NCBI GenBank assembly: GCA_905233995.1
Contig: CAJOGF010000053.1
Span: 1-40,623 of the forward strand
Reading direction: 5' to 3'
Length of the DNA stretch: 40,623 nt
Source of the DNA: an uncultured Bacteroidales bacterium
Lineage (GTDB): Bacteria > Bacteroidota > Bacteroidia > Bacteroidales > UBA3824
Shown here: piece after piece, positions 1 to 40,623 of the stretch
Layout of the letters: every line of letters begins with the position of its first letter
How positions within the stretch are numbered: the stretch's first letter is position 1
The notes under the pieces: generated by a model
What the model was told of the DNA's origin: nothing
Database searches by the model: none
The model's input: the letters and a program-made list of their open reading frames with translations, nothing else
Program-made: the position numbers and the translations under genes

Positions 1-615
1 TCGTTTGCGGTTTTGTTTTTGCTTGTTATGCTGTCAAAATTGCTGAAAAATAATCTTACTTTGCTTATCATGGGAATGATGATAAGTTATCTTTCTGGGG
101 CTTTGGTTAATGTTCTTAATTTTTTTGCTGACGAGGAGAGCCTAAAAAACTTTACTGTTTGGACTTCAGGCAGTTTTTCAATGGTAAGTGTGGAAAATCT
201 AAAAGTTTTTTTGCCGATTTTGTTGACCTTTTCGTTTATTGCGTTTCTTTTTGTTAAACCGCTAAATCTTCTGCTTTTGGGCGAAAATTATGCGTTAAGT
301 CTTGGTGTTGATGTTGAAAAAACAAAAACATTGTTGCTTTTTATTTCAGGAGTTTTAACCTCTTTTGTAACGGCTTTTTGTGGACCTGTTTCTTTTATTG
401 GCTTGTGTGTTCCGCATATTGCAAGAATTATTCTCAAAACCTCTGATCATAAAAAACTCTTGCCTTTTACTATCGTTTTGGGTTCTTGTATTGCCTTGAT
501 TTGTAATGTATTGACGATTTTACCGGCGCAAAGAGGAATCCTTCCTCTAAACGCCGTAACGCCAATTTTTGGAGTTCCTGTTATTGTTTACGTCTTGATT
601 AAAAAATCAAGATAA
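1..615 (+). CDS. FecCD/BtuC-family iron-siderophore/cobalamin ABC transporter permease, 5'-partial
   Basis: Highly hydrophobic; family motifs [12 protein letters not shown] and [15 protein letters not shown]; frame is open to the window edge. Confidence 0.88.
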
Positions 616-1614
616 TTCTAAAGAGTTTTCTTTTTCAAGAAGTTCCCAAATACCGAAAACCAATTGTTTTAGTCCTTGTTTTGAAAACGACGAAAACATA
701 TAACACGGCAAATCTTGCGGCAGTGTTTTTTTGATTCCTTCAAGGATTTCTTGGTCTGCGAGGTCGCATTTTGAAATTGCCAAAATCCTTTTTTTGTCCA
801 ATAATTCGGGATTGTATTTTTTGAGTTCATTAAGCAGAACTTCGTAGTCTTTTCTTACGTCGTTGCTATCGGCGGGAATAAGGAAAAGCAAAAGAGGATT
901 TCTTTCAATATGACGCAAAAATCTCAGTCCCAAACCTTTCCCTTCTGATGCACCTTCTATGATGCCCGGAATGTCAGCCATTGCAAAACTATGTTTGCCG
1001 TCAACGTCTACGATTCCGAGTTGTGGTACAAGTGTTGTGAAAGGATAGTCAGCGATTTTTGGTTTTGCAGCCGAAATACTCGATAGCAAAGTTGACTTTC
1101 CAGCGTTTGGAAATCCTACCAAACCAATATCTGCTAAGACTTTAAGTTCAAGAATTTTCCAGCCTTCTTCGCAGTCTTCTCCCGGCTGAGCGTAGCGTGG
1201 TGTTTGGTTTGTTGACGATTTGAAATGTACGTTTCCTAAACCGCCGCGTCCGCCTTTTGCAATTATTTCAGTTTGATTATCTTCAGTTATTTCAAAAAGT
1301 ATTTCACCCGTTTCGGCATCTTTTGCAACCGTTCCGAGTGGTACTTCTATGATAACATCTTTGCCGTCTTTGCCTTTCCATGTATCGCGCATACCAGAAA
1401 CACCGTCTTCAGCAATTATGTGTTTTTGATATTTTAAATGAAGCAGAGTCCAAAATTGTTTGTTACCTTTTACAATTATGCTTCCGCCTTTGCCGCCGTC
1501 GCCGCCATCGGGACCTGCTTTCGGACGGTATTTTTCTCTTTTTAAGTGCGCACTCCCTGCGCCTCCTCGTCCTGATTTTACGTATATTTTAACGTAGTCT
1601 ATAAAGTTGTCCAT
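607..1614 (-). CDS. obgE: GTPase ObgE/CgtA
   Basis: FIDYVKI start, Gly-rich Obg domain ([11 protein letters not shown]), G1 [18 protein letters not shown]4-like SKCD. Confidence 0.97.
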
Positions 1615-1642
1615 AATGTTTTCTTAAAATAATTTTTTCTTG

Positions 1643-2899
1643 TTATGATTGTGCATAGCGTAAGAAATCCGCATTTGCAAGTTTTTCTTTCGCTAATTCT
1701 AATGTTACTGTATACGATGAAATATTTTGCGAAGGTATGTTGTACATAACATCAAGCATAATCGTCTCACAGATAGAACGTAAGCCTCGTGCGCCGAGTT
1801 TAAATTCTACGGCTTTGTCCACAATATAGTCAAGGACTTCTGGCTCAAAGTTCAAATCCACGTTATCCATCTTGAAAAGTTTCAAGTATTGACGGATAAT
1901 CGCATTCTTGGGTTCGGTAAGAATATTTCTTAACGCTTGCCTATCAAGAGGTTCAAGAAACGTCAAAACAGGAAGTCGTCCAATAATTTCGGGGATTAGT
2001 CCAAACGATTTTAAGTCCGTTGGAGTTATGTATTGAAGCAAATTGTCTTTGTCAATTTTGCCTGTCTCTCTTATTGAGTTGAAACCTACAACCTCGGCAT
2101 TGAGTCTTTGTGCTATTTTTTTCTCAATTCCGTCAAAAGCACCGCCGCAGATAAAAAGAATATCTTTGGTGTTGACAGAAATCATTCTTTGTTCTGGATG
2201 TTTTCTGCCGCCGTTTGGTGGGACGTTAACAATGCTACCTTCGAGTATTTTCAGAAGTCCTTGCTGAACGCCTTCTCCCGATACGTCTCTTGTTATTGAC
2301 GGATTATCGCCTTTGCGTGCTATTTTGTCGATTTCATCAATAAAAACTATTCCTTTTTCGGCGAGTTCCACATTGTAGTCGCAGGCCTGAAGCAGACGGG
2401 TTAAAAGACTTTCAACATCTTCGCCTACATAGCCGGCCTCGGTAAGGACTGTTGCGTCAACAATAGTAAACGGTACGTTCAAAAGTTTTGCAATTGTTTT
2501 GGCTAACAGAGTTTTACCCGTACCCGTTTGACCAACCATTATGATGTTGGATTTTTCAATTTCAACTTCATCTGAGTTGTTTTTTGTCCGTTGAGGTTTT
2601 TGATTAAGACGTTTATAATGATTGTAAACGGCAACGCTCAAAGATTTTTTTGCATTTTCCTGACCGATAACGTATTGATCAAGATATTCTTTTATGTCCG
2701 AGGGTTTATATTTAAAGGAAATTCCTTCCTTTGAGGATTTTCCAGCGGAGTTTTGACCATCGAATTGTTCCGTGGTTATCTGATACGCTTGCGTTGCGCA
2801 AAAATTGCATATATTGGCATCTATGCCTTGTATAAGCATATCTACCTCACTTTTGGCACGACCGCAAAAGTTACATCTGGTTATGGTCTGTTTTGACAT
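1643..2899 (-). CDS. clpX: ATP-dependent Clp protease ATP-binding subunit ClpX
   Basis: N-terminal C4 zinc finger (CNFC...CNFC), Walker A GQTGTGKT, TEAGYVGEDVE, DEIDK, RDVSGEGVQQ, GGRKHP, GARGLR. Confidence 0.98.
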   Translation of the reverse strand: MSKQTITRCNFCGRAKSEVDMLIQGIDANICNFCATQAYQITTEQFDGQNSAGKSSKEGISFKYKPSDIKEYLDQYVIGQENAKKSLSVAVYNHYKRLNQKPQRTKNNSDEVEIEKSNIIMVGQTGTGKTLLAKTIAKLLNVPFTIVDATVLTEAGYVGEDVESLLTRLLQACDYNVELAEKGIVFIDEIDKIARKGDNPSITRDVSGEGVQQGLLKILEGSIVNVPPNGGRKHPEQRMISVNTKDILFICGGAFDGIEKKIAQRLNAEVVGFNSIRETGKIDKDNLLQYITPTDLKSFGLIPEIIGRLPVLTFLEPLDRQALRNILTEPKNAIIRQYLKLFKMDNVDLNFEPEVLDYIVDKAVEFKLGARGLRSICETIMLDVMYNIPSQNISSYTVTLELAKEKLANADFLRYAQS

Positions 2900-2930
2900 A
2901 ATCGTATTATAAATATTTTTTTCAAGTGCG

Positions 2931-2938
2931 CAAAGTTA
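2931..2938 (-). promoter_or_regulatory. Bacteroidota sigma-A -7 element (TAACTTTG) for clpX-obgE
   Basis: Matches TAnnTTTG on the minus strand about 30 nt upstream of the clpX ATG. Confidence 0.65.
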
Positions 2939-3017
2939 TAAAAAATTTTTTTTACCGTATGGATTTTTTTGCACGTTTAAGAAAAAAATATTTTCTTTGC
3001 ATAAAAAAATATCTTGT

Positions 3018-4472
3018 ATGAACTTTTTTTTTGAACTTATTGATGTTGAGCCTTTCGTTTACGGTTTAGAATTTAAAAACCGTATTAATTTGAAAGTATC
3101 TAAAGGCGAACACCTTTGCGTTGTTGGTCCAAACGGGTCAGGAAAAACAAAATTTGGCGAAATGCTTTGTGGAAAAGTGCCTATTAGAGCCGGCAAAGCG
3201 TTGTTTTCGTTTTTGCCTTCTGGTTCTGGTTATGTTAAAGACAAGGTCATAAAAGTAGGTTTTGAGTCGGCGTACACAATGGCTGACTATTCAAATATGT
3301 ATTATCAGCAAAGATTTTCTTCCACCGAAAACGAATGGAACTCGCTTGAAAACAAAAAAATGCCAACAGTAAAAGATTTGTTGGATAATTTAAATGGTGA
3401 AAGTAAATCGTTTTGGATAGAAAAACTTCGTCTTGAACAATTATTTGATAGAACATTGATAATGCTTTCGTCGGGAGAGTTAAGACGTTTTCTTATCGCA
3501 AACATTCTTATAAAAAAGCCTGAAATCATCATTTTTGACAATCCTTTTATTGGTCTTGATGTTCAAAACCGAAAAGAATTGAACGAACTTTTCAAAGAAA
3601 TTTCCTTGACTCAACAGATGATTTTTTTAGTTCCTGATGTTAACGAAATTCCTGAAGTTTCTAAGACAGTTTTACCTTGCAAAAATTTGGAATTTTTCGA
3701 TAAAATGTCAAAAGAGGAATTTTTGGCGGACAAAAGTTTTCAGCAATTTATTTTTGAAGATAAATTTTCGTCTTCGGGAACTCTGTTAGAGCCGTATCAT
3801 TCACTCAATAGGGATTTTAAGTACGCTGCTATTTTAAAAGGCATCAGTATCAAATATCCTAAAAGAACGCTTTTTGAAAATCTTAATTGGGAAATCAAAA
3901 AAGGAGAAAAATGGATTCTTTCGGGTTCTAACGGTAGCGGAAAGTCAACCCTTTTGAGCCTAATAACTGCCGATAATCCTCGTAGTTATAATATGGACAT
4001 AACTCTTTTTGACAGAAAACGAGGCACAGGCGAAAGCATTTGGGACATCAAAAAAAGAATTGGGTATATTTCGAGCGAAATGCACCTTTATTTCCGAGAA
4101 AACCAACTTTGCAAAAAGGTTGTTGCTTCTGGTTTTTTTGATACTCAAGGGCTTTTTAGAGAGTGTAGCCCTCAACAATTTGAAATGGCATGTCGTATGT
4201 TGGAGATTTTCGGAATTGGAGGTTTGTCAGAAAAACCTTTCTTAAAAATTTCCGACGCAGAGCAGAGAATTGTATTGCTTGCAAGAACAATGATAAAAAA
4301 TCCTGACCTTTTGATTTTGGACGAGCCTTTGCATGGTCTTGATCCTATCAACAAAAAAAGAGCGAAATATCTTATTGATATGTATGCCGCACAAGAGGAT
4401 AGGACATTGGTTTTTGTAACGCATAATTCAGAAAACATTCCTTCTTGTATTACAGACACTTTTAAATTGTAA
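3018..4472 (+). CDS. ModF-like ABC ATP-binding protein with two nucleotide-binding domains
   Basis: Two Walker A motifs (GPNGSGKT, GSNGSGKS), LSSGELRR, GTGESIWDIKKRIG, LILDEP; ATG 3018 preferred to TTG 2997. Confidence 0.85.
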   Translation: MNFFFELIDVEPFVYGLEFKNRINLKVSKGEHLCVVGPNGSGKTKFGEMLCGKVPIRAGKALFSFLPSGSGYVKDKVIKVGFESAYTMADYSNMYYQQRFSSTENEWNSLENKKMPTVKDLLDNLNGESKSFWIEKLRLEQLFDRTLIMLSSGELRRFLIANILIKKPEIIIFDNPFIGLDVQNRKELNELFKEISLTQQMIFLVPDVNEIPEVSKTVLPCKNLEFFDKMSKEEFLADKSFQQFIFEDKFSSSGTLLEPYHSLNRDFKYAAILKGISIKYPKRTLFENLNWEIKKGEKWILSGSNGSGKSTLLSLITADNPRSYNMDITLFDRKRGTGESIWDIKKRIGYISSEMHLYFRENQLCKKVVASGFFDTQGLFRECSPQQFEMACRMLEIFGIGGLSEKPFLKISDAEQRIVLLARTMIKNPDLLILDEPLHGLDPINKKRAKYLIDMYAAQEDRTLVFVTHNSENIPSCITDTFKL

Positions 4473-4501
4473 ATTTTTTTTGGCGGAAAGTTTTATTTAA
4501 T

Positions 4502-4509
4502 TATTTTTG
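4502..4509 (+). promoter_or_regulatory. -7 element (TATTTTTG) upstream of aroC
   Basis: TAnnTTTG consensus about 45 nt before ATG 4556. Confidence 0.55.
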
Positions 4510-4555
4510 CGTTTTGTATAAAAAGGAAAAATGAACTTGATTAATATTTTTGTTT

Positions 4556-5501
4556 ATGAATACATTCGGTAGGTATTGTGGTTGACGGTTGTCCGGCAGG
4601 AATACCTTTGACAGAAGAGGATTTTCTTGAGGATTTGTCGCGAAGAAAGTCAGGGCAAAAAGGTACAACACCAAGAAAAGAAGACGATTTGCCAGAATTG
4701 CTTTCAGGTGTTTTTTCGGGAAAGACAACGGGTGCGCCTATTGCAGTTCTTTTTAGAAATAATAATACTAAAAGTAAGGATTATAGTCAGTTGTTCAATC
4801 ATCCAAGACCCGGACATTCTGATTTTGTGGCAAGAATAAAGTACGGTGGGTTCAACGATTATACGGGCGGAGGACATTTTTCTGGAAGATTAACTTTGGG
4901 GCTTGTAGCAGCCGGTGTGATTGCCAAAAAAGTATTATCGCCGGTAAGCATAACTTCAAAAATTCTTGAAATAGGCGGTACTGCCGATTTCGACAAAGCA
5001 TTAAATTTGGCTCAAGAAACCAAAGATTCAATCGGCGGACTTATTGAATGTACAGTGTCAGGATTGCCTGTTGGCTTAGGTGAGCCTTTTTTTGGAAGTG
5101 TTGAATCAGTAATTAGTTCAATTGTCTTTTCTATTCCAGCGATAAAAGGTATTGAATTTGGAGCCGGATTTAATGTTGTGAAAATGACGGGTAGTTTCAA
5201 CAACGATTGTATTCTTGATTCTTCTGGCAAAACTGAAACTAATAATTCAGGTGGTATCAATGGTGGAATTTCCAATGGTAATGATATTGTTTTTAGAGTG
5301 GCAGTAAAGCCGACACCGTCGGTATCGCTTCCTCAAGAAACATATAATTTTAGTACGGGAAAGGTTGAGCCACTTGTTGTAATAGGACGACATGATTTGT
5401 GTGTTGCTCTTAGAGTTCCGCCCGTTTTGGAGGCTGCTGCTGCTGTTGCCTTAGCCGATTTGAGTTTGATTGCACAAAAAACTCCAAGAGTTTTTTGTTA
5501 A
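4556..5501 (+). pseudogene. aroC: Chorismate synthase with a 5' frameshifting deletion (remaining ORF 4578-5501)
   Basis: RPGHSD, GGGHFSGR, TNNSGGINGGISNG, KPTPS and GRHD motifs present. The natural start MNTFGR at 4556 is out of frame with VGIVVDGCPAG, and the conserved GESHG segment is absent. Confidence 0.85.
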
Positions 5502-5560
5502 ATTACGAATTTTGAATTACGAATTTTGAATTTTTAATTTTTAATTGTCAATTGTCAATT
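5501..5560. repeat. Heptamer tandem array AATTnnn x8
   Basis: AATTACG AATTTTG AATTACG AATTTTG AATTTTT AATTTTT AATTGTC AATTGTC AATT fills the aroC-lpxH spacer. Confidence 0.9.
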
Positions 5561-5563
5561 ATT

Positions 5564-6307
5564 ATGGCTTATTATTTTGTATCTGATTTTCATTTAGGTT
5601 CGCCAAACAAAGAGATTTCTTTGGAAAGGGAAAAACGTGTTATTCGTTGGTTGGATTTTATAAAAACCGACGCAAAAGCGTTGTTTTTGCTTGGCGACAT
5701 TTTTGATTATTGGTACGAATGGAATAATGTTATCCCCAAAGGCTTTTATAGATTTTTTACCAAACTCGCCGAATTAAGAGAAATGGGAATTGAAATCAAT
5801 TATTTCACTGGCAATCATGATGTTTGGCAATATCATTATCTTCACGATGAATTTGGGATTAACGTTTATTCTAAGCCTTGTGCTTTTAATCTTGAAGGGA
5901 AAAAAGTTTTTTGTGGACACGGCGATGGATTAGGAAGCAATAGTTTGGGATATTTTATAATAAAATCAATTTTTACAAGTAAATTTTTGCAGTTTTTGTT
6001 TTCAAACTTTTTCCATCCAAATCTTGCGATGTGGATAGGTTTTTATTGGAGCCGTCATCGACATCAATACGATAGAAAAACTTTTCCGTTTCAAGGCGAA
6101 AACGAGCATATTATAAAGTATATTAGAAAAATAATGTCGAAAGAAAACGCTGATTTTTATATTTTCGGACATCGACATATTGAAACGGAAATGTTTTTGA
6201 ACGAAAATGTTAAATATCTAAATACTGGTGTTTGGTACAGAAATTCTCCGTATGCTGTTCTAAAAAACAATGAGATAACTTTGCAACATTTTGAAGAGGA
6301 AAATTAA
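5564..6307 (+). CDS. lpxH: UDP-2,3-diacylglucosamine diphosphatase (LpxH-like metallophosphoesterase)
   Basis: SDFHLG, LGDIFD, GNHD, HGDG and FGHRH calcineurin-like motifs; ATG 5564. Confidence 0.85.
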   Translation: MAYYFVSDFHLGSPNKEISLEREKRVIRWLDFIKTDAKALFLLGDIFDYWYEWNNVIPKGFYRFFTKLAELREMGIEINYFTGNHDVWQYHYLHDEFGINVYSKPCAFNLEGKKVFCGHGDGLGSNSLGYFIIKSIFTSKFLQFLFSNFFHPNLAMWIGFYWSRHRHQYDRKTFPFQGENEHIIKYIRKIMSKENADFYIFGHRHIETEMFLNENVKYLNTGVWYRNSPYAVLKNNEITLQHFEEEN

Positions 6308-6351
6308 AGCAAAATTCACTATTCTTTTGCCTTAACATAAAAGATTGAAAA

Positions 6352-6359
6352 TACTTTTG
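6352..6359 (+). promoter_or_regulatory. -7 element (TACTTTTG)
   Basis: TAnnTTTG about 22 nt upstream of ATG 6382. Confidence 0.6.
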
Positions 6360-6381
6360 TATCAAAAAATTAGTAGTTGAT

Positions 6382-7632
6382 ATGAAAAGAATAGTATTAT
6401 TTTTTGCGTTTTTGCTTTTAGGTTTTGGACTTAAAGCCCAAAACGATGAATGTATGGTAAATTATTCCATTTATAAAGAATTTGTGAATGTGGAATCGTA
6501 TTCTAATGCTGTAAATACATATAGAAAAATTTTTCAGGATTGTCCAAAGTTCAACAAAATTATTTATATAGATGGCGTTAAAATATATAAAGGTCTTATT
6601 GCCAAAACCAATGATAATAATTTGATAAACGCGTATGTTGACACGATAAAATTGATTTATAACCAAAGAATTGAAAACTACGGAGAAAAACCACAATGTC
6701 TTAGTCGTATGGCTTTTGATGTTATGAAACTAAGAAAATCGGACACTGCTTATATGGAAGCCTTTTCACTTTTTGATAGTTCGGTTAAGCAGTTTGAAGG
6801 TAATGCCGATTTAGGCACGTTGACAGCGTATTTTCAACTTGCCGTAACACTTTCCACCCAAAAAAAATTGTCAAATGAAAAGTTATTTTCCGTTATTGTT
6901 CCGCAACTTTTAATTATAAAACAGAACAATGAAAAGGAAAAAGAAGAAAAATTGGTTGCTTACTTAAACAAGAATTTGTCAAAAGTATCAGGTTATAAGG
7001 AAACATTTGACAAACTTTTTGTTGAAAATTATTCTGTAAATTCAGATATACCATTTATTGTCAATCTAAGTTCTGTTATGAGCGATTTAGATTGTATTGG
7101 TAATCAATTATATGCGCAATGTGCAGAAAAACTATACAACGATAATCCGTCTGCGCTTTCAGCCGTTTTGATTGCTCGTTACTGCAAAAAAAACAAAGAG
7201 TACGACAAGGCTGCTGAATATTATTCAAAGGCTGTTGATTTGGAGGAGGATGCTAATAAAAAATCGTTGTACCTTTATGAGTCGGCACTTGTGGCAAATT
7301 ATCAGAAAAAATATTCTTTGGCAATTTCGTTTGCAAAGAAATCTTTGGAACTCAATTCTCAAAATGCAAATGCTTATCTGTTGATAGGTGCAGTTTACGG
7401 CTCTAATGCTTCTCTTTTTGCTCATCGTCAAATCTATTGGGTTGCTGCCGATTATGTTGAAAAAGCCAAAAAAACTGACATCTCTTTGACAGAGCAAGCC
7501 GATGAATTGTTGAAAAAATATTCGGCTCTTTTCCCTAACAAAGAAGATGCTTTTATGCACTCTGTTAAGTCGGGAGATGTGGTTAAAATAACTGCATTCG
7601 GTACTGAAACTACAACTGCAAGATTTTTGTAA
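6382..7632 (+). CDS. Exported tetratricopeptide-repeat protein
   Basis: Signal peptide (MKRIVLFFAFLLLGFGLKAQ); C-terminal TPR-like helices (YDKAAEYYSKAVDLE, AISFAKKSLELN, NAYLLIGAVY). Confidence 0.8.
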   Translation: MKRIVLFFAFLLLGFGLKAQNDECMVNYSIYKEFVNVESYSNAVNTYRKIFQDCPKFNKIIYIDGVKIYKGLIAKTNDNNLINAYVDTIKLIYNQRIENYGEKPQCLSRMAFDVMKLRKSDTAYMEAFSLFDSSVKQFEGNADLGTLTAYFQLAVTLSTQKKLSNEKLFSVIVPQLLIIKQNNEKEKEEKLVAYLNKNLSKVSGYKETFDKLFVENYSVNSDIPFIVNLSSVMSDLDCIGNQLYAQCAEKLYNDNPSALSAVLIARYCKKNKEYDKAAEYYSKAVDLEEDANKKSLYLYESALVANYQKKYSLAISFAKKSLELNSQNANAYLLIGAVYGSNASLFAHRQIYWVAADYVEKAKKTDISLTEQADELLKKYSALFPNKEDAFMHSVKSGDVVKITAFGTETTTARFL

Positions 7633-7672
7633 AAAAAGTTAAGAAAAATTTGGTGATACAAAAAAAAGACTT

Positions 7673-7680
7673 TATATTTG
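7673..7680 (+). promoter_or_regulatory. -7 element (TATATTTG)
   Basis: TAnnTTTG consensus with a TTTG about 21 nt upstream (7648-7651). Confidence 0.65.
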
Positions 7681-7684
7681 CTTG

Positions 7685-7824
7685 CAGAAAAAAACATAAA
7701 ACCGCAGTGATTGCGATGGATTTTTCTTTAGACTAAAATTGTTTTCATATCTTGTTTGATTTTAAGTGTTATTTTTTTTGAAAAAAGTCCGGAATGTATT
7801 TTGAATTTTGCCGGACTTTTTTTT
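7685..7824 (+). ncRNA. Candidate small RNA or terminated leader
   Basis: Bounded by a consensus promoter and an intrinsic terminator; CGCA-GTGAT-TGCG hairpin; U-rich core antisense to a typical start-codon region. Confidence 0.4.
7781..7824 (+). terminator. Intrinsic terminator hairpin
   Basis: AAAAAAGTCCGG ... CCGGACTTTTTTTT inverted repeat with a U-tract. Confidence 0.7.
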
Positions 7825-7849
7825 AACTATAACTGAAAATAAATTGTTT

Positions 7850-9391
7850 ATGTACACAGATAATGATATAAAATATTTCGCAGAACGCGGAATTAAGGTT
7901 GAGGAAATCAACAGGCAGTTGGAGTTTTACAAAAACGGTTTTCCGTATTTGGAACTTGTTCGTCCCGCTGTTGCAAACGACGGTATCAGATGTTTTTCGG
8001 AGCAGGAGATTTCGGAGTTTGTGCAGAAGTATAATGCGGACTCGCAAGAGATTAATATTGTAAAGTTTGTACCTGCCTCTGGTGCGGCTTCAAGAATGTT
8101 TAAGGATTTGTTTGTTTTTGTATCGGAATATAATGGTACTCCGGAGCAGAAACAAAAGTTTGCTGACATTGCCTCGCCGGCGCGTCGTTTTATTGATAAT
8201 ATTGATAGGTTTGCTTTTTATGACAACCTTCAAAAGATTGTCTATGGCAAATATGGTATGTCGGTAAAGGAGCTGCTTCAGGCGCATAAGCCGAAGGAGT
8301 TGGTAGAGAGTGTGATTTCGAGCGAAGGGCTCAATTATGGCAATCTTCCAAAGGGTTTGATAGAGTTTCACCGCTACAAAAATACAACGAGAACTCCAAT
8401 AGAAGAGCATATTGCAGAAGGTATTCAATATGCGAAGTCTGGCAAAGATGTAAAAATCCATTTTACAGTATCGCCAGAGCATTTAGGCTTGTTTACAGCT
8501 TTTGTGGAAAAGGCGAGAAACTTTTTTGAGGAGAAATATGCTTGTAAACTTCACATTGATTTTTCAACGCAAAAGCCTTTTACCGATACTATTGCTGTGG
8601 ACGATAATAACGAAATTTTCCGCAATGAAGACGGTACTCCTTTGTTCCGTCCGGCTGGGCATGGTTCGTTGATTGAAAATCTTAACGATATTAAGGCTCG
8701 TCTTATTTTTATTAAGACCATTGATAATGTTGTTCCCGATTCAAGAAGGGAAACTACAATAAAGTATAAAGAAGCGTTGGCGGGTTATCTTCTCAAAACT
8801 AAAGAAAATATCGCCGATTACATAAAGTTGCTTGAAAACAATCCAACAAGTCAACAACTTGATGAGGCATACGTTTTTGTCAGCAAGAAACTTTGTGTAG
8901 AATTTCCTGAAGACTTTTTGAATTTGTCAGAAAAGGAAAAAGCCGAGAAAATGCTTCTGAAACTCAAACGACCTTTGAGAGTTTGTGGTATGGTAAAGAA
9001 CGAGGGCGAACCCGGTGGAGGACCTTTTTGGGCTAAAAATCAAGACGGTACAACATCGCTTCAGATTGTGGAAAGTTCTCAAATAGATAAAAATAATCCT
9101 AAGAGTCAGGAAATTGTTAAAAAAGCGACACATTTCAATCCTGTTGATTTGGTTTGCGATGTTACTGACTGCGAAGGAAACAAGTTTGATTTAAGGAATT
9201 TTACCGATCCTCTTACAGGATTTATTTCGCATAAATCCAAAAACGGTAGAAATCTCAAATCTATCGAAAGACCCGGACTTTGGAATGGCGCAATGTCGGA
9301 TTGGAACACTATTTTTGTTGAAGTTCCGATTGAGACATTCTCTCCCGTTAAAACAGTGTTGGATCTTTTGAGGGAGCAACATCAAATTTAG
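7850..9391 (+). CDS. DUF4301 family protein
   Basis: KFVPASGAASRMFK, PKGL, HFTVSPEH, FRPAGHG, RVCGMVKNEGEPGGGPFW, THFNPVD, PGLWNGAM; ATG 7850 preferred because TTG 7808 lies inside the terminator. Confidence 0.9.
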   Translation: MYTDNDIKYFAERGIKVEEINRQLEFYKNGFPYLELVRPAVANDGIRCFSEQEISEFVQKYNADSQEINIVKFVPASGAASRMFKDLFVFVSEYNGTPEQKQKFADIASPARRFIDNIDRFAFYDNLQKIVYGKYGMSVKELLQAHKPKELVESVISSEGLNYGNLPKGLIEFHRYKNTTRTPIEEHIAEGIQYAKSGKDVKIHFTVSPEHLGLFTAFVEKARNFFEEKYACKLHIDFSTQKPFTDTIAVDDNNEIFRNEDGTPLFRPAGHGSLIENLNDIKARLIFIKTIDNVVPDSRRETTIKYKEALAGYLLKTKENIADYIKLLENNPTSQQLDEAYVFVSKKLCVEFPEDFLNLSEKEKAEKMLLKLKRPLRVCGMVKNEGEPGGGPFWAKNQDGTTSLQIVESSQIDKNNPKSQEIVKKATHFNPVDLVCDVTDCEGNKFDLRNFTDPLTGFISHKSKNGRNLKSIERPGLWNGAMSDWNTIFVEVPIETFSPVKTVLDLLREQHQI

Positions 9392-9498
9392 TAGAAAAAA
9401 ATAAATCTTTTATTTGTTGTTTTTAGGCGGGTTGATGTGTTAAATTTTTTTTGCGCATTTCCCCGTCTGTTTTTTAATAATTTTTTCATAACAAAAAA

Positions 9499-10758
9499 AT
9501 GTCTCTTGTTCTAAAAAACGGAATTTACATTGATTTTTCCACTTTGGATTTTATATCTAAAGACGTGATTTTATCATCGGATAGACAGACTTTAACTTTT
9601 ACAGATTATAATACTTATATTCCTGAAGCGGGCGATCAAGTGGCTGATTGTAGCGGCAAATATATAACACATTCGTTTGCAGATGCTTATTTAAGGCCGG
9701 GATTATCGCTTGCATCAAAAGCCAAAATCTTTACAAAGAGAGAGACAACGTATTTCCGTTATGTTAGCGACATACTTTGGGGTGTAGACAAAGTTTTGGA
9801 TAAGGATTTGGTTTATGCTTCAGCACTTTATGCAGCGATTAATGCGGCGCGAAGTGGCACAACTTTCGCAATATGTAGAAACGAAAGTTCTAATTTTATA
9901 GAAGGTTCGTTGTCGATAGTAAAACAAGCATTTGATGAGGTTGGTATAAGTTCGCTTCAGAGTTATGCAGCGTGTGAGGCTGACGGATATGCAGTAGCCG
10001 AGCGTGCGGTTAACGAAAATGCGCAATTCCTTTCTGCAAATCAAGGTTTGATGGGTATTGCGGCTTCGTATCTTGCAAGTAAAGAATTATTTTCGGTTGT
10101 GGCAAATGTTTGTAAAGAGAAAAACATTGGTCTTTTGATTAATGCTGCTGAAGACGAATTGGATCAAATCAATTCGATGAGGGATTATCGTAGAAGCGTT
10201 GTTTTAAGGCTTTATGAGTCGGGAATGATGGATTTTTGTTCCACTATTTTAGCAAATGCAAATTATATAAGTGATGACGAAAGAAGTTATATAAAAAACA
10301 AACCAGCATGGATTGCGCATAATGCAATTGGTAATTTCAGAAGGGGTATAAAACCTTTTAATTCCATTTGGCTTGATAATATTCTTCTTGGTTCTGACTT
10401 TTCGGGTTCAAGTATGCCAGTGGTTGCCTCTCATGCGTTTTTTTCGTCGTTGGCAACTGACAATGATTTGTTGTTAAAAGACGTTTATAAACGGTTGAGA
10501 GCGGTTCACACTTATACCAAAGTGAATAATTTTGATGGTGATGGCGATAACAATTTAATTGTTTTTGACAATAATTCGCCTTTTGAATTGAACAAAGAAA
10601 ATTTTATTAAGCATTTGGTTTATAATTACAACGCTTTTGATATAAAACTTGTGATTGCGAAAGGAAAAATTGTAGTAAAAAATAATCATGCGGTTCAAAT
10701 AGATGAGAAGGAGGTTCTTAAGTTTATTAAAGAACAAGCCGATAGAATAACCCTTTGA
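9499..10758 (+). CDS. Amidohydrolase-superfamily (SsnA-like) protein with degenerate metal ligands
   Basis: Overall architecture matches (DCSGKY, AARSGTT, LGSD, C-terminal VIAKGKIVV), but the His ligands are substituted. Confidence 0.7.
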   Translation: MSLVLKNGIYIDFSTLDFISKDVILSSDRQTLTFTDYNTYIPEAGDQVADCSGKYITHSFADAYLRPGLSLASKAKIFTKRETTYFRYVSDILWGVDKVLDKDLVYASALYAAINAARSGTTFAICRNESSNFIEGSLSIVKQAFDEVGISSLQSYAACEADGYAVAERAVNENAQFLSANQGLMGIAASYLASKELFSVVANVCKEKNIGLLINAAEDELDQINSMRDYRRSVVLRLYESGMMDFCSTILANANYISDDERSYIKNKPAWIAHNAIGNFRRGIKPFNSIWLDNILLGSDFSGSSMPVVASHAFFSSLATDNDLLLKDVYKRLRAVHTYTKVNNFDGDGDNNLIVFDNNSPFELNKENFIKHLVYNYNAFDIKLVIAKGKIVVKNNHAVQIDEKEVLKFIKEQADRITL

Positions 10759-10762
10759 TGCT

Positions 10763-11851
10763 ATGTTAAAATTTTTACTTAAAATATTGTCCGAATTTTA
10801 TCACGCTGGTACATCATTTAGAAACTTTCTATACGATAACAACGTTATAAAATCACATGAATTTTCGATTCCAGTTATTTCGGTAGGAAATATTACTGTT
10901 GGCGGAACGGGCAAAACTCCGCATACTGAGTATATTGTTAGTTTACTAAAAGATAAGTTTGATGTAACAATTTTGAGTCGTGGTTACAAGCGCAAAACCA
11001 AAGGTTTTTTGAGAGCCACTCTTGATTCTTCAGTTATGGAAATTGGCGACGAGCCAAAGCAAATGGCAAAAAAATTCTTGCCTCAAGCGCAGGTTGTGGT
11101 CTGTGAAAGAAGGGTTGAGGGTATCAAAAAAATAATTAGAAGTCAGGTTGGTAATCAAATTATAGTTATGGACGATGCTTATCAGCATAGAAGTGTTGTA
11201 CCTAAGGTTAATATTTTGCTTGTTGACTACAACCGTCCTGTTTTTGAAGATCATCTTTTGCCATACGGACGATTACGTGAGACTATTGCAAAAGGTACAG
11301 CAAGGGCTCATATTATTATTGTTACGAAATGTCCTGAGGATATAAAGCCGATTGAAAAAAATATTTTTGCAAAAAATCTTAATCGTTTGCCTTTTCAGGC
11401 GATTTATTTTACTAATTTTCAATATGGTAAATTGACAAAAGTTTTTTCTCAGGCGCAAGATATTCCCGAAATTGATTCGCAAACACATATTTTGTTGTTG
11501 ACGGGAATTGCAAATACTACTGTTTTGGAAGATTATGTTAAGAATAATTTTTCAAAAAATATAACGCATATAAAATTCAAGGATCATCATAATTTTAGAA
11601 AAAAAGATATAGCAAAGATTACTGATTCTTTCAACGCTATAAAAGGCAAAAAACTTATTCTTACAACCGAAAAAGATGCTGTAAGGCTTGAAGAATTAAA
11701 TTTTGGATTGGAATTGAAAAAATGTATGTATTTTCTTCCTGTTCAAGTGAATTTTATATCCGAAGAAGAAGGTCAAAAGTTTAACGCTCAAATACTTAAA
11801 TATGTTACAGAAAATACAACAGACTATAAATTACATACGTCAGTGCATTGA
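10763..11851 (+). CDS. lpxK: Tetraacyldisaccharide 4'-kinase
   Basis: PVISVGNITVGGTGKTP, LSRGYKR, GDEP, DDAYQH, LLPYGRLRE, FKDHH, TTEKDAVR. Confidence 0.96.
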   Translation: MLKFLLKILSEFYHAGTSFRNFLYDNNVIKSHEFSIPVISVGNITVGGTGKTPHTEYIVSLLKDKFDVTILSRGYKRKTKGFLRATLDSSVMEIGDEPKQMAKKFLPQAQVVVCERRVEGIKKIIRSQVGNQIIVMDDAYQHRSVVPKVNILLVDYNRPVFEDHLLPYGRLRETIAKGTARAHIIIVTKCPEDIKPIEKNIFAKNLNRLPFQAIYFTNFQYGKLTKVFSQAQDIPEIDSQTHILLLTGIANTTVLEDYVKNNFSKNITHIKFKDHHNFRKKDIAKITDSFNAIKGKKLILTTEKDAVRLEELNFGLELKKCMYFLPVQVNFISEEEGQKFNAQILKYVTENTTDYKLHTSVH

Positions 11852-12611
11852 TTTTGAGCCAGAAGTTGGTATTATTTTAGGCACAGGCTTAGGAAATCTT
11901 GCCAACGATATTCAGGTTGAGAAAACATTAAGTTATGCTGACATTCCTAACTTTCCTGTTTCTACGGTTCAGGGACATAAGGGGCAACTTGTTTTTGGAA
12001 TGCTTTCAGGGAAAAAGGTTGTTGCTATGCAGGGACGTTTCCATTTTTATGAAGGTTATTCGATGGAGCAGGTAACATATCCTGTTAGGGTTCTGAAAAT
12101 GTTAGGAATCAAAATGCTGATTGTAAGTAATGCGTCAGGAGGAATGAATACCTCCTTTCAAGTTGGAGATATTATGGTTATTACTGACCATATTAATCAT
12201 TTTGGTACTAATCCATTGATTGGTAAAAATTATGACGAATTTGGACCAAGATTTCCTGAAATGTCAGAGGCATACGATAAACGTTTTATAAAACTTGCGT
12301 TTGAAGTTGCTGAAAAAAACAACATTCATCTTCAGAAAGGTGTTTATATCGGTGTTACTGGTCCTACTTTTGAAACTCCTGCTGAATATAAATTTTTCCA
12401 TATTGCGGGTGCTGATGCGGTCGGTATGAGTACCGTCCCAGAAGTAATTGTAGCAAGGCACATGTCTTTACCTGTCTTTGCACTTTCTGTCATAACGGAT
12501 ATGGGAATTGGAACCACTGAAAAGCCAACTCACGAAGAGGTTCAGAAAGCGGCTGCGGCTGCCGAACCAAAAATGACTTTGGTAATAAAAGAAATGTTAA
12601 AAGAATTATAA
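11802..12611 (+). CDS. punA: Purine-nucleoside phosphorylase (trimeric type)
   Basis: ILGTGLG, STVQGH, QGRFHFYEG, NASGG, GPTFETPAE, VGMSTVPE; overlaps lpxK by 50 nt. Confidence 0.93.
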   Translation: MLQKIQQTINYIRQCIDFEPEVGIILGTGLGNLANDIQVEKTLSYADIPNFPVSTVQGHKGQLVFGMLSGKKVVAMQGRFHFYEGYSMEQVTYPVRVLKMLGIKMLIVSNASGGMNTSFQVGDIMVITDHINHFGTNPLIGKNYDEFGPRFPEMSEAYDKRFIKLAFEVAEKNNIHLQKGVYIGVTGPTFETPAEYKFFHIAGADAVGMSTVPEVIVARHMSLPVFALSVITDMGIGTTEKPTHEEVQKAAAAAEPKMTLVIKEMLKEL

Positions 12612-12653
12612 AAAAAAATTGATGCCGATTTTCATTCGACATCAATTTTTTTT
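12611..12653. terminator. Bidirectional intrinsic terminator
   Basis: A-run-TTGATG ... CATCAA-T-run inverted repeat between convergent genes. Confidence 0.8.
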
Positions 12654-12657
12654 ATTG

Positions 12658-13059
12658 TTAAAACGGTAAATCGTCTGCGCCTTCCGCTTTAGGCTCTTCA
12701 ACATGTGGATTCGTTGGAGGCGGTGGCGTTGTGTTTGTTTGCTGCTGTGTTGTGTTTGTATTGTTTGATGTTGTGGTGTTTCCGTTAGCATCAACTTTGT
12801 CAACACGATAAGCAACTAAGTCGGTGTAAACTCTACCGTTGAACTCTCTACTGTTGATGTCAAAAAAGACTTTCACATTGTCGCCTTCTTTGAAATTTGA
12901 TAAATTTACTCTGTCGTTCCAAATTGTAAATTGACCGTATGAAGTATATTGTCCCGGCAATTCAATTACAAAAAATTGTTTGCTCCATTTTTTGCCGTTT
13001 TTTTCGCCCGACACCGGCTCTAAGGTTTTAAAGAATTTTCCTTCTACATCTAATGCCAT
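12658..13059 (-). CDS. DUF3127 family (SSB-like OB-fold) protein
   Basis: KKWSKQFFVIE, GDNVKVFFDINSREFNGRVYTDL; low-complexity linker and DDLPF C-terminus. Confidence 0.85.
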   Translation of the reverse strand: MALDVEGKFFKTLEPVSGEKNGKKWSKQFFVIELPGQYTSYGQFTIWNDRVNLSNFKEGDNVKVFFDINSREFNGRVYTDLVAYRVDKVDANGNTTTSNNTNTTQQQTNTTPPPPTNPHVEEPKAEGADDLPF

Positions 13060-13099
13060 TTTCTTTTTGTTTTTTATTTGTTAGACAATCGGGTTTTTA

Positions 13100-13426
13100 T
13101 TAAAACGGTGCGGGTTCGTTGTTGACAGATGAATCATCAGCAGGTTTGCTGCTACCGTCGAGTTTTTCAATTCTCCATGCTCTAAGCGATGTTATATATT
13201 TGCCTTGCCATTCGTTGCTTCTAATATCAAAAGATACTTTTACTTTGTCTCCCTCTTTACAAGATTGCAAATCTGCTCCGTTGTTGTACACATCAAAAGC
13301 CGCAAGGGTTGGATAGTTGCCCGGCACTTCAATCATAAAGTCTTGAGATGTCCATGTGCCATTGCGACCTTCGCCTGTTCTTTCAGGAAAGATTTTCGTA
13401 ATTTTGCCTTCTATTTCTAATGCCAT
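13100..13426 (-). CDS. DUF3127 family protein (paralogue)
   Basis: LEIEGKI, WTSQDFMIE, GDKVKVSFDIRSNEWQGKYITSLRAWRIE; EPAPF C-terminus. Confidence 0.85.
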   Translation of the reverse strand: MALEIEGKITKIFPERTGEGRNGTWTSQDFMIEVPGNYPTLAAFDVYNNGADLQSCKEGDKVKVSFDIRSNEWQGKYITSLRAWRIEKLDGSSKPADDSSVNNEPAPF

Positions 13427-13461
13427 GTTTCAAATAAAGTTTTTAAAAGGTTAAAAAAAAA

Positions 13462-14184
13462 CTATTTCTTTGTTTTATCATCTTCAGCCTTTATGATTTG
13501 CAATAGTTCAATCTCGAAAATAAGTGTACTATTTGGCGGTATTGCTTGAGCGCCTCTTGGTCCGTAGCCTAAGTCTGAAGGAATATAAACTTTCCATTTA
13601 GAACCAACAGGCATTGCTTGAAGTGTTAATTGCCAACCTCTTATGACATTTCGCAATGGAAATGTTATGGGCTGACCTCTGTCAACACTACTATCGAATT
13701 TTGTGCCGTCAATAAGTGTTCCTGTGTAATGAACTTCAACTTGGTCGTCTATCGATGGTTTTGCGCCGTTACCTTCTGTTATAACTTCGTAATAAATATC
13801 TGCGCTATCAAGTTTTTTGACGCCTTCTTTTTTTGCAATGTCGGACAAAAATTTTGTTCCTTTTTCAAGATTTTCCATAGCCTCTTTCTGTTGTTTGTCC
13901 ATCATATATTGACGGACGAACATCATAGCCTCTTGAGGGTCTTTGAATTTGAAATTTGCAGTGTCTTTTTTTTGTGCAGCAGAAAAACCTGCCCAAAAAT
14001 TGTTTAAATCCATTTCAGAGAATTGATCTGTTAGTTGAGTGCCTTCAAGAAAGCCGATTGCATAACTTGCAGAATCAATTTTGTTGTTTAAATTTGCCTT
14101 AGCATTAAGACCATTTGAACCGCTTGTACATGCAGACAACGCGAGTGCAGAGGCTGCTAAACAAAATAATGATGTTGTTCTCAT
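13462..14184 (-). CDS. FKBP-type peptidyl-prolyl isomerase, lipoprotein
   Basis: Lipobox LSAC, DSASYAIG, VHYTGTLIDGTKFDSS, IPPNSTLIFEIEL. Confidence 0.93.
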   Translation of the reverse strand: MRTTSLFCLAASALALSACTSGSNGLNAKANLNNKIDSASYAIGFLEGTQLTDQFSEMDLNNFWAGFSAAQKKDTANFKFKDPQEAMMFVRQYMMDKQQKEAMENLEKGTKFLSDIAKKEGVKKLDSADIYYEVITEGNGAKPSIDDQVEVHYTGTLIDGTKFDSSVDRGQPITFPLRNVIRGWQLTLQAMPVGSKWKVYIPSDLGYGPRGAQAIPPNSTLIFEIELLQIIKAEDDKTKK

Positions 14185-14234
14185 TTTTAATTTATATCTA
14201 ATTTTTTTTTGATTTCTTACAATTAATAAATCTC

Positions 14235-14945
14235 TTATTCGTCTTCTGTATCTTTAGAAGGAGGCTCAACGCTTACGAGTTCTATTTCAAAAATAAGTGT
14301 AGAAAACGCTGGCATTGCTTCGCTTGGAGAATAATCGCCATAACCGAGTTCTTGAGGAATGTATAATATGTATTTTGCACCTTCTCTCATCAGTTTCAGA
14401 CCTTCTGTCATACCGGGGATTAGATAATTCATGCTTAATTTTATCGGCTCCTCGTTGTCATAACTTGTGTCAAAAACGGTTCCGTCGATAAGTCTTCCTT
14501 CGTAATGTATTCTGATGTCATCGTTGTCAGAGGGAGTCTTGCCGTTTTTGTCGCCATAATCCAAAACCTTGTACTGAAGTCCCGATTCTGTGGTTTTGAC
14601 ACCTTCTTTTTGGGCGTTTGCAGCAAAAAATTCTCTCTCTTTTTTCATCTGACTTTCTTTCAACTCTTGCTCTTTCTTGTTGAAAAAGTCTTGAAGTACG
14701 TTTTTACATTCTTCTAACGAAAGTAGTGGCGAATTGTTAACTTTGCTGTCATTGAAGGCTCTACCTACGATTGTTGCGTCATAATCCGTAAGTCCTTCTT
14801 TCACCATATTTTGCGCTAACATATAGCCTAACGCGTAACTTATAGAATCGGTTTCAGAGGTGATTTTTACCTTATTGAAATGTTTTTGAGCCAAGACTGG
14901 ATATACATTCAGTGCTAACAAAACTAATGCGAAAATTTTTTTCAT
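14235..14945 (-). CDS. FKBP-type peptidyl-prolyl isomerase
   Basis: Signal peptide, DSISYALG, TESGLQY, HYEGRLIDGTVFD, STLIFEIEL. Confidence 0.93.
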   Translation of the reverse strand: MKKIFALVLLALNVYPVLAQKHFNKVKITSETDSISYALGYMLAQNMVKEGLTDYDATIVGRAFNDSKVNNSPLLSLEECKNVLQDFFNKKEQELKESQMKKEREFFAANAQKEGVKTTESGLQYKVLDYGDKNGKTPSDNDDIRIHYEGRLIDGTVFDTSYDNEEPIKLSMNYLIPGMTEGLKLMREGAKYILYIPQELGYGDYSPSEAMPAFSTLIFEIELVSVEPPSKDTEDE

Positions 14946-14959
14946 CTTTTTTTTTACTT

Positions 14960-15478
14960 TTAAAAAATTACAGTTATTTCCGATTTCAAAACGCCTATTG
15001 CTGCTGCAACTGGTTCGTTTTCTTGAGCGGAATATATTTCAACTATTTTTTTGCCGAGTTCTGAGGCTTTTGCATCAATTTCTACGGTTTGAGAGGCTTG
15101 ATTTACGATTTGTGTAATCAGTTCTTTTACGTCAGTAACGGCTTTCCATGCTTGAGAAGAAACATAAATCTGTTGAGAAAGGTTGTGTTCGTATTCAGCG
15201 CGGATAGAGGTTAGAAGGTTGTGTTGAAGTTCTAACGCTGTCATTCCGGGTTCTGTTACTCTAACAATAAGATTTTGTGGGTTAATTCTTTCGAGCAGTA
15301 GAGTTAGTCTTTCGTATGCTGCGAGTCTTATAGGGGTTACAGTTTTGTGATTTTCTACGGCGAGAGAGAGTTTTTCTTTCGAGTCCTCGCGGTCAAAAAA
15401 CTGCTTGATAATCATATATGTAGCCGCCAAAACAACTAATGACGGTAAAACATATTTAAATATTTCTAATAATTCCAT
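14960..15478 (-). CDS. Conserved Bacteroidota membrane-anchored hypothetical protein
   Basis: N-terminal TM helix; PIRLAAYERLTLLLERI and EYEHNLSQQIYVS motifs; own -7 element at 15508-15515. Confidence 0.8.
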   Translation of the reverse strand: MELLEIFKYVLPSLVVLAATYMIIKQFFDREDSKEKLSLAVENHKTVTPIRLAAYERLTLLLERINPQNLIVRVTEPGMTALELQHNLLTSIRAEYEHNLSQQIYVSSQAWKAVTDVKELITQIVNQASQTVEIDAKASELGKKIVEIYSAQENEPVAAAIGVLKSEITVIF

Positions 15479-15507
15479 TTCGTTATTAATATTATAAAAA
15501 ACCGCTG

Positions 15508-15577
15508 CAAAATTAATAAAACTTTTTTAGTAATTCATTTTTTTATTTTAATTTTTCTGTAAAAACCTTTATCTTTG
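15508..15577. promoter_or_regulatory. Divergent pair of -7 elements
   Basis: TAATTTTG on minus (15508-15515) and TATCTTTG on plus (15570-15577), each about 30 nt from a start codon. Confidence 0.65.
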
Positions 15578-15605
15578 CCAAAAACAATTGCAAAAACTTA
15601 TAATC

Positions 15606-16550
15606 ATGGCACGAATAGCGAACCCAATATACGATGCGGCGTTTAAATATTTGATGGACGAACCAAGAGTTGCAAAAACTCTTATTGCTGCTGTCTTGAA
15701 AATAGACAAGTCTGACATTATTGAATTAACGCCCGATCGCAATGAAGTCATCACTACCAAGAGAGACGAAATCAACGCTTGTCGTTTGGATTTTACAGTT
15801 AGAATCAAAACCAAAAAAGGCACAAAGGCGGTTTATATCGAACTTCAGAAGGCTTGGGCAAAAGGCGAAATGAAACGTTTTCGTTCGTATCTTGCTGCTC
15901 AATACACCAGAGCCTCGAATGTCGGTAATGACAATCATCCATTGCCAGTTTTGTCAATTTATATTCTTGGCGAAAAAGTTGACCATCTTAGCGAGGCTGT
16001 TACTTATATTTCTCGTCATTATTATAATCAGAATGGAATTGAAATTAACGTTGATTGTCCGAGTTGGTTTGTAGAATGTCTTTCGCATGATATGGTTGTA
16101 ATTCAGATTCCTAAAATTACTCCTCGTCCAGATTCAACATTGGATAATCTTTTGACGATGTTTGATCAAAGCAAAATTGATAGTAAAGACCGTCAGATTA
16201 TCAATTATGACATTGACGATTACGAGGTTCCCAAAGGCGAACTTCGTGATGATATGCGCTTTATAGTCCGCCGTCTTGAACAAGCAACTGTCAGTGAAGA
16301 AATTCGTATGAAGATGGATTTGGAAGATAAAGTTGAAGAAATGCTCAACGATAAAAAGTCTGCAGAGGCAAAAGTTGCAGAGCAAGAAAAATTGTTGCAA
16401 GAGAAAGATTCTCAATTACAAGAACAATCGGTACAATTGCAAGAACAATCGGTTCAATTGCAAGAACAATCTTTTACAATTAAGCAACAAAAATCCGAAT
16501 TGGAAAAGTTGAGACAACTATTGAAACAGAATGGTTTAACTGATATATAG
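15606..16550 (+). CDS. Rpn-like PD-(D/E)XK nuclease family protein with coiled-coil tail
   Basis: IANPIYDAAFKYLM start, RLDF...IELQK nuclease-like motif, RFRSYL, C-terminal QLQEQSV repeats; ATG 15606. Confidence 0.75.
   Translation: MARIANPIYDAAFKYLMDEPRVAKTLIAAVLKIDKSDIIELTPDRNEVITTKRDEINACRLDFTVRIKTKKGTKAVYIELQKAWAKGEMKRFRSYLAAQYTRASNVGNDNHPLPVLSIYILGEKVDHLSEAVTYISRHYYNQNGIEINVDCPSWFVECLSHDMVVIQIPKITPRPDSTLDNLLTMFDQSKIDSKDRQIINYDIDDYEVPKGELRDDMRFIVRRLEQATVSEEIRMKMDLEDKVEEMLNDKKSAEAKVAEQEKLLQEKDSQLQEQSVQLQEQSVQLQEQSFTIKQQKSELEKLRQLLKQNGLTDI
16413..16475 (+). repeat. 21-bp coding tandem repeat x3 (QLQEQSV)
   Basis: CAATTACAAGAACAATCGGTA / CAATTGCAAGAACAATCGGTT / CAATTGCAAGAACAATCTTTT. Confidence 0.9.
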
Positions 16551-16554
16551 CCTT

Positions 16555-16670
16555 TAGGGGAGTTCTAAAAATTAGATTTTTCAAGGCGTATGAAATCGAA
16601 AAAGCGCAGTTTACTGATTGTAAATGAGCATTTTGAGATTGAAATACAACGGTTTATTTTAATTTTTTAT
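16555..16670. repeat. Palindromic intergenic element, RPE-1/MITE-like, right end degenerate
   Basis: Nested stems AATC/GATT, AAAAGC/GCATTTT and TTTAC/GTAAA, within a CAAGGCG...GCAG-stem-TGAG...CAACG frame. Confidence 0.5.
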
Positions 16671-16722
16671 ATAAGAAATTTTCATTATTTTTGCAAAAAA
16701 ATATGTCGGATAGTTTTTTAAA

Positions 16723-17919
16723 ATGATAGATAGTAAAAAAATATTATTTTATACTTGTTCATTGTTTTGTGTTTTGTCGTGTGTCGCACCTGAGACAGAA
16801 GACAATGATTTGTGTTTTTTTATTGACGGAGATTTTCCTGCCATGAAAGGTGATACCGTTTTTTTGGAGTATATCAATGATTCTGGACTCGAATTAATGG
16901 ACTCTTCTATTGTTGACGATGAAGGAAAATTCTCTTTGAACTCCAAAATTTCAACGGCGGATTTTTACACTTTAAGATTCTCTGATAAGGAAAAATTTAT
17001 AACGCTTATACCTGATACTTGTCAGAAAATATCTTTGAACTCTAAGGAGAAAGATTTTCATCGCAATTATAGTATAGAGGGGTCTCCTGAAAGTGAAAAA
17101 ATATGTAATGTAGTGTCTCAACTTACCAAACTACAAGATATTACTGATTCACTTGGGAAAATTTTTAGGGCATCGGTTTCTGAGAAAAATTTGGCGGAAA
17201 TAAAATATTCGTTGGATTCTATTTATGAAATTCATTACAAAAATTTAAGAAAGTTTTCTGACAATTTTTTGAAAGAAAATTCAAATTCGTTGACACAAAT
17301 TGTCTGTGTCTCGCAATATATAAATCCAAAAACGCCTCTCTATGACCCCGAAAAAGATTTAGAGGTTTACAAAAAAGTTTGTGATAATTTAAATGATTAT
17401 TTCCCTGACAACTATTACACAAAGCGTATGATTGCTTTTTTGGAGCGTCAGAAACTTTCGTTAAGCGGTGAAAAACCTCTTGAATGTGTAATCAAAAAAG
17501 GAATGAAGGCACCAGACATTCAATTGAAAAATCAAAAAGGAGAGACTTTCAGCCTTTATGACCTTCATGAAAAAAAATATATTTTTGTAAGTTTTACGGC
17601 ATCTTGGTCTGATGTTTCAAAAGATTACAACGAACAATTAGTAAAGGTGTACAAAAAATATTATCTAAAACGATTTTCAGTATATCAAGTTTGGTTGGAG
17701 TCTCGTCAAGATAGTTGGAAAAAAGCCCTTTATGAGCAAAGAATTCCTTGGATGACGTATTCGGATTTCAAAAATTGGAATACGCAAGCCGTGAAAGATT
17801 ACGGTGTCAAAACACTTCCGTCAAATTTTTTGTTGAACGGCGATTTTACTGTTTTGGAAACAGACCTCACTGTTAGTGAATTAGAAAGATTTTTGGAACA
17901 ACATTTACAGAAAAAATAA
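16723..17919 (+). CDS. DUF4369 + TlpA/AhpC-TSA redoxin-like lipoprotein (no CXXC)
   Basis: LSC lipobox, APDIQLKNQKGETFSL, FTASWSDVS in place of WASWCxxC, YGVKTLPSNFLL. Confidence 0.8.
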   Translation: MIDSKKILFYTCSLFCVLSCVAPETEDNDLCFFIDGDFPAMKGDTVFLEYINDSGLELMDSSIVDDEGKFSLNSKISTADFYTLRFSDKEKFITLIPDTCQKISLNSKEKDFHRNYSIEGSPESEKICNVVSQLTKLQDITDSLGKIFRASVSEKNLAEIKYSLDSIYEIHYKNLRKFSDNFLKENSNSLTQIVCVSQYINPKTPLYDPEKDLEVYKKVCDNLNDYFPDNYYTKRMIAFLERQKLSLSGEKPLECVIKKGMKAPDIQLKNQKGETFSLYDLHEKKYIFVSFTASWSDVSKDYNEQLVKVYKKYYLKRFSVYQVWLESRQDSWKKALYEQRIPWMTYSDFKNWNTQAVKDYGVKTLPSNFLLNGDFTVLETDLTVSELERFLEQHLQKK

Positions 17920-17935
17920 ATAATAAAAAAAATAT

Positions 17936-19681
17936 ATGAAAGAATTTTTTAAAATGTTCGGTGCGGTTTTGGCCGGACTTTGTGTTTGGGGGATTATATC
18001 AAGTATAGTCTCTATGTTTTTGTTTATGGTGTTTTTTTCTTCTTTGACGAGTATTTCCAAAAAAGATACAACCGTTAATGTTGAAAAACATTCCATTCTA
18101 AAACTCGACTTGTCAAAACCTATTGCTGATAGGTCAAGTACTAATTATTCAAAGATTTATGATACTTGGTCGTTTGATAATCTTAATGTTACAGGTCTTG
18201 ACGATATACAGAAAGCACTTTCAGCGGCAATGTTTGACGATAAAATTGAGGCTTTGTATGTAAATCTTTCAGAATGTTTGATTCCTGATTTTGCAACGGC
18301 TCAAGAAATTAGAAACATGCTTGTAACGTTTCAAGAAACAGGTAAGCCCGTTTATGCTTTTGCGGATAATTATGACAATATGTCGTATTATGTTGCAACG
18401 GGTTGTGAAAAAATATTTATGCAAAAATGTGGAGATTTGGTTTTGAAAGGTCTTTGCTCACAAAGTATTTATTATAAAGGTGCGTTGGACAAATTTGGAA
18501 TCAACGCTTATGTAATAAGACACGGAAAATTTAAGTCTGCGGTTGAGCCTTTTATGCAAGAAAAAATGTCAGAGGCAAATAGGCTTCAAATTAAGACTTA
18601 TCTTAATGATATTTGGAAAGTAGTTGTGGAAGAAATTTCGCATTCGAGGGAAATTGAGCCTGAGCAAATTGAAAAATATGCAGACGAACTTTCTCTTTAT
18701 AGCGATGAAAAATTATGTCAAACTTCGGGTTTGATTGATAGTATTTGTTTTGAAACTGACTTTAATACTATTCTTCAAGAGGCTGTTGGTCAGGATATTA
18801 ATAGTGAAATGAATACAATTTCCATTTCGGATTATTGTTCAATATTGGAAAGTGGTTCTGGTAAAAAAAATATAGCAATCATTTATGCAAGTGGCGAGAT
18901 AACCTCTGATGAATCCTCTTCCGAAGATGTCATAACGAGCAAAACTATGTTAAAAGCCATTAAGGAGGCTATGGACGATGATAATATAAAGGCTGTTGTC
19001 TTGAGAGTAAATTCGCCGGGTGGCTCGGCTACCGAGGCTGAAATTATTCATAACGCTCTTCTTAAACTTAAAGAAAGGAAACCATTGGTTGTAAGTATGG
19101 GAGGTTATGCGGCTTCCGGTGGGTATTATATTTCTGCTCCTGCTGACAAAATTTTTGCCGAGCCAACTACAATAACTGGTTCAATTGGCGTTTTTGGTTT
19201 AATTTTAAGTCCGGAGCAACTTCTTACAAAAACTTTAGGATTGAATATTGAGACTGTTTCAACAAACAAACATTCTTCGTTTGGAGAAAATAGTTTTTCT
19301 TTTGATAGTTATGAATTGTCAGTTTTGCAAAAATCCGTCGAAAATGTTTATTCTCTTTTTATTGAGCATGTTGCAAACGGCAGAAATATGACTGTATCTG
19401 AGGTAGATTCTATCGGACAGGGTAGGGTTTGGACAGGAGTTGCGGCAAAACAAATTGGTCTTGTTGACGAGTTAGGTGGTCTTGACGAAGCACTCAATGC
19501 TGCTGCTGAACTTTCTGATTTAAAGTCAATTAAAATAAAACAATTACCGCAAAAAGAAGATGAATTTTCAAAATTGTTTTCAGGTTTGTTGGAAATAAAA
19601 TCGTCAGAAACAAAAATTTTAAACAAAATAAAAAGACATAACGGTGTGCAGTGTTATCTTCCGCCGTCAAAAATTTATTAA
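17936..19681 (+). CDS. sppA: Signal peptide peptidase SppA (67K type)
   Basis: GKFKSAVEP, LRVNSPGGS, VSMGGYAASGGY, TITGSIGV, GQGRVWTG. Confidence 0.95.
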   Translation: MKEFFKMFGAVLAGLCVWGIISSIVSMFLFMVFFSSLTSISKKDTTVNVEKHSILKLDLSKPIADRSSTNYSKIYDTWSFDNLNVTGLDDIQKALSAAMFDDKIEALYVNLSECLIPDFATAQEIRNMLVTFQETGKPVYAFADNYDNMSYYVATGCEKIFMQKCGDLVLKGLCSQSIYYKGALDKFGINAYVIRHGKFKSAVEPFMQEKMSEANRLQIKTYLNDIWKVVVEEISHSREIEPEQIEKYADELSLYSDEKLCQTSGLIDSICFETDFNTILQEAVGQDINSEMNTISISDYCSILESGSGKKNIAIIYASGEITSDESSSEDVITSKTMLKAIKEAMDDDNIKAVVLRVNSPGGSATEAEIIHNALLKLKERKPLVVSMGGYAASGGYYISAPADKIFAEPTTITGSIGVFGLILSPEQLLTKTLGLNIETVSTNKHSSFGENSFSFDSYELSVLQKSVENVYSLFIEHVANGRNMTVSEVDSIGQGRVWTGVAAKQIGLVDELGGLDEALNAAAELSDLKSIKIKQLPQKEDEFSKLFSGLLEIKSSETKILNKIKRHNGVQCYLPPSKIY

Positions 19682-19727
19682 AAAAAATTGATTATTTTTG
19701 CACTCTATAAGAAAAAACAATCGAATC

Positions 19728-21548
19728 ATGGATTTAAAAAGCAAAGTTAACACTACCGGACGTCTTATGGCGGCAGCACGTGGTTTGTGGCGTGCTAACG
19801 GTATGAAAGAAAAACATTTTGGAAAACCAATTATTGCTATTGCAAACTCTTTTACTCAATTTGTCCCCGGACATGTACATTTGGATGAATGTGCAAAAAT
19901 CGTAAAACAAACCGTTGAAGACCTCGGCTGTTTTGCTGCTGAGTTCAACACAATCGCTATTGATGACGGTATTGCAATGGGACACGACGGAATGTTATAT
20001 TCACTTCCTTCGCGTGAAATAATAGCCGACAGCGTAGAATATATGTGTCAGGCTCATAAGGCTGACGCTTTGGTTTGCATTTCAAACTGCGATAAAATTA
20101 CGCCCGGTATGCTTATGGCTGCAATGCGTTTGAATATTCCTACTGTGTTTGTTTCAGGAGGTCCTATGGAGGCGGGTCGTTACAAAAACGGCAAAATCGA
20201 CCTTATTGACGCTATGATTATGGGCGGCGACAACGGTGTTTCAGAAGAGGAACTTTCAAAAGTGGAAAAAATTGCTTGTCCTTCTTGCGGAAGTTGTTCT
20301 GGTATGTTCACGGCTAATTCTATGAACTGCTTAACCGAGGCTTTAGGTTTGTCGCTTCCGGGCAACGGAACAATTGTTGCAACACATAGAAATAGAGTAG
20401 AACTTTTCAAAGCGGCAGCAAAGCGTGTTGTTGAACTTGCATACAAATATTATAACGACAATGATAGTTCTATGCTTCCAAAAAGTATTGCAACTAAGGC
20501 TGCTTTCATAAATTCAATGGCTCTTGATATTGCAATGGGTGGTTCAACAAATACGGTTCTTCACCTTTTGGCGGTTGCAAAAGAGGCTGGCGTTGATTTC
20601 AAAATGAAAGATATTGACCTTCTTTCAAGACGAGTACCATGTATTTGTAAAGTTGCGCCTAATACTCATGATTATCATATTGAGGAAGTTAACCGTGCAG
20701 GTGGTGTCCTTAACATTATGGGTGAACTTGCTAAAGCAAACCTTTTGGATTTGGATTGCAAGCGTATTGACGGTTTAACTCTTGGTCAGGCTGTTAAACA
20801 ATATTCAATTCTTTCTGACAATATTCCTAATAACGTAAAAGATATTTATACTTCTGCTGCAAGTGGAGCAATTGGTCTTTTGAAGGTTGGTTGTCAGAAT
20901 GCTCGTTGGGAAAGTCTTGATACTGACCGCGAAAAAGGTTGTATCAGAGATATTCAACATGCTTACACAAAAGACGGCGGAATTGCAGTTCTTTTTGGAA
21001 ATATTGCTAAAGACGGTTGCGTTGTTAAGACGGCTGGTGTCAGCGAAAAAATATTTAAATTTTCGGGAACGGCAAAAGTTTATGATTCTCAAGAACAAGC
21101 GGTTGAGGCTATTCTTGGCGACAAAGTTCAAGCTGGCGATGTGGTGGTTATCAAATACGAAGGACCAAAAGGTGGACCGGGAATGCAAGAAATGCTTTAT
21201 CCGACTTCATATTTGAAATCCAAACATTTGGGCGAAAAATGTGCTTTGATAACCGATGGTAGATTTTCAGGTGGAACTTCGGGTTTGTCGGTTGGACATG
21301 TTAGTCCAGAGGCAGCCTCTCATGGCGAATTTGCATTGATAGAAGATGGCGATGTTATCGAATTTGACATTTTGAATCGTAGCGTTAATCTGAAAATTTC
21401 TGACCAAGAGTTGGAAAGTCGTCGCAAAAAAATGGATTCTGACCCAGAAGGTTACAAACCAAAACGCGATAGAAAAGTTTCAAAAGCGTTACAACTTTAC
21501 GCTGCACATGCTTCAAGTGCGGACAAAGGTGCTGTAAGAGAATTGTAA
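19728..21548 (+). CDS. ilvD: Dihydroxy-acid dehydratase
   Basis: [53 protein letters not shown]; ATG 19728 lies downstream of a -7 element at 19693-19700. Confidence 0.98.
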
Positions 21549-21570
21549 AAAAAGTCGAAATAAACTTAAA

Positions 21571-21882
21571 ATGGAAATTCGTAAACGACACTCTACAAGT
21601 ATAAACAATTTTTTTGCGGGAGCCGGCATAGCAATTGCCGTCCCGCTTGTTGTTTTTGTTTTTTATTGGTATCTGAAATTTTATCCGTCAATTGGAATCG
21701 TTGATTTGGTTTCAAAAAATCTTAAATTCAGTCAGTTGATGCAAATAATTGCGGTCTGTGCTTTACCTGACCCGTTGATATTTTATTTTTTGTCGCAAAA
21801 GCGTTTTGACAATGCTTGTAAAGGAATGTTAGCCGTTATAATATTGCTTCTTGTGATAACAATTATAACCAAGTTTGTATAA
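21571..21882 (+). CDS. Small membrane protein (about 3 TM), hypothetical
   Basis: Three hydrophobic segments; fits in an operon between ilvD and the next gene. Confidence 0.7.
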   Translation: MEIRKRHSTSINNFFAGAGIAIAVPLVVFVFYWYLKFYPSIGIVDLVSKNLKFSQLMQIIAVCALPDPLIFYFLSQKRFDNACKGMLAVIILLLVITIITKFV

Positions 21883-21887
21883 AAAAA

Positions 21888-23759
21888 ATGCTGAAGACAT
21901 TTGCTGTTATAATTTTTTGTTTTGTTCTTAATTTTTCTCTTTTGGGACAAGTTAAGGAAACTGTTTTGGATGAAAACTTTACTGATAATCTTGCAGGTTG
22001 GCCTGAAGATATAAACGATATTTATATGGCAAGTGTCAACGGTGGTGTTTATTATTTGGAGCATAAAAGAAATTTTGGCTCTAAGTCTTTTGACATTCCT
22101 TTGCAGTTATATTTAGGCACAAATTATTTTATAGAACTCAAGGGCAAAATTATTTCTGGCGATGCTACCAACGGAATGGGAATCGTTTGGGGTAAAAGTG
22201 ATAATGGGTATTTAAGTTTTGTTATCACTGGCGACGGAAAATTTTATGCTCGAAGAATAGAAAAAGGCTCTAAAGGTGAATATCTTTTGGAGCCTAAATA
22301 TTTGGAAGCCATAAAGAAAACAGGCGGAATTAATACAATTAGGGTTCAGTATTCTGAAGGCGAACTGATGTTTTTTATCAACGGAAAATATGCGGCTCAT
22401 ATTCCGTCTTTAAAATATTTTGGTGACAATGCTGGCATTATTCTTTATGGTCGTCAGAATGTTGAGGTTTATAATTTTGGTGTCTACGGAACCAAAAATT
22501 ACGAGCCTTTGGTCGGTTATAACGCCAAGATGAAATTTTCGTATTGTACCATTGACGATAATGTTAACACCGAAAATGGACTTTTTGGCAATGGAGACTC
22601 CAGAATACAACCCGGAGAGACGGTGAAACTTTCGGTTACTCTAAAAAATCATGGGTATGGAAAAAGTGGAAATTTGTTCGTAAATTTTTATGTTATAAGT
22701 GATTATATAAAAATTATGAACTCCTCTCAAGTTCAGACTTTAAACGATGTGGGCAGAAATCAATCTCAGGTTTTTGATCTTATTTTTCAAGTGTCCGCTC
22801 TTTGTAATTTGGACAATTTGAAATTCAAAATTGACTTGACTGACGATAAAGACCGTCTTGCTGAAAGTCTCACTTTTTCGATTCCAACCAGAACTTATAT
22901 TACGCCAACTAATAGAAAAGGCGATGATAGTTTTACTTTTACGCTTTCATTTCGTGAAACAGCAACCGACGATTTAAATAAAAATTTTCCGATAACAACA
23001 AATAATGGAAAAAATATTTGTGCTGTTGTTGTTGGTATTGAAAATTATCTCAACTATCCAAAAGCCGAGTATGCTTATAATGATGCTTTAATTTTTTATA
23101 ACTATTTGGTGAAAGTTGTAAATGTTCCGCGTCAAAATATCATTTATATTACCAACAAACAAGCAAATCGTTATAGGTTTTCGAGGATTTTTTCTTCTGG
23201 TGGAGAACTTAACACAATAATTGAAAACGGAGCAAGAAATATTATTTTTTATTTTTCGGGACTTGGTGTTACTTCAGCAAATATGTTGCAACCTTATATG
23301 TTGCTTTTTGATTCAGGAACTACGGAGGCTTATAAAACCTCTTATGGCGTTGTTGAATTGCTAAATAATCTAAAGGCTTTGAGGACTGGAAATCTTATTT
23401 GTTTGTTTGAAACTAATTTTGCTGGTCTTGACCGTAGCGGTAAAACAATCTTCAAAACTCCTCAACCGACAAAAAACGTTATTCGTTTTCCTGAAATATC
23501 TTCCGATGATGTTTGTATGTTTTATGCTTCAACAACTTCGCAATTTAATCCTATTGTTGAAACTTCAGCACATGGAATGTTTACAAACTATATTCTTTCG
23601 GCTCTGAAGTCATACGGAGAAGGTCGCAAAACTCTTGATATGGAAAATCTTCATGATTATGTTTATCATAAAATGACCAAACACGCCTTAGAACTTAAAA
23701 TGTTGGTTTCACCGCGAATGGATTGTAAAGGAAGGTACGATATTAAACTGTTAAAATAA
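21888..23759 (+). CDS. Exported multidomain protein: beta-sandwich + Ig-like + inactive caspase-like (C14) domain
   Basis: Signal peptide; GNGDSRIQPGETVKLSVTLKN Ig-like motif; AVVVGIENY, AYNDA, FYFSGLG and HGMFT caspase-fold motifs. Confidence 0.7.
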   Translation: MLKTFAVIIFCFVLNFSLLGQVKETVLDENFTDNLAGWPEDINDIYMASVNGGVYYLEHKRNFGSKSFDIPLQLYLGTNYFIELKGKIISGDATNGMGIVWGKSDNGYLSFVITGDGKFYARRIEKGSKGEYLLEPKYLEAIKKTGGINTIRVQYSEGELMFFINGKYAAHIPSLKYFGDNAGIILYGRQNVEVYNFGVYGTKNYEPLVGYNAKMKFSYCTIDDNVNTENGLFGNGDSRIQPGETVKLSVTLKNHGYGKSGNLFVNFYVISDYIKIMNSSQVQTLNDVGRNQSQVFDLIFQVSALCNLDNLKFKIDLTDDKDRLAESLTFSIPTRTYITPTNRKGDDSFTFTLSFRETATDDLNKNFPITTNNGKNICAVVVGIENYLNYPKAEYAYNDALIFYNYLVKVVNVPRQNIIYITNKQANRYRFSRIFSSGGELNTIIENGARNIIFYFSGLGVTSANMLQPYMLLFDSGTTEAYKTSYGVVELLNNLKALRTGNLICLFETNFAGLDRSGKTIFKTPQPTKNVIRFPEISSDDVCMFYASTTSQFNPIVETSAHGMFTNYILSALKSYGEGRKTLDMENLHDYVYHKMTKHALELKMLVSPRMDCKGRYDIKLLK

Positions 23760-23764
23760 GTAAT

Positions 23765-26077
23765 ATGAAAAAAATTGTTTCTCTTGTTCTGTTTTTTTCT
23801 TTTTTTTGTCTTGTAGTCTCGGCACAAAAAGTTGGGCTTGTTTTGAGTGGAGGAGGCGCAAAAGGTTTAGCACATATAGGTATTTTAAAGGCTTTTGAAG
23901 AAAATGAAATTCCAATTGATTATATTACAGGTACTTCTATTGGTTCAATAATTGGAGCATTGTATGCCTCTGGTTACACAACCGACGAGATGACAGAACT
24001 TTTCAATTCCGAAAGGTTTAAGGCTTGGCTTAGCGGTCAGACTGAAAAAAGTTTGAGATTTTTTTATAAGAAAGAAGACCCTTCGGCCTTGTGGTTCAAT
24101 TTGAGAATGAATGTTGATTCTATTCTAAAAATCTATTTGCCAACCAATATCATTTCGTCCTATCAGATGGATTTTGCTTTTGAAGAAATTATGGGACGTT
24201 CGGCTGCGGCTGCAAAATACAATTTTGATTCGTTGATGGTTCCTTTTCGTTGTGCAGCCTCTGATGTCTACAAAAAAAAGTCGGTAATTTTCCGGCAAGG
24301 ACATTTAAGTACAGCCGTTAGGTCGTCGATGGCGATTCCGCTTTATTTCAAACCTATGATTTATAATGGTAGTTTGTTGTTTGACGGTGGAATTTACAAT
24401 AATTGTCCAATTGACGTTATGGAAAAAGATTTTAATCCTGATGTAATAATAGGTGTTCAGGTTTCAACCAACAACGAGCAACCACAAGAAGATGACCTTG
24501 TTAGTCAAATCGAAAATATGGTTATGGACCCAAGTAATTATTATATTCCCAAGGAGAAAGGAATAATGCTTGTGCCAGATGTTTTAAATCATAGTACGTT
24601 GGATTTTGCGCCCATTGCCGAACTTATCAAGCGCGGTTATGACGAGGCTATTCTTAAAATGGATTCTATCAAGAGTCTTATTTCAAGGCGAGTAACTAAG
24701 GAGGAAATTGAGCAGAAACGTCTTAATTTCAAGTCAAAACTTCCTGAAATGATTTTTGATGAGGTAACTATCAATGGGTTAAGACATTCTCATGCGAAAT
24801 ACGTTTTGTCATCTTTTTCGGATTTCAAAAACGATACTATTGGTCTTGACGGTATGAGAAAAGAGTTCTATAAGGTTGCATCTGACAAAACGTTGGATAG
24901 AATTTATCCTACAACTACTTTCGATGAATCCTCAGGATATTATAGTCTTGACCTTGAACTTACAAAAAGTAAGTCTTTGGGCGCAAAAATTGGCGGAAAT
25001 ATTTCTACTGCAGCCAATTGTGAAGGCTTTGTTGAAGCAGAGTATTTGTTTTGTAATTATATTCCTATTTCTACCAAAGTTAATGGATATTTCGGACGGT
25101 TTTATACTTCTGGTTTGGCTCAGATGAAGGCTTTTTTTCCAAAACCGCTTTTTTCAGTAGAAGCCGCTGTCCAACTTAATCGTTACAATTATATGGAGGC
25201 AGACCCTGACGTTTTTTTTGTTGACACCAGAAGTCCTGTCTCAATAAAACATGATATGGAATATTATACTAATATTTCGGTGCCAATTATGATGGCTGGA
25301 AAATTTTCTTTTGGTTTTTCTGCGGGAAGTTTTTCAGAGCAGTATTATATGTCGCCAAACTTTACATCCTCTGACAAACTTGACAAAACAACGCTCGGAT
25401 ATTTTGGTAGTCATCTTACTTTTCAGTATCAGACATTGAATCATATAACAATGCCGGGCGATGGTATCAATTTTATTCTGAAACTAAAATATACCAAAGC
25501 CTCCGAAAAGTTTATGCCGGGTTTTGATTTCGATGGAGAAAAGTCAGATTTGAGAATAGAGCGTAGAAAATTTTACGACATTTATCTTTATTACGAAAAC
25601 TATTCATTGCGTACCAAAAATGAAAAGATTGGTTTTCCTTTGTCGTTTGAACTCAATTTGAGCAAACATGACAAATTGATGAATCCTATGGCAACTCTTT
25701 TGTCTACAAATGCTTATCGACCTACTGATTATACAAAAACCATGTTGTTTGAAGATTATAGAGCGTTGAAATATGCGGGGTCGAGCATTGGTATAATGTA
25801 TTATTTTTCTGAAGATTTTACTTTTAGATTGTCGGGTTTTGCATTTTTGCCATATCAAAAAGATTTTCTGGTTGTTAATGACACTCGTTTTGAATTGGAA
25901 AGGAAGAAGGCTTTTTCAGGGTTTAAATATTTTTTCAACGCTGCACTTTCGTATCAGACGTTAATTGGACCAATTGCGTTTACTGTCAGGTACGAGCCTG
26001 AAGGTAAGAGCCATTTTTATTATATGTTTAATATTGGTTTTATGCTTTATAATAAGAGTTGGTGGGATAGAAATTGA
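23765..26077 (+). CDS. Patatin-like phospholipase with probable C-terminal beta-barrel (PlpD-like)
   Basis: Signal peptide, LSGGGAKG, GTSIG, DGG; aromatic-rich beta-strand C-terminus (YMFNIGF). Confidence 0.9.
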   Translation: MKKIVSLVLFFSFFCLVVSAQKVGLVLSGGGAKGLAHIGILKAFEENEIPIDYITGTSIGSIIGALYASGYTTDEMTELFNSERFKAWLSGQTEKSLRFFYKKEDPSALWFNLRMNVDSILKIYLPTNIISSYQMDFAFEEIMGRSAAAAKYNFDSLMVPFRCAASDVYKKKSVIFRQGHLSTAVRSSMAIPLYFKPMIYNGSLLFDGGIYNNCPIDVMEKDFNPDVIIGVQVSTNNEQPQEDDLVSQIENMVMDPSNYYIPKEKGIMLVPDVLNHSTLDFAPIAELIKRGYDEAILKMDSIKSLISRRVTKEEIEQKRLNFKSKLPEMIFDEVTINGLRHSHAKYVLSSFSDFKNDTIGLDGMRKEFYKVASDKTLDRIYPTTTFDESSGYYSLDLELTKSKSLGAKIGGNISTAANCEGFVEAEYLFCNYIPISTKVNGYFGRFYTSGLAQMKAFFPKPLFSVEAAVQLNRYNYMEADPDVFFVDTRSPVSIKHDMEYYTNISVPIMMAGKFSFGFSAGSFSEQYYMSPNFTSSDKLDKTTLGYFGSHLTFQYQTLNHITMPGDGINFILKLKYTKASEKFMPGFDFDGEKSDLRIERRKFYDIYLYYENYSLRTKNEKIGFPLSFELNLSKHDKLMNPMATLLSTNAYRPTDYTKTMLFEDYRALKYAGSSIGIMYYFSEDFTFRLSGFAFLPYQKDFLVVNDTRFELERKKAFSGFKYFFNAALSYQTLIGPIAFTVRYEPEGKSHFYYMFNIGFMLYNKSWWDRN

Positions 26078-26161
26078 TTTCAGTCTTGAAAAAATATTTA
26101 TTGGCATATTTTTTGATAGTTTTATTGACAAAAAAAATAATTCTTAATTAACTTATTTAAA

Positions 26162-26449
26162 ATGAAAAAAATATTTCTTGTTCTTGGTATTCTGACACTT
26201 ACAGCCACTTTTAGTGCTGCGCAGAATACTGGTAAAACTACACTTCGTACCGAGCAGACTGGTAAGACCACTCTTGACAAAAACGGCAAGACTACTCTTG
26301 ATAAAAATGGTAAAACCACACTTGACAACAACGGCAAAACCACACTTGACAAAAATGGTAAAACCACTCTTGACAACAACAATAAGACTACTCTTGACAA
26401 AAATGGTAAAACAACCCTTGATAAAGGTAAAACCACACTAAAAAAGTAG
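26162..26449 (+). CDS. Small secreted repeat protein (9x KTTL, consensus DKNGKTTL)
   Basis: A-rich start region, signal peptide MKKIFLVLGILTLTATFSAAQ, 24-bp repeats varying mostly at synonymous sites. Confidence 0.8.
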   Translation: MKKIFLVLGILTLTATFSAAQNTGKTTLRTEQTGKTTLDKNGKTTLDKNGKTTLDNNGKTTLDKNGKTTLDNNNKTTLDKNGKTTLDKGKTTLKK

Positions 26450-26603
26450 AAAATTACATTGTTCTTATAATTATTTGGGTTTATTTCTTTTAACATAAAT
26501 TAGTCGTTTCTTTTAAAAAAAAATGTTGTAATTTTGCAATGAATTTGAATATTTTGCAAGAATTTTGCATTTTGTTTTTTTATCAAATTAAATATAAAAA
26601 ATA

Positions 26604-28555
26604 ATGTCTAATTTCAAACAACATTCTGTATCGCGTAAAATTACGCTTCAATTTGGTATTATATTGGCAGTTACGGGTTTTGCAATTGTGATGGCTATTT
26701 TTATAGTGAGCAATTCAAAGAGTAATGCCAATTTTTTCTTTGAGAAAGCCATGCCTATAAAGGATTTGGGCAATCTTGTTTACCAAAAAACATTGTTAGG
26801 GCTTTCTGAAGTTCAAATGTTTACAACCACTCGTAACGAAGAGCATCGAAAGGCGGCTATTGATTATTTTAAAGAATTAATGGGCTGTTTTAGTCAGATG
26901 AGAGAAAAAGTATCAGGCGAGGATGCTGTGTTAGTAGATTCAATGATTGCAAAAGCAAGTCGTTACAACAATATTGTCCACAACAATGTTATTCTTGCTG
27001 ACAAAATGATTGCTGTGCACGAAGAAATGAATAAACTCAAGAATGAGTATTTTTTTCCAAATATCGAAAAACTTCAAAACGGTGTAATTGCAAGTGCTAA
27101 CTCGTCTAATGCGAGAGAATCGGCGCAACGTCAAAAAACGATTTCAGACCTTTTACATCTTTTTTTAGAATTTCCGACCAAAGACTTATTCAGCAGGCGA
27201 TTACACGAACAAGCGAACTTGTAAGAGAAATTTCTCAATTTGCTCCACTAATTGGTCAAGGGGCAACTATGCAGGAAATGGTTGATGCAATAAAAGAATA
27301 TTCTGTAAAGACAAAGGAGTATTACGAATTAGCGGCTATTGTTGCAGAAAACAACCGCAAAGCCGCAATAGAAAGTGATGCTGTTTTGGATTTAGAGAGT
27401 AAATTCAATACCAAACATTACAACGAGGTAAACGAAATAATACTTGGACTTAACAGTAAAATGTCAACAAGTCAGAAACTTATGTTTATTTTGTTGTTGG
27501 CTGCCATTGCTGTTAGTATTGCGTTGATAATAGCGATGACACGCAATACTGTTGAGCCAATCAAAAAGGCTGTTGAAGGTATCAAAAAAATTACCGATGG
27601 CGATTTAACGGCTAAAGTTGACATCAATACTGGTGATGAATTTTCTGAAATGGCAGAGCAACTCAACACAATGAACTCTAATTTGAAGAATGTTGTAAGT
27701 AATATTACTTCAAGTTCTGAACATATCAATCAATATAGTATTGAAATGTCTCAGGCTTCGGATTTGATGAGTCAAGGAGCGGGACTTCAGTCGGCTTCTG
27801 CGCAGCAAGTGTCGGCATCGGTGGAAGAGATGAATGCTTCTATTAGTCAGAATAATCAAAATGCGCGTCAGACGGAGCAGATAGCGCAAAATGCTCTTGA
27901 CAGTATTCGTGAAAGTAGTAATGCAAGTCTGCGTTCTGTGGCTGCAATGAAAGATATTGCTAATAAGATTTCTATTATTGACGAAATTGCGTTTCAGACT
28001 AATATTTTGGCTCTTAACGCTGCTGTTGAAGCCGCTCGTGCAGGCGAACATGGCAAAGGTTTTGCCGTTGTTGCCTCTGAAGTTCGAAAACTTGCAGAAC
28101 GAAGTGCAACCGCTGCCGCTGAAATTGATAAAGTTAGTAAGGAGGGGGTTAGCATTTCGGAAGATGCGGGCAATCGTCTAAAGGATATTTTGCCAGAACT
28201 TGAGAAAACGGCAATGCTTGTTCGTGAGATTGCAGATGCAAGCGATGAACAAACCACTGGTATTGAACAAATCAGTAATGCGGTTCAGCAACTAAACGAA
28301 ATAACACAACAGTACGCTTCTTCGGCTGAGGAACTTTCTTCTTCAAGTAAGAAACTTGCTCAAGAGAGTGAAACCTTAAAGCAATCTGTTGAATATTTCA
28401 ATATTGGACAATCCACTGAAAGAACTTCGTATTCAAACGGATATATTAGTAATCAGTTGCAAAACTCTGACAATCAGAATTATAATTCTGTGTCGCAGTC
28501 AACATCACTTGCTAAATATTCTGCCGCAAAAAATAAGAAAGCAATTCAAGAATAA
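26604..28555 (+). pseudogene. Methyl-accepting chemotaxis protein split by a -1 frameshift (ORFs 26604-27224 and 27269-28555)
   Basis: TM1 and sensor start in ORF1; TM2, HAMP (GDLT...DEF) and [40 protein letters not shown] in ORF2. The -1 frame is open from about 27110, across a T7 tract at 27160-27166. Confidence 0.82.
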
Positions 28556-28557
28556 AC

Positions 28558-28598
28558 ATAAAAAAAACGGGTTTTAAATTTAACACCCGTTTTTTTAT
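28558..28598. terminator. Bidirectional intrinsic terminator
   Basis: A-run-CGGGT ... ACCCG-T-run between the convergent MCP and ilvN genes. Confidence 0.85.
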
Positions 28599-28600
28599 TT

Positions 28601-29166
28601 TTAATTTTTTAGTTTCCAACTTCTGATTTTATTGGACATCTCGGCTGCTTTGTTGAGTTCTTGAAGATAAGTTTCAAGTTCTTTCATTGGTTTTGTAACT
28701 GCCACCTGACCTGTACATGCAAATTGCAAAATGCCGTATGGTTTTAGTTGGTCAAAAAGTTTCAAAACTTCTTTTCTTGAACCAGTTTTTTCAACAATTA
28801 TAAACTCTTTTTCAATATCAAGTATTCTGACGTTGAAATCTCTTATCAAGCCTTCCATTGGCGTTGAAATGTTTGCCGTTGAAATTTTGTAAAGAGCGAG
28901 TTCCTGACTTACAACATCTTGTTGTTCATAGTAAAATGCCCTTAAAACCTCCGTTAATTTTTCAATCTGGTCGGCGGCTTTTTTCATCATTTCGGGCGTT
29001 GTTTTGGTAACAATAGTATAGCGGAAAATGCCTTTTATTTCCGATTCTGATGTCGTAAGCGAGTCGATATTATAAAAACTATTGTTATACGGTTCAATAG
29101 TCCAACTTTGTCTTCTGTAAAAACCACAACCGTATATTGTTTTATATTTTCTTCTGTTGTTTTCAT
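28601..29166 (-). pseudogene. ilvN: Acetolactate synthase small subunit, frameshifted (remaining ORF 28601-28990)
   Basis: ATG 29166 gives MKTTEENIKQYTVVVFTEDKVGLLNRITIVF; NIDSLTTSESEIKGIFRYTIV then continues in another frame from about 29071. About 13 nt are missing relative to the paralogue (IFTRHKVNIESL). Confidence 0.85.
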
Positions 29167-29171
29167 TTTGT

Positions 29172-30896
29172 CTAATCGTTACTTACTAATTTCATTTCGT
29201 CAACTGTAGAGCCGGGGGCGATAAATGGCATTACTTTCATATCTTTGTCAACAATTATTTCGAGTAGATATGCGCCTTCGTAAGAGAGCATTTCTTGAAT
29301 TGAGGATTCCAAATCCTCTCTTAATTCAACTTTTTTTGCTTTTATTCCGTATGCTTTTGCAAGTAGAATAAAATCAGGATTTACAAGGTCGGTTTCAGAA
29401 TATCGTTTTCCGTTGAACATATTTTGCCATTGTCTTACCATGCCGAGAACTGAGTTGTTAAGTATGACGATTTTTACGGGAATTTTCTCTTGAATAATTG
29501 TTCCGAGTTCTTGTTCGTTCATTTGGAAACCGCCGTCGCCGGTAAACAATACAACGGGGAAATTTTTCATTTTGTTGGCCTTTGACATAAATTTCTGTGC
29601 TACTGCGGCTCCAACTGCTGCCGGCAGACCAAATCCCATTGTTCCGAGTCCTCCTGAAGTTAAGAAAGTATTCGGATGTTTAAATTTGTAATATCTTGCT
29701 GCAATCATTTGGTTTTGACCAACATCTGTTACAACAATTGCATCTCCTGAAGTTTTTTTCGATACAATGTCAACGGCTTCGCCCATTTGTATTAATGGCA
29801 ATGTAGAATGAGTATCTTTTTTGATTACTTGTTCTAATTCCATTTGATAGAATTTGTCAAATTCTTTTCGCCAACGATTGTAAGTTTTTTTCTCGATTCT
29901 TGGAGTTAAGTATGACAATGCTGATTTCAAATCTCCGTGAACAGATAAATCGGCGGACACGATTTTTCCGATTTCTGATTTGTCGATTTCGATATGTAGA
30001 ATTTTAGCTTTTGTGCCGTAGCCGGAGGTTTTGCCGGTTACTCTGTCCGAAAATCTCATACCGATAGCGATGATTAAATCGGCTTGATTTGTTAACATGT
30101 TTGAGGCGTAACTTCCGTGCATTCCGAGCATTCCTACATTCAGAGGGTGGTCGGATGGCAGTGCAGAAAGTCCCATCAACGTTGTGCCAAACGGTATTCC
30201 TGATTTTTCCACAAATTCTTGAACGGCTTTTTCGGCTCTTGCAATCAGCACGCCATGACCGATAAGAATGAGTGGTTTTTGTGCAGCATTAATCATTTCG
30301 GCAGCCTTGTCGATTGTCTCCTGCGGAATTTCTGGGTAGGGAACATAACTCCTTATGACAGGTGCTTTTTTGTATACGAAATTTGTCTGCGAGGTAAGTT
30401 CATTTTTGGTGATTTCCAAAACCACAACGCCCGGACGTCCTGAAACGGCAATGTAAAATGCTTTAGCCATTGTTTCAGCAATATCTTCGGCTTTAGTGAT
30501 TTGTGCGCTCCATTTTGCAATCGGCATCGAAAGTCCGAACACGTCGGTTTCTTGAAAAGCATCTGTTCCAAGAAATGCGCTTCCAACCTGACCTGTTATA
30601 ACAACAAGTGGCACTGAATCCATGTTAGCATTAGCAATTCCCGTGATAGCATTAGTTGCTCCCGGTCCCGAAGTTACAATGCAGACTCCGGGTTTGCCAG
30701 TAATTTGTGCGTATGCTTGAGCCTCATGAACTGCTGCTTGTTCATGACGAGATAGAATATGATGTATTTTGTCTCTTTTGCTGTAAAGACTGTCGTAAAG
30801 CGGTATTACCGCACCGCCCGGATAGCCGAAAACTGTATCTTGACCTTCTTCTATCAAAGATAGTAATACGGCATCCGCTCCTGAAATTTTTTCCAT
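29172..30896 (-). CDS. ilvB: Acetolactate synthase large subunit (copy 1)
   Basis: FGYPGG, RHEQ, TSGPGATN, DAFQE, GMLGMHG, TDVGQNQM, SGGLGTMGFGLP, GDGGFQMN; ATG 30896 preferred to TTG 30923. Confidence 0.96.
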   Translation of the reverse strand: MEKISGADAVLLSLIEEGQDTVFGYPGGAVIPLYDSLYSKRDKIHHILSRHEQAAVHEAQAYAQITGKPGVCIVTSGPGATNAITGIANANMDSVPLVVITGQVGSAFLGTDAFQETDVFGLSMPIAKWSAQITKAEDIAETMAKAFYIAVSGRPGVVVLEITKNELTSQTNFVYKKAPVIRSYVPYPEIPQETIDKAAEMINAAQKPLILIGHGVLIARAEKAVQEFVEKSGIPFGTTLMGLSALPSDHPLNVGMLGMHGSYASNMLTNQADLIIAIGMRFSDRVTGKTSGYGTKAKILHIEIDKSEIGKIVSADLSVHGDLKSALSYLTPRIEKKTYNRWRKEFDKFYQMELEQVIKKDTHSTLPLIQMGEAVDIVSKKTSGDAIVVTDVGQNQMIAARYYKFKHPNTFLTSGGLGTMGFGLPAAVGAAVAQKFMSKANKMKNFPVVLFTGDGGFQMNEQELGTIIQEKIPVKIVILNNSVLGMVRQWQNMFNGKRYSETDLVNPDFILLAKAYGIKAKKVELREDLESSIQEMLSYEGAYLLEIIVDKDMKVMPFIAPGSTVDEMKLVSND

Positions 30897-30954
30897 TTTT
30901 TTGCTACGTATATTTTGTTGCAAATTAAAAAAAAATTACAAACATCTGCAAATT

Positions 30955-31016
30955 TTTCAATAACAATTTATAATCTGCGGAATCTCGATTTTTTTTGTAG
31001 ATTCCGCAGATTATAA
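30955..31016. repeat. Palindromic direct repeat, left copy (62 bp)
   Basis: TTTCAATAACAAT + TTATAATCTGCGGAATCT-CGA-T8-GT-AGATTCCGCAGATTATAA; 18-bp perfect arms. Confidence 0.95.
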
Positions 31017-31065
31017 TTTGTTATTTCATAAATAATGAGTATTTTTGCCTGTAAATTATTCTATT

Positions 31066-32481
31066 ATGCTTATAGGAAGAGATAAAGAAAAAGTCATATT
31101 ACAAGAGGCTCTTGACAAAGAAGAATCTCAATTTATTGCGGTTTACGGACGTCGTAGAGTTGGTAAAACATTCTTAATTAGAGAAAGTTATGGTTATCAA
31201 TTTTATTTTCAGTTTACGGGAGCCGCACATACTTCATTGAAAAATCAATTAACAAGATTTGTTTTTGCTCTTCAAGAGCAAGGCTTAAAAGATGCTCCGA
31301 GGCAAATTAATTCTTGGTTAGAAGCCTTTAGTTTGTTAAAACAACTTATAAACCAGAAAGATGGAGGAAAAAAAGTTATTTTTTTAGACGAACTTCCATG
31401 GCTTGACTCTCCAAGGTCGGGATTTTTGTCAGAATTGGAAGTTTTTTGGAATGGTTGGGCTTCTGCACGAAAAGATATAGTGCTTGTAGTTTGTGGAAGT
31501 GCTACTTCTTGGATGGTTAATAAAATCATAAAAAACAAAGGTGGATTACATAATCGTCTTACTCAACGTATTGCTTTAAAACCGTTTACATTGAAAAATT
31601 GTAAACAATTGACCATAAGTAATGGTGTAGAATTTTCGCAACGGCAATTGCTTGAAGCCTATATGATTTTTGGTGGTGTACCATATTATTGGAGTCTGCT
31701 AAAAAAGGGAGCAAGCCTTGCTCAAGAGATTGATAGATTGATATTTTCTGAGGACGGCGATTTGTATGACGAATTTAGTATGCTATATGCTTCGCTTTTT
31801 AAAAAGCCAGAGCCGTATATAAAAGTTATTTCGCTTTTGTCGAACAAAAATTATGGCATGACTCGTCAGGAATTGATTTCGGCAGGAGGGTTCGACGAAA
31901 ACGGTGCGTTTTCCGACCTCTTGTCCGACCTTGAATGGTGTGGTTTTATTCGTTCTTATCAAAACACAGGTAAACGGGTGAAAGATGTTGTTTATCAGTT
32001 GATTGATAATTATACTGTATTCTATTATTCGTTTGTAAAAAATAGGCGACGCTCAAAAAACTATTGGCAATCCATGCAAGGTAAACCCGAATACAACGCA
32101 TGGTGCGGTCTTGCTTTTGAGCGGGTTTGCCTTTGGCATACCGAGCAAATAAAGGCAAAACTTGGTATCAGCGGCATTGTTACTACCGAATATGCTTGGC
32201 GTAATGTTGCAAACAATGAAATTTCTGGTGCGCAGATTGATTTGCTAATTGAGCGTGGTGACGGTATTATTGATATTTGTGAAATAAAATTTTCCGTTGA
32301 AGAATATTCAATCACAAAAGAATATATGGAAAAATTGTTGCATAAAAAATCTGTATACAAAAGTGTTACAAAAACTCGTAAAGCAGTTCATTTGGTTATG
32401 ATAACAACTTTTGGTTTAACAAAAAATGCTTATTTTGGAGAGATTCAAAACGAGGTTGTAGCAGATGATTTGTTTCAATAA
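31066..32481 (+). CDS. AAA ATPase (archaeal-ATPase type) with C-terminal PD-(D/E)XK/DUF234-like domain
   Basis: LIGRDKE, Walker A YGRRRVGKT, Walker B IFLDELPW, VCGSA, GGVPYY, GLAFE, GAQIDLLI...ICEIK; -7 element at 31040-31047; ATG 31066. Confidence 0.9.
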   Translation: MLIGRDKEKVILQEALDKEESQFIAVYGRRRVGKTFLIRESYGYQFYFQFTGAAHTSLKNQLTRFVFALQEQGLKDAPRQINSWLEAFSLLKQLINQKDGGKKVIFLDELPWLDSPRSGFLSELEVFWNGWASARKDIVLVVCGSATSWMVNKIIKNKGGLHNRLTQRIALKPFTLKNCKQLTISNGVEFSQRQLLEAYMIFGGVPYYWSLLKKGASLAQEIDRLIFSEDGDLYDEFSMLYASLFKKPEPYIKVISLLSNKNYGMTRQELISAGGFDENGAFSDLLSDLEWCGFIRSYQNTGKRVKDVVYQLIDNYTVFYYSFVKNRRRSKNYWQSMQGKPEYNAWCGLAFERVCLWHTEQIKAKLGISGIVTTEYAWRNVANNEISGAQIDLLIERGDGIIDICEIKFSVEEYSITKEYMEKLLHKKSVYKSVTKTRKAVHLVMITTFGLTKNAYFGEIQNEVVADDLFQ

Positions 32482-32535
32482 CAATTTATAATCTGCGGAA
32501 TCTCGATTTTTTTTTGTAGATTCCGCAGATTATAA
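32473..32535. repeat. Palindromic direct repeat, right copy (63 bp); probable terminator between convergent genes
   Basis: Identical to 30955-31016 except T9 instead of T8; includes the ATPase TTT CAA TAA end. Confidence 0.95.
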
Positions 32536-32546
32536 AATTAAAACCA

Positions 32547-33107
32547 CTATTTTTCTTCTTGTTTTTCCAAATCCGAAAGATAGTCTGTGAGTTTGCCCAT
32601 TGGTCTTGTTACGATTACTCGTCCTGACTGGATAAATTCTCTAACATCGTAACCTTTAAGTTGTTTTGAAAAATCCTCAATATCGTCTAACGTGCCAGTT
32701 TTTTCAATCACAAAAAATTCTGGCTCTAAAGCAATTATTCTTGCCGAATGGTTTTTTATTAAATCAACCAACGAATTTTTTGCAGTTATGCCTTTGGTTG
32801 AAATTTTAAACAAGGCTATTCCCATTGCGATAACTTGATTTTCGTCGTATAAAAACGCTTTTAAAACTTCAACTTGTTTTTCTATAAGTTTCCTTAAATG
32901 CTCTGCCTGATCTTTTGTGGTATTTATCGTTATGACAAACGAATGTATACCTTCTGTCATTGCAGTTGAAGTGTTAAGCGATTCTATATTTACTTTGTGT
33001 CGCGTAAAAATAATCGAAATTCTATTTAGAAGTCCGACATGGTTTTCTGTGTAAATCAGCAATGTGTATTTTTGACGAGTATTATCTTGATTGTTTTTGT
33101 TTTCCAT
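32547..33107 (-). CDS. ilvN: Acetolactate synthase small subunit (copy 2, intact)
   Basis: ACT domain ENHVGLLNRISIIFTRHKVNIESL, IEKQVEVLKA, EKTG, SGRV. Confidence 0.93.
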   Translation of the reverse strand: MENKNNQDNTRQKYTLLIYTENHVGLLNRISIIFTRHKVNIESLNTSTAMTEGIHSFVITINTTKDQAEHLRKLIEKQVEVLKAFLYDENQVIAMGIALFKISTKGITAKNSLVDLIKNHSARIIALEPEFFVIEKTGTLDDIEDFSKQLKGYDVREFIQSGRVIVTRPMGKLTDYLSDLEKQEEK

Positions 33108-33109
33108 TT

Positions 33110-34837
33110 TTATTCTTTTTCTTGAGCGGTTAATAACATTTGGTCAACTGCTTTTCCGGCTGGGATTACGGGGTAAATATTTTCTAATTTTTCAACTGTA
33201 ACCTCAATAAAGTAACTTCCGGGGTAATTTAGCATTTCGTCGATTGCAGAATCCAAATCTTCCAAAAGTGTAACTTTTCTTGTTTTGATTCCGTATGCTT
33301 GTACAATTTTTTCAAAATCAGGATTTTGCATTGCTTTGAAATAGTCATGCGATTGATAATACAAATCTTGAAGTTGCCGAATCATTCCCAAATAATTGTT
33401 GTTAAGAAGAATCATTTTTATTGGCAATTTGTATTGCATTATTGTTCCTAATTCTTGAATTGTCATCTGAAAACCACCATCGCCCATAAAACAAACCACA
33501 TTTCTTTTGCCCTTACCATACGAGGCACCTATTGCTGCAGGTAGTCCAAACCCCATTGTTCCGAGCCCTCCTGAAGTGATAAAAAAGTCGTTGTCCTTAA
33601 ACTCAAAATATCTTGCCGTTGCCATTTGATTTTGACCAACATCTGTTACCACAACTGTTGCATCTTTTATTTTGTTGCTAATTGCTCTAACGGCTTTTCC
33701 CATTTTTAAAATGCCATCGTCTAAGGTTTTGTTTGAGTATTTTCCTAAGTCTTTGTTGATGACTTTTTCTTGCTCTTTTTGCCTTAAACTTTCCATTTCT
33801 TCGAGCCATTCGTTGTGAAAATTTTTGCTAATTTTCATTAGAAGTTGTTTTAAAGCCGATTTTGCGTCTGCAATTATATGTACATCGGTTTTAACAACTT
33901 TGTCAATTTCCGACGGATCGATTTCTATGTGAATGATTTTGGCATTTTTAGCATATTGAGCCACATTTCCTGTTACTCTGTCAGCAAACCTCATTCCGAT
34001 TGCTAAAAGTACATCGCAACGATTTGTCATAATGTTAGCGGCATAGTTTCCGTGCAGACCAACCATTCCAGCGTAAAGCGGATTTGAAGTTTCAAAGGCC
34101 GATAGTCCAAGAAGTGTTGTCGCAACTGGAATTTGCGCTGTTTCTGACAGGTTTTTTATCAAATCTTTGCAACCCGAAATTAGTACGCCGTGTCCAACAA
34201 TCATTAAAGGCTTTTTGGCATTGTTCAAAAGTTGAGATGCTAAATCTATATCCTTTTCAATTGGTTTTAGTTTTGGGTGATAACTGCGGATTTTTTCGCA
34301 TTTCTGATATTCAAATTTTTCAATAATTTGAGTTTGAGCATCTTTTGTGATGTCAATCAGTACTGGGCCGGGTCTACCGCTACGGGCTATGTAAAAGGCT
34401 TTTGCAAGTGTTGACGGTATTTCTTCGGCTTTTGTTATTTGATAATTCCATTTTGTAACAGGCATCGAAAAGCCGACAACATCGGTCTCTTGAAACGCGT
34501 CATAGCCGAGTTGAGGTGTCAACACTTGACCTGTGATGCAAACTATCGGTGTGCTGTCGAGTTGAGCGTTTGCAATGCCGGTAAGCAGATTTGTCGCCCC
34601 CGGTCCTGAAGTTACCATACAAACGCCGACCCTCTTGTTGACGGCAGCGTAACCTTCAGCAGCATGAACTGCGCCTTGCTCATGCCTTACCAAAACGTGT
34701 TTGATTTCATTCTCGTGTTTATAAAACGAATCGTAAATTGGAAGATTACTTCCGCCGGGATAGCCGAAGACTGTGTCAACGCCTTCCGCAATAAGTGCTA
34801 ATGTAACCGCTTCAGCACCGTTAATATTTTCTACCAT
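33110..34837 (-). CDS. ilvB: Acetolactate synthase large subunit (copy 2)
   Basis: FGYPGG, RHEQGA, TSGPGATN, SGRPGPVLIDI, TDVGQNQM, GDGGFQM; -7 element at 34863-34870 (minus). Confidence 0.96.
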   Translation of the reverse strand: MVENINGAEAVTLALIAEGVDTVFGYPGGSNLPIYDSFYKHENEIKHVLVRHEQGAVHAAEGYAAVNKRVGVCMVTSGPGATNLLTGIANAQLDSTPIVCITGQVLTPQLGYDAFQETDVVGFSMPVTKWNYQITKAEEIPSTLAKAFYIARSGRPGPVLIDITKDAQTQIIEKFEYQKCEKIRSYHPKLKPIEKDIDLASQLLNNAKKPLMIVGHGVLISGCKDLIKNLSETAQIPVATTLLGLSAFETSNPLYAGMVGLHGNYAANIMTNRCDVLLAIGMRFADRVTGNVAQYAKNAKIIHIEIDPSEIDKVVKTDVHIIADAKSALKQLLMKISKNFHNEWLEEMESLRQKEQEKVINKDLGKYSNKTLDDGILKMGKAVRAISNKIKDATVVVTDVGQNQMATARYFEFKDNDFFITSGGLGTMGFGLPAAIGASYGKGKRNVVCFMGDGGFQMTIQELGTIMQYKLPIKMILLNNNYLGMIRQLQDLYYQSHDYFKAMQNPDFEKIVQAYGIKTRKVTLLEDLDSAIDEMLNYPGSYFIEVTVEKLENIYPVIPAGKAVDQMLLTAQEKE

Positions 34838-35115
34838 AAAGTTCTTAAAAAAAATGCGTTTGCAAAATTACTAAAAATTCAAGATTATATTATAAAAGTT
34901 ATTCATTTATTTTTTGTGGATTAAAAGATGTAAAATTACATTTTTTTGTATGAATTATTACATCAAAAATTTTTGTTGATTTCTAATCTTTATATCCAAA
35001 TTTGCAGCCGTAAAATTCAAAAAACTCCAAAGAAACAACTTTTGAGAAATTTATTTAGTATAGTTTTTTGTTAAAAAGGTTGATTTCAGAAAAATATACT
35101 AAAATTTAAAAAACC

Positions 35116-35147
35116 TTTGGCGAATTTTTCTTTAGTTTTTAATTTTG
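35116..35147 (+). promoter_or_regulatory. Consensus Bacteroidota promoter for the sulfur/encapsulin operon
   Basis: TTTG (35116-35119), 20 nt spacer, TAATTTTG (35140-35147), 23 nt before the cysK ATG. Confidence 0.75.
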
Positions 35148-35170
35148 CGACATAAAAAAATACCGAATAT

Positions 35171-36115
35171 ATGAGTAAAAAAAAAATAAACGAAAACGTT
35201 ACAGAACTAATTGGTTCAACACCTCTGCTGAAACTTAACAGAATAGGTTTTCAGGAAAAATTGCAGGCAAGTATTCTTGCAAAAATAGAGGCATTTAATC
35301 CGGGTCGCAGTGTTAAGGATAGAACGGCTCTTTCTCTTATTGAAGCGGCTGAAAGAAAAGGACTTATCAACAAAAATTCTGTTATTATAGAACCTACAAG
35401 TGGAAACACTGGAATTGGTCTTGCAATGGTTTGTGCTACAAAGGGTTACAAACTTATTCTAACAATGCCTGATTCTATGACAATAGAGCGTAGAAAAGTT
35501 TTGAAAGCCTTAGGTGCAGTTTTGGTTTTGACACCAGCCTACGAAGGTATGCCGGGTTCAATTAAAAAAGCCCATGAATTAGCAAAAGAATATGTCAATT
35601 CTTATATTCCTCAACAGTTTGAAAACGAGGCTAATCCTGAAATTCATCGCTTGACAACCGCAAAGGAAATAATCGAAGATACTGACGGAAAAGTTGATAT
35701 TTTTATTTCAGGCGTTGGCACGGGTGGTACAATCACGGGTACGGGCGAAGAATTGAAAAAATATAATCCAAATATCAAAGTTATAGCCGTTGAACCTTTC
35801 ACAAGTTCGGTGCTTTCTGGTCATAAGCCCGGTCCGCATAGACTTCAGGGCATTGGCGCGGGATTTATTCCGAATATTCTCAACACCAAAATTTATGATG
35901 AAATAATAAGAGTGAAAGATGAAGACGCTTTTTCTTGGTCAAGACAATTGGCTAAAAAAGAGGGAATTTTGGTAGGAATTTCTTCTGGGGCGGCTCTCTC
36001 GGCGGCAATTCAAGTGGCAAAACGTCCTGAAAACAAAGGTAAAAATATAGTTGTACTTTTGCCCGATACCGGCGAAAGGTATCTTTCAACAACACTTTTC
36101 AAGCAAGATGAATAA
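35171..36115 (+). CDS. cysK: Cysteine synthase A
   Basis: PLP lysine SVKDR, EPTSGNTGIGLA, QQFENEAN, GVGTGGT, QGIGAGF, GISSGAA, PDTGERYLST. Confidence 0.95.
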   Translation: MSKKKINENVTELIGSTPLLKLNRIGFQEKLQASILAKIEAFNPGRSVKDRTALSLIEAAERKGLINKNSVIIEPTSGNTGIGLAMVCATKGYKLILTMPDSMTIERRKVLKALGAVLVLTPAYEGMPGSIKKAHELAKEYVNSYIPQQFENEANPEIHRLTTAKEIIEDTDGKVDIFISGVGTGGTITGTGEELKKYNPNIKVIAVEPFTSSVLSGHKPGPHRLQGIGAGFIPNILNTKIYDEIIRVKDEDAFSWSRQLAKKEGILVGISSGAALSAAIQVAKRPENKGKNIVVLLPDTGERYLSTTLFKQDE

Positions 36116-36138
36116 TAATTAAAAATGTTAAAAAAAAT

Positions 36139-36351
36139 ATGGTAACAATAATCGTAAACGGTAAAGATCAAGAAGTTACACTTCCTTTAACATTGGAAGA
36201 ACTTATCAAAAATAATAATGTCGCTAATCCTGAAATGGTGAGCGTTCAAATAAATGACAAGTTTATTGAAAGAGAAAATTTTTCAACAACGCAAATTTCA
36301 GAAAACGATGTCATTGAGTTTCTTTACTTCATGGGTGGAGGCTGGTATTAA
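36139..36351 (+). CDS. thiS: ThiS/MoaD-family ubiquitin-like sulfur carrier with C-terminal extension (MGGG-WY)
   Basis: IIVNG start, VSVQIN, ENDVIEFLYFMGGG; two residues follow the diglycine. Confidence 0.88.
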   Translation: MVTIIVNGKDQEVTLPLTLEELIKNNNVANPEMVSVQINDKFIERENFSTTQISENDVIEFLYFMGGGWY

Positions 36352-36417
36352 TTGACAGTTGATAATTGACAATTCGTAATTCAAAATTCGTAATTCAAAA
36401 TTCGTAATTCAAAAATT
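36350..36417. repeat. Heptamer tandem array AATTnnn x9
   Basis: AATTGAC AGTTGAT AATTGAC (AATTCGT AATTCAA)x3 fills the thiS-moeB spacer. Confidence 0.92.
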
Positions 36418-37227
36418 ATGTTTGATTTTTCAGAAGAAGAACTCAATAGATATTCGCGCCACATACTTTTGAAAGATGTTGGCGTTGAAGGGCAAGAAAA
36501 AATTCGTAACGCCAAAGTGCTTGTTGTTGGTGCGGGTGGACTTGGTTCGCCAGTGATTTTATATTTAGCGGCTGCTGGAATTGGTACAATTGGTATTATT
36601 GACGGTGATGTGGTTGATTTAAGCAATCTTCAGCGTCAGATTATACATACAACAAAAGATGTCGGATATTCTAAGGCTTTGTCGGCACAAGAAAAAGTTA
36701 AAGCCTTAAATCCACACGTTAAAACTGTGGTTTACAGAGATTTCTTGCGTGCAGACAACGCTCTTGACATTATAAAAGAATACGATTTTATAATTGACGG
36801 AACTGATAATTTTCCTGTAAAATTCTTAATCAACGATGCTTGTGTAATGGCGGGCAAACCATTTAGTCATGGTGGAATTTTAAGATTTGACGGTCAGACG
36901 TTTACGCACGTTCCGGGGCATAGTTGTTATAGATGTATTTTCAACGCTCCGCCGCCTGCTAACCTTGTTCCGACCTGTTCTCAAGCGGGTGTGCTTGGAG
37001 CAATAGCAGGAATGTTAGGTACTATTCAAGCCGCTGAAACTTTGAAATATTTCACTGGTGCAGGCGAATTGTTGACAGACAAATTGCTTGTTTTTAATGC
37101 AAAGACAATGGATTTCAGAAAAATATCTGTTGCAAAAAGAGATAATTGTCCTATTTGCGGTCATAATCCAAGTATCACAGAACTTGTGGATTACGAGCAA
37201 GCCGCTTGCGAAATGAAAAAACATTAA
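36418..37227 (+). CDS. MoeB/ThiF/HesA-family E1-like adenylyltransferase (no rhodanese domain)
   Basis: RYSRH, GAGGLG, DLSNLQRQ, DGTDNF, Zn motifs CYRC and CPIC, crossover Cys PTCSQAG. Confidence 0.93.
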   Translation: MFDFSEEELNRYSRHILLKDVGVEGQEKIRNAKVLVVGAGGLGSPVILYLAAAGIGTIGIIDGDVVDLSNLQRQIIHTTKDVGYSKALSAQEKVKALNPHVKTVVYRDFLRADNALDIIKEYDFIIDGTDNFPVKFLINDACVMAGKPFSHGGILRFDGQTFTHVPGHSCYRCIFNAPPPANLVPTCSQAGVLGAIAGMLGTIQAAETLKYFTGAGELLTDKLLVFNAKTMDFRKISVAKRDNCPICGHNPSITELVDYEQAACEMKKH

Positions 37228-37243
37228 AAAAGCATAGAAAAAA

Positions 37244-37726
37244 ATGTCAGACGAAAAGAAAAAATTATCGCTTATTGCTTTTTCTGGCGATTTTGATAAG
37301 TTGACCGCAGTGTTTACTCTTGCTTCGGGAGCGGCAGCGGTTGGTTACGAGGTGAATATTTTTTTCACTTTTTGGGGGCTTGACGCTATCAAACAGAAAA
37401 AAGGCAGAAGTTTTGTCGGAGGAAACCTCTTGACTAAGATTTTTGGTTTTATGATGGGAGGTCTTCATGTTGCGCCGACTTCAAGGTTTAATTTCTGTGG
37501 TTTGGGACCGCGAATTTTCAGAAAGTTGATGAAAAAAAATAATGTCGCAACTTTGGAAGAACTTGTGGAGGCATCAACGGCTTTGGGCGTTAATTTATAC
37601 GCTTGCGAAATGGCTATGCACGTTTTGGGGCTCAAACAATCGGATTTTATTCACGAAGTAAAAGATACTCTTGGAGTGGCTACTTTTCTTGAAATTTCCG
37701 AAGGCGGCAGAACGATGTTTATATAA
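37244..37726 (+). CDS. DsrE/DsrF/DrsH-like (DsrE2-type) sulfur-transfer protein
   Basis: FSGDFDK, ASGAAA, IFFTFWGL, YACEMAM with conserved Cys, GVATFL. Confidence 0.9.
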   Translation: MSDEKKKLSLIAFSGDFDKLTAVFTLASGAAAVGYEVNIFFTFWGLDAIKQKKGRSFVGGNLLTKIFGFMMGGLHVAPTSRFNFCGLGPRIFRKLMKKNNVATLEELVEASTALGVNLYACEMAMHVLGLKQSDFIHEVKDTLGVATFLEISEGGRTMFI

Positions 37727-37759
37727 TTGAAAATTGACAATTGACAATTGAAAGTTGAA
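37725..37759. repeat. Heptamer tandem array AATTGAn x5
   Basis: AATTGAA AATTGAC AATTGAC AATTGAA AGTTGAA, starting within the upstream stop codon. Confidence 0.85.
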
Positions 37760-37778
37760 AAATTAAAAAATTAAATTT

Positions 37779-38003
37779 ATGGCAACACATACTTTAGATA
37801 TAACAAAAGAGCATTGCCCGATGACATTTGTCAAGACAAAACTAAAACTTGCTCAAATCTCTGATGGCGATATTTTGGAGGTGCTTTTAACAGAAGGCGA
37901 ACCTCTTAACAATGTTCCAAAATCTGCAACAGAACAAGGCTTTAAAGTTCTTGGTATAGAGCATGTTTCAGGAAATATTCATAAGGTAACAATCGAAAAA
38001 TAA
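37779..38003 (+). CDS. TusA/SirA-family sulfurtransferase
   Basis: 74 aa; LDITKEHCPMTFVKTK with the CP motif; GDILEVLL. Confidence 0.9.
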   Translation: MATHTLDITKEHCPMTFVKTKLKLAQISDGDILEVLLTEGEPLNNVPKSATEQGFKVLGIEHVSGNIHKVTIEK

Positions 38004-38404
38004 TGAAAGTTAAAATTTCTGATTCTGCTTGGCAGTCTGTTTTATCGCAAGCGCAAAAAGATGCTCCTAAAGAATCATGCGGCTATTTACTTGGAACTGA
38101 TGCTGAAACCGTTACCGAAAATTATCCAATGACAAACATTGATGATTCTACGGAGCATTTCAGTTTTGATGTTAAAGAACAGTTTGAGGCTGTAAAATAT
38201 GCCCGAAAAAATTCTCTTGTGATTGTAGGAAATTGGCATAGTCATCCTGCTACGCCGTCAAGACCTTCTAAGGAGGATATTAGATTGGCTTTCGACGAGA
38301 ATATTCTGTATTTTATTTTGTCGTTGAAAGACGAAAAACCAGTTTTCAATGCTTTTAAAATTCAAAACTCAAAAGTTATTGAAAAAATTGAGATAAAATC
38401 GTAA
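38003..38404 (+). CDS. JAMM/MPN+ (M67, Mec-like) metallopeptidase
   Basis: PKESCG catalytic Glu and WHSHPATPSRPSKED (HxH-x7-S-x2-D); TAATG overlap with the TusA gene. Confidence 0.93.
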   Translation: MKVKISDSAWQSVLSQAQKDAPKESCGYLLGTDAETVTENYPMTNIDDSTEHFSFDVKEQFEAVKYARKNSLVIVGNWHSHPATPSRPSKEDIRLAFDENILYFILSLKDEKPVFNAFKIQNSKVIEKIEIKS

Positions 38405-38430
38405 TAATAAAATTAAAATCACAAAAACAA

Positions 38431-39870
38431 ATGTCAGACAACAATATTCAGCGCAGTATAACAACTGTGACAGCAAGAAATCTTGCGGACACAACTAAGA
38501 CCCCGCCGCAGATGGGTTCCATCACTCCAAGATTATTATTGAAATTACTTCCTTGGACACAAGTGGAAAGCGGAACTTACAGAGTAAATAGAACAAAAGT
38601 TGAACTGAAAAAAGCAGAAAGAATTGTAATTCAGTATTTTGAAGGTGTTCCAAGTTTTACCGCAAAAAATCTCAAAGCAATTCCGCTTTTTTTAAATATT
38701 GATTCGGAAATTGTTTCAGACCTTGCAAAAAATTTTGTTCCTGTTGAGGTAAAACGTGGCGAAAATCTCGTTACGCAAGGTAAAGATAAGCAAAAATTTT
38801 TTATCGTTGCTAATGGTCAGGCTGAGGTTATCAGTACGGGGCTTCACGGTGAGGAATTGAGAATTGCGCTTTTGTCAACGGGAGAATATTTTGGGGAGGC
38901 TGACCTTTTGTCTGCTGCTGATTCTACTGTTTCGGTTAGAGCCGTTACGGATTCAGTTTTTCTTCAACTTGACACTCCTGTTTTGGAAAAACTTATTAGC
39001 GAAAAGCCAAATTTCCGCGAACAATTCAATAATGCTGTTAACGAGCATTTGAGACTAAAGGCTACAGTAAACGATCATGGCGAAAAACATATCGACCTTG
39101 TAAGCGGACACGAAGAGGATAATATTATCCCTGAAACTTATATTGATTATGACGAAAATCCAACTGAATATCAATTAAATACGCTTCAGACTGTTGTTCG
39201 TGTTCACACTCGTGTCAGCGACCTTTACAACAAACCATACAATCAGTTGGAACAGCAATTAAGACTTTCAATCGAAAGTCTAAAAGAGCGTCAAGAGTGG
39301 GAACTTATTAATAATAAAAAATTCGGACTTTTGGCTCAAGCCGCTCCGGGTTATAAAATCAGCACTCGTTATGGTGCTCCAACTCCTGACGATTTGGACG
39401 AACTTTTAACTCTTGTTTGGAAAGAGCCTGCGTTCTTTATTGCTAATCCGAGGGCTATTGCTGCTTTCGAGAGAGAATGTACATGGCGTGGAGTTCCGCC
39501 CGTTGCAATCGACCTTTTCGGAACCAAAGTGATAACTTGGCGAGGCGTGCCGATTGTTCCTTCCGACAAAGTGGAAATCAAAGGTCAGTATTTGACAAAC
39601 AGAGGTGTCGGCACAACAGAAATCATTCTTGTTAGAACCGGCGAAAAAGAGCAAGGCGTTGTTGGACTTCATCAAGCCGGCATTCCGGGCGAAATTGCTC
39701 CGTCGCTTTCTGCAAGGCTTATGGGGCTTGACCAGTTTGGTGTAGCAAGTTATTTGTTGACAAAATATTTCTCTCTTGCAAGCCTTACTGACGATGCAAT
39801 TGCAGTGCTTGAAAACGTGGAAGTTGGATATTATCATGATTATCAGCACAGAAACCAAATTGAAAAATAA
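38431..39870 (+). CDS. Family 2B encapsulin nanocompartment shell protein (cNMP-binding domain inserted)
   Basis: Family 2 motifs ARNLADTTKTPPQM, LLKLLPW, GTYRVNR, LRVHT-like VRVHTRVSDLYN, ERQEWELIN, PTPDDLDELL, WRGVPIVPSDK, GVVGLH; 479 aa with an internal cNMP-like domain (GEYFGE). Confidence 0.92.
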   Translation: MSDNNIQRSITTVTARNLADTTKTPPQMGSITPRLLLKLLPWTQVESGTYRVNRTKVELKKAERIVIQYFEGVPSFTAKNLKAIPLFLNIDSEIVSDLAKNFVPVEVKRGENLVTQGKDKQKFFIVANGQAEVISTGLHGEELRIALLSTGEYFGEADLLSAADSTVSVRAVTDSVFLQLDTPVLEKLISEKPNFREQFNNAVNEHLRLKATVNDHGEKHIDLVSGHEEDNIIPETYIDYDENPTEYQLNTLQTVVRVHTRVSDLYNKPYNQLEQQLRLSIESLKERQEWELINNKKFGLLAQAAPGYKISTRYGAPTPDDLDELLTLVWKEPAFFIANPRAIAAFERECTWRGVPPVAIDLFGTKVITWRGVPIVPSDKVEIKGQYLTNRGVGTTEIILVRTGEKEQGVVGLHQAGIPGEIAPSLSARLMGLDQFGVASYLLTKYFSLASLTDDAIAVLENVEVGYYHDYQHRNQIEK

Positions 39871-40556
39871 TGTACTGCAGCGAATTTTTAAGATTTTCGC
39901 CTGACGAACTTTCTGTTTCTGACAGGTCGTTGTTTGAAGGAGTAATAAAAAAATATTTCTCTGAAGACTTAAAACCTGTACAAGTTGATAATAGAAAATT
40001 TTCCGATTTCGGCGAAGAAGATTTTCAGGGCAATAGAAAATGTTTGCTCAAAGATGACGGCTTTGGAATCGGTATTCCTGAGACCGAAATCGTCAAAAAA
40101 CTTAGTTATGATGAGGTTGACACGATAAATTCGGAGCAAGTCCGTTTGCAATTTCCTATTCTTCATCAAAAGGTAAACGGTCATGACCTAATTTGGTTTG
40201 ATAACGGCGCAACAACGCAAAAACCGCTCAGCGTGATAGAAGGGTTAAGTGAGTTATACAAAACTGATTATTCCAACATTCATCGTGGAGCGCATACTTT
40301 GGCTGCTCGTTCTACCGATAAATATGAACAAGCAAGAAACAAGGTTGCGAAATTTATCAATGCTCCAAATAGCGAAAATATAGTTTTTGTGCGCGGAACA
40401 ACCGAAGGTATAAATCTTATTGCTCATACTTTTGCGCAGAAATATCTTCTTGAAGGTGATAATGTTATAGTTTCAACACTTGACCATCACGCTAATATTG
40501 TGCCTTGGCAAAGTATGTGCAACCTCAATTCCGAAAGTCTAAAATTTTTTCGATAA
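39870..40556 (+). pseudogene. SufS-type cysteine desulfurase (encapsulin cargo type), 3'-truncated
   Basis: About 87 aa N-terminal extension, then FPIL, WFDNGATTQKP, SNIHRGAH, FVRGTTEGIN, HHANIVPWQ. Homology stops near 40520, before the PLP Lys and catalytic Cys motifs. Confidence 0.85.
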
Positions 40557-40623
40557 AAAAATATTTTTTACCTTGTAATTTTTTTATGACTGTAAAAATG
40601 TAAAGTTTAGTTTGCTCCTAAGG

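Follow-up and report, generated by a model that had tools for sequence, protein, structure and literature searches.

How does a single candidate defence gene come to lie between two isoleucine-valine (ilv) loci, on the opposite strand to both and bounded by two copies of one long palindrome? Candidate defence genes are numerous and patchily distributed in gut and rumen Bacteroidales. In Proteobacteria, single genes are moved by integrons. Integrons are rare in Bacteroidetes (PMC9024848, in the part of the paper available). The locus studied here lies in a 40,623-nt stretch of DNA (the window) from an uncultured Bacteroidales bacterium. Taken as a whole, the evidence is best explained, with a probability of roughly 60%, if positions 30958–32535 are a mobile but non-autonomous gene cassette that ends on either side in a long palindrome of its own. 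Hairpin-ended cassettes are numerous and move between sites and species, and this one is a single-gene example in rumen Bacteroidales. The original prediction, made from the letters of the window, described a discrete single-gene insertion with its own promoter and without a recombinase, and this description is supported. Its account of how the insertion arose fared differently.

Table 1. Features of the cassette and its flanks (positions in the window)
Feature	Position	Strand	Basis or remarks
Whole inserted cassette	30958..32535	+	right end may lie ~3 nt further in or up to 10 nt further out
Left direct-repeat copy	30955..31016	+	repeat search, 63-nt alignment at 98.4%
Right direct-repeat copy	32473..32535	+	spans the gene's final two codons and stop
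Left palindrome	30959..31025	.	arms of 27 nt at 96% (30959–30985 / 30999–31025)
Right palindrome	32485..32536	.	perfect arms of 19 nt (32485–32503 / 32518–32536)
Putative Bacteroidetes-type promoter	31017..31047	+	TTTG 31017–31020; TATTTTTG (TAnnTTTG) 31040–31047
PDC-S27-family gene, 471 aa	31066..32481	+	AAA+ ATPase, winged-helix region, C-terminal PD-(D/E)XK-like domain
Host ilvB (33110–34837) and ilvN (32547–33107)	32547..34837	-	family scan
Host second ilvB (29172–30923) and ilvN C-terminal fragment (28601–28990)	28601..30923	-	family scan

The gene was said to be bracketed by direct repeats that differ by one T, and the repeat search found copies of 62 and 63 nt whose sole difference is an additional T in the loop run. 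Perfect 18-bp arms, claimed for each copy, form the core of the left palindrome (30968–30985 / 30999–31016; 13-nt loop with a run of eight T), and those of the right palindrome are 19 nt long, around a 14-nt loop with a run of nine T. The inner arm of the right palindrome reaches 32477, its outer arm is without the final 8 nt of the left copy, and the length of its T-run differs among strains in public contigs. The gene's final two codons and stop, TTTCAATAA (32473–32481), come from the right repeat and recur in the left one at 30955–30963, also as predicted. The left palindrome lies just upstream of the promoter, and the right one begins at the stop codon. The 16-nt arm core occurs four times in the window, compared to a mean of 0.44 in 100 shuffles, none of which had four; DNA folding gave −23.2 and −18.5 kcal/mol for the two palindromes (z = −11.5 and −7.4). 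The shuffles and the folding scores together exclude chance.

A terminator-like hairpin, as these had been called, would be expected to follow the rule seen in the genus, where terminators have GC-rich stems and then a T-run; genuine ones nearby obey it. We rejected an intrinsic terminator for the palindromes because their loops (13–14 nt) are too long, no T-tract follows the stem (the tail past the right copy is AATTAAAACC), and a terminator scan left both unflagged. An Rfam scan of 30700–32800 with E values up to 5 returned only sub-threshold matches to generic hairpins (microRNA precursor).

The cargo had been described as a defence-type ATPase-nuclease. By sequence it belongs, over its full length, to PDC-S27, a candidate defence family in PADLOC (PDLC04984; E = 2.7e-198, 657.7 bits, residues 2–470 aligned with profile positions 4–473 of 474). 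The start codon is most likely ATG 31066 rather than TTG 31045, as judged from its alignment with 15 paralogs, and the TAnnTTTG box ends 19 nt ahead of this ATG. That box has a counterpart at the matching position in six orthologs; TTTG / TAnnTTTG is what we take to be the Bacteroidetes-type promoter consensus. Pfam ATPase_2 (PF01637) matches with 53.6 bits (cut-off 33.2), the motifs GRRRxGK (Walker A) and DExP (Walker B) are invariant across 16 paralogs, and the full-protein model (pLDDT 91) has 2qen (Foldseek, E = 1.7e-12), 2fna, and Orc1 as its top PDB folds. By Walker motifs and fold, the protein is an AAA+ ATPase_2 / ORC-Cdc6-like (STAND-like) NTPase. Its N-terminal two thirds have a fold like that of the archaeal ATPase_2 proteins PABY2304 (2qen) and SSO1545 (2fna); these solved structures cover ~350 residues and are without the C-terminal nuclease-like domain present in the cargo.

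That C-terminal domain is a predicted nuclease of the PD-(D/E)XK superfamily. Residues E352, D392, D399, and E406-x-K408 are invariant across the 16 paralogs, the order of secondary structures matches the alpha-beta-beta-beta-alpha-beta core, and the domain model (pLDDT 93.7) has 1y88 (E = 3e-4), MspJI, McrC, NucS, and Hjc as top folds (E 3e-4 to 0.1, TM 0.4–0.5). Sequence matches were weak (SduA, E = 0.0037; MmcB-like, E = 0.18, the sole Pfam match for the C-terminal part alone), and DUF234 gave no match. NCBIfam has no family for the gene, and a PDB sequence search with the protein (E up to 1) gave no match. Going by its family membership, the sole basis for a function, the cargo is most likely an NTP-driven nuclease in phage defence. 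The available part of PMC12988326 does not link PDC-S27 to flanking palindromes or mobility.

The insertion site was compared with related genomes. A position between two ilvBN operons had been proposed; the position is correct, but the second ilvN is only a 129-aa ALS_ss_C fragment (28601–28990). Between the stop of the other ilvN and the cassette are ~11 nt. Homology of the flanks to G012, G019, and G007 stops at 30957 and restarts at 32546–32548. An empty-site allele, which the original prediction had called for, is present in G012, a genome of the same genus: its ilvB2 and ilvN flanks are 14 nt apart, the insert falls between ...TTTTTC and TAAAA..., and the spacer contains no copy of the palindrome. 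Both palindromes therefore arrived with the insert, and the unit with both of them inserted into an AT-rich spacer ~11 nt downstream of ilvN. No target duplication was detectable at the ilv insertion. The same pattern was seen for a palindrome-flanked paralog (C126), as G012, G019, and G007 have its site without insert or palindrome, and for an AAA_14/DUF4143 cassette (C145), which is missing from its site in G017 and G023; the G023 spacer, the sole one read for C145, is without such a palindrome. These empty alleles are from other species, with flank identities of 70%–87%, and are not the immediate pre-insertion state of the lineage, so an intermediate with a solo palindrome may have existed at ilv.

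Across the genus, the palindrome is rare and its surroundings change. Exact copies in the 3.4-Mb source genome are limited to these two, and complete copies number one to three per genome in 12 of 25 genus genomes, compared to tens to hundreds per genome for REP, BIME, or REPIN sequences; REP-like abundance, one of the ways in which the original prediction could have failed, is thereby ruled out. The palindrome-gene-palindrome unit occurs in at least five other contexts across six congeners. Orthologous units with 73%–80% nucleotide identity from palindrome to palindrome are found in G021, G008, and G005 (one context), G004, G015, and G012, with extra contexts in metagenome contigs L193 and L205, and both palindromes are present in every context seen. 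When flanks of these contexts were compared with the source genome, no clean empty site was found. The same palindrome also bounds other cargo, namely a 48.5% paralog (L202/L194) and AAA_14 plus DUF4143 genes in G012 and G019, and G012 has an array of two genes and three palindromes (L021 4856–4918, 6380–6428, and 7837–7891). The source-genome site homologous to this array holds a single arm of another palindrome family. Solo palindromes occur in G001, G007, G024, L195, L196, and L199 and as the third copy in G005, tandem gene-less palindromes are also present, and a decayed unit (L206) retains the gene's last ~105 residues (375–478) between two palindromes. Synteny between genomes breaks repeatedly and exactly at the palindrome foot, as in the one-sided synteny of L195 with L200 and of L025 with L206. 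No solo-palindrome allele that shares both flanks turned up when one was sought; G001, L195, and G007/L206 share one flank.

These distributions bear on the route that had originally been proposed, in which the cassette integrated at a hairpin and duplicated it. Spelled out, a circular one-gene cassette would have recombined, site-specifically or by homology, with a single hairpin already present between ilvN and ilvB2, which became attL and attR. Such a route would account for two copies that are identical bar one T, for solo palindromes of the same family at other loci, and for the sharing of palindromes between genes in arrays; that one palindrome bounds different cargo also looks as if cassettes enter resident palindromes. 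However, the ilv site of G012 lacks the hairpin that would have been the target, the empty sites of two other cassettes likewise lack theirs, and host terminators have a different appearance. Solo copies are rare as well (zero to one per genome in the genus census), which makes a resident target at ilv unlikely. We consider this route unlikely overall. Excision was further predicted to restore ilvN-hairpin-ilvB; given the palindrome-free empty sites, this would not be a return to an ancestral arrangement.

The cassette belongs to a genome-wide and Bacteroidales-wide population of units bounded by repeats and carrying PDC-S27, AAA_14/DUF4143, and SoFic-like genes, a hairpin-bounded system that packages these genes. 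The source genome has 16 full-length PDC-S27 paralogs. Ten of 13 have a perfect hairpin (stem ≥10) within 250 nt upstream, compared to 101 of 1,137 other ORFs of at least 300 aa, and five of the 16 have flanking direct repeats of at least 42 nt. Flanking repeats of at least 25 nt were found at 18 of 67 homologous loci in public genomes and at none of 115 shifted controls. Fic, DUF4143, DUF3843, and restriction-modification genes of the source genome are likewise packaged with flanking repeats. The C145 unit ends at the right foot of its hairpin in all three complete copies elsewhere, and a SoFic-like cassette bounded by 68–75-nt repeats is 99% identical in G018, where it has a different context. 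Long perfect hairpins are absent from some repeat-flanked units, and among single-gene units with flanking repeats only 7 of 23 have a left-copy stem of at least 8. A genome-wide census of direct repeats was heterogeneous, some pairs being coding repeats, tandem paralogs, or tRNA-like fragments, and was therefore used as a cargo list only. Palindrome-flanked PDC-S27, DUF4143, or Fic cassettes were not described in the literature searched, which consisted of main texts and included few subscription journals.

The palindromes might instead be expression elements, such as a transcript-end stabiliser or terminator, an upstream insulator, or an operator for a DNA-binding protein, with the repeat produced by local duplication or gene conversion and the gene spread by passive horizontal transfer and illegitimate recombination rather than by a mobility mechanism of its own. 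Their placement at the stop codon and just before the promoter would suit such roles, the search for an enzyme tied to them found none, and many genes have hairpins of other kinds downstream (170 of 1,137 ORFs of the source genome). This explanation is nevertheless unlikely: in independent contexts, sharp unit boundaries match the ends of repeats and hairpins, palindromes without a gene occur both solo and in tandem, and the stem has no T-tract behind it. Unrelated cargo is flanked by the same palindrome, which rules out a gene-specific operator.

In the favoured reading, that of a mobile cassette with palindromic ends, the palindromes would be the recombination ends through which cassettes come, go, and replace one another. 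A cassette would be lost when its two direct copies recombine, which would release a ~1.52-kb circle containing one palindrome and leave a solo palindrome in place; the solo palindromes seen elsewhere are the product expected from this. Re-insertion of a one-palindrome form, circular or concatemeric, would regenerate the terminal repeat. The identity of the two copies, together with a left copy that is a full palindrome overlapping the gene end, fits re-insertion of this kind; left and right loops differ in other species, so we infer repeat regeneration from the source genome alone. The mobilising enzyme would act in trans and recognise structure rather than mainly sequence, because the sequence varies from one palindrome family to the next but a long stem and an A/T-run loop of 11–19 nt are common to them. 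A probable further role of the hairpins is to insulate the transcript or keep it stable. Were there a dedicated mechanism, immune genes would have a new means of being shuffled, and the palindromes would be a practical marker for new cargo genes. The cassette system offers an explanation for ATPase-nuclease families with at least 16 copies per genome, and this locus is a clean worked example, with filled, empty, solo, array, and decayed states and near-identical copies across species.

A more speculative, and in our judgement improbable, version is that the palindromes, long and perfect with A/T-rich centres, are cruciform-forming ends of new structure-specific mobile elements, whose cutting or resolving enzymes are the abundant orphan Bacteroidales families with an AAA-ATPase and a PD-(D/E)XK domain (PDC-S27, AAA_14/DUF4143, and AAA-ATPase_like/PDDEXK_9). 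Each ATPase-nuclease would then move the cassette that encodes it and, in trans, hairpin-ended cassettes with other cargo such as Fic and DUF3843. Resolution of the cruciform in a one-palindrome circle would yield a linear molecule ending in hairpins on both sides, and unfolding and fill-in of this form would place a palindrome in the same orientation at both ends. The copies are identical, and the left boundary falls on the first base of the 27-nt arm, as this version predicts. If it were true, the ATPase-nuclease genes would be selfish first and defensive second.

For the mobile cassette as favoured here, an enzyme was sought in the window and in the source genome. Integrase and transposase families had no match among the 30 ORFs scanned, out of 33 listed window ORFs of at least 150 aa, which agrees with the absence noted originally. 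Recombinase and transposase genes of the source genome were limited to those for XerC- and XerD-like recombinases, another integrase, an IS200-type transposase, and two weak Y1 transposases, and none of them was tied to the palindromes. An integron integrase was absent from this 90.75% complete genome, in which three tyrosine recombinases scored 143, 114, and 43 bits against the TIGR02249 cut-off of 265.

The cassette resembles several known systems in part. The outer boxes of attC sites (R''/R') have the consensus RYYYAAC...GTTRRRY, and the palindrome outer boxes CAATAAC/GTTATTT, compared by eye, share only AAC/GTT with it. Integron cassettes with attC sites, including CALIN and those of sedentary chromosomal integrons, are similarly single-gene, recombinase-less, promoter-independent units; their sites are imperfectly conserved hairpins that begin at or over the stop codon, vary in sequence among cassettes with a constant architecture, and, in arrays, are common to adjacent genes. 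Cargo enriched in defence and toxin-type genes is another likeness to sedentary-integron cassettes (10.1101/2024.07.02.601686, in the part available). Unlike integrons, the present system has neither integron integrase nor attI platform, and its units are dispersed singly. An attC site occurs once per cassette, at the 3' end, whereas the palindrome is at both ends and empty alleles are palindrome-free; its stems are perfect over 18–19 nt and have no extrahelical bases.

In pdif modules of Acinetobacter plasmids, recombinase-less genes lie between paired palindromic sites and are thought to be moved by the host XerC/XerD. The cassette shares the paired palindromic bounds and the lack of a recombinase, and its source genome has the XerC- and XerD-like genes listed above. 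A pdif site is a 28-bp XerC-6-XerD (11-6-11) sequence, in contrast to spacers of 13–14 nt here and, across families, arms of 18–27 nt and A/T loops of 11–19 nt. The palindromes also differ in having family-variable sequences, in bounding chromosomal units of another phylum, and in having no demonstrated dif-like arms; a dif-like reading of the palindrome plus a 17-nt extension was unconvincing when compared by eye with E. coli dif. Mobile insertion cassettes (MICs) are passenger genes between insertion sequence (IS) ends without a transposase. The present unit is similar in that a passenger gene lies between repeated ends and would need an enzyme in trans, and the four palindrome arms act formally as terminal inverted repeats. 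It differs in lacking both a matching IS and a target duplication, and in having as its two ends direct repeats that are each a complete hairpin.

Hairpin ends, the lack of target duplication, and non-autonomous derivatives mobilised in trans are also features of IS200/IS605 elements, PATEs, and REP/REPIN-RAYT systems. The cassette could be a PATE-like IS200/IS605 or REPIN relative that a Y1 (HUH) transposase, with its gene at another place, moves in single-stranded form. It has subterminal hairpins at both ends in direct orientation, so that terminal inverted repeats are not required, its left end is some nucleotides ahead of the hairpin and its right end near the hairpin foot, no target duplication was seen at three junctions compared, and the genome has three Y1-type genes. 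We regard this as very unlikely. There are dozens of unrelated palindrome families and only three Y1 genes, and the only clear IS200-type gene has hairpins of an unrelated, GC-rich, REP-like kind on its flanks. Stems of 18–27 bp that are perfect, with loops of 11–19 nt, are unlike IS608-type ends, the repeats run past the hairpin, cargo genes are carried, and the copies per genome are again too few. A 4–5-nt target common to the left ends was not apparent, as the left flanks compared (TTTTC, ATTAT(AA), ATAA, and CTAA) had no clear shared word.

An assembly duplication or chimera, conceivable for a window from a metagenome-assembled genome (3.4 Mb in 331 contigs, 6.8% contamination) and named with the original prediction as a possible refutation, is refuted because contigs that other studies made public span the left junction (X8 record 27, 30658–31076) as well as the right one (X5 record 22 and X10 record 7, about 31717–32771), and an independent metagenome contig (L191) crosses both with the identical order ilvB-ilvN-palindrome-gene-palindrome-ilvB2 and a 99.4% identical protein. 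Of 23 public runs listed, all as contigs, four were compared with the cassette. Contigs are blind to rare forms, and among those of the four runs none skips the cassette or joins its ends; excision products, circle junctions, and empty ilv alleles were likewise not seen. One joint that goes back 3678 was recorded in the X2 run, at the ends of the stretch.

Two copies of a palindrome box a single PDC-S27 gene (31066–32481, forward strand) as direct repeats, and their sole difference is one T within a T-run. The left palindrome has perfect arms of 18 nt (27 nt at 96%), and the right has perfect arms of 19 nt, with the outer arm 8 nt short. The gene's final two codons and stop (TTTCAATAA) fall within the right copy and are repeated in the left. 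Four occurrences of the arm core were counted in the window versus 0.44 expected, and single-strand folding of the left and right copies gave z values of -11.5 and -7.4. The cassette is antisense between two ilv gene pairs, with no integrase or transposase among the 30 window ORFs scanned (of 33 listed, at least 150 aa). The structure described in the original prediction is confirmed, and the genome-wide search it proposed identified no further exact copies of the 62/63-nt palindrome across 3.4 Mb. Contigs from other public studies span both junctions, the left in X8 and the right in X5 and X10, and an independent metagenome contig (L191) has identical gene order and a protein that is 99.4% identical. 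The palindrome-gene-palindrome structure is therefore real and not an assembly duplication, which the prediction had named as grounds for refutation.

Features of the palindrome-bounded cassette and the flanking ilv genes
Feature	Position	Details
Second ilvN fragment	28601-28990	129 aa; ALS_ss_C domain only, without ACT domain
Second ilvB	29172-30923	
Left direct-repeat copy	30955-31016	62/63 nt
Putative promoter box TAnnTTTG	31040-47	19 nt upstream of ATG
Right direct-repeat copy	32473-32535	62/63 nt
ilvN	32547-33107	
ilvB	33110-34837	

An empty site is present in a genome of the same genus (G012), where the ilv flanks are 14 nt apart and the spacer contains no palindrome copy. Across three genomes, flank homology stops at 30957 and restarts at 32546–32548. 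Because the G012 spacer is palindrome-free and homology breaks at these positions, the insert is ~1.58 kb with both palindromes included. No target duplication is visible in the flank comparison. The empty site sought in relatives was thus found, but without the single hairpin expected there. Integration at, and duplication of, a terminator-like hairpin is not supported by this palindrome-free spacer or by a terminator scan, which did not flag the palindromes; nearby host terminators are GC-rich stems followed by T-runs. No Rfam family fits the palindromes. The ilvB2/ilvN spacer is a variable, defence-like hotspot, with 5.9 kb of other genes in G007 and 11.9 kb in G003. The G007 spacer is occupied by a UvrD-like helicase cluster. 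A patatin-like phospholipase gene is found beside a gene for a 620-aa protein near the ilv genes (window 21888–26077; G003 locus L023:2822–7032); in G003 the pair is located within the spacer and the 620-aa protein has a caspase-domain match.

The unit is mobile, and the palindrome is a boundary element rather than a gene-specific signal. In G012 the orthologous gene occurs elsewhere (80% nucleotide identity), and the match spans palindrome to palindrome. Six congeners have the palindrome-gene-palindrome unit, in one context in G021, G008, and G005 and in three others in G004, G015, and G012; metagenome contigs L193 and L205 provide additional contexts. The same palindrome bounds a paralog with 48.5% identity (L202/L194) and AAA_14+DUF4143 ATPase genes in G012 and G019. 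It also occurs in an array of two divergent genes and three palindrome copies in G012, as solo copies in G001, G007, G024, G005, and several metagenome contigs, and around a gene remnant encoding the last ~105 residues (375–478) in L206. In related-genome comparisons, homology repeatedly passes through one palindrome and ends at the far foot. An abundant REP-like repeat, also named as grounds for refutation, is ruled out by an arm-core census, in which 12 of the 25 genus genomes have complete palindromes, one to three in each. Stems are more conserved than the gene. Loops vary, and some are even inverted when orthologs are compared or when the left copy is set against the right in G004. This flip/flop pattern resembles hairpin-end elements and may be a trace of mechanism or a spontaneous inversion between arms. 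Left and right loops in G004 (L237:1501–2789 and an orthologous unit) can be reverse complements (AGC/GCT; T-run/A-run).

Two further filled/empty comparisons parallel the ilv site. This genome has a PDC-S27 paralog (C126) at a site that is empty in G012, G019, and G007, and a DUF4143 cassette (C145) at one that is empty in G017 and G023. Copies of the latter elsewhere end exactly at the hairpin right foot (3/3). This cassette is nested inside two copies of another repeat (C145:600–700 and 2130–2230) that carries its own hairpin (GTAGAGACG...CGTCTCTAC), also found on contigs C19 and C46. A Fic cassette with 68–75-nt bounding repeats recurs at 99% identity in a different context in G018; it starts directly past a host stop codon and ends at a hairpin foot. 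Different palindrome families strike the same gene ends repeatedly. The Fic cassette is at C1:27451, and G007 (L180:3080–3150) has a solo palindrome after the same host gene's stop, from a different family that is also upstream of the C30 paralog.

This genome encodes 16 full-length PDC-S27 paralogs (38–46% identity) and two partial ones. Of 13 paralogs, 10 have a perfect hairpin (stem of at least 10) in the 250 nt upstream, versus 101 of 1137 other long ORFs; requiring an A/T-run loop leaves 8/13 and 35/1137. Stem sequences differ, but the architecture is common: a long stem, often with ...CGGAAT... beside the loop, and an 11–19-nt loop with an A or T run. Upstream and downstream direct repeats of at least 42 nt flank 5 of the 16 paralogs. 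In public genomes, mainly of rumen and gut Bacteroidales, 67 homologous loci were usable, and 18 of them have direct repeats of at least 25 nt, versus 0 of 115 shifted controls. The start of the downstream copy usually lies from 15 nt ahead of the stop to a few tens of nt past it, and at some homologous loci two or three palindromes with differing loops stand in tandem. A genome-wide repeat census, which includes unrelated repeat pairs too, identified more direct-repeat-flanked units, only some with hairpins (a perfect stem of at least 8 is present in 7 of 23 single-gene units). Their cargo includes SoFic-like Fic, AAA_14+DUF4143, AAA-ATPase_like+PDDEXK_9, PDDEXK_2, HepT-like, DUF3843, and restriction-modification genes. 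The repeat around one paralog (C139:6320–6378 and 8268–8325) resembles a tRNA 3' half (…GATTCGAACTCG…), which points to an integrase-borne element with att-type repeats and not to a palindrome cassette.

Alignment with 15 paralogs places the start of the enclosed gene at ATG 31066. TTTG sits 19 nt ahead of the TAnnTTTG box, a putative Bacteroidetes-type promoter element that occurs at the equivalent position in six orthologs. The protein is a full-length match to PADLOC PDC-S27 (E 2.7e-198) and matches Pfam ATPase_2; no NCBIfam model matches it. In the structure model (pLDDT 91), the first ~360 residues resemble the archaeal Walker ATPases 2qen and 2fna, Orc1/Cdc6, and STAND NTPases. The C-terminal 140 residues, modelled separately (pLDDT 93.7), are closest, with modest scores, to the restriction-endonuclease-fold proteins 1y88, MspJI, McrC, NucS, and Hjc. 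E352, D392, D399, and E406-x-K408 are invariant across 16 paralogs. Passages of PMC12988326 describe PDC-S27 as a common candidate defence system without validation.

What distinguishes filled from empty sites is the unit together with both palindromes, and its boundaries fall where repeats and hairpins end. Different cargo is found between the same ends, and there are also solo, array, and decayed forms. The palindromes would be recombination ends. Recombination between the direct copies would release a ~1.52-kb circle and leave a solo scar, and entry into naive sites would require a trans enzyme that reads structure. In this genome the 27-nt arm begins exactly at the left boundary and the two copies are identical, a state consistent with re-insertion of a one-palindrome form that regenerated the terminal repeat. 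As the candidate enzyme, an as yet unassigned or structure-specific activity is ranked above Xer, Y1, and integron-type enzymes. A bolder and unlikely idea is that the ATPase-nucleases themselves act on the cruciforms. The genome encodes one IS200-type Y1 gene and two weak Y1 matches. Around the IS200-type gene (C15:20700–21760, L188) are several REP-like, GC-rich hairpins (CCCCGCACATCATCG...) that occur in both orientations, an arrangement similar to RAYT/REP; these hairpins are unlike the cassette palindromes. None of the XerC-like and XerD-like recombinases and one other integrase in the genome reaches the integron-integrase model; integrons are rare in Bacteroidetes according to a passage of PMC9024848. 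Non-autonomous gene cassettes with hairpin sites, to which this cassette belongs, are already known as a kind, and among papers available for full-text search none was found to describe PDC-S27, DUF4143, or Fic cassettes bounded by palindromes.

One hairpin with a 10-bp stem recurs 34–70 nt from nine contig ends (window 40553–40587 and the ends of C119, C123, C23, C326, C34, C59, C79, and C96), so the repeat in which the window terminates is multi-copy and probably an IS end. A second family (AACGGCAAAATATT...) occurs at a dozen contig ends. Near the window end (38431–40556), a gene for a type 2A encapsulin shell (SrpI-like, carrying a cNMP-binding domain) precedes one for a class-V aminotransferase (cysteine-desulfurase-like), the latter gene truncated by the contig end.

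Follow-up and report, generated by a model that had tools for sequence, protein, structure and literature searches.

Mycobacterium tuberculosis makes cysteine from a protein thiocarboxylate by way of CysO/MoeZ/Mec/CysM, and E. coli passes sulfur along an IscS-TusA-TusBCD relay. The desulfurase cargo of family 2A encapsulins carries an N-terminal extension of roughly 220 aa. In Wolinella, the carrier HcyS reportedly has a C-terminal extension that is removed by HcyD. Operon class 4e, as described in PMC1779556, combines genes for ThiS, JAB, a rhodanese-less E1 and SirA with sulfite reductase and O-acetylhomoserine sulfhydrylase, and includes the Wolinella operon; MetY is described as using a thiocarboxylate donor. 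Relays of TusA and DsrE-family proteins, including DsrE3/TusA of sulfur oxidisers, have also been reported (PMC4175335; 10.1101/2023.12.18.572138). Family 2A desulfurase shells are reported to store elemental sulfur, the route of its remobilisation being given as unknown (PMC10836720), and a family 2A desulfurase operon is reported to be induced by sulfur starvation. A desulfurase is the reported cargo of about 9% of family 2B systems (10.1101/2024.04.23.590730); we found no report of any characterised 2B system with such cargo. The initial annotation of the locus described here suggested that its whole combination of genes might be new. This holds in part: 199 family 2B desulfurase operons had already been catalogued in 2021, but our literature search found no paper tying them to a ThiS/E1/JAMM relay.

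The window analysed is an entire contig of 40,623 nucleotides (C53) from a draft assembly (G000; 331 contigs, 90.75% complete, 6.78% contaminated). The source organism is a gut or rumen Bacteroidales bacterium. A single operon encodes a ubiquitin-like sulfur-carrier cysteine pathway along with nanocompartment genes for a cysteine desulfurase (Table 1). The eight co-directional open reading frames of the initial annotation were confirmed at their positions, with names that agree with Pfam and NCBIfam matches, as were both TAATG stop/start overlaps (38001-38005, tusA/JAMM; 39868-39872, shell/desulfurase) and the short spacers (16-66 bp between operon genes). The reported lack of an obvious terminator also held, as the five terminator-like sites in a scan of the window are all intragenic, at a chance-level count, and none lies in an operon spacer. 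The proposed promoter has an exact match upstream of cysK to what we take to be the Bacteroides-type consensus. However, the window holds this motif no more often than chance would allow (5 occurrences, with 3.4 expected; a count of 5 is reached in 28 of 100 shuffles), and it is position alone, in a 333-bp divergent spacer, that argues for a promoter. Both AT-rich spacers vary: 35 bp of the first (36357-36391, skipped by a DNA contig of run X2) and 35 bp of the second (37738-37772) are absent from another strain, and local word depth is very high at the first.

Table 1. Features of the operon and adjoining sequence in the window.
Feature	Position	Strand	Remarks
Bacteroides-type promoter-like motif TTTG-N20-TAATTTTG	35116..35147	+	exact match, 23 bp before cysK ATG
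CysK-type O-acetylserine sulfhydrylase, 314 aa	35171..36115	+	PALP; TIGR01139
ThiS-like sulfur carrier, 70 aa	36139..36351	+	ThiS match; C-terminus ...FMGGGWY
AT-rich spacer with short tandem repeats	36352..36417		between thiS and E1
ThiF/MoeB-type E1 adenylyltransferase, 269 aa, without rhodanese domain	36418..37227	+	profile match
DsrE2-like sulfurtransferase, 160 aa	37244..37726	+	Pfam DrsE_2, 1.5e-39
Second AT-rich repeat spacer	37727..37778		between dsrE2-like gene and tusA
TusA sulfurtransferase, 74 aa	37779..38003	+	profile match; stop overlaps JAMM start (TAATG)
JAMM/MPN+ metallopeptidase, 133 aa	38003..38404	+	Prok-JAB
Family 2B encapsulin shell protein, 479 aa	38431..39870	+	cNMP_binding and SrpI-like
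SufS-type cysteine desulfurase gene, 5' part	39870..40521	+	Aminotran_5 positions 1-113 of 371
End of multi-copy repeat, presumably an insertion sequence	40522..40623		interrupts desulfurase gene

The catalytic motifs of the relay are intact. Invariant among homologues are C170, C173, C187, C244 and C247 of the E1 (83/83 sequences), C121 of the DsrE2-like protein (86/86), C13 of TusA (88/88), and E24, H79, H81, S89 and D92 of the JAMM peptidase (79/79). The DsrE2-like protein scores 75 bits against the NCBIfam DsrE2 model, under its cut-off of 210. CysK scores 461 bits against TIGR01139 (cut-off 351) and has a paralogue of 62% identity on contig C18. The carrier ends in Gly-Gly and a short tail, and most of the 71 homologues examined have FMGGG and then a variable tail, 1-5 residues long; the ends of a few are different. 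Such a tail calls for a processing peptidase, and the JAMM gene is always nearby.

The shell consists of an N-arm, a cNMP-fold insertion (about residues 75-215) and an HK97-type SrpI-like domain. Its family 2B class was borne out by Pfam, by the NCBIfam family 2B encapsulin shell model (557 bits, cut-off 400) and by solved structures, of which the 2B shell 9bje_A matches best (E 2.5e-112), with SrpI 6x8m next. The annotation had also called the compartment possibly ligand-gated. In the cyclic-nucleotide sense this is unlikely, since 82 of 85 related shells have Ser at the phosphate-binding Arg position; the one 2B shell for which this is reported does not bind cAMP (10.1101/2024.04.23.590730).

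The eighth gene was correctly recognised as a desulfurase from its N-terminal part, but it is not whole. An extension of about 107 aa precedes the start of the Aminotran_5 domain, and the NCBIfam model for 2A cargo covers just the SufS part. The gene is split at 40521/40522 by the repeat, which supplies the final codons and stop of the full open reading frame (39870-40556). The remainder lies at the end of another contig (G000:C75:23179-23994, minus strand), and the two pieces abut exactly when aligned to intact relatives. The repeat end at 40522 occurs on nine contigs including C53, and the opposite end on 12 further contigs; imperfect terminal inverted repeats are present and TGCA flanks the insertion on both sides. 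The repeat is presumably an insertion sequence. With the gene split, the assembled strain probably lacks a working sulfur-source step. The desulfurases of relatives are intact (460-560 aa) and share the N-terminal motifs KYFpED and GFGIGIPE.

Conservation of the linkage between thiS, E1, JAMM, tusA and dsrE and the shell and desulfurase genes is directly established in many Bacteroidales genomes and in several gene orders. Among the best 80 of 488 related loci, E1 lies within 9 kb of the shell locus in 72 and all seven partners are present in 61; these loci are close kin (shell identity 79-93%, mostly from rumen and gut assemblies) and thus not independent. In seven of the eight loci lacking E1, a contig end cuts the locus within 3 kb. 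The same 80 show at least four gene orders: that of the window (38 loci), cysK-dsrE2-tusA-enc-CD-thiS-thiF-JAMM (13), thiS-thiF-JAMM-cysK-dsrE2-tusA-enc-CD (7) and one with an inverted thiS-thiF-JAMM block (2). Throughout, tusA is never more than one gene from the shell gene. Co-directional genes within 400 bp of the cluster encode MetY-like (37/80) and CysE-like (12/80) proteins, and cysK is missing from the cluster in six or seven loci. Locus L045 has cysK-dsrE2-tusA-enc-CD, but the stretch from 4 kb upstream to 10 kb downstream of it holds no thiS, thiF or JAMM gene.

In an even set of 401 Bacteroidales genomes, eight have the JAMM/E1/ThiS cluster without a shell. Six of these clusters adjoin a NIR_SIR sulfite reductase, fused to TusA in five, and the same six also have siroheme genes and MetY or CysK. 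By gene content, the shell-less clusters are assigned to the known Wolinella HcyS-type class, and in the ThiF tree a branch with SH-aLRT 98 has all eight sequences on the same side. PF01077 (NIR_SIR) had no match in the four shell-plus-relay genomes in which it was sought (G000, G259, G344 and G388), which are drafts (G000 is 90.75% and G388 65% complete). At locus L065 the relay-shell cluster and sulfite reductase are both present. No other sulfur donor gene is conserved in shell-plus-relay clusters. One module thus takes the place of the other beside the relay. Given sister relays beside sulfite reductase and none found in the shell-plus-relay genomes, we propose that the encapsulated desulfurase holds the place of sulfite reductase as the relay's sulfur source. 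Both observations lend comparative support to the annotation's suggestion of the compartment as a substitute for the usual sulfide source.

We rate at about an even chance the reading that these two known modules form one sulfur-handling system, in which the encapsulated desulfurase feeds the relay; that the desulfurase is enclosed, that sulfur is stored, how it is handed on at each step and which way it flows are what we infer from the genes. In the protein-thiocarboxylate module, the JAMM peptidase would remove the tail beyond Gly-Gly of the ThiS-like carrier, the rhodanese-less E1 would adenylate the trimmed C-terminus, and TusA and DsrE2 would bring persulfide sulfur to form ThiS-COSH. CysK would condense ThiS-COSH with O-acetylserine, a role that in many relatives would fall to a MetY-type enzyme using O-acetylhomoserine, and the cysteine would then be freed from the carrier by JAMM. 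In the second module, the 2B shell would enclose the SufS-type desulfurase via its N-terminal extension; the desulfurase, and any sulfane sulfur deposited within the shell, would be the source for the relay. If so, the cell banks cysteine sulfur and regains cysteine without free sulfide, a testable route for retrieving stored sulfur from desulfurase nanocompartments. Against the proposal, the cycle would both start from cysteine and end in it, which is sensible only with storage in time. Access of TusA (8 kDa) to a persulfide inside a closed shell also cannot be assumed, and we know of no exit route for sulfur from such a shell.

2B desulfurase systems do not always include the relay. In a family from another class of the phylum (f167), the shell occurs in 45 of 87 genomes; at the 13 loci inspected, shell and desulfurase genes stand directly behind cysK-cysE with no relay, the nearby thiS and thiF being part of a thiamine cluster (thiS-thiG-thiH-thiF). 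A further genome (G149) has the shell and desulfurase with sulfite reductase, cysK and cysE, the relay being absent. Judged from this gene content, the relay is an add-on. The kept core is cysK-X-enc-CD, where X is cysE or dsrE2-tusA; the CysK tree did not assign CysK to either module. Cysteine synthesis that supplies the desulfurase would account equally well for the cysK-cysE contexts, and this leads to a reversed direction of flow, possible but unlikely in our estimation: TusA and DsrE2 would take sulfane sulfur or thiosulfate from other cellular sources, ThiS/E1/JAMM/CysK would make cysteine, and the encapsulated desulfurase would bank its sulfur, the shell being a sink. The sulfite reductase of G149, the retained core and the frequency of serine O-acetyltransferase in family 2A operons also speak for it. 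Yet with neither sulfite reductase found nor another donor gene conserved, the relay would lack a source, and in the shell-less sisters the set that shell and desulfurase replace, the sulfite reductase-TusA fusion, is clearly upstream of the relay.

Each module also occurs alone (the relay next to sulfite reductase, the shell next to cysK-cysE), and in some loci of either cluster type (L050, L113) an Rrf2-type regulator is encoded upstream. This would suit two independent sulfur-starvation or cysteine-regulon modules that are merely needed together, with no direct passage of sulfur between compartment and relay. We consider this doubtful, since the gene set has survived at least four rearrangements, tusA stays within one gene of the shell gene, and an alternative sulfur source is absent from the shell-plus-relay genomes examined. 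Tagging of the shell, cargo or CysK for regulation, with ThiS/E1/JAMM acting as archaeal SAMP/UbaA/desampylase, is very improbable. NCBIfam does rank "desampylase" first for JAMM, at 65 bits, and gives the E1 314 bits on the SAMP-activating E1 model, but these values fall short of the respective cut-offs of 130 and 450. There is also no E2- or E3-like gene, the constant partners are TusA, DsrE2, CysK and MetY, and the sister clusters belong to a sulfur-assimilation class with a characterised Wolinella member.

Like family 2A (Synechococcus elongatus SrpI/CyD; Acinetobacter baumannii), the window has an HK97-type SrpI-like domain (residues 224-474 align with 6x8m). The gene right behind that of the shell likewise encodes a SufS-type desulfurase that is extended at its N-terminus, and the gene context is one of sulfur or cysteine metabolism. 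Unlike 2A, the shell has the cNMP-fold insertion of 2B, the cargo extension is shorter than the 2A figure given above, and the accessories are TusA, DsrE2, ThiS, E1, JAMM and CysK rather than rhodanese and serine O-acetyltransferase. The Streptomyces 2B shells (Sg Enc/EshA; the two-component shells 9bje/9bix) resemble the window's shell over its full length (9bje_A over residues 6-466) and have a cNMP-fold domain that also lacks the phosphate-binding Arg. However, they have Trp at that position, where the window has Ser, and their cargo is a terpene cyclase (2-methylisoborneol synthase) rather than a desulfurase; the window also has a single shell gene.

The ThiS-like carrier, rhodanese-less E1, JAB, SirA/TusA and PLP sulfhydrylase are those described for class 4e, with HcyS/HcyF/HcyD/MetY of Wolinella succinogenes (Iyer, Burroughs and Aravind 2006). 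In the window, shell and desulfurase stand instead of genes for sulfite reductase, siroheme synthesis and sulfate activation, DsrE2 is an added constant member, and CysK is present with no MetY. M. tuberculosis CysO/MoeZ/Mec/CysM is described as similar in pairing a PLP cysteine synthase acting on a protein thiocarboxylate with a JAMM hydrolase, but MoeZ has a rhodanese domain where the window has separate TusA and DsrE2 proteins, CysM takes O-phosphoserine whereas the window enzyme scores as CysK, and there is no compartment. Desulfurase-TusA-DsrE relays likewise lead from a source through the conserved TusA Cys persulfide to a DsrE-fold protein; in the window, in contrast, the sulfur would end up on a ThiS-like protein as a thiocarboxylate that serves amino-acid synthesis, and the desulfurase would sit behind a protein shell.

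Eight open reading frames running in one direction fill the last 5.5 kb of the window, which is the whole of contig C53 of the G000 assembly (3.4 Mb in 331 contigs, 90.75% complete and 6.78% contaminated). They were named using Pfam and NCBIfam profiles (table). The two TAATG overlaps reported in the initial annotation were both found in the sequence, and the spacers are indeed short (16-66 bp), with a terminator-like hairpin in none of them. The consensus promoter proposed there stands only in part: a Bacteroides-type motif is present at 35116-35147, but the frequency of such motifs in the window is that expected by chance, so that position is its sole support. Scans of the window for sigma-70 promoters and terminators gave matches at chance level, and Rfam models at gathering thresholds gave zero matches in the window, thus no known riboswitch precedes the operon.

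Genes of the operon, and sulfite reductase-TusA fusion genes of shell-less clusters in other Bacteroidales
Feature	Sequence	Coordinates	Assignment
CysK	window	35171-36115	TIGR01139, 461 bits (cut-off 351)
ThiS-like carrier	window	36139-36351	ThiS profile
ThiF/MoeB-type E1	window	36418-37227	269 aa, without rhodanese domain
DsrE2-like protein	window	37244-37726	DrsE_2 profile
TusA	window	37779-38003	TusA profile
JAMM peptidase	window	38003-38404	Prok-JAB profile
Family 2B encapsulin shell	window	38431-39870	cNMP_binding and SrpI-like; NF041163 (encap_f2b), 557 bits (cut-off 400)
SufS-type cysteine desulfurase, start only	window	39870-40556	Aminotran_5 positions 1-113 of 371
Sulfite reductase-TusA fusion	L110	12625-15060	assimilatory type, within 770-810 aa
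Sulfite reductase-TusA fusion	L112	5119-7437	assimilatory type, within 770-810 aa
Sulfite reductase-TusA fusion	L113	10946-13324	assimilatory type, within 770-810 aa
Sulfite reductase-TusA fusion	L114	6635-8956	assimilatory type, within 770-810 aa
Sulfite reductase-TusA fusion	L115	11057-13441	assimilatory type, within 770-810 aa

Two of the intergenic spacers (36352-36417 and 37727-37778) are AT-rich and consist of short units in tandem, resembling AATTCGTAATTCAAA and AATTGACAATTGA. Exactly 35 bp are missing from each in a related strain (DNA run X2), and word depth at both is 100- to 500-fold that of their flanks, which means that repeats like these are common among the communities sampled. 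An acetolactate synthase pair lies upstream of the operon and is divergently transcribed. The minus strand here encodes two large-plus-small subunit pairs (28601-30923, where the small subunit is a short 129 aa, and 32547-34837), with a gene for an ATPase_2-domain protein (31045-32481) between them. The gene at 27269-28555 encodes HAMP and methyl-accepting chemotaxis signalling domains, which is unusual for Bacteroidales, where flagellar chemotaxis is generally absent; it shares its contig with the operon, in an assembly with 6.78% contamination.

The residues expected to carry out the chemistry of a ubiquitin-like sulfur relay are retained. The ThiS-like carrier ends in FMGGGWY, and most of 71 ThiS homologues have FMGGG and then 1-5 further residues that vary; a constant Gly-Gly with a variable tail is what one would expect of a carrier whose Gly-Gly is exposed by a peptidase. 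The E...HxH...S..D motif of the JAMM peptidase is intact and its residues are invariant (79/79 sequences), as are the zinc cysteines and active-site Cys of E1 (83/83), C13 of TusA (88/88) and C121 of the DsrE2-like protein (86/86), although the last falls under the NCBIfam DsrE2 equivalog cut-off (75 vs 210 bits). CysK supplies the PLP sulfhydrylase of a CysO/HcyS-type pathway, and the carrier thiocarboxylate (ThiS-COSH) would be its sulfur donor. Lacking are the sulfur sources of that pathway type: E1 has no rhodanese domain (the Mycobacterium tuberculosis type) and the cluster has no sulfite reductase (the Wolinella class 4e type).

The shell protein has an HK97-type SrpI-like domain at residues 209-466 (PF19307, 373.5 bits) and an internal cNMP-binding-fold insertion at residues 105-191 (PF00027, 57.8 bits), the feature separating family 2B from family 2A encapsulins. 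This insertion and the NF041163 score settle the classification as 2B; matches to the solved structures of 2A and 2B shells have E values of 1e-97 to 1e-112. The suggestion that the compartment is ligand-gated was not supported in the cyclic-nucleotide sense. S165 aligns with the phosphate-binding Arg of protein kinase A regulatory subunits, and 85 related shells have Ser (82) or Ala (3) there. The one studied 2B shell does not bind cAMP, and nearly all 2B shells lack the Arg according to its authors, in the portion of the preprint consulted (10.1101/2024.04.23.590730). Gating by a cyclic nucleotide is thus unlikely, and a different ligand is possible. A predicted complex of the insertion domain (residues 57-222) with TusA scored 0.00 against a mark of 0.32, which the tool treats as neither support nor counter-evidence.

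A SufS-type Aminotran_5 domain adjoins the shell gene, as is expected of a desulfurase cargo. In the G000 assembly a repeat interrupts this gene at 40521/40522; relatives have its frame intact. Positions 109-371 of the domain are on the end of C75, another contig of the assembly, behind the opposite end of the repeat. Intact relatives read HANIVPWQQVCKERKAELRAIP across the split point; the window piece ends HANIVPWQSMC and the C75 piece resumes KEKKAELRAIP, so the two abut and no coding sequence is lost. The translated C75 piece shows GHK and HHC motifs, which we take to be those of SufS-type desulfurases. A second SufS, of the ordinary type, is encoded on contig C2.

The desulfurases of relatives are intact (460-560 aa). 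In the window's gene, an N-terminal extension of ~107 aa precedes the SufS domain, and KYFpED and GFGIGIPE are conserved in the N-termini of 80 sequences (window 39870-40190 and relatives), the latter in at least 80% of them. By analogy with other family 2 cargos, these motifs are a candidate shell-loading signal. Gly/Pro-rich motifs of a similar style to GFGIGIPE are reported for the terpene cyclase cargos of 2B shells. Only the SufS part is matched by NF041166, the 2A cargo model (236 bits vs a cut-off of 800).

The interrupting repeat occupies 40522-40623 of the window and the last 98 bases of C75. Its end at 40522 is found on 9 contigs including C53, and its opposite end on 13 including C75. 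The termini are imperfect inverted repeats, CCTCAATTCCGAAA and CCTTAATTCCGAAA, and TGCA flanks the insertion on both sides, which is consistent with an insertion sequence that duplicates 4 bp of its target. A full copy was sought in 31 genomes (G000 and 30 relatives), and the interior was assembled in none of them, with ends found at contig edges only. Near-identical ends are present in two genomes of the window's genus (G362 and G808).

Relatives of the shell number in the thousands. The best 120 share 75-93% identity; several already bear the name 'family 2B encapsulin nanocompartment shell protein', and the ~15 with a source name are all labelled as Bacteroidales taxa. One shell named at NCBI derives from an isolate, Viscerimonas tarda, and the operon is also found in some assemblies of Prevotella and Parabacteroides. 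We identified 488 loci with a shell relative in a species-representative genome collection and examined the best 80 (79-93% shell identity, all Bacteroidales, mostly rumen or gut assemblies), locating partner genes by tblastn with the window's proteins. The initial annotation had made its proposal depend on whether thiS, E1 and JAMM remain linked to the encapsulin in other genomes. They do: all seven partners are beside the shell in 61 of these best 80 of 488 loci, and E1 is within 9 kb of it in 72. A contig end is less than 3 kb away in seven of the eight loci without a nearby E1, and at locus L045 thiS, thiF and JAMM are truly absent from the flanks. The gene cysK is missing from six or seven of the 80.

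The window's gene order recurs in 38 loci; 13 have cysK-dsrE2-tusA-enc-CD-thiS-thiF-JAMM (enc, shell; CD, desulfurase), seven have thiS-thiF-JAMM-cysK-dsrE2-tusA-enc-CD, and in two the thiS-thiF-JAMM block is inverted. The 80 loci are kin and not independent samples, but retention of the gene set through at least four arrangements argues for function notwithstanding this kinship. A codirectional MetY-like gene is within 400 bp of the cluster in 37 of the 80 loci, and a CysE-like gene is beside 12; in G000, MetY is represented by distant paralogues alone and CysE is encoded on contig C2. At one locus of the window's genus (L107, genome G362), thiF, dsrE2 and tusA (78-86% identity) occur alone between TonB-dependent receptor and helicase genes. 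The window's proteins as queries did not find thiS, JAMM, cysK, shell or desulfurase there, and no long ORF was recovered for the dsrE2 match. The trio may be the remnant of a decaying operon.

We searched 401 evenly sampled Bacteroidales genomes (G000 and 400 drawn). Five of them, belonging to 4 of 236 genera, have the shell, 12 have JAMM and 11 have a close DsrE2 (at least 59% identity). Eight genomes have a JAMM/E1/ThiS cluster without a shell, and in six of these a sulfite reductase adjoins it. Five of the reductases carry a C-terminally fused TusA domain (table), and all five fusions adjoin the ThiS/E1/JAMM cluster; at the sixth (L111) the reductase gene is cut off by the contig end. Genes for siroheme synthesis and for a MetY-type enzyme and/or CysK are also present in the sulfite-reductase clusters. 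Such a fusion suggests transfer of the reductase product to the relay in the form of bound sulfur instead of free sulfide.

As the initial annotation had noted, no sulfite reductase is encoded in the window's operon. NIR_SIR is absent from it and from the 90.75% complete G000, and a search of three further shell-plus-relay genomes (G259, G344 and G388, the last 65% complete) gave no match. At L065, both the relay-shell cluster and a sulfite reductase are present. In a tree of ThiF sequences, the eight from shell-less clusters all fall to the same side of a branch (support 98); the branch to the outgroup, at 10 changes per column, is so long that the root is unreliable, and we claim neither a root nor an order of events. 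The base of a CysK tree (50 rows, half of the shell-plus-relay CysKs omitted) is without resolution, so whether CysK came with the relay or the shell is not decided by it. Genes for Rrf2-family regulators are just upstream of cysK in a shell-type locus (L050:5535-5972) and a sulfite-reductase-type locus (L113:6074-6514), and it is possible that cysteine or iron-sulfur status regulates both cluster types through them.

The shell and desulfurase also occur without the relay. Genome G149 has the order sulfite reductase-cysK-cysE-shell-desulfurase. In a family from another class of the phylum (f167), 45 of 87 genomes sampled encode the shell (65-67% identity), some of them with two shell genes on separate contigs, and the order (L117-L129) is cysK-cysE-shell-desulfurase-Cys/Met PLP enzyme-thiS-thiG-thiH-thiF. 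The desulfurase there is 724 aa, with ~345 aa ahead of the SufS domain. We considered the adjacent thiS and thiF as a second case of linkage and rejected it, as they belong to a thiamine cluster without JAMM, TusA or DsrE2. Three genomes of the same class encode a 2A-type shell with a desulfurase; a CysK-like gene is nearby in two and a CysE-like gene in one. From these contexts we conclude that association of shell and desulfurase with cysteine-synthesis genes is older and wider, and that the relay is an addition in one Bacteroidales group.

Our best reading is that the shell and desulfurase would take the place of the sulfite reductase-TusA of the sister clusters and provide the sulfur for a thiocarboxylate pathway ending in CysK. 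We give this about even chances, with all chemical steps assigned from protein families. The main rival is that sulfur flows in the opposite direction, for which the cysK-cysE contexts of the shell-desulfurase pair speak. Mere co-regulation of the genes and a role in conjugation are lesser rivals.

If the shell-desulfurase pair does feed the relay, the operon may encode both deposit and withdrawal of sulfur, by extension from the 2A shells that store elemental sulfur and whose exit route is unknown. More speculatively, and in our view less likely than not, TusA, DsrE2, ThiS, E1, JAMM and CysK could be the missing remobilisation pathway of desulfurase encapsulins. The shell would bank cysteine sulfur and the relay would withdraw it on demand to rebuild cysteine (homocysteine where MetY is present) without free sulfide, with the external cNMP-fold domains, unable to hold cyclic nucleotides in the usual manner, sensing a sulfur-status metabolite or docking relay proteins. 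If true, this would be the first complete deposit-and-withdrawal circuit of a bacterial nutrient-storage compartment.

Among the assembled contigs of public runs, those from DNA of the bovine gut contain the operon in several runs, at 90-100% likeness. In RNA-library contigs of rumen runs X16 and X17, parts of the cysK, thiF, dsrE2, tusA, JAMM, shell and desulfurase genes were found at 90-100% likeness, and a 172-nt X17 contig (38306-38477) spans the JAMM-shell junction. This hints that close relatives are represented in RNA libraries; being assembled contigs, they are no proof of transcription or of a single transcript. A 302-nt X16 contig matches 40348-40522 and continues for 127 nt unlike the window, and could be an uninterrupted desulfurase allele.

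The modules of the operon are each known, and their union was not found described in searchable text. Full-text searches for encapsulin with ThiF or sulfur carrier protein gave no report, and with TusA one unrelated preprint; supplementary tables of PMC8346489 and PMC8049743 may list ThiS, ThiF, JAB, TusA or DsrE as 2B neighbours. A 2021 count gives 199 family 2B desulfurase operons in 9 phyla, and its main text names only serine O-acetyltransferase and rhodanese as accessories, with 'TusA' and 'JAMM' absent. Storage of elemental sulfur has been shown for family 2A desulfurase shells; on its recovery, the consulted sections of the 2024 storage paper go no further than to suggest a rhodanese, and they exclude 2B shells from the survey (PMC10836720). 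We found no report in the literature of a characterised family 2B desulfurase system. Operons of this type occur in hundreds of Bacteroidales assemblies from gut and rumen (488 related loci, the best 80 examined) and name a full set of candidate withdrawal proteins of known chemistry, so sulfur recovery becomes testable with purified parts.

The sister clusters of other Bacteroidales correspond to class 4e among the operons described by Iyer and colleagues, a class that takes in Wolinella succinogenes (PMC1779556, in the part consulted). MetY of this species is reported, in partly consulted work, to use a protein thiocarboxylate as sulfur donor. Set beside these clusters, the operon points to a natural swap of sulfur source, sulfite reductase-TusA or shell and desulfurase, before the same ubiquitin-like carrier pathway, which bears on sulfur handling in anaerobes without sulfate reduction.
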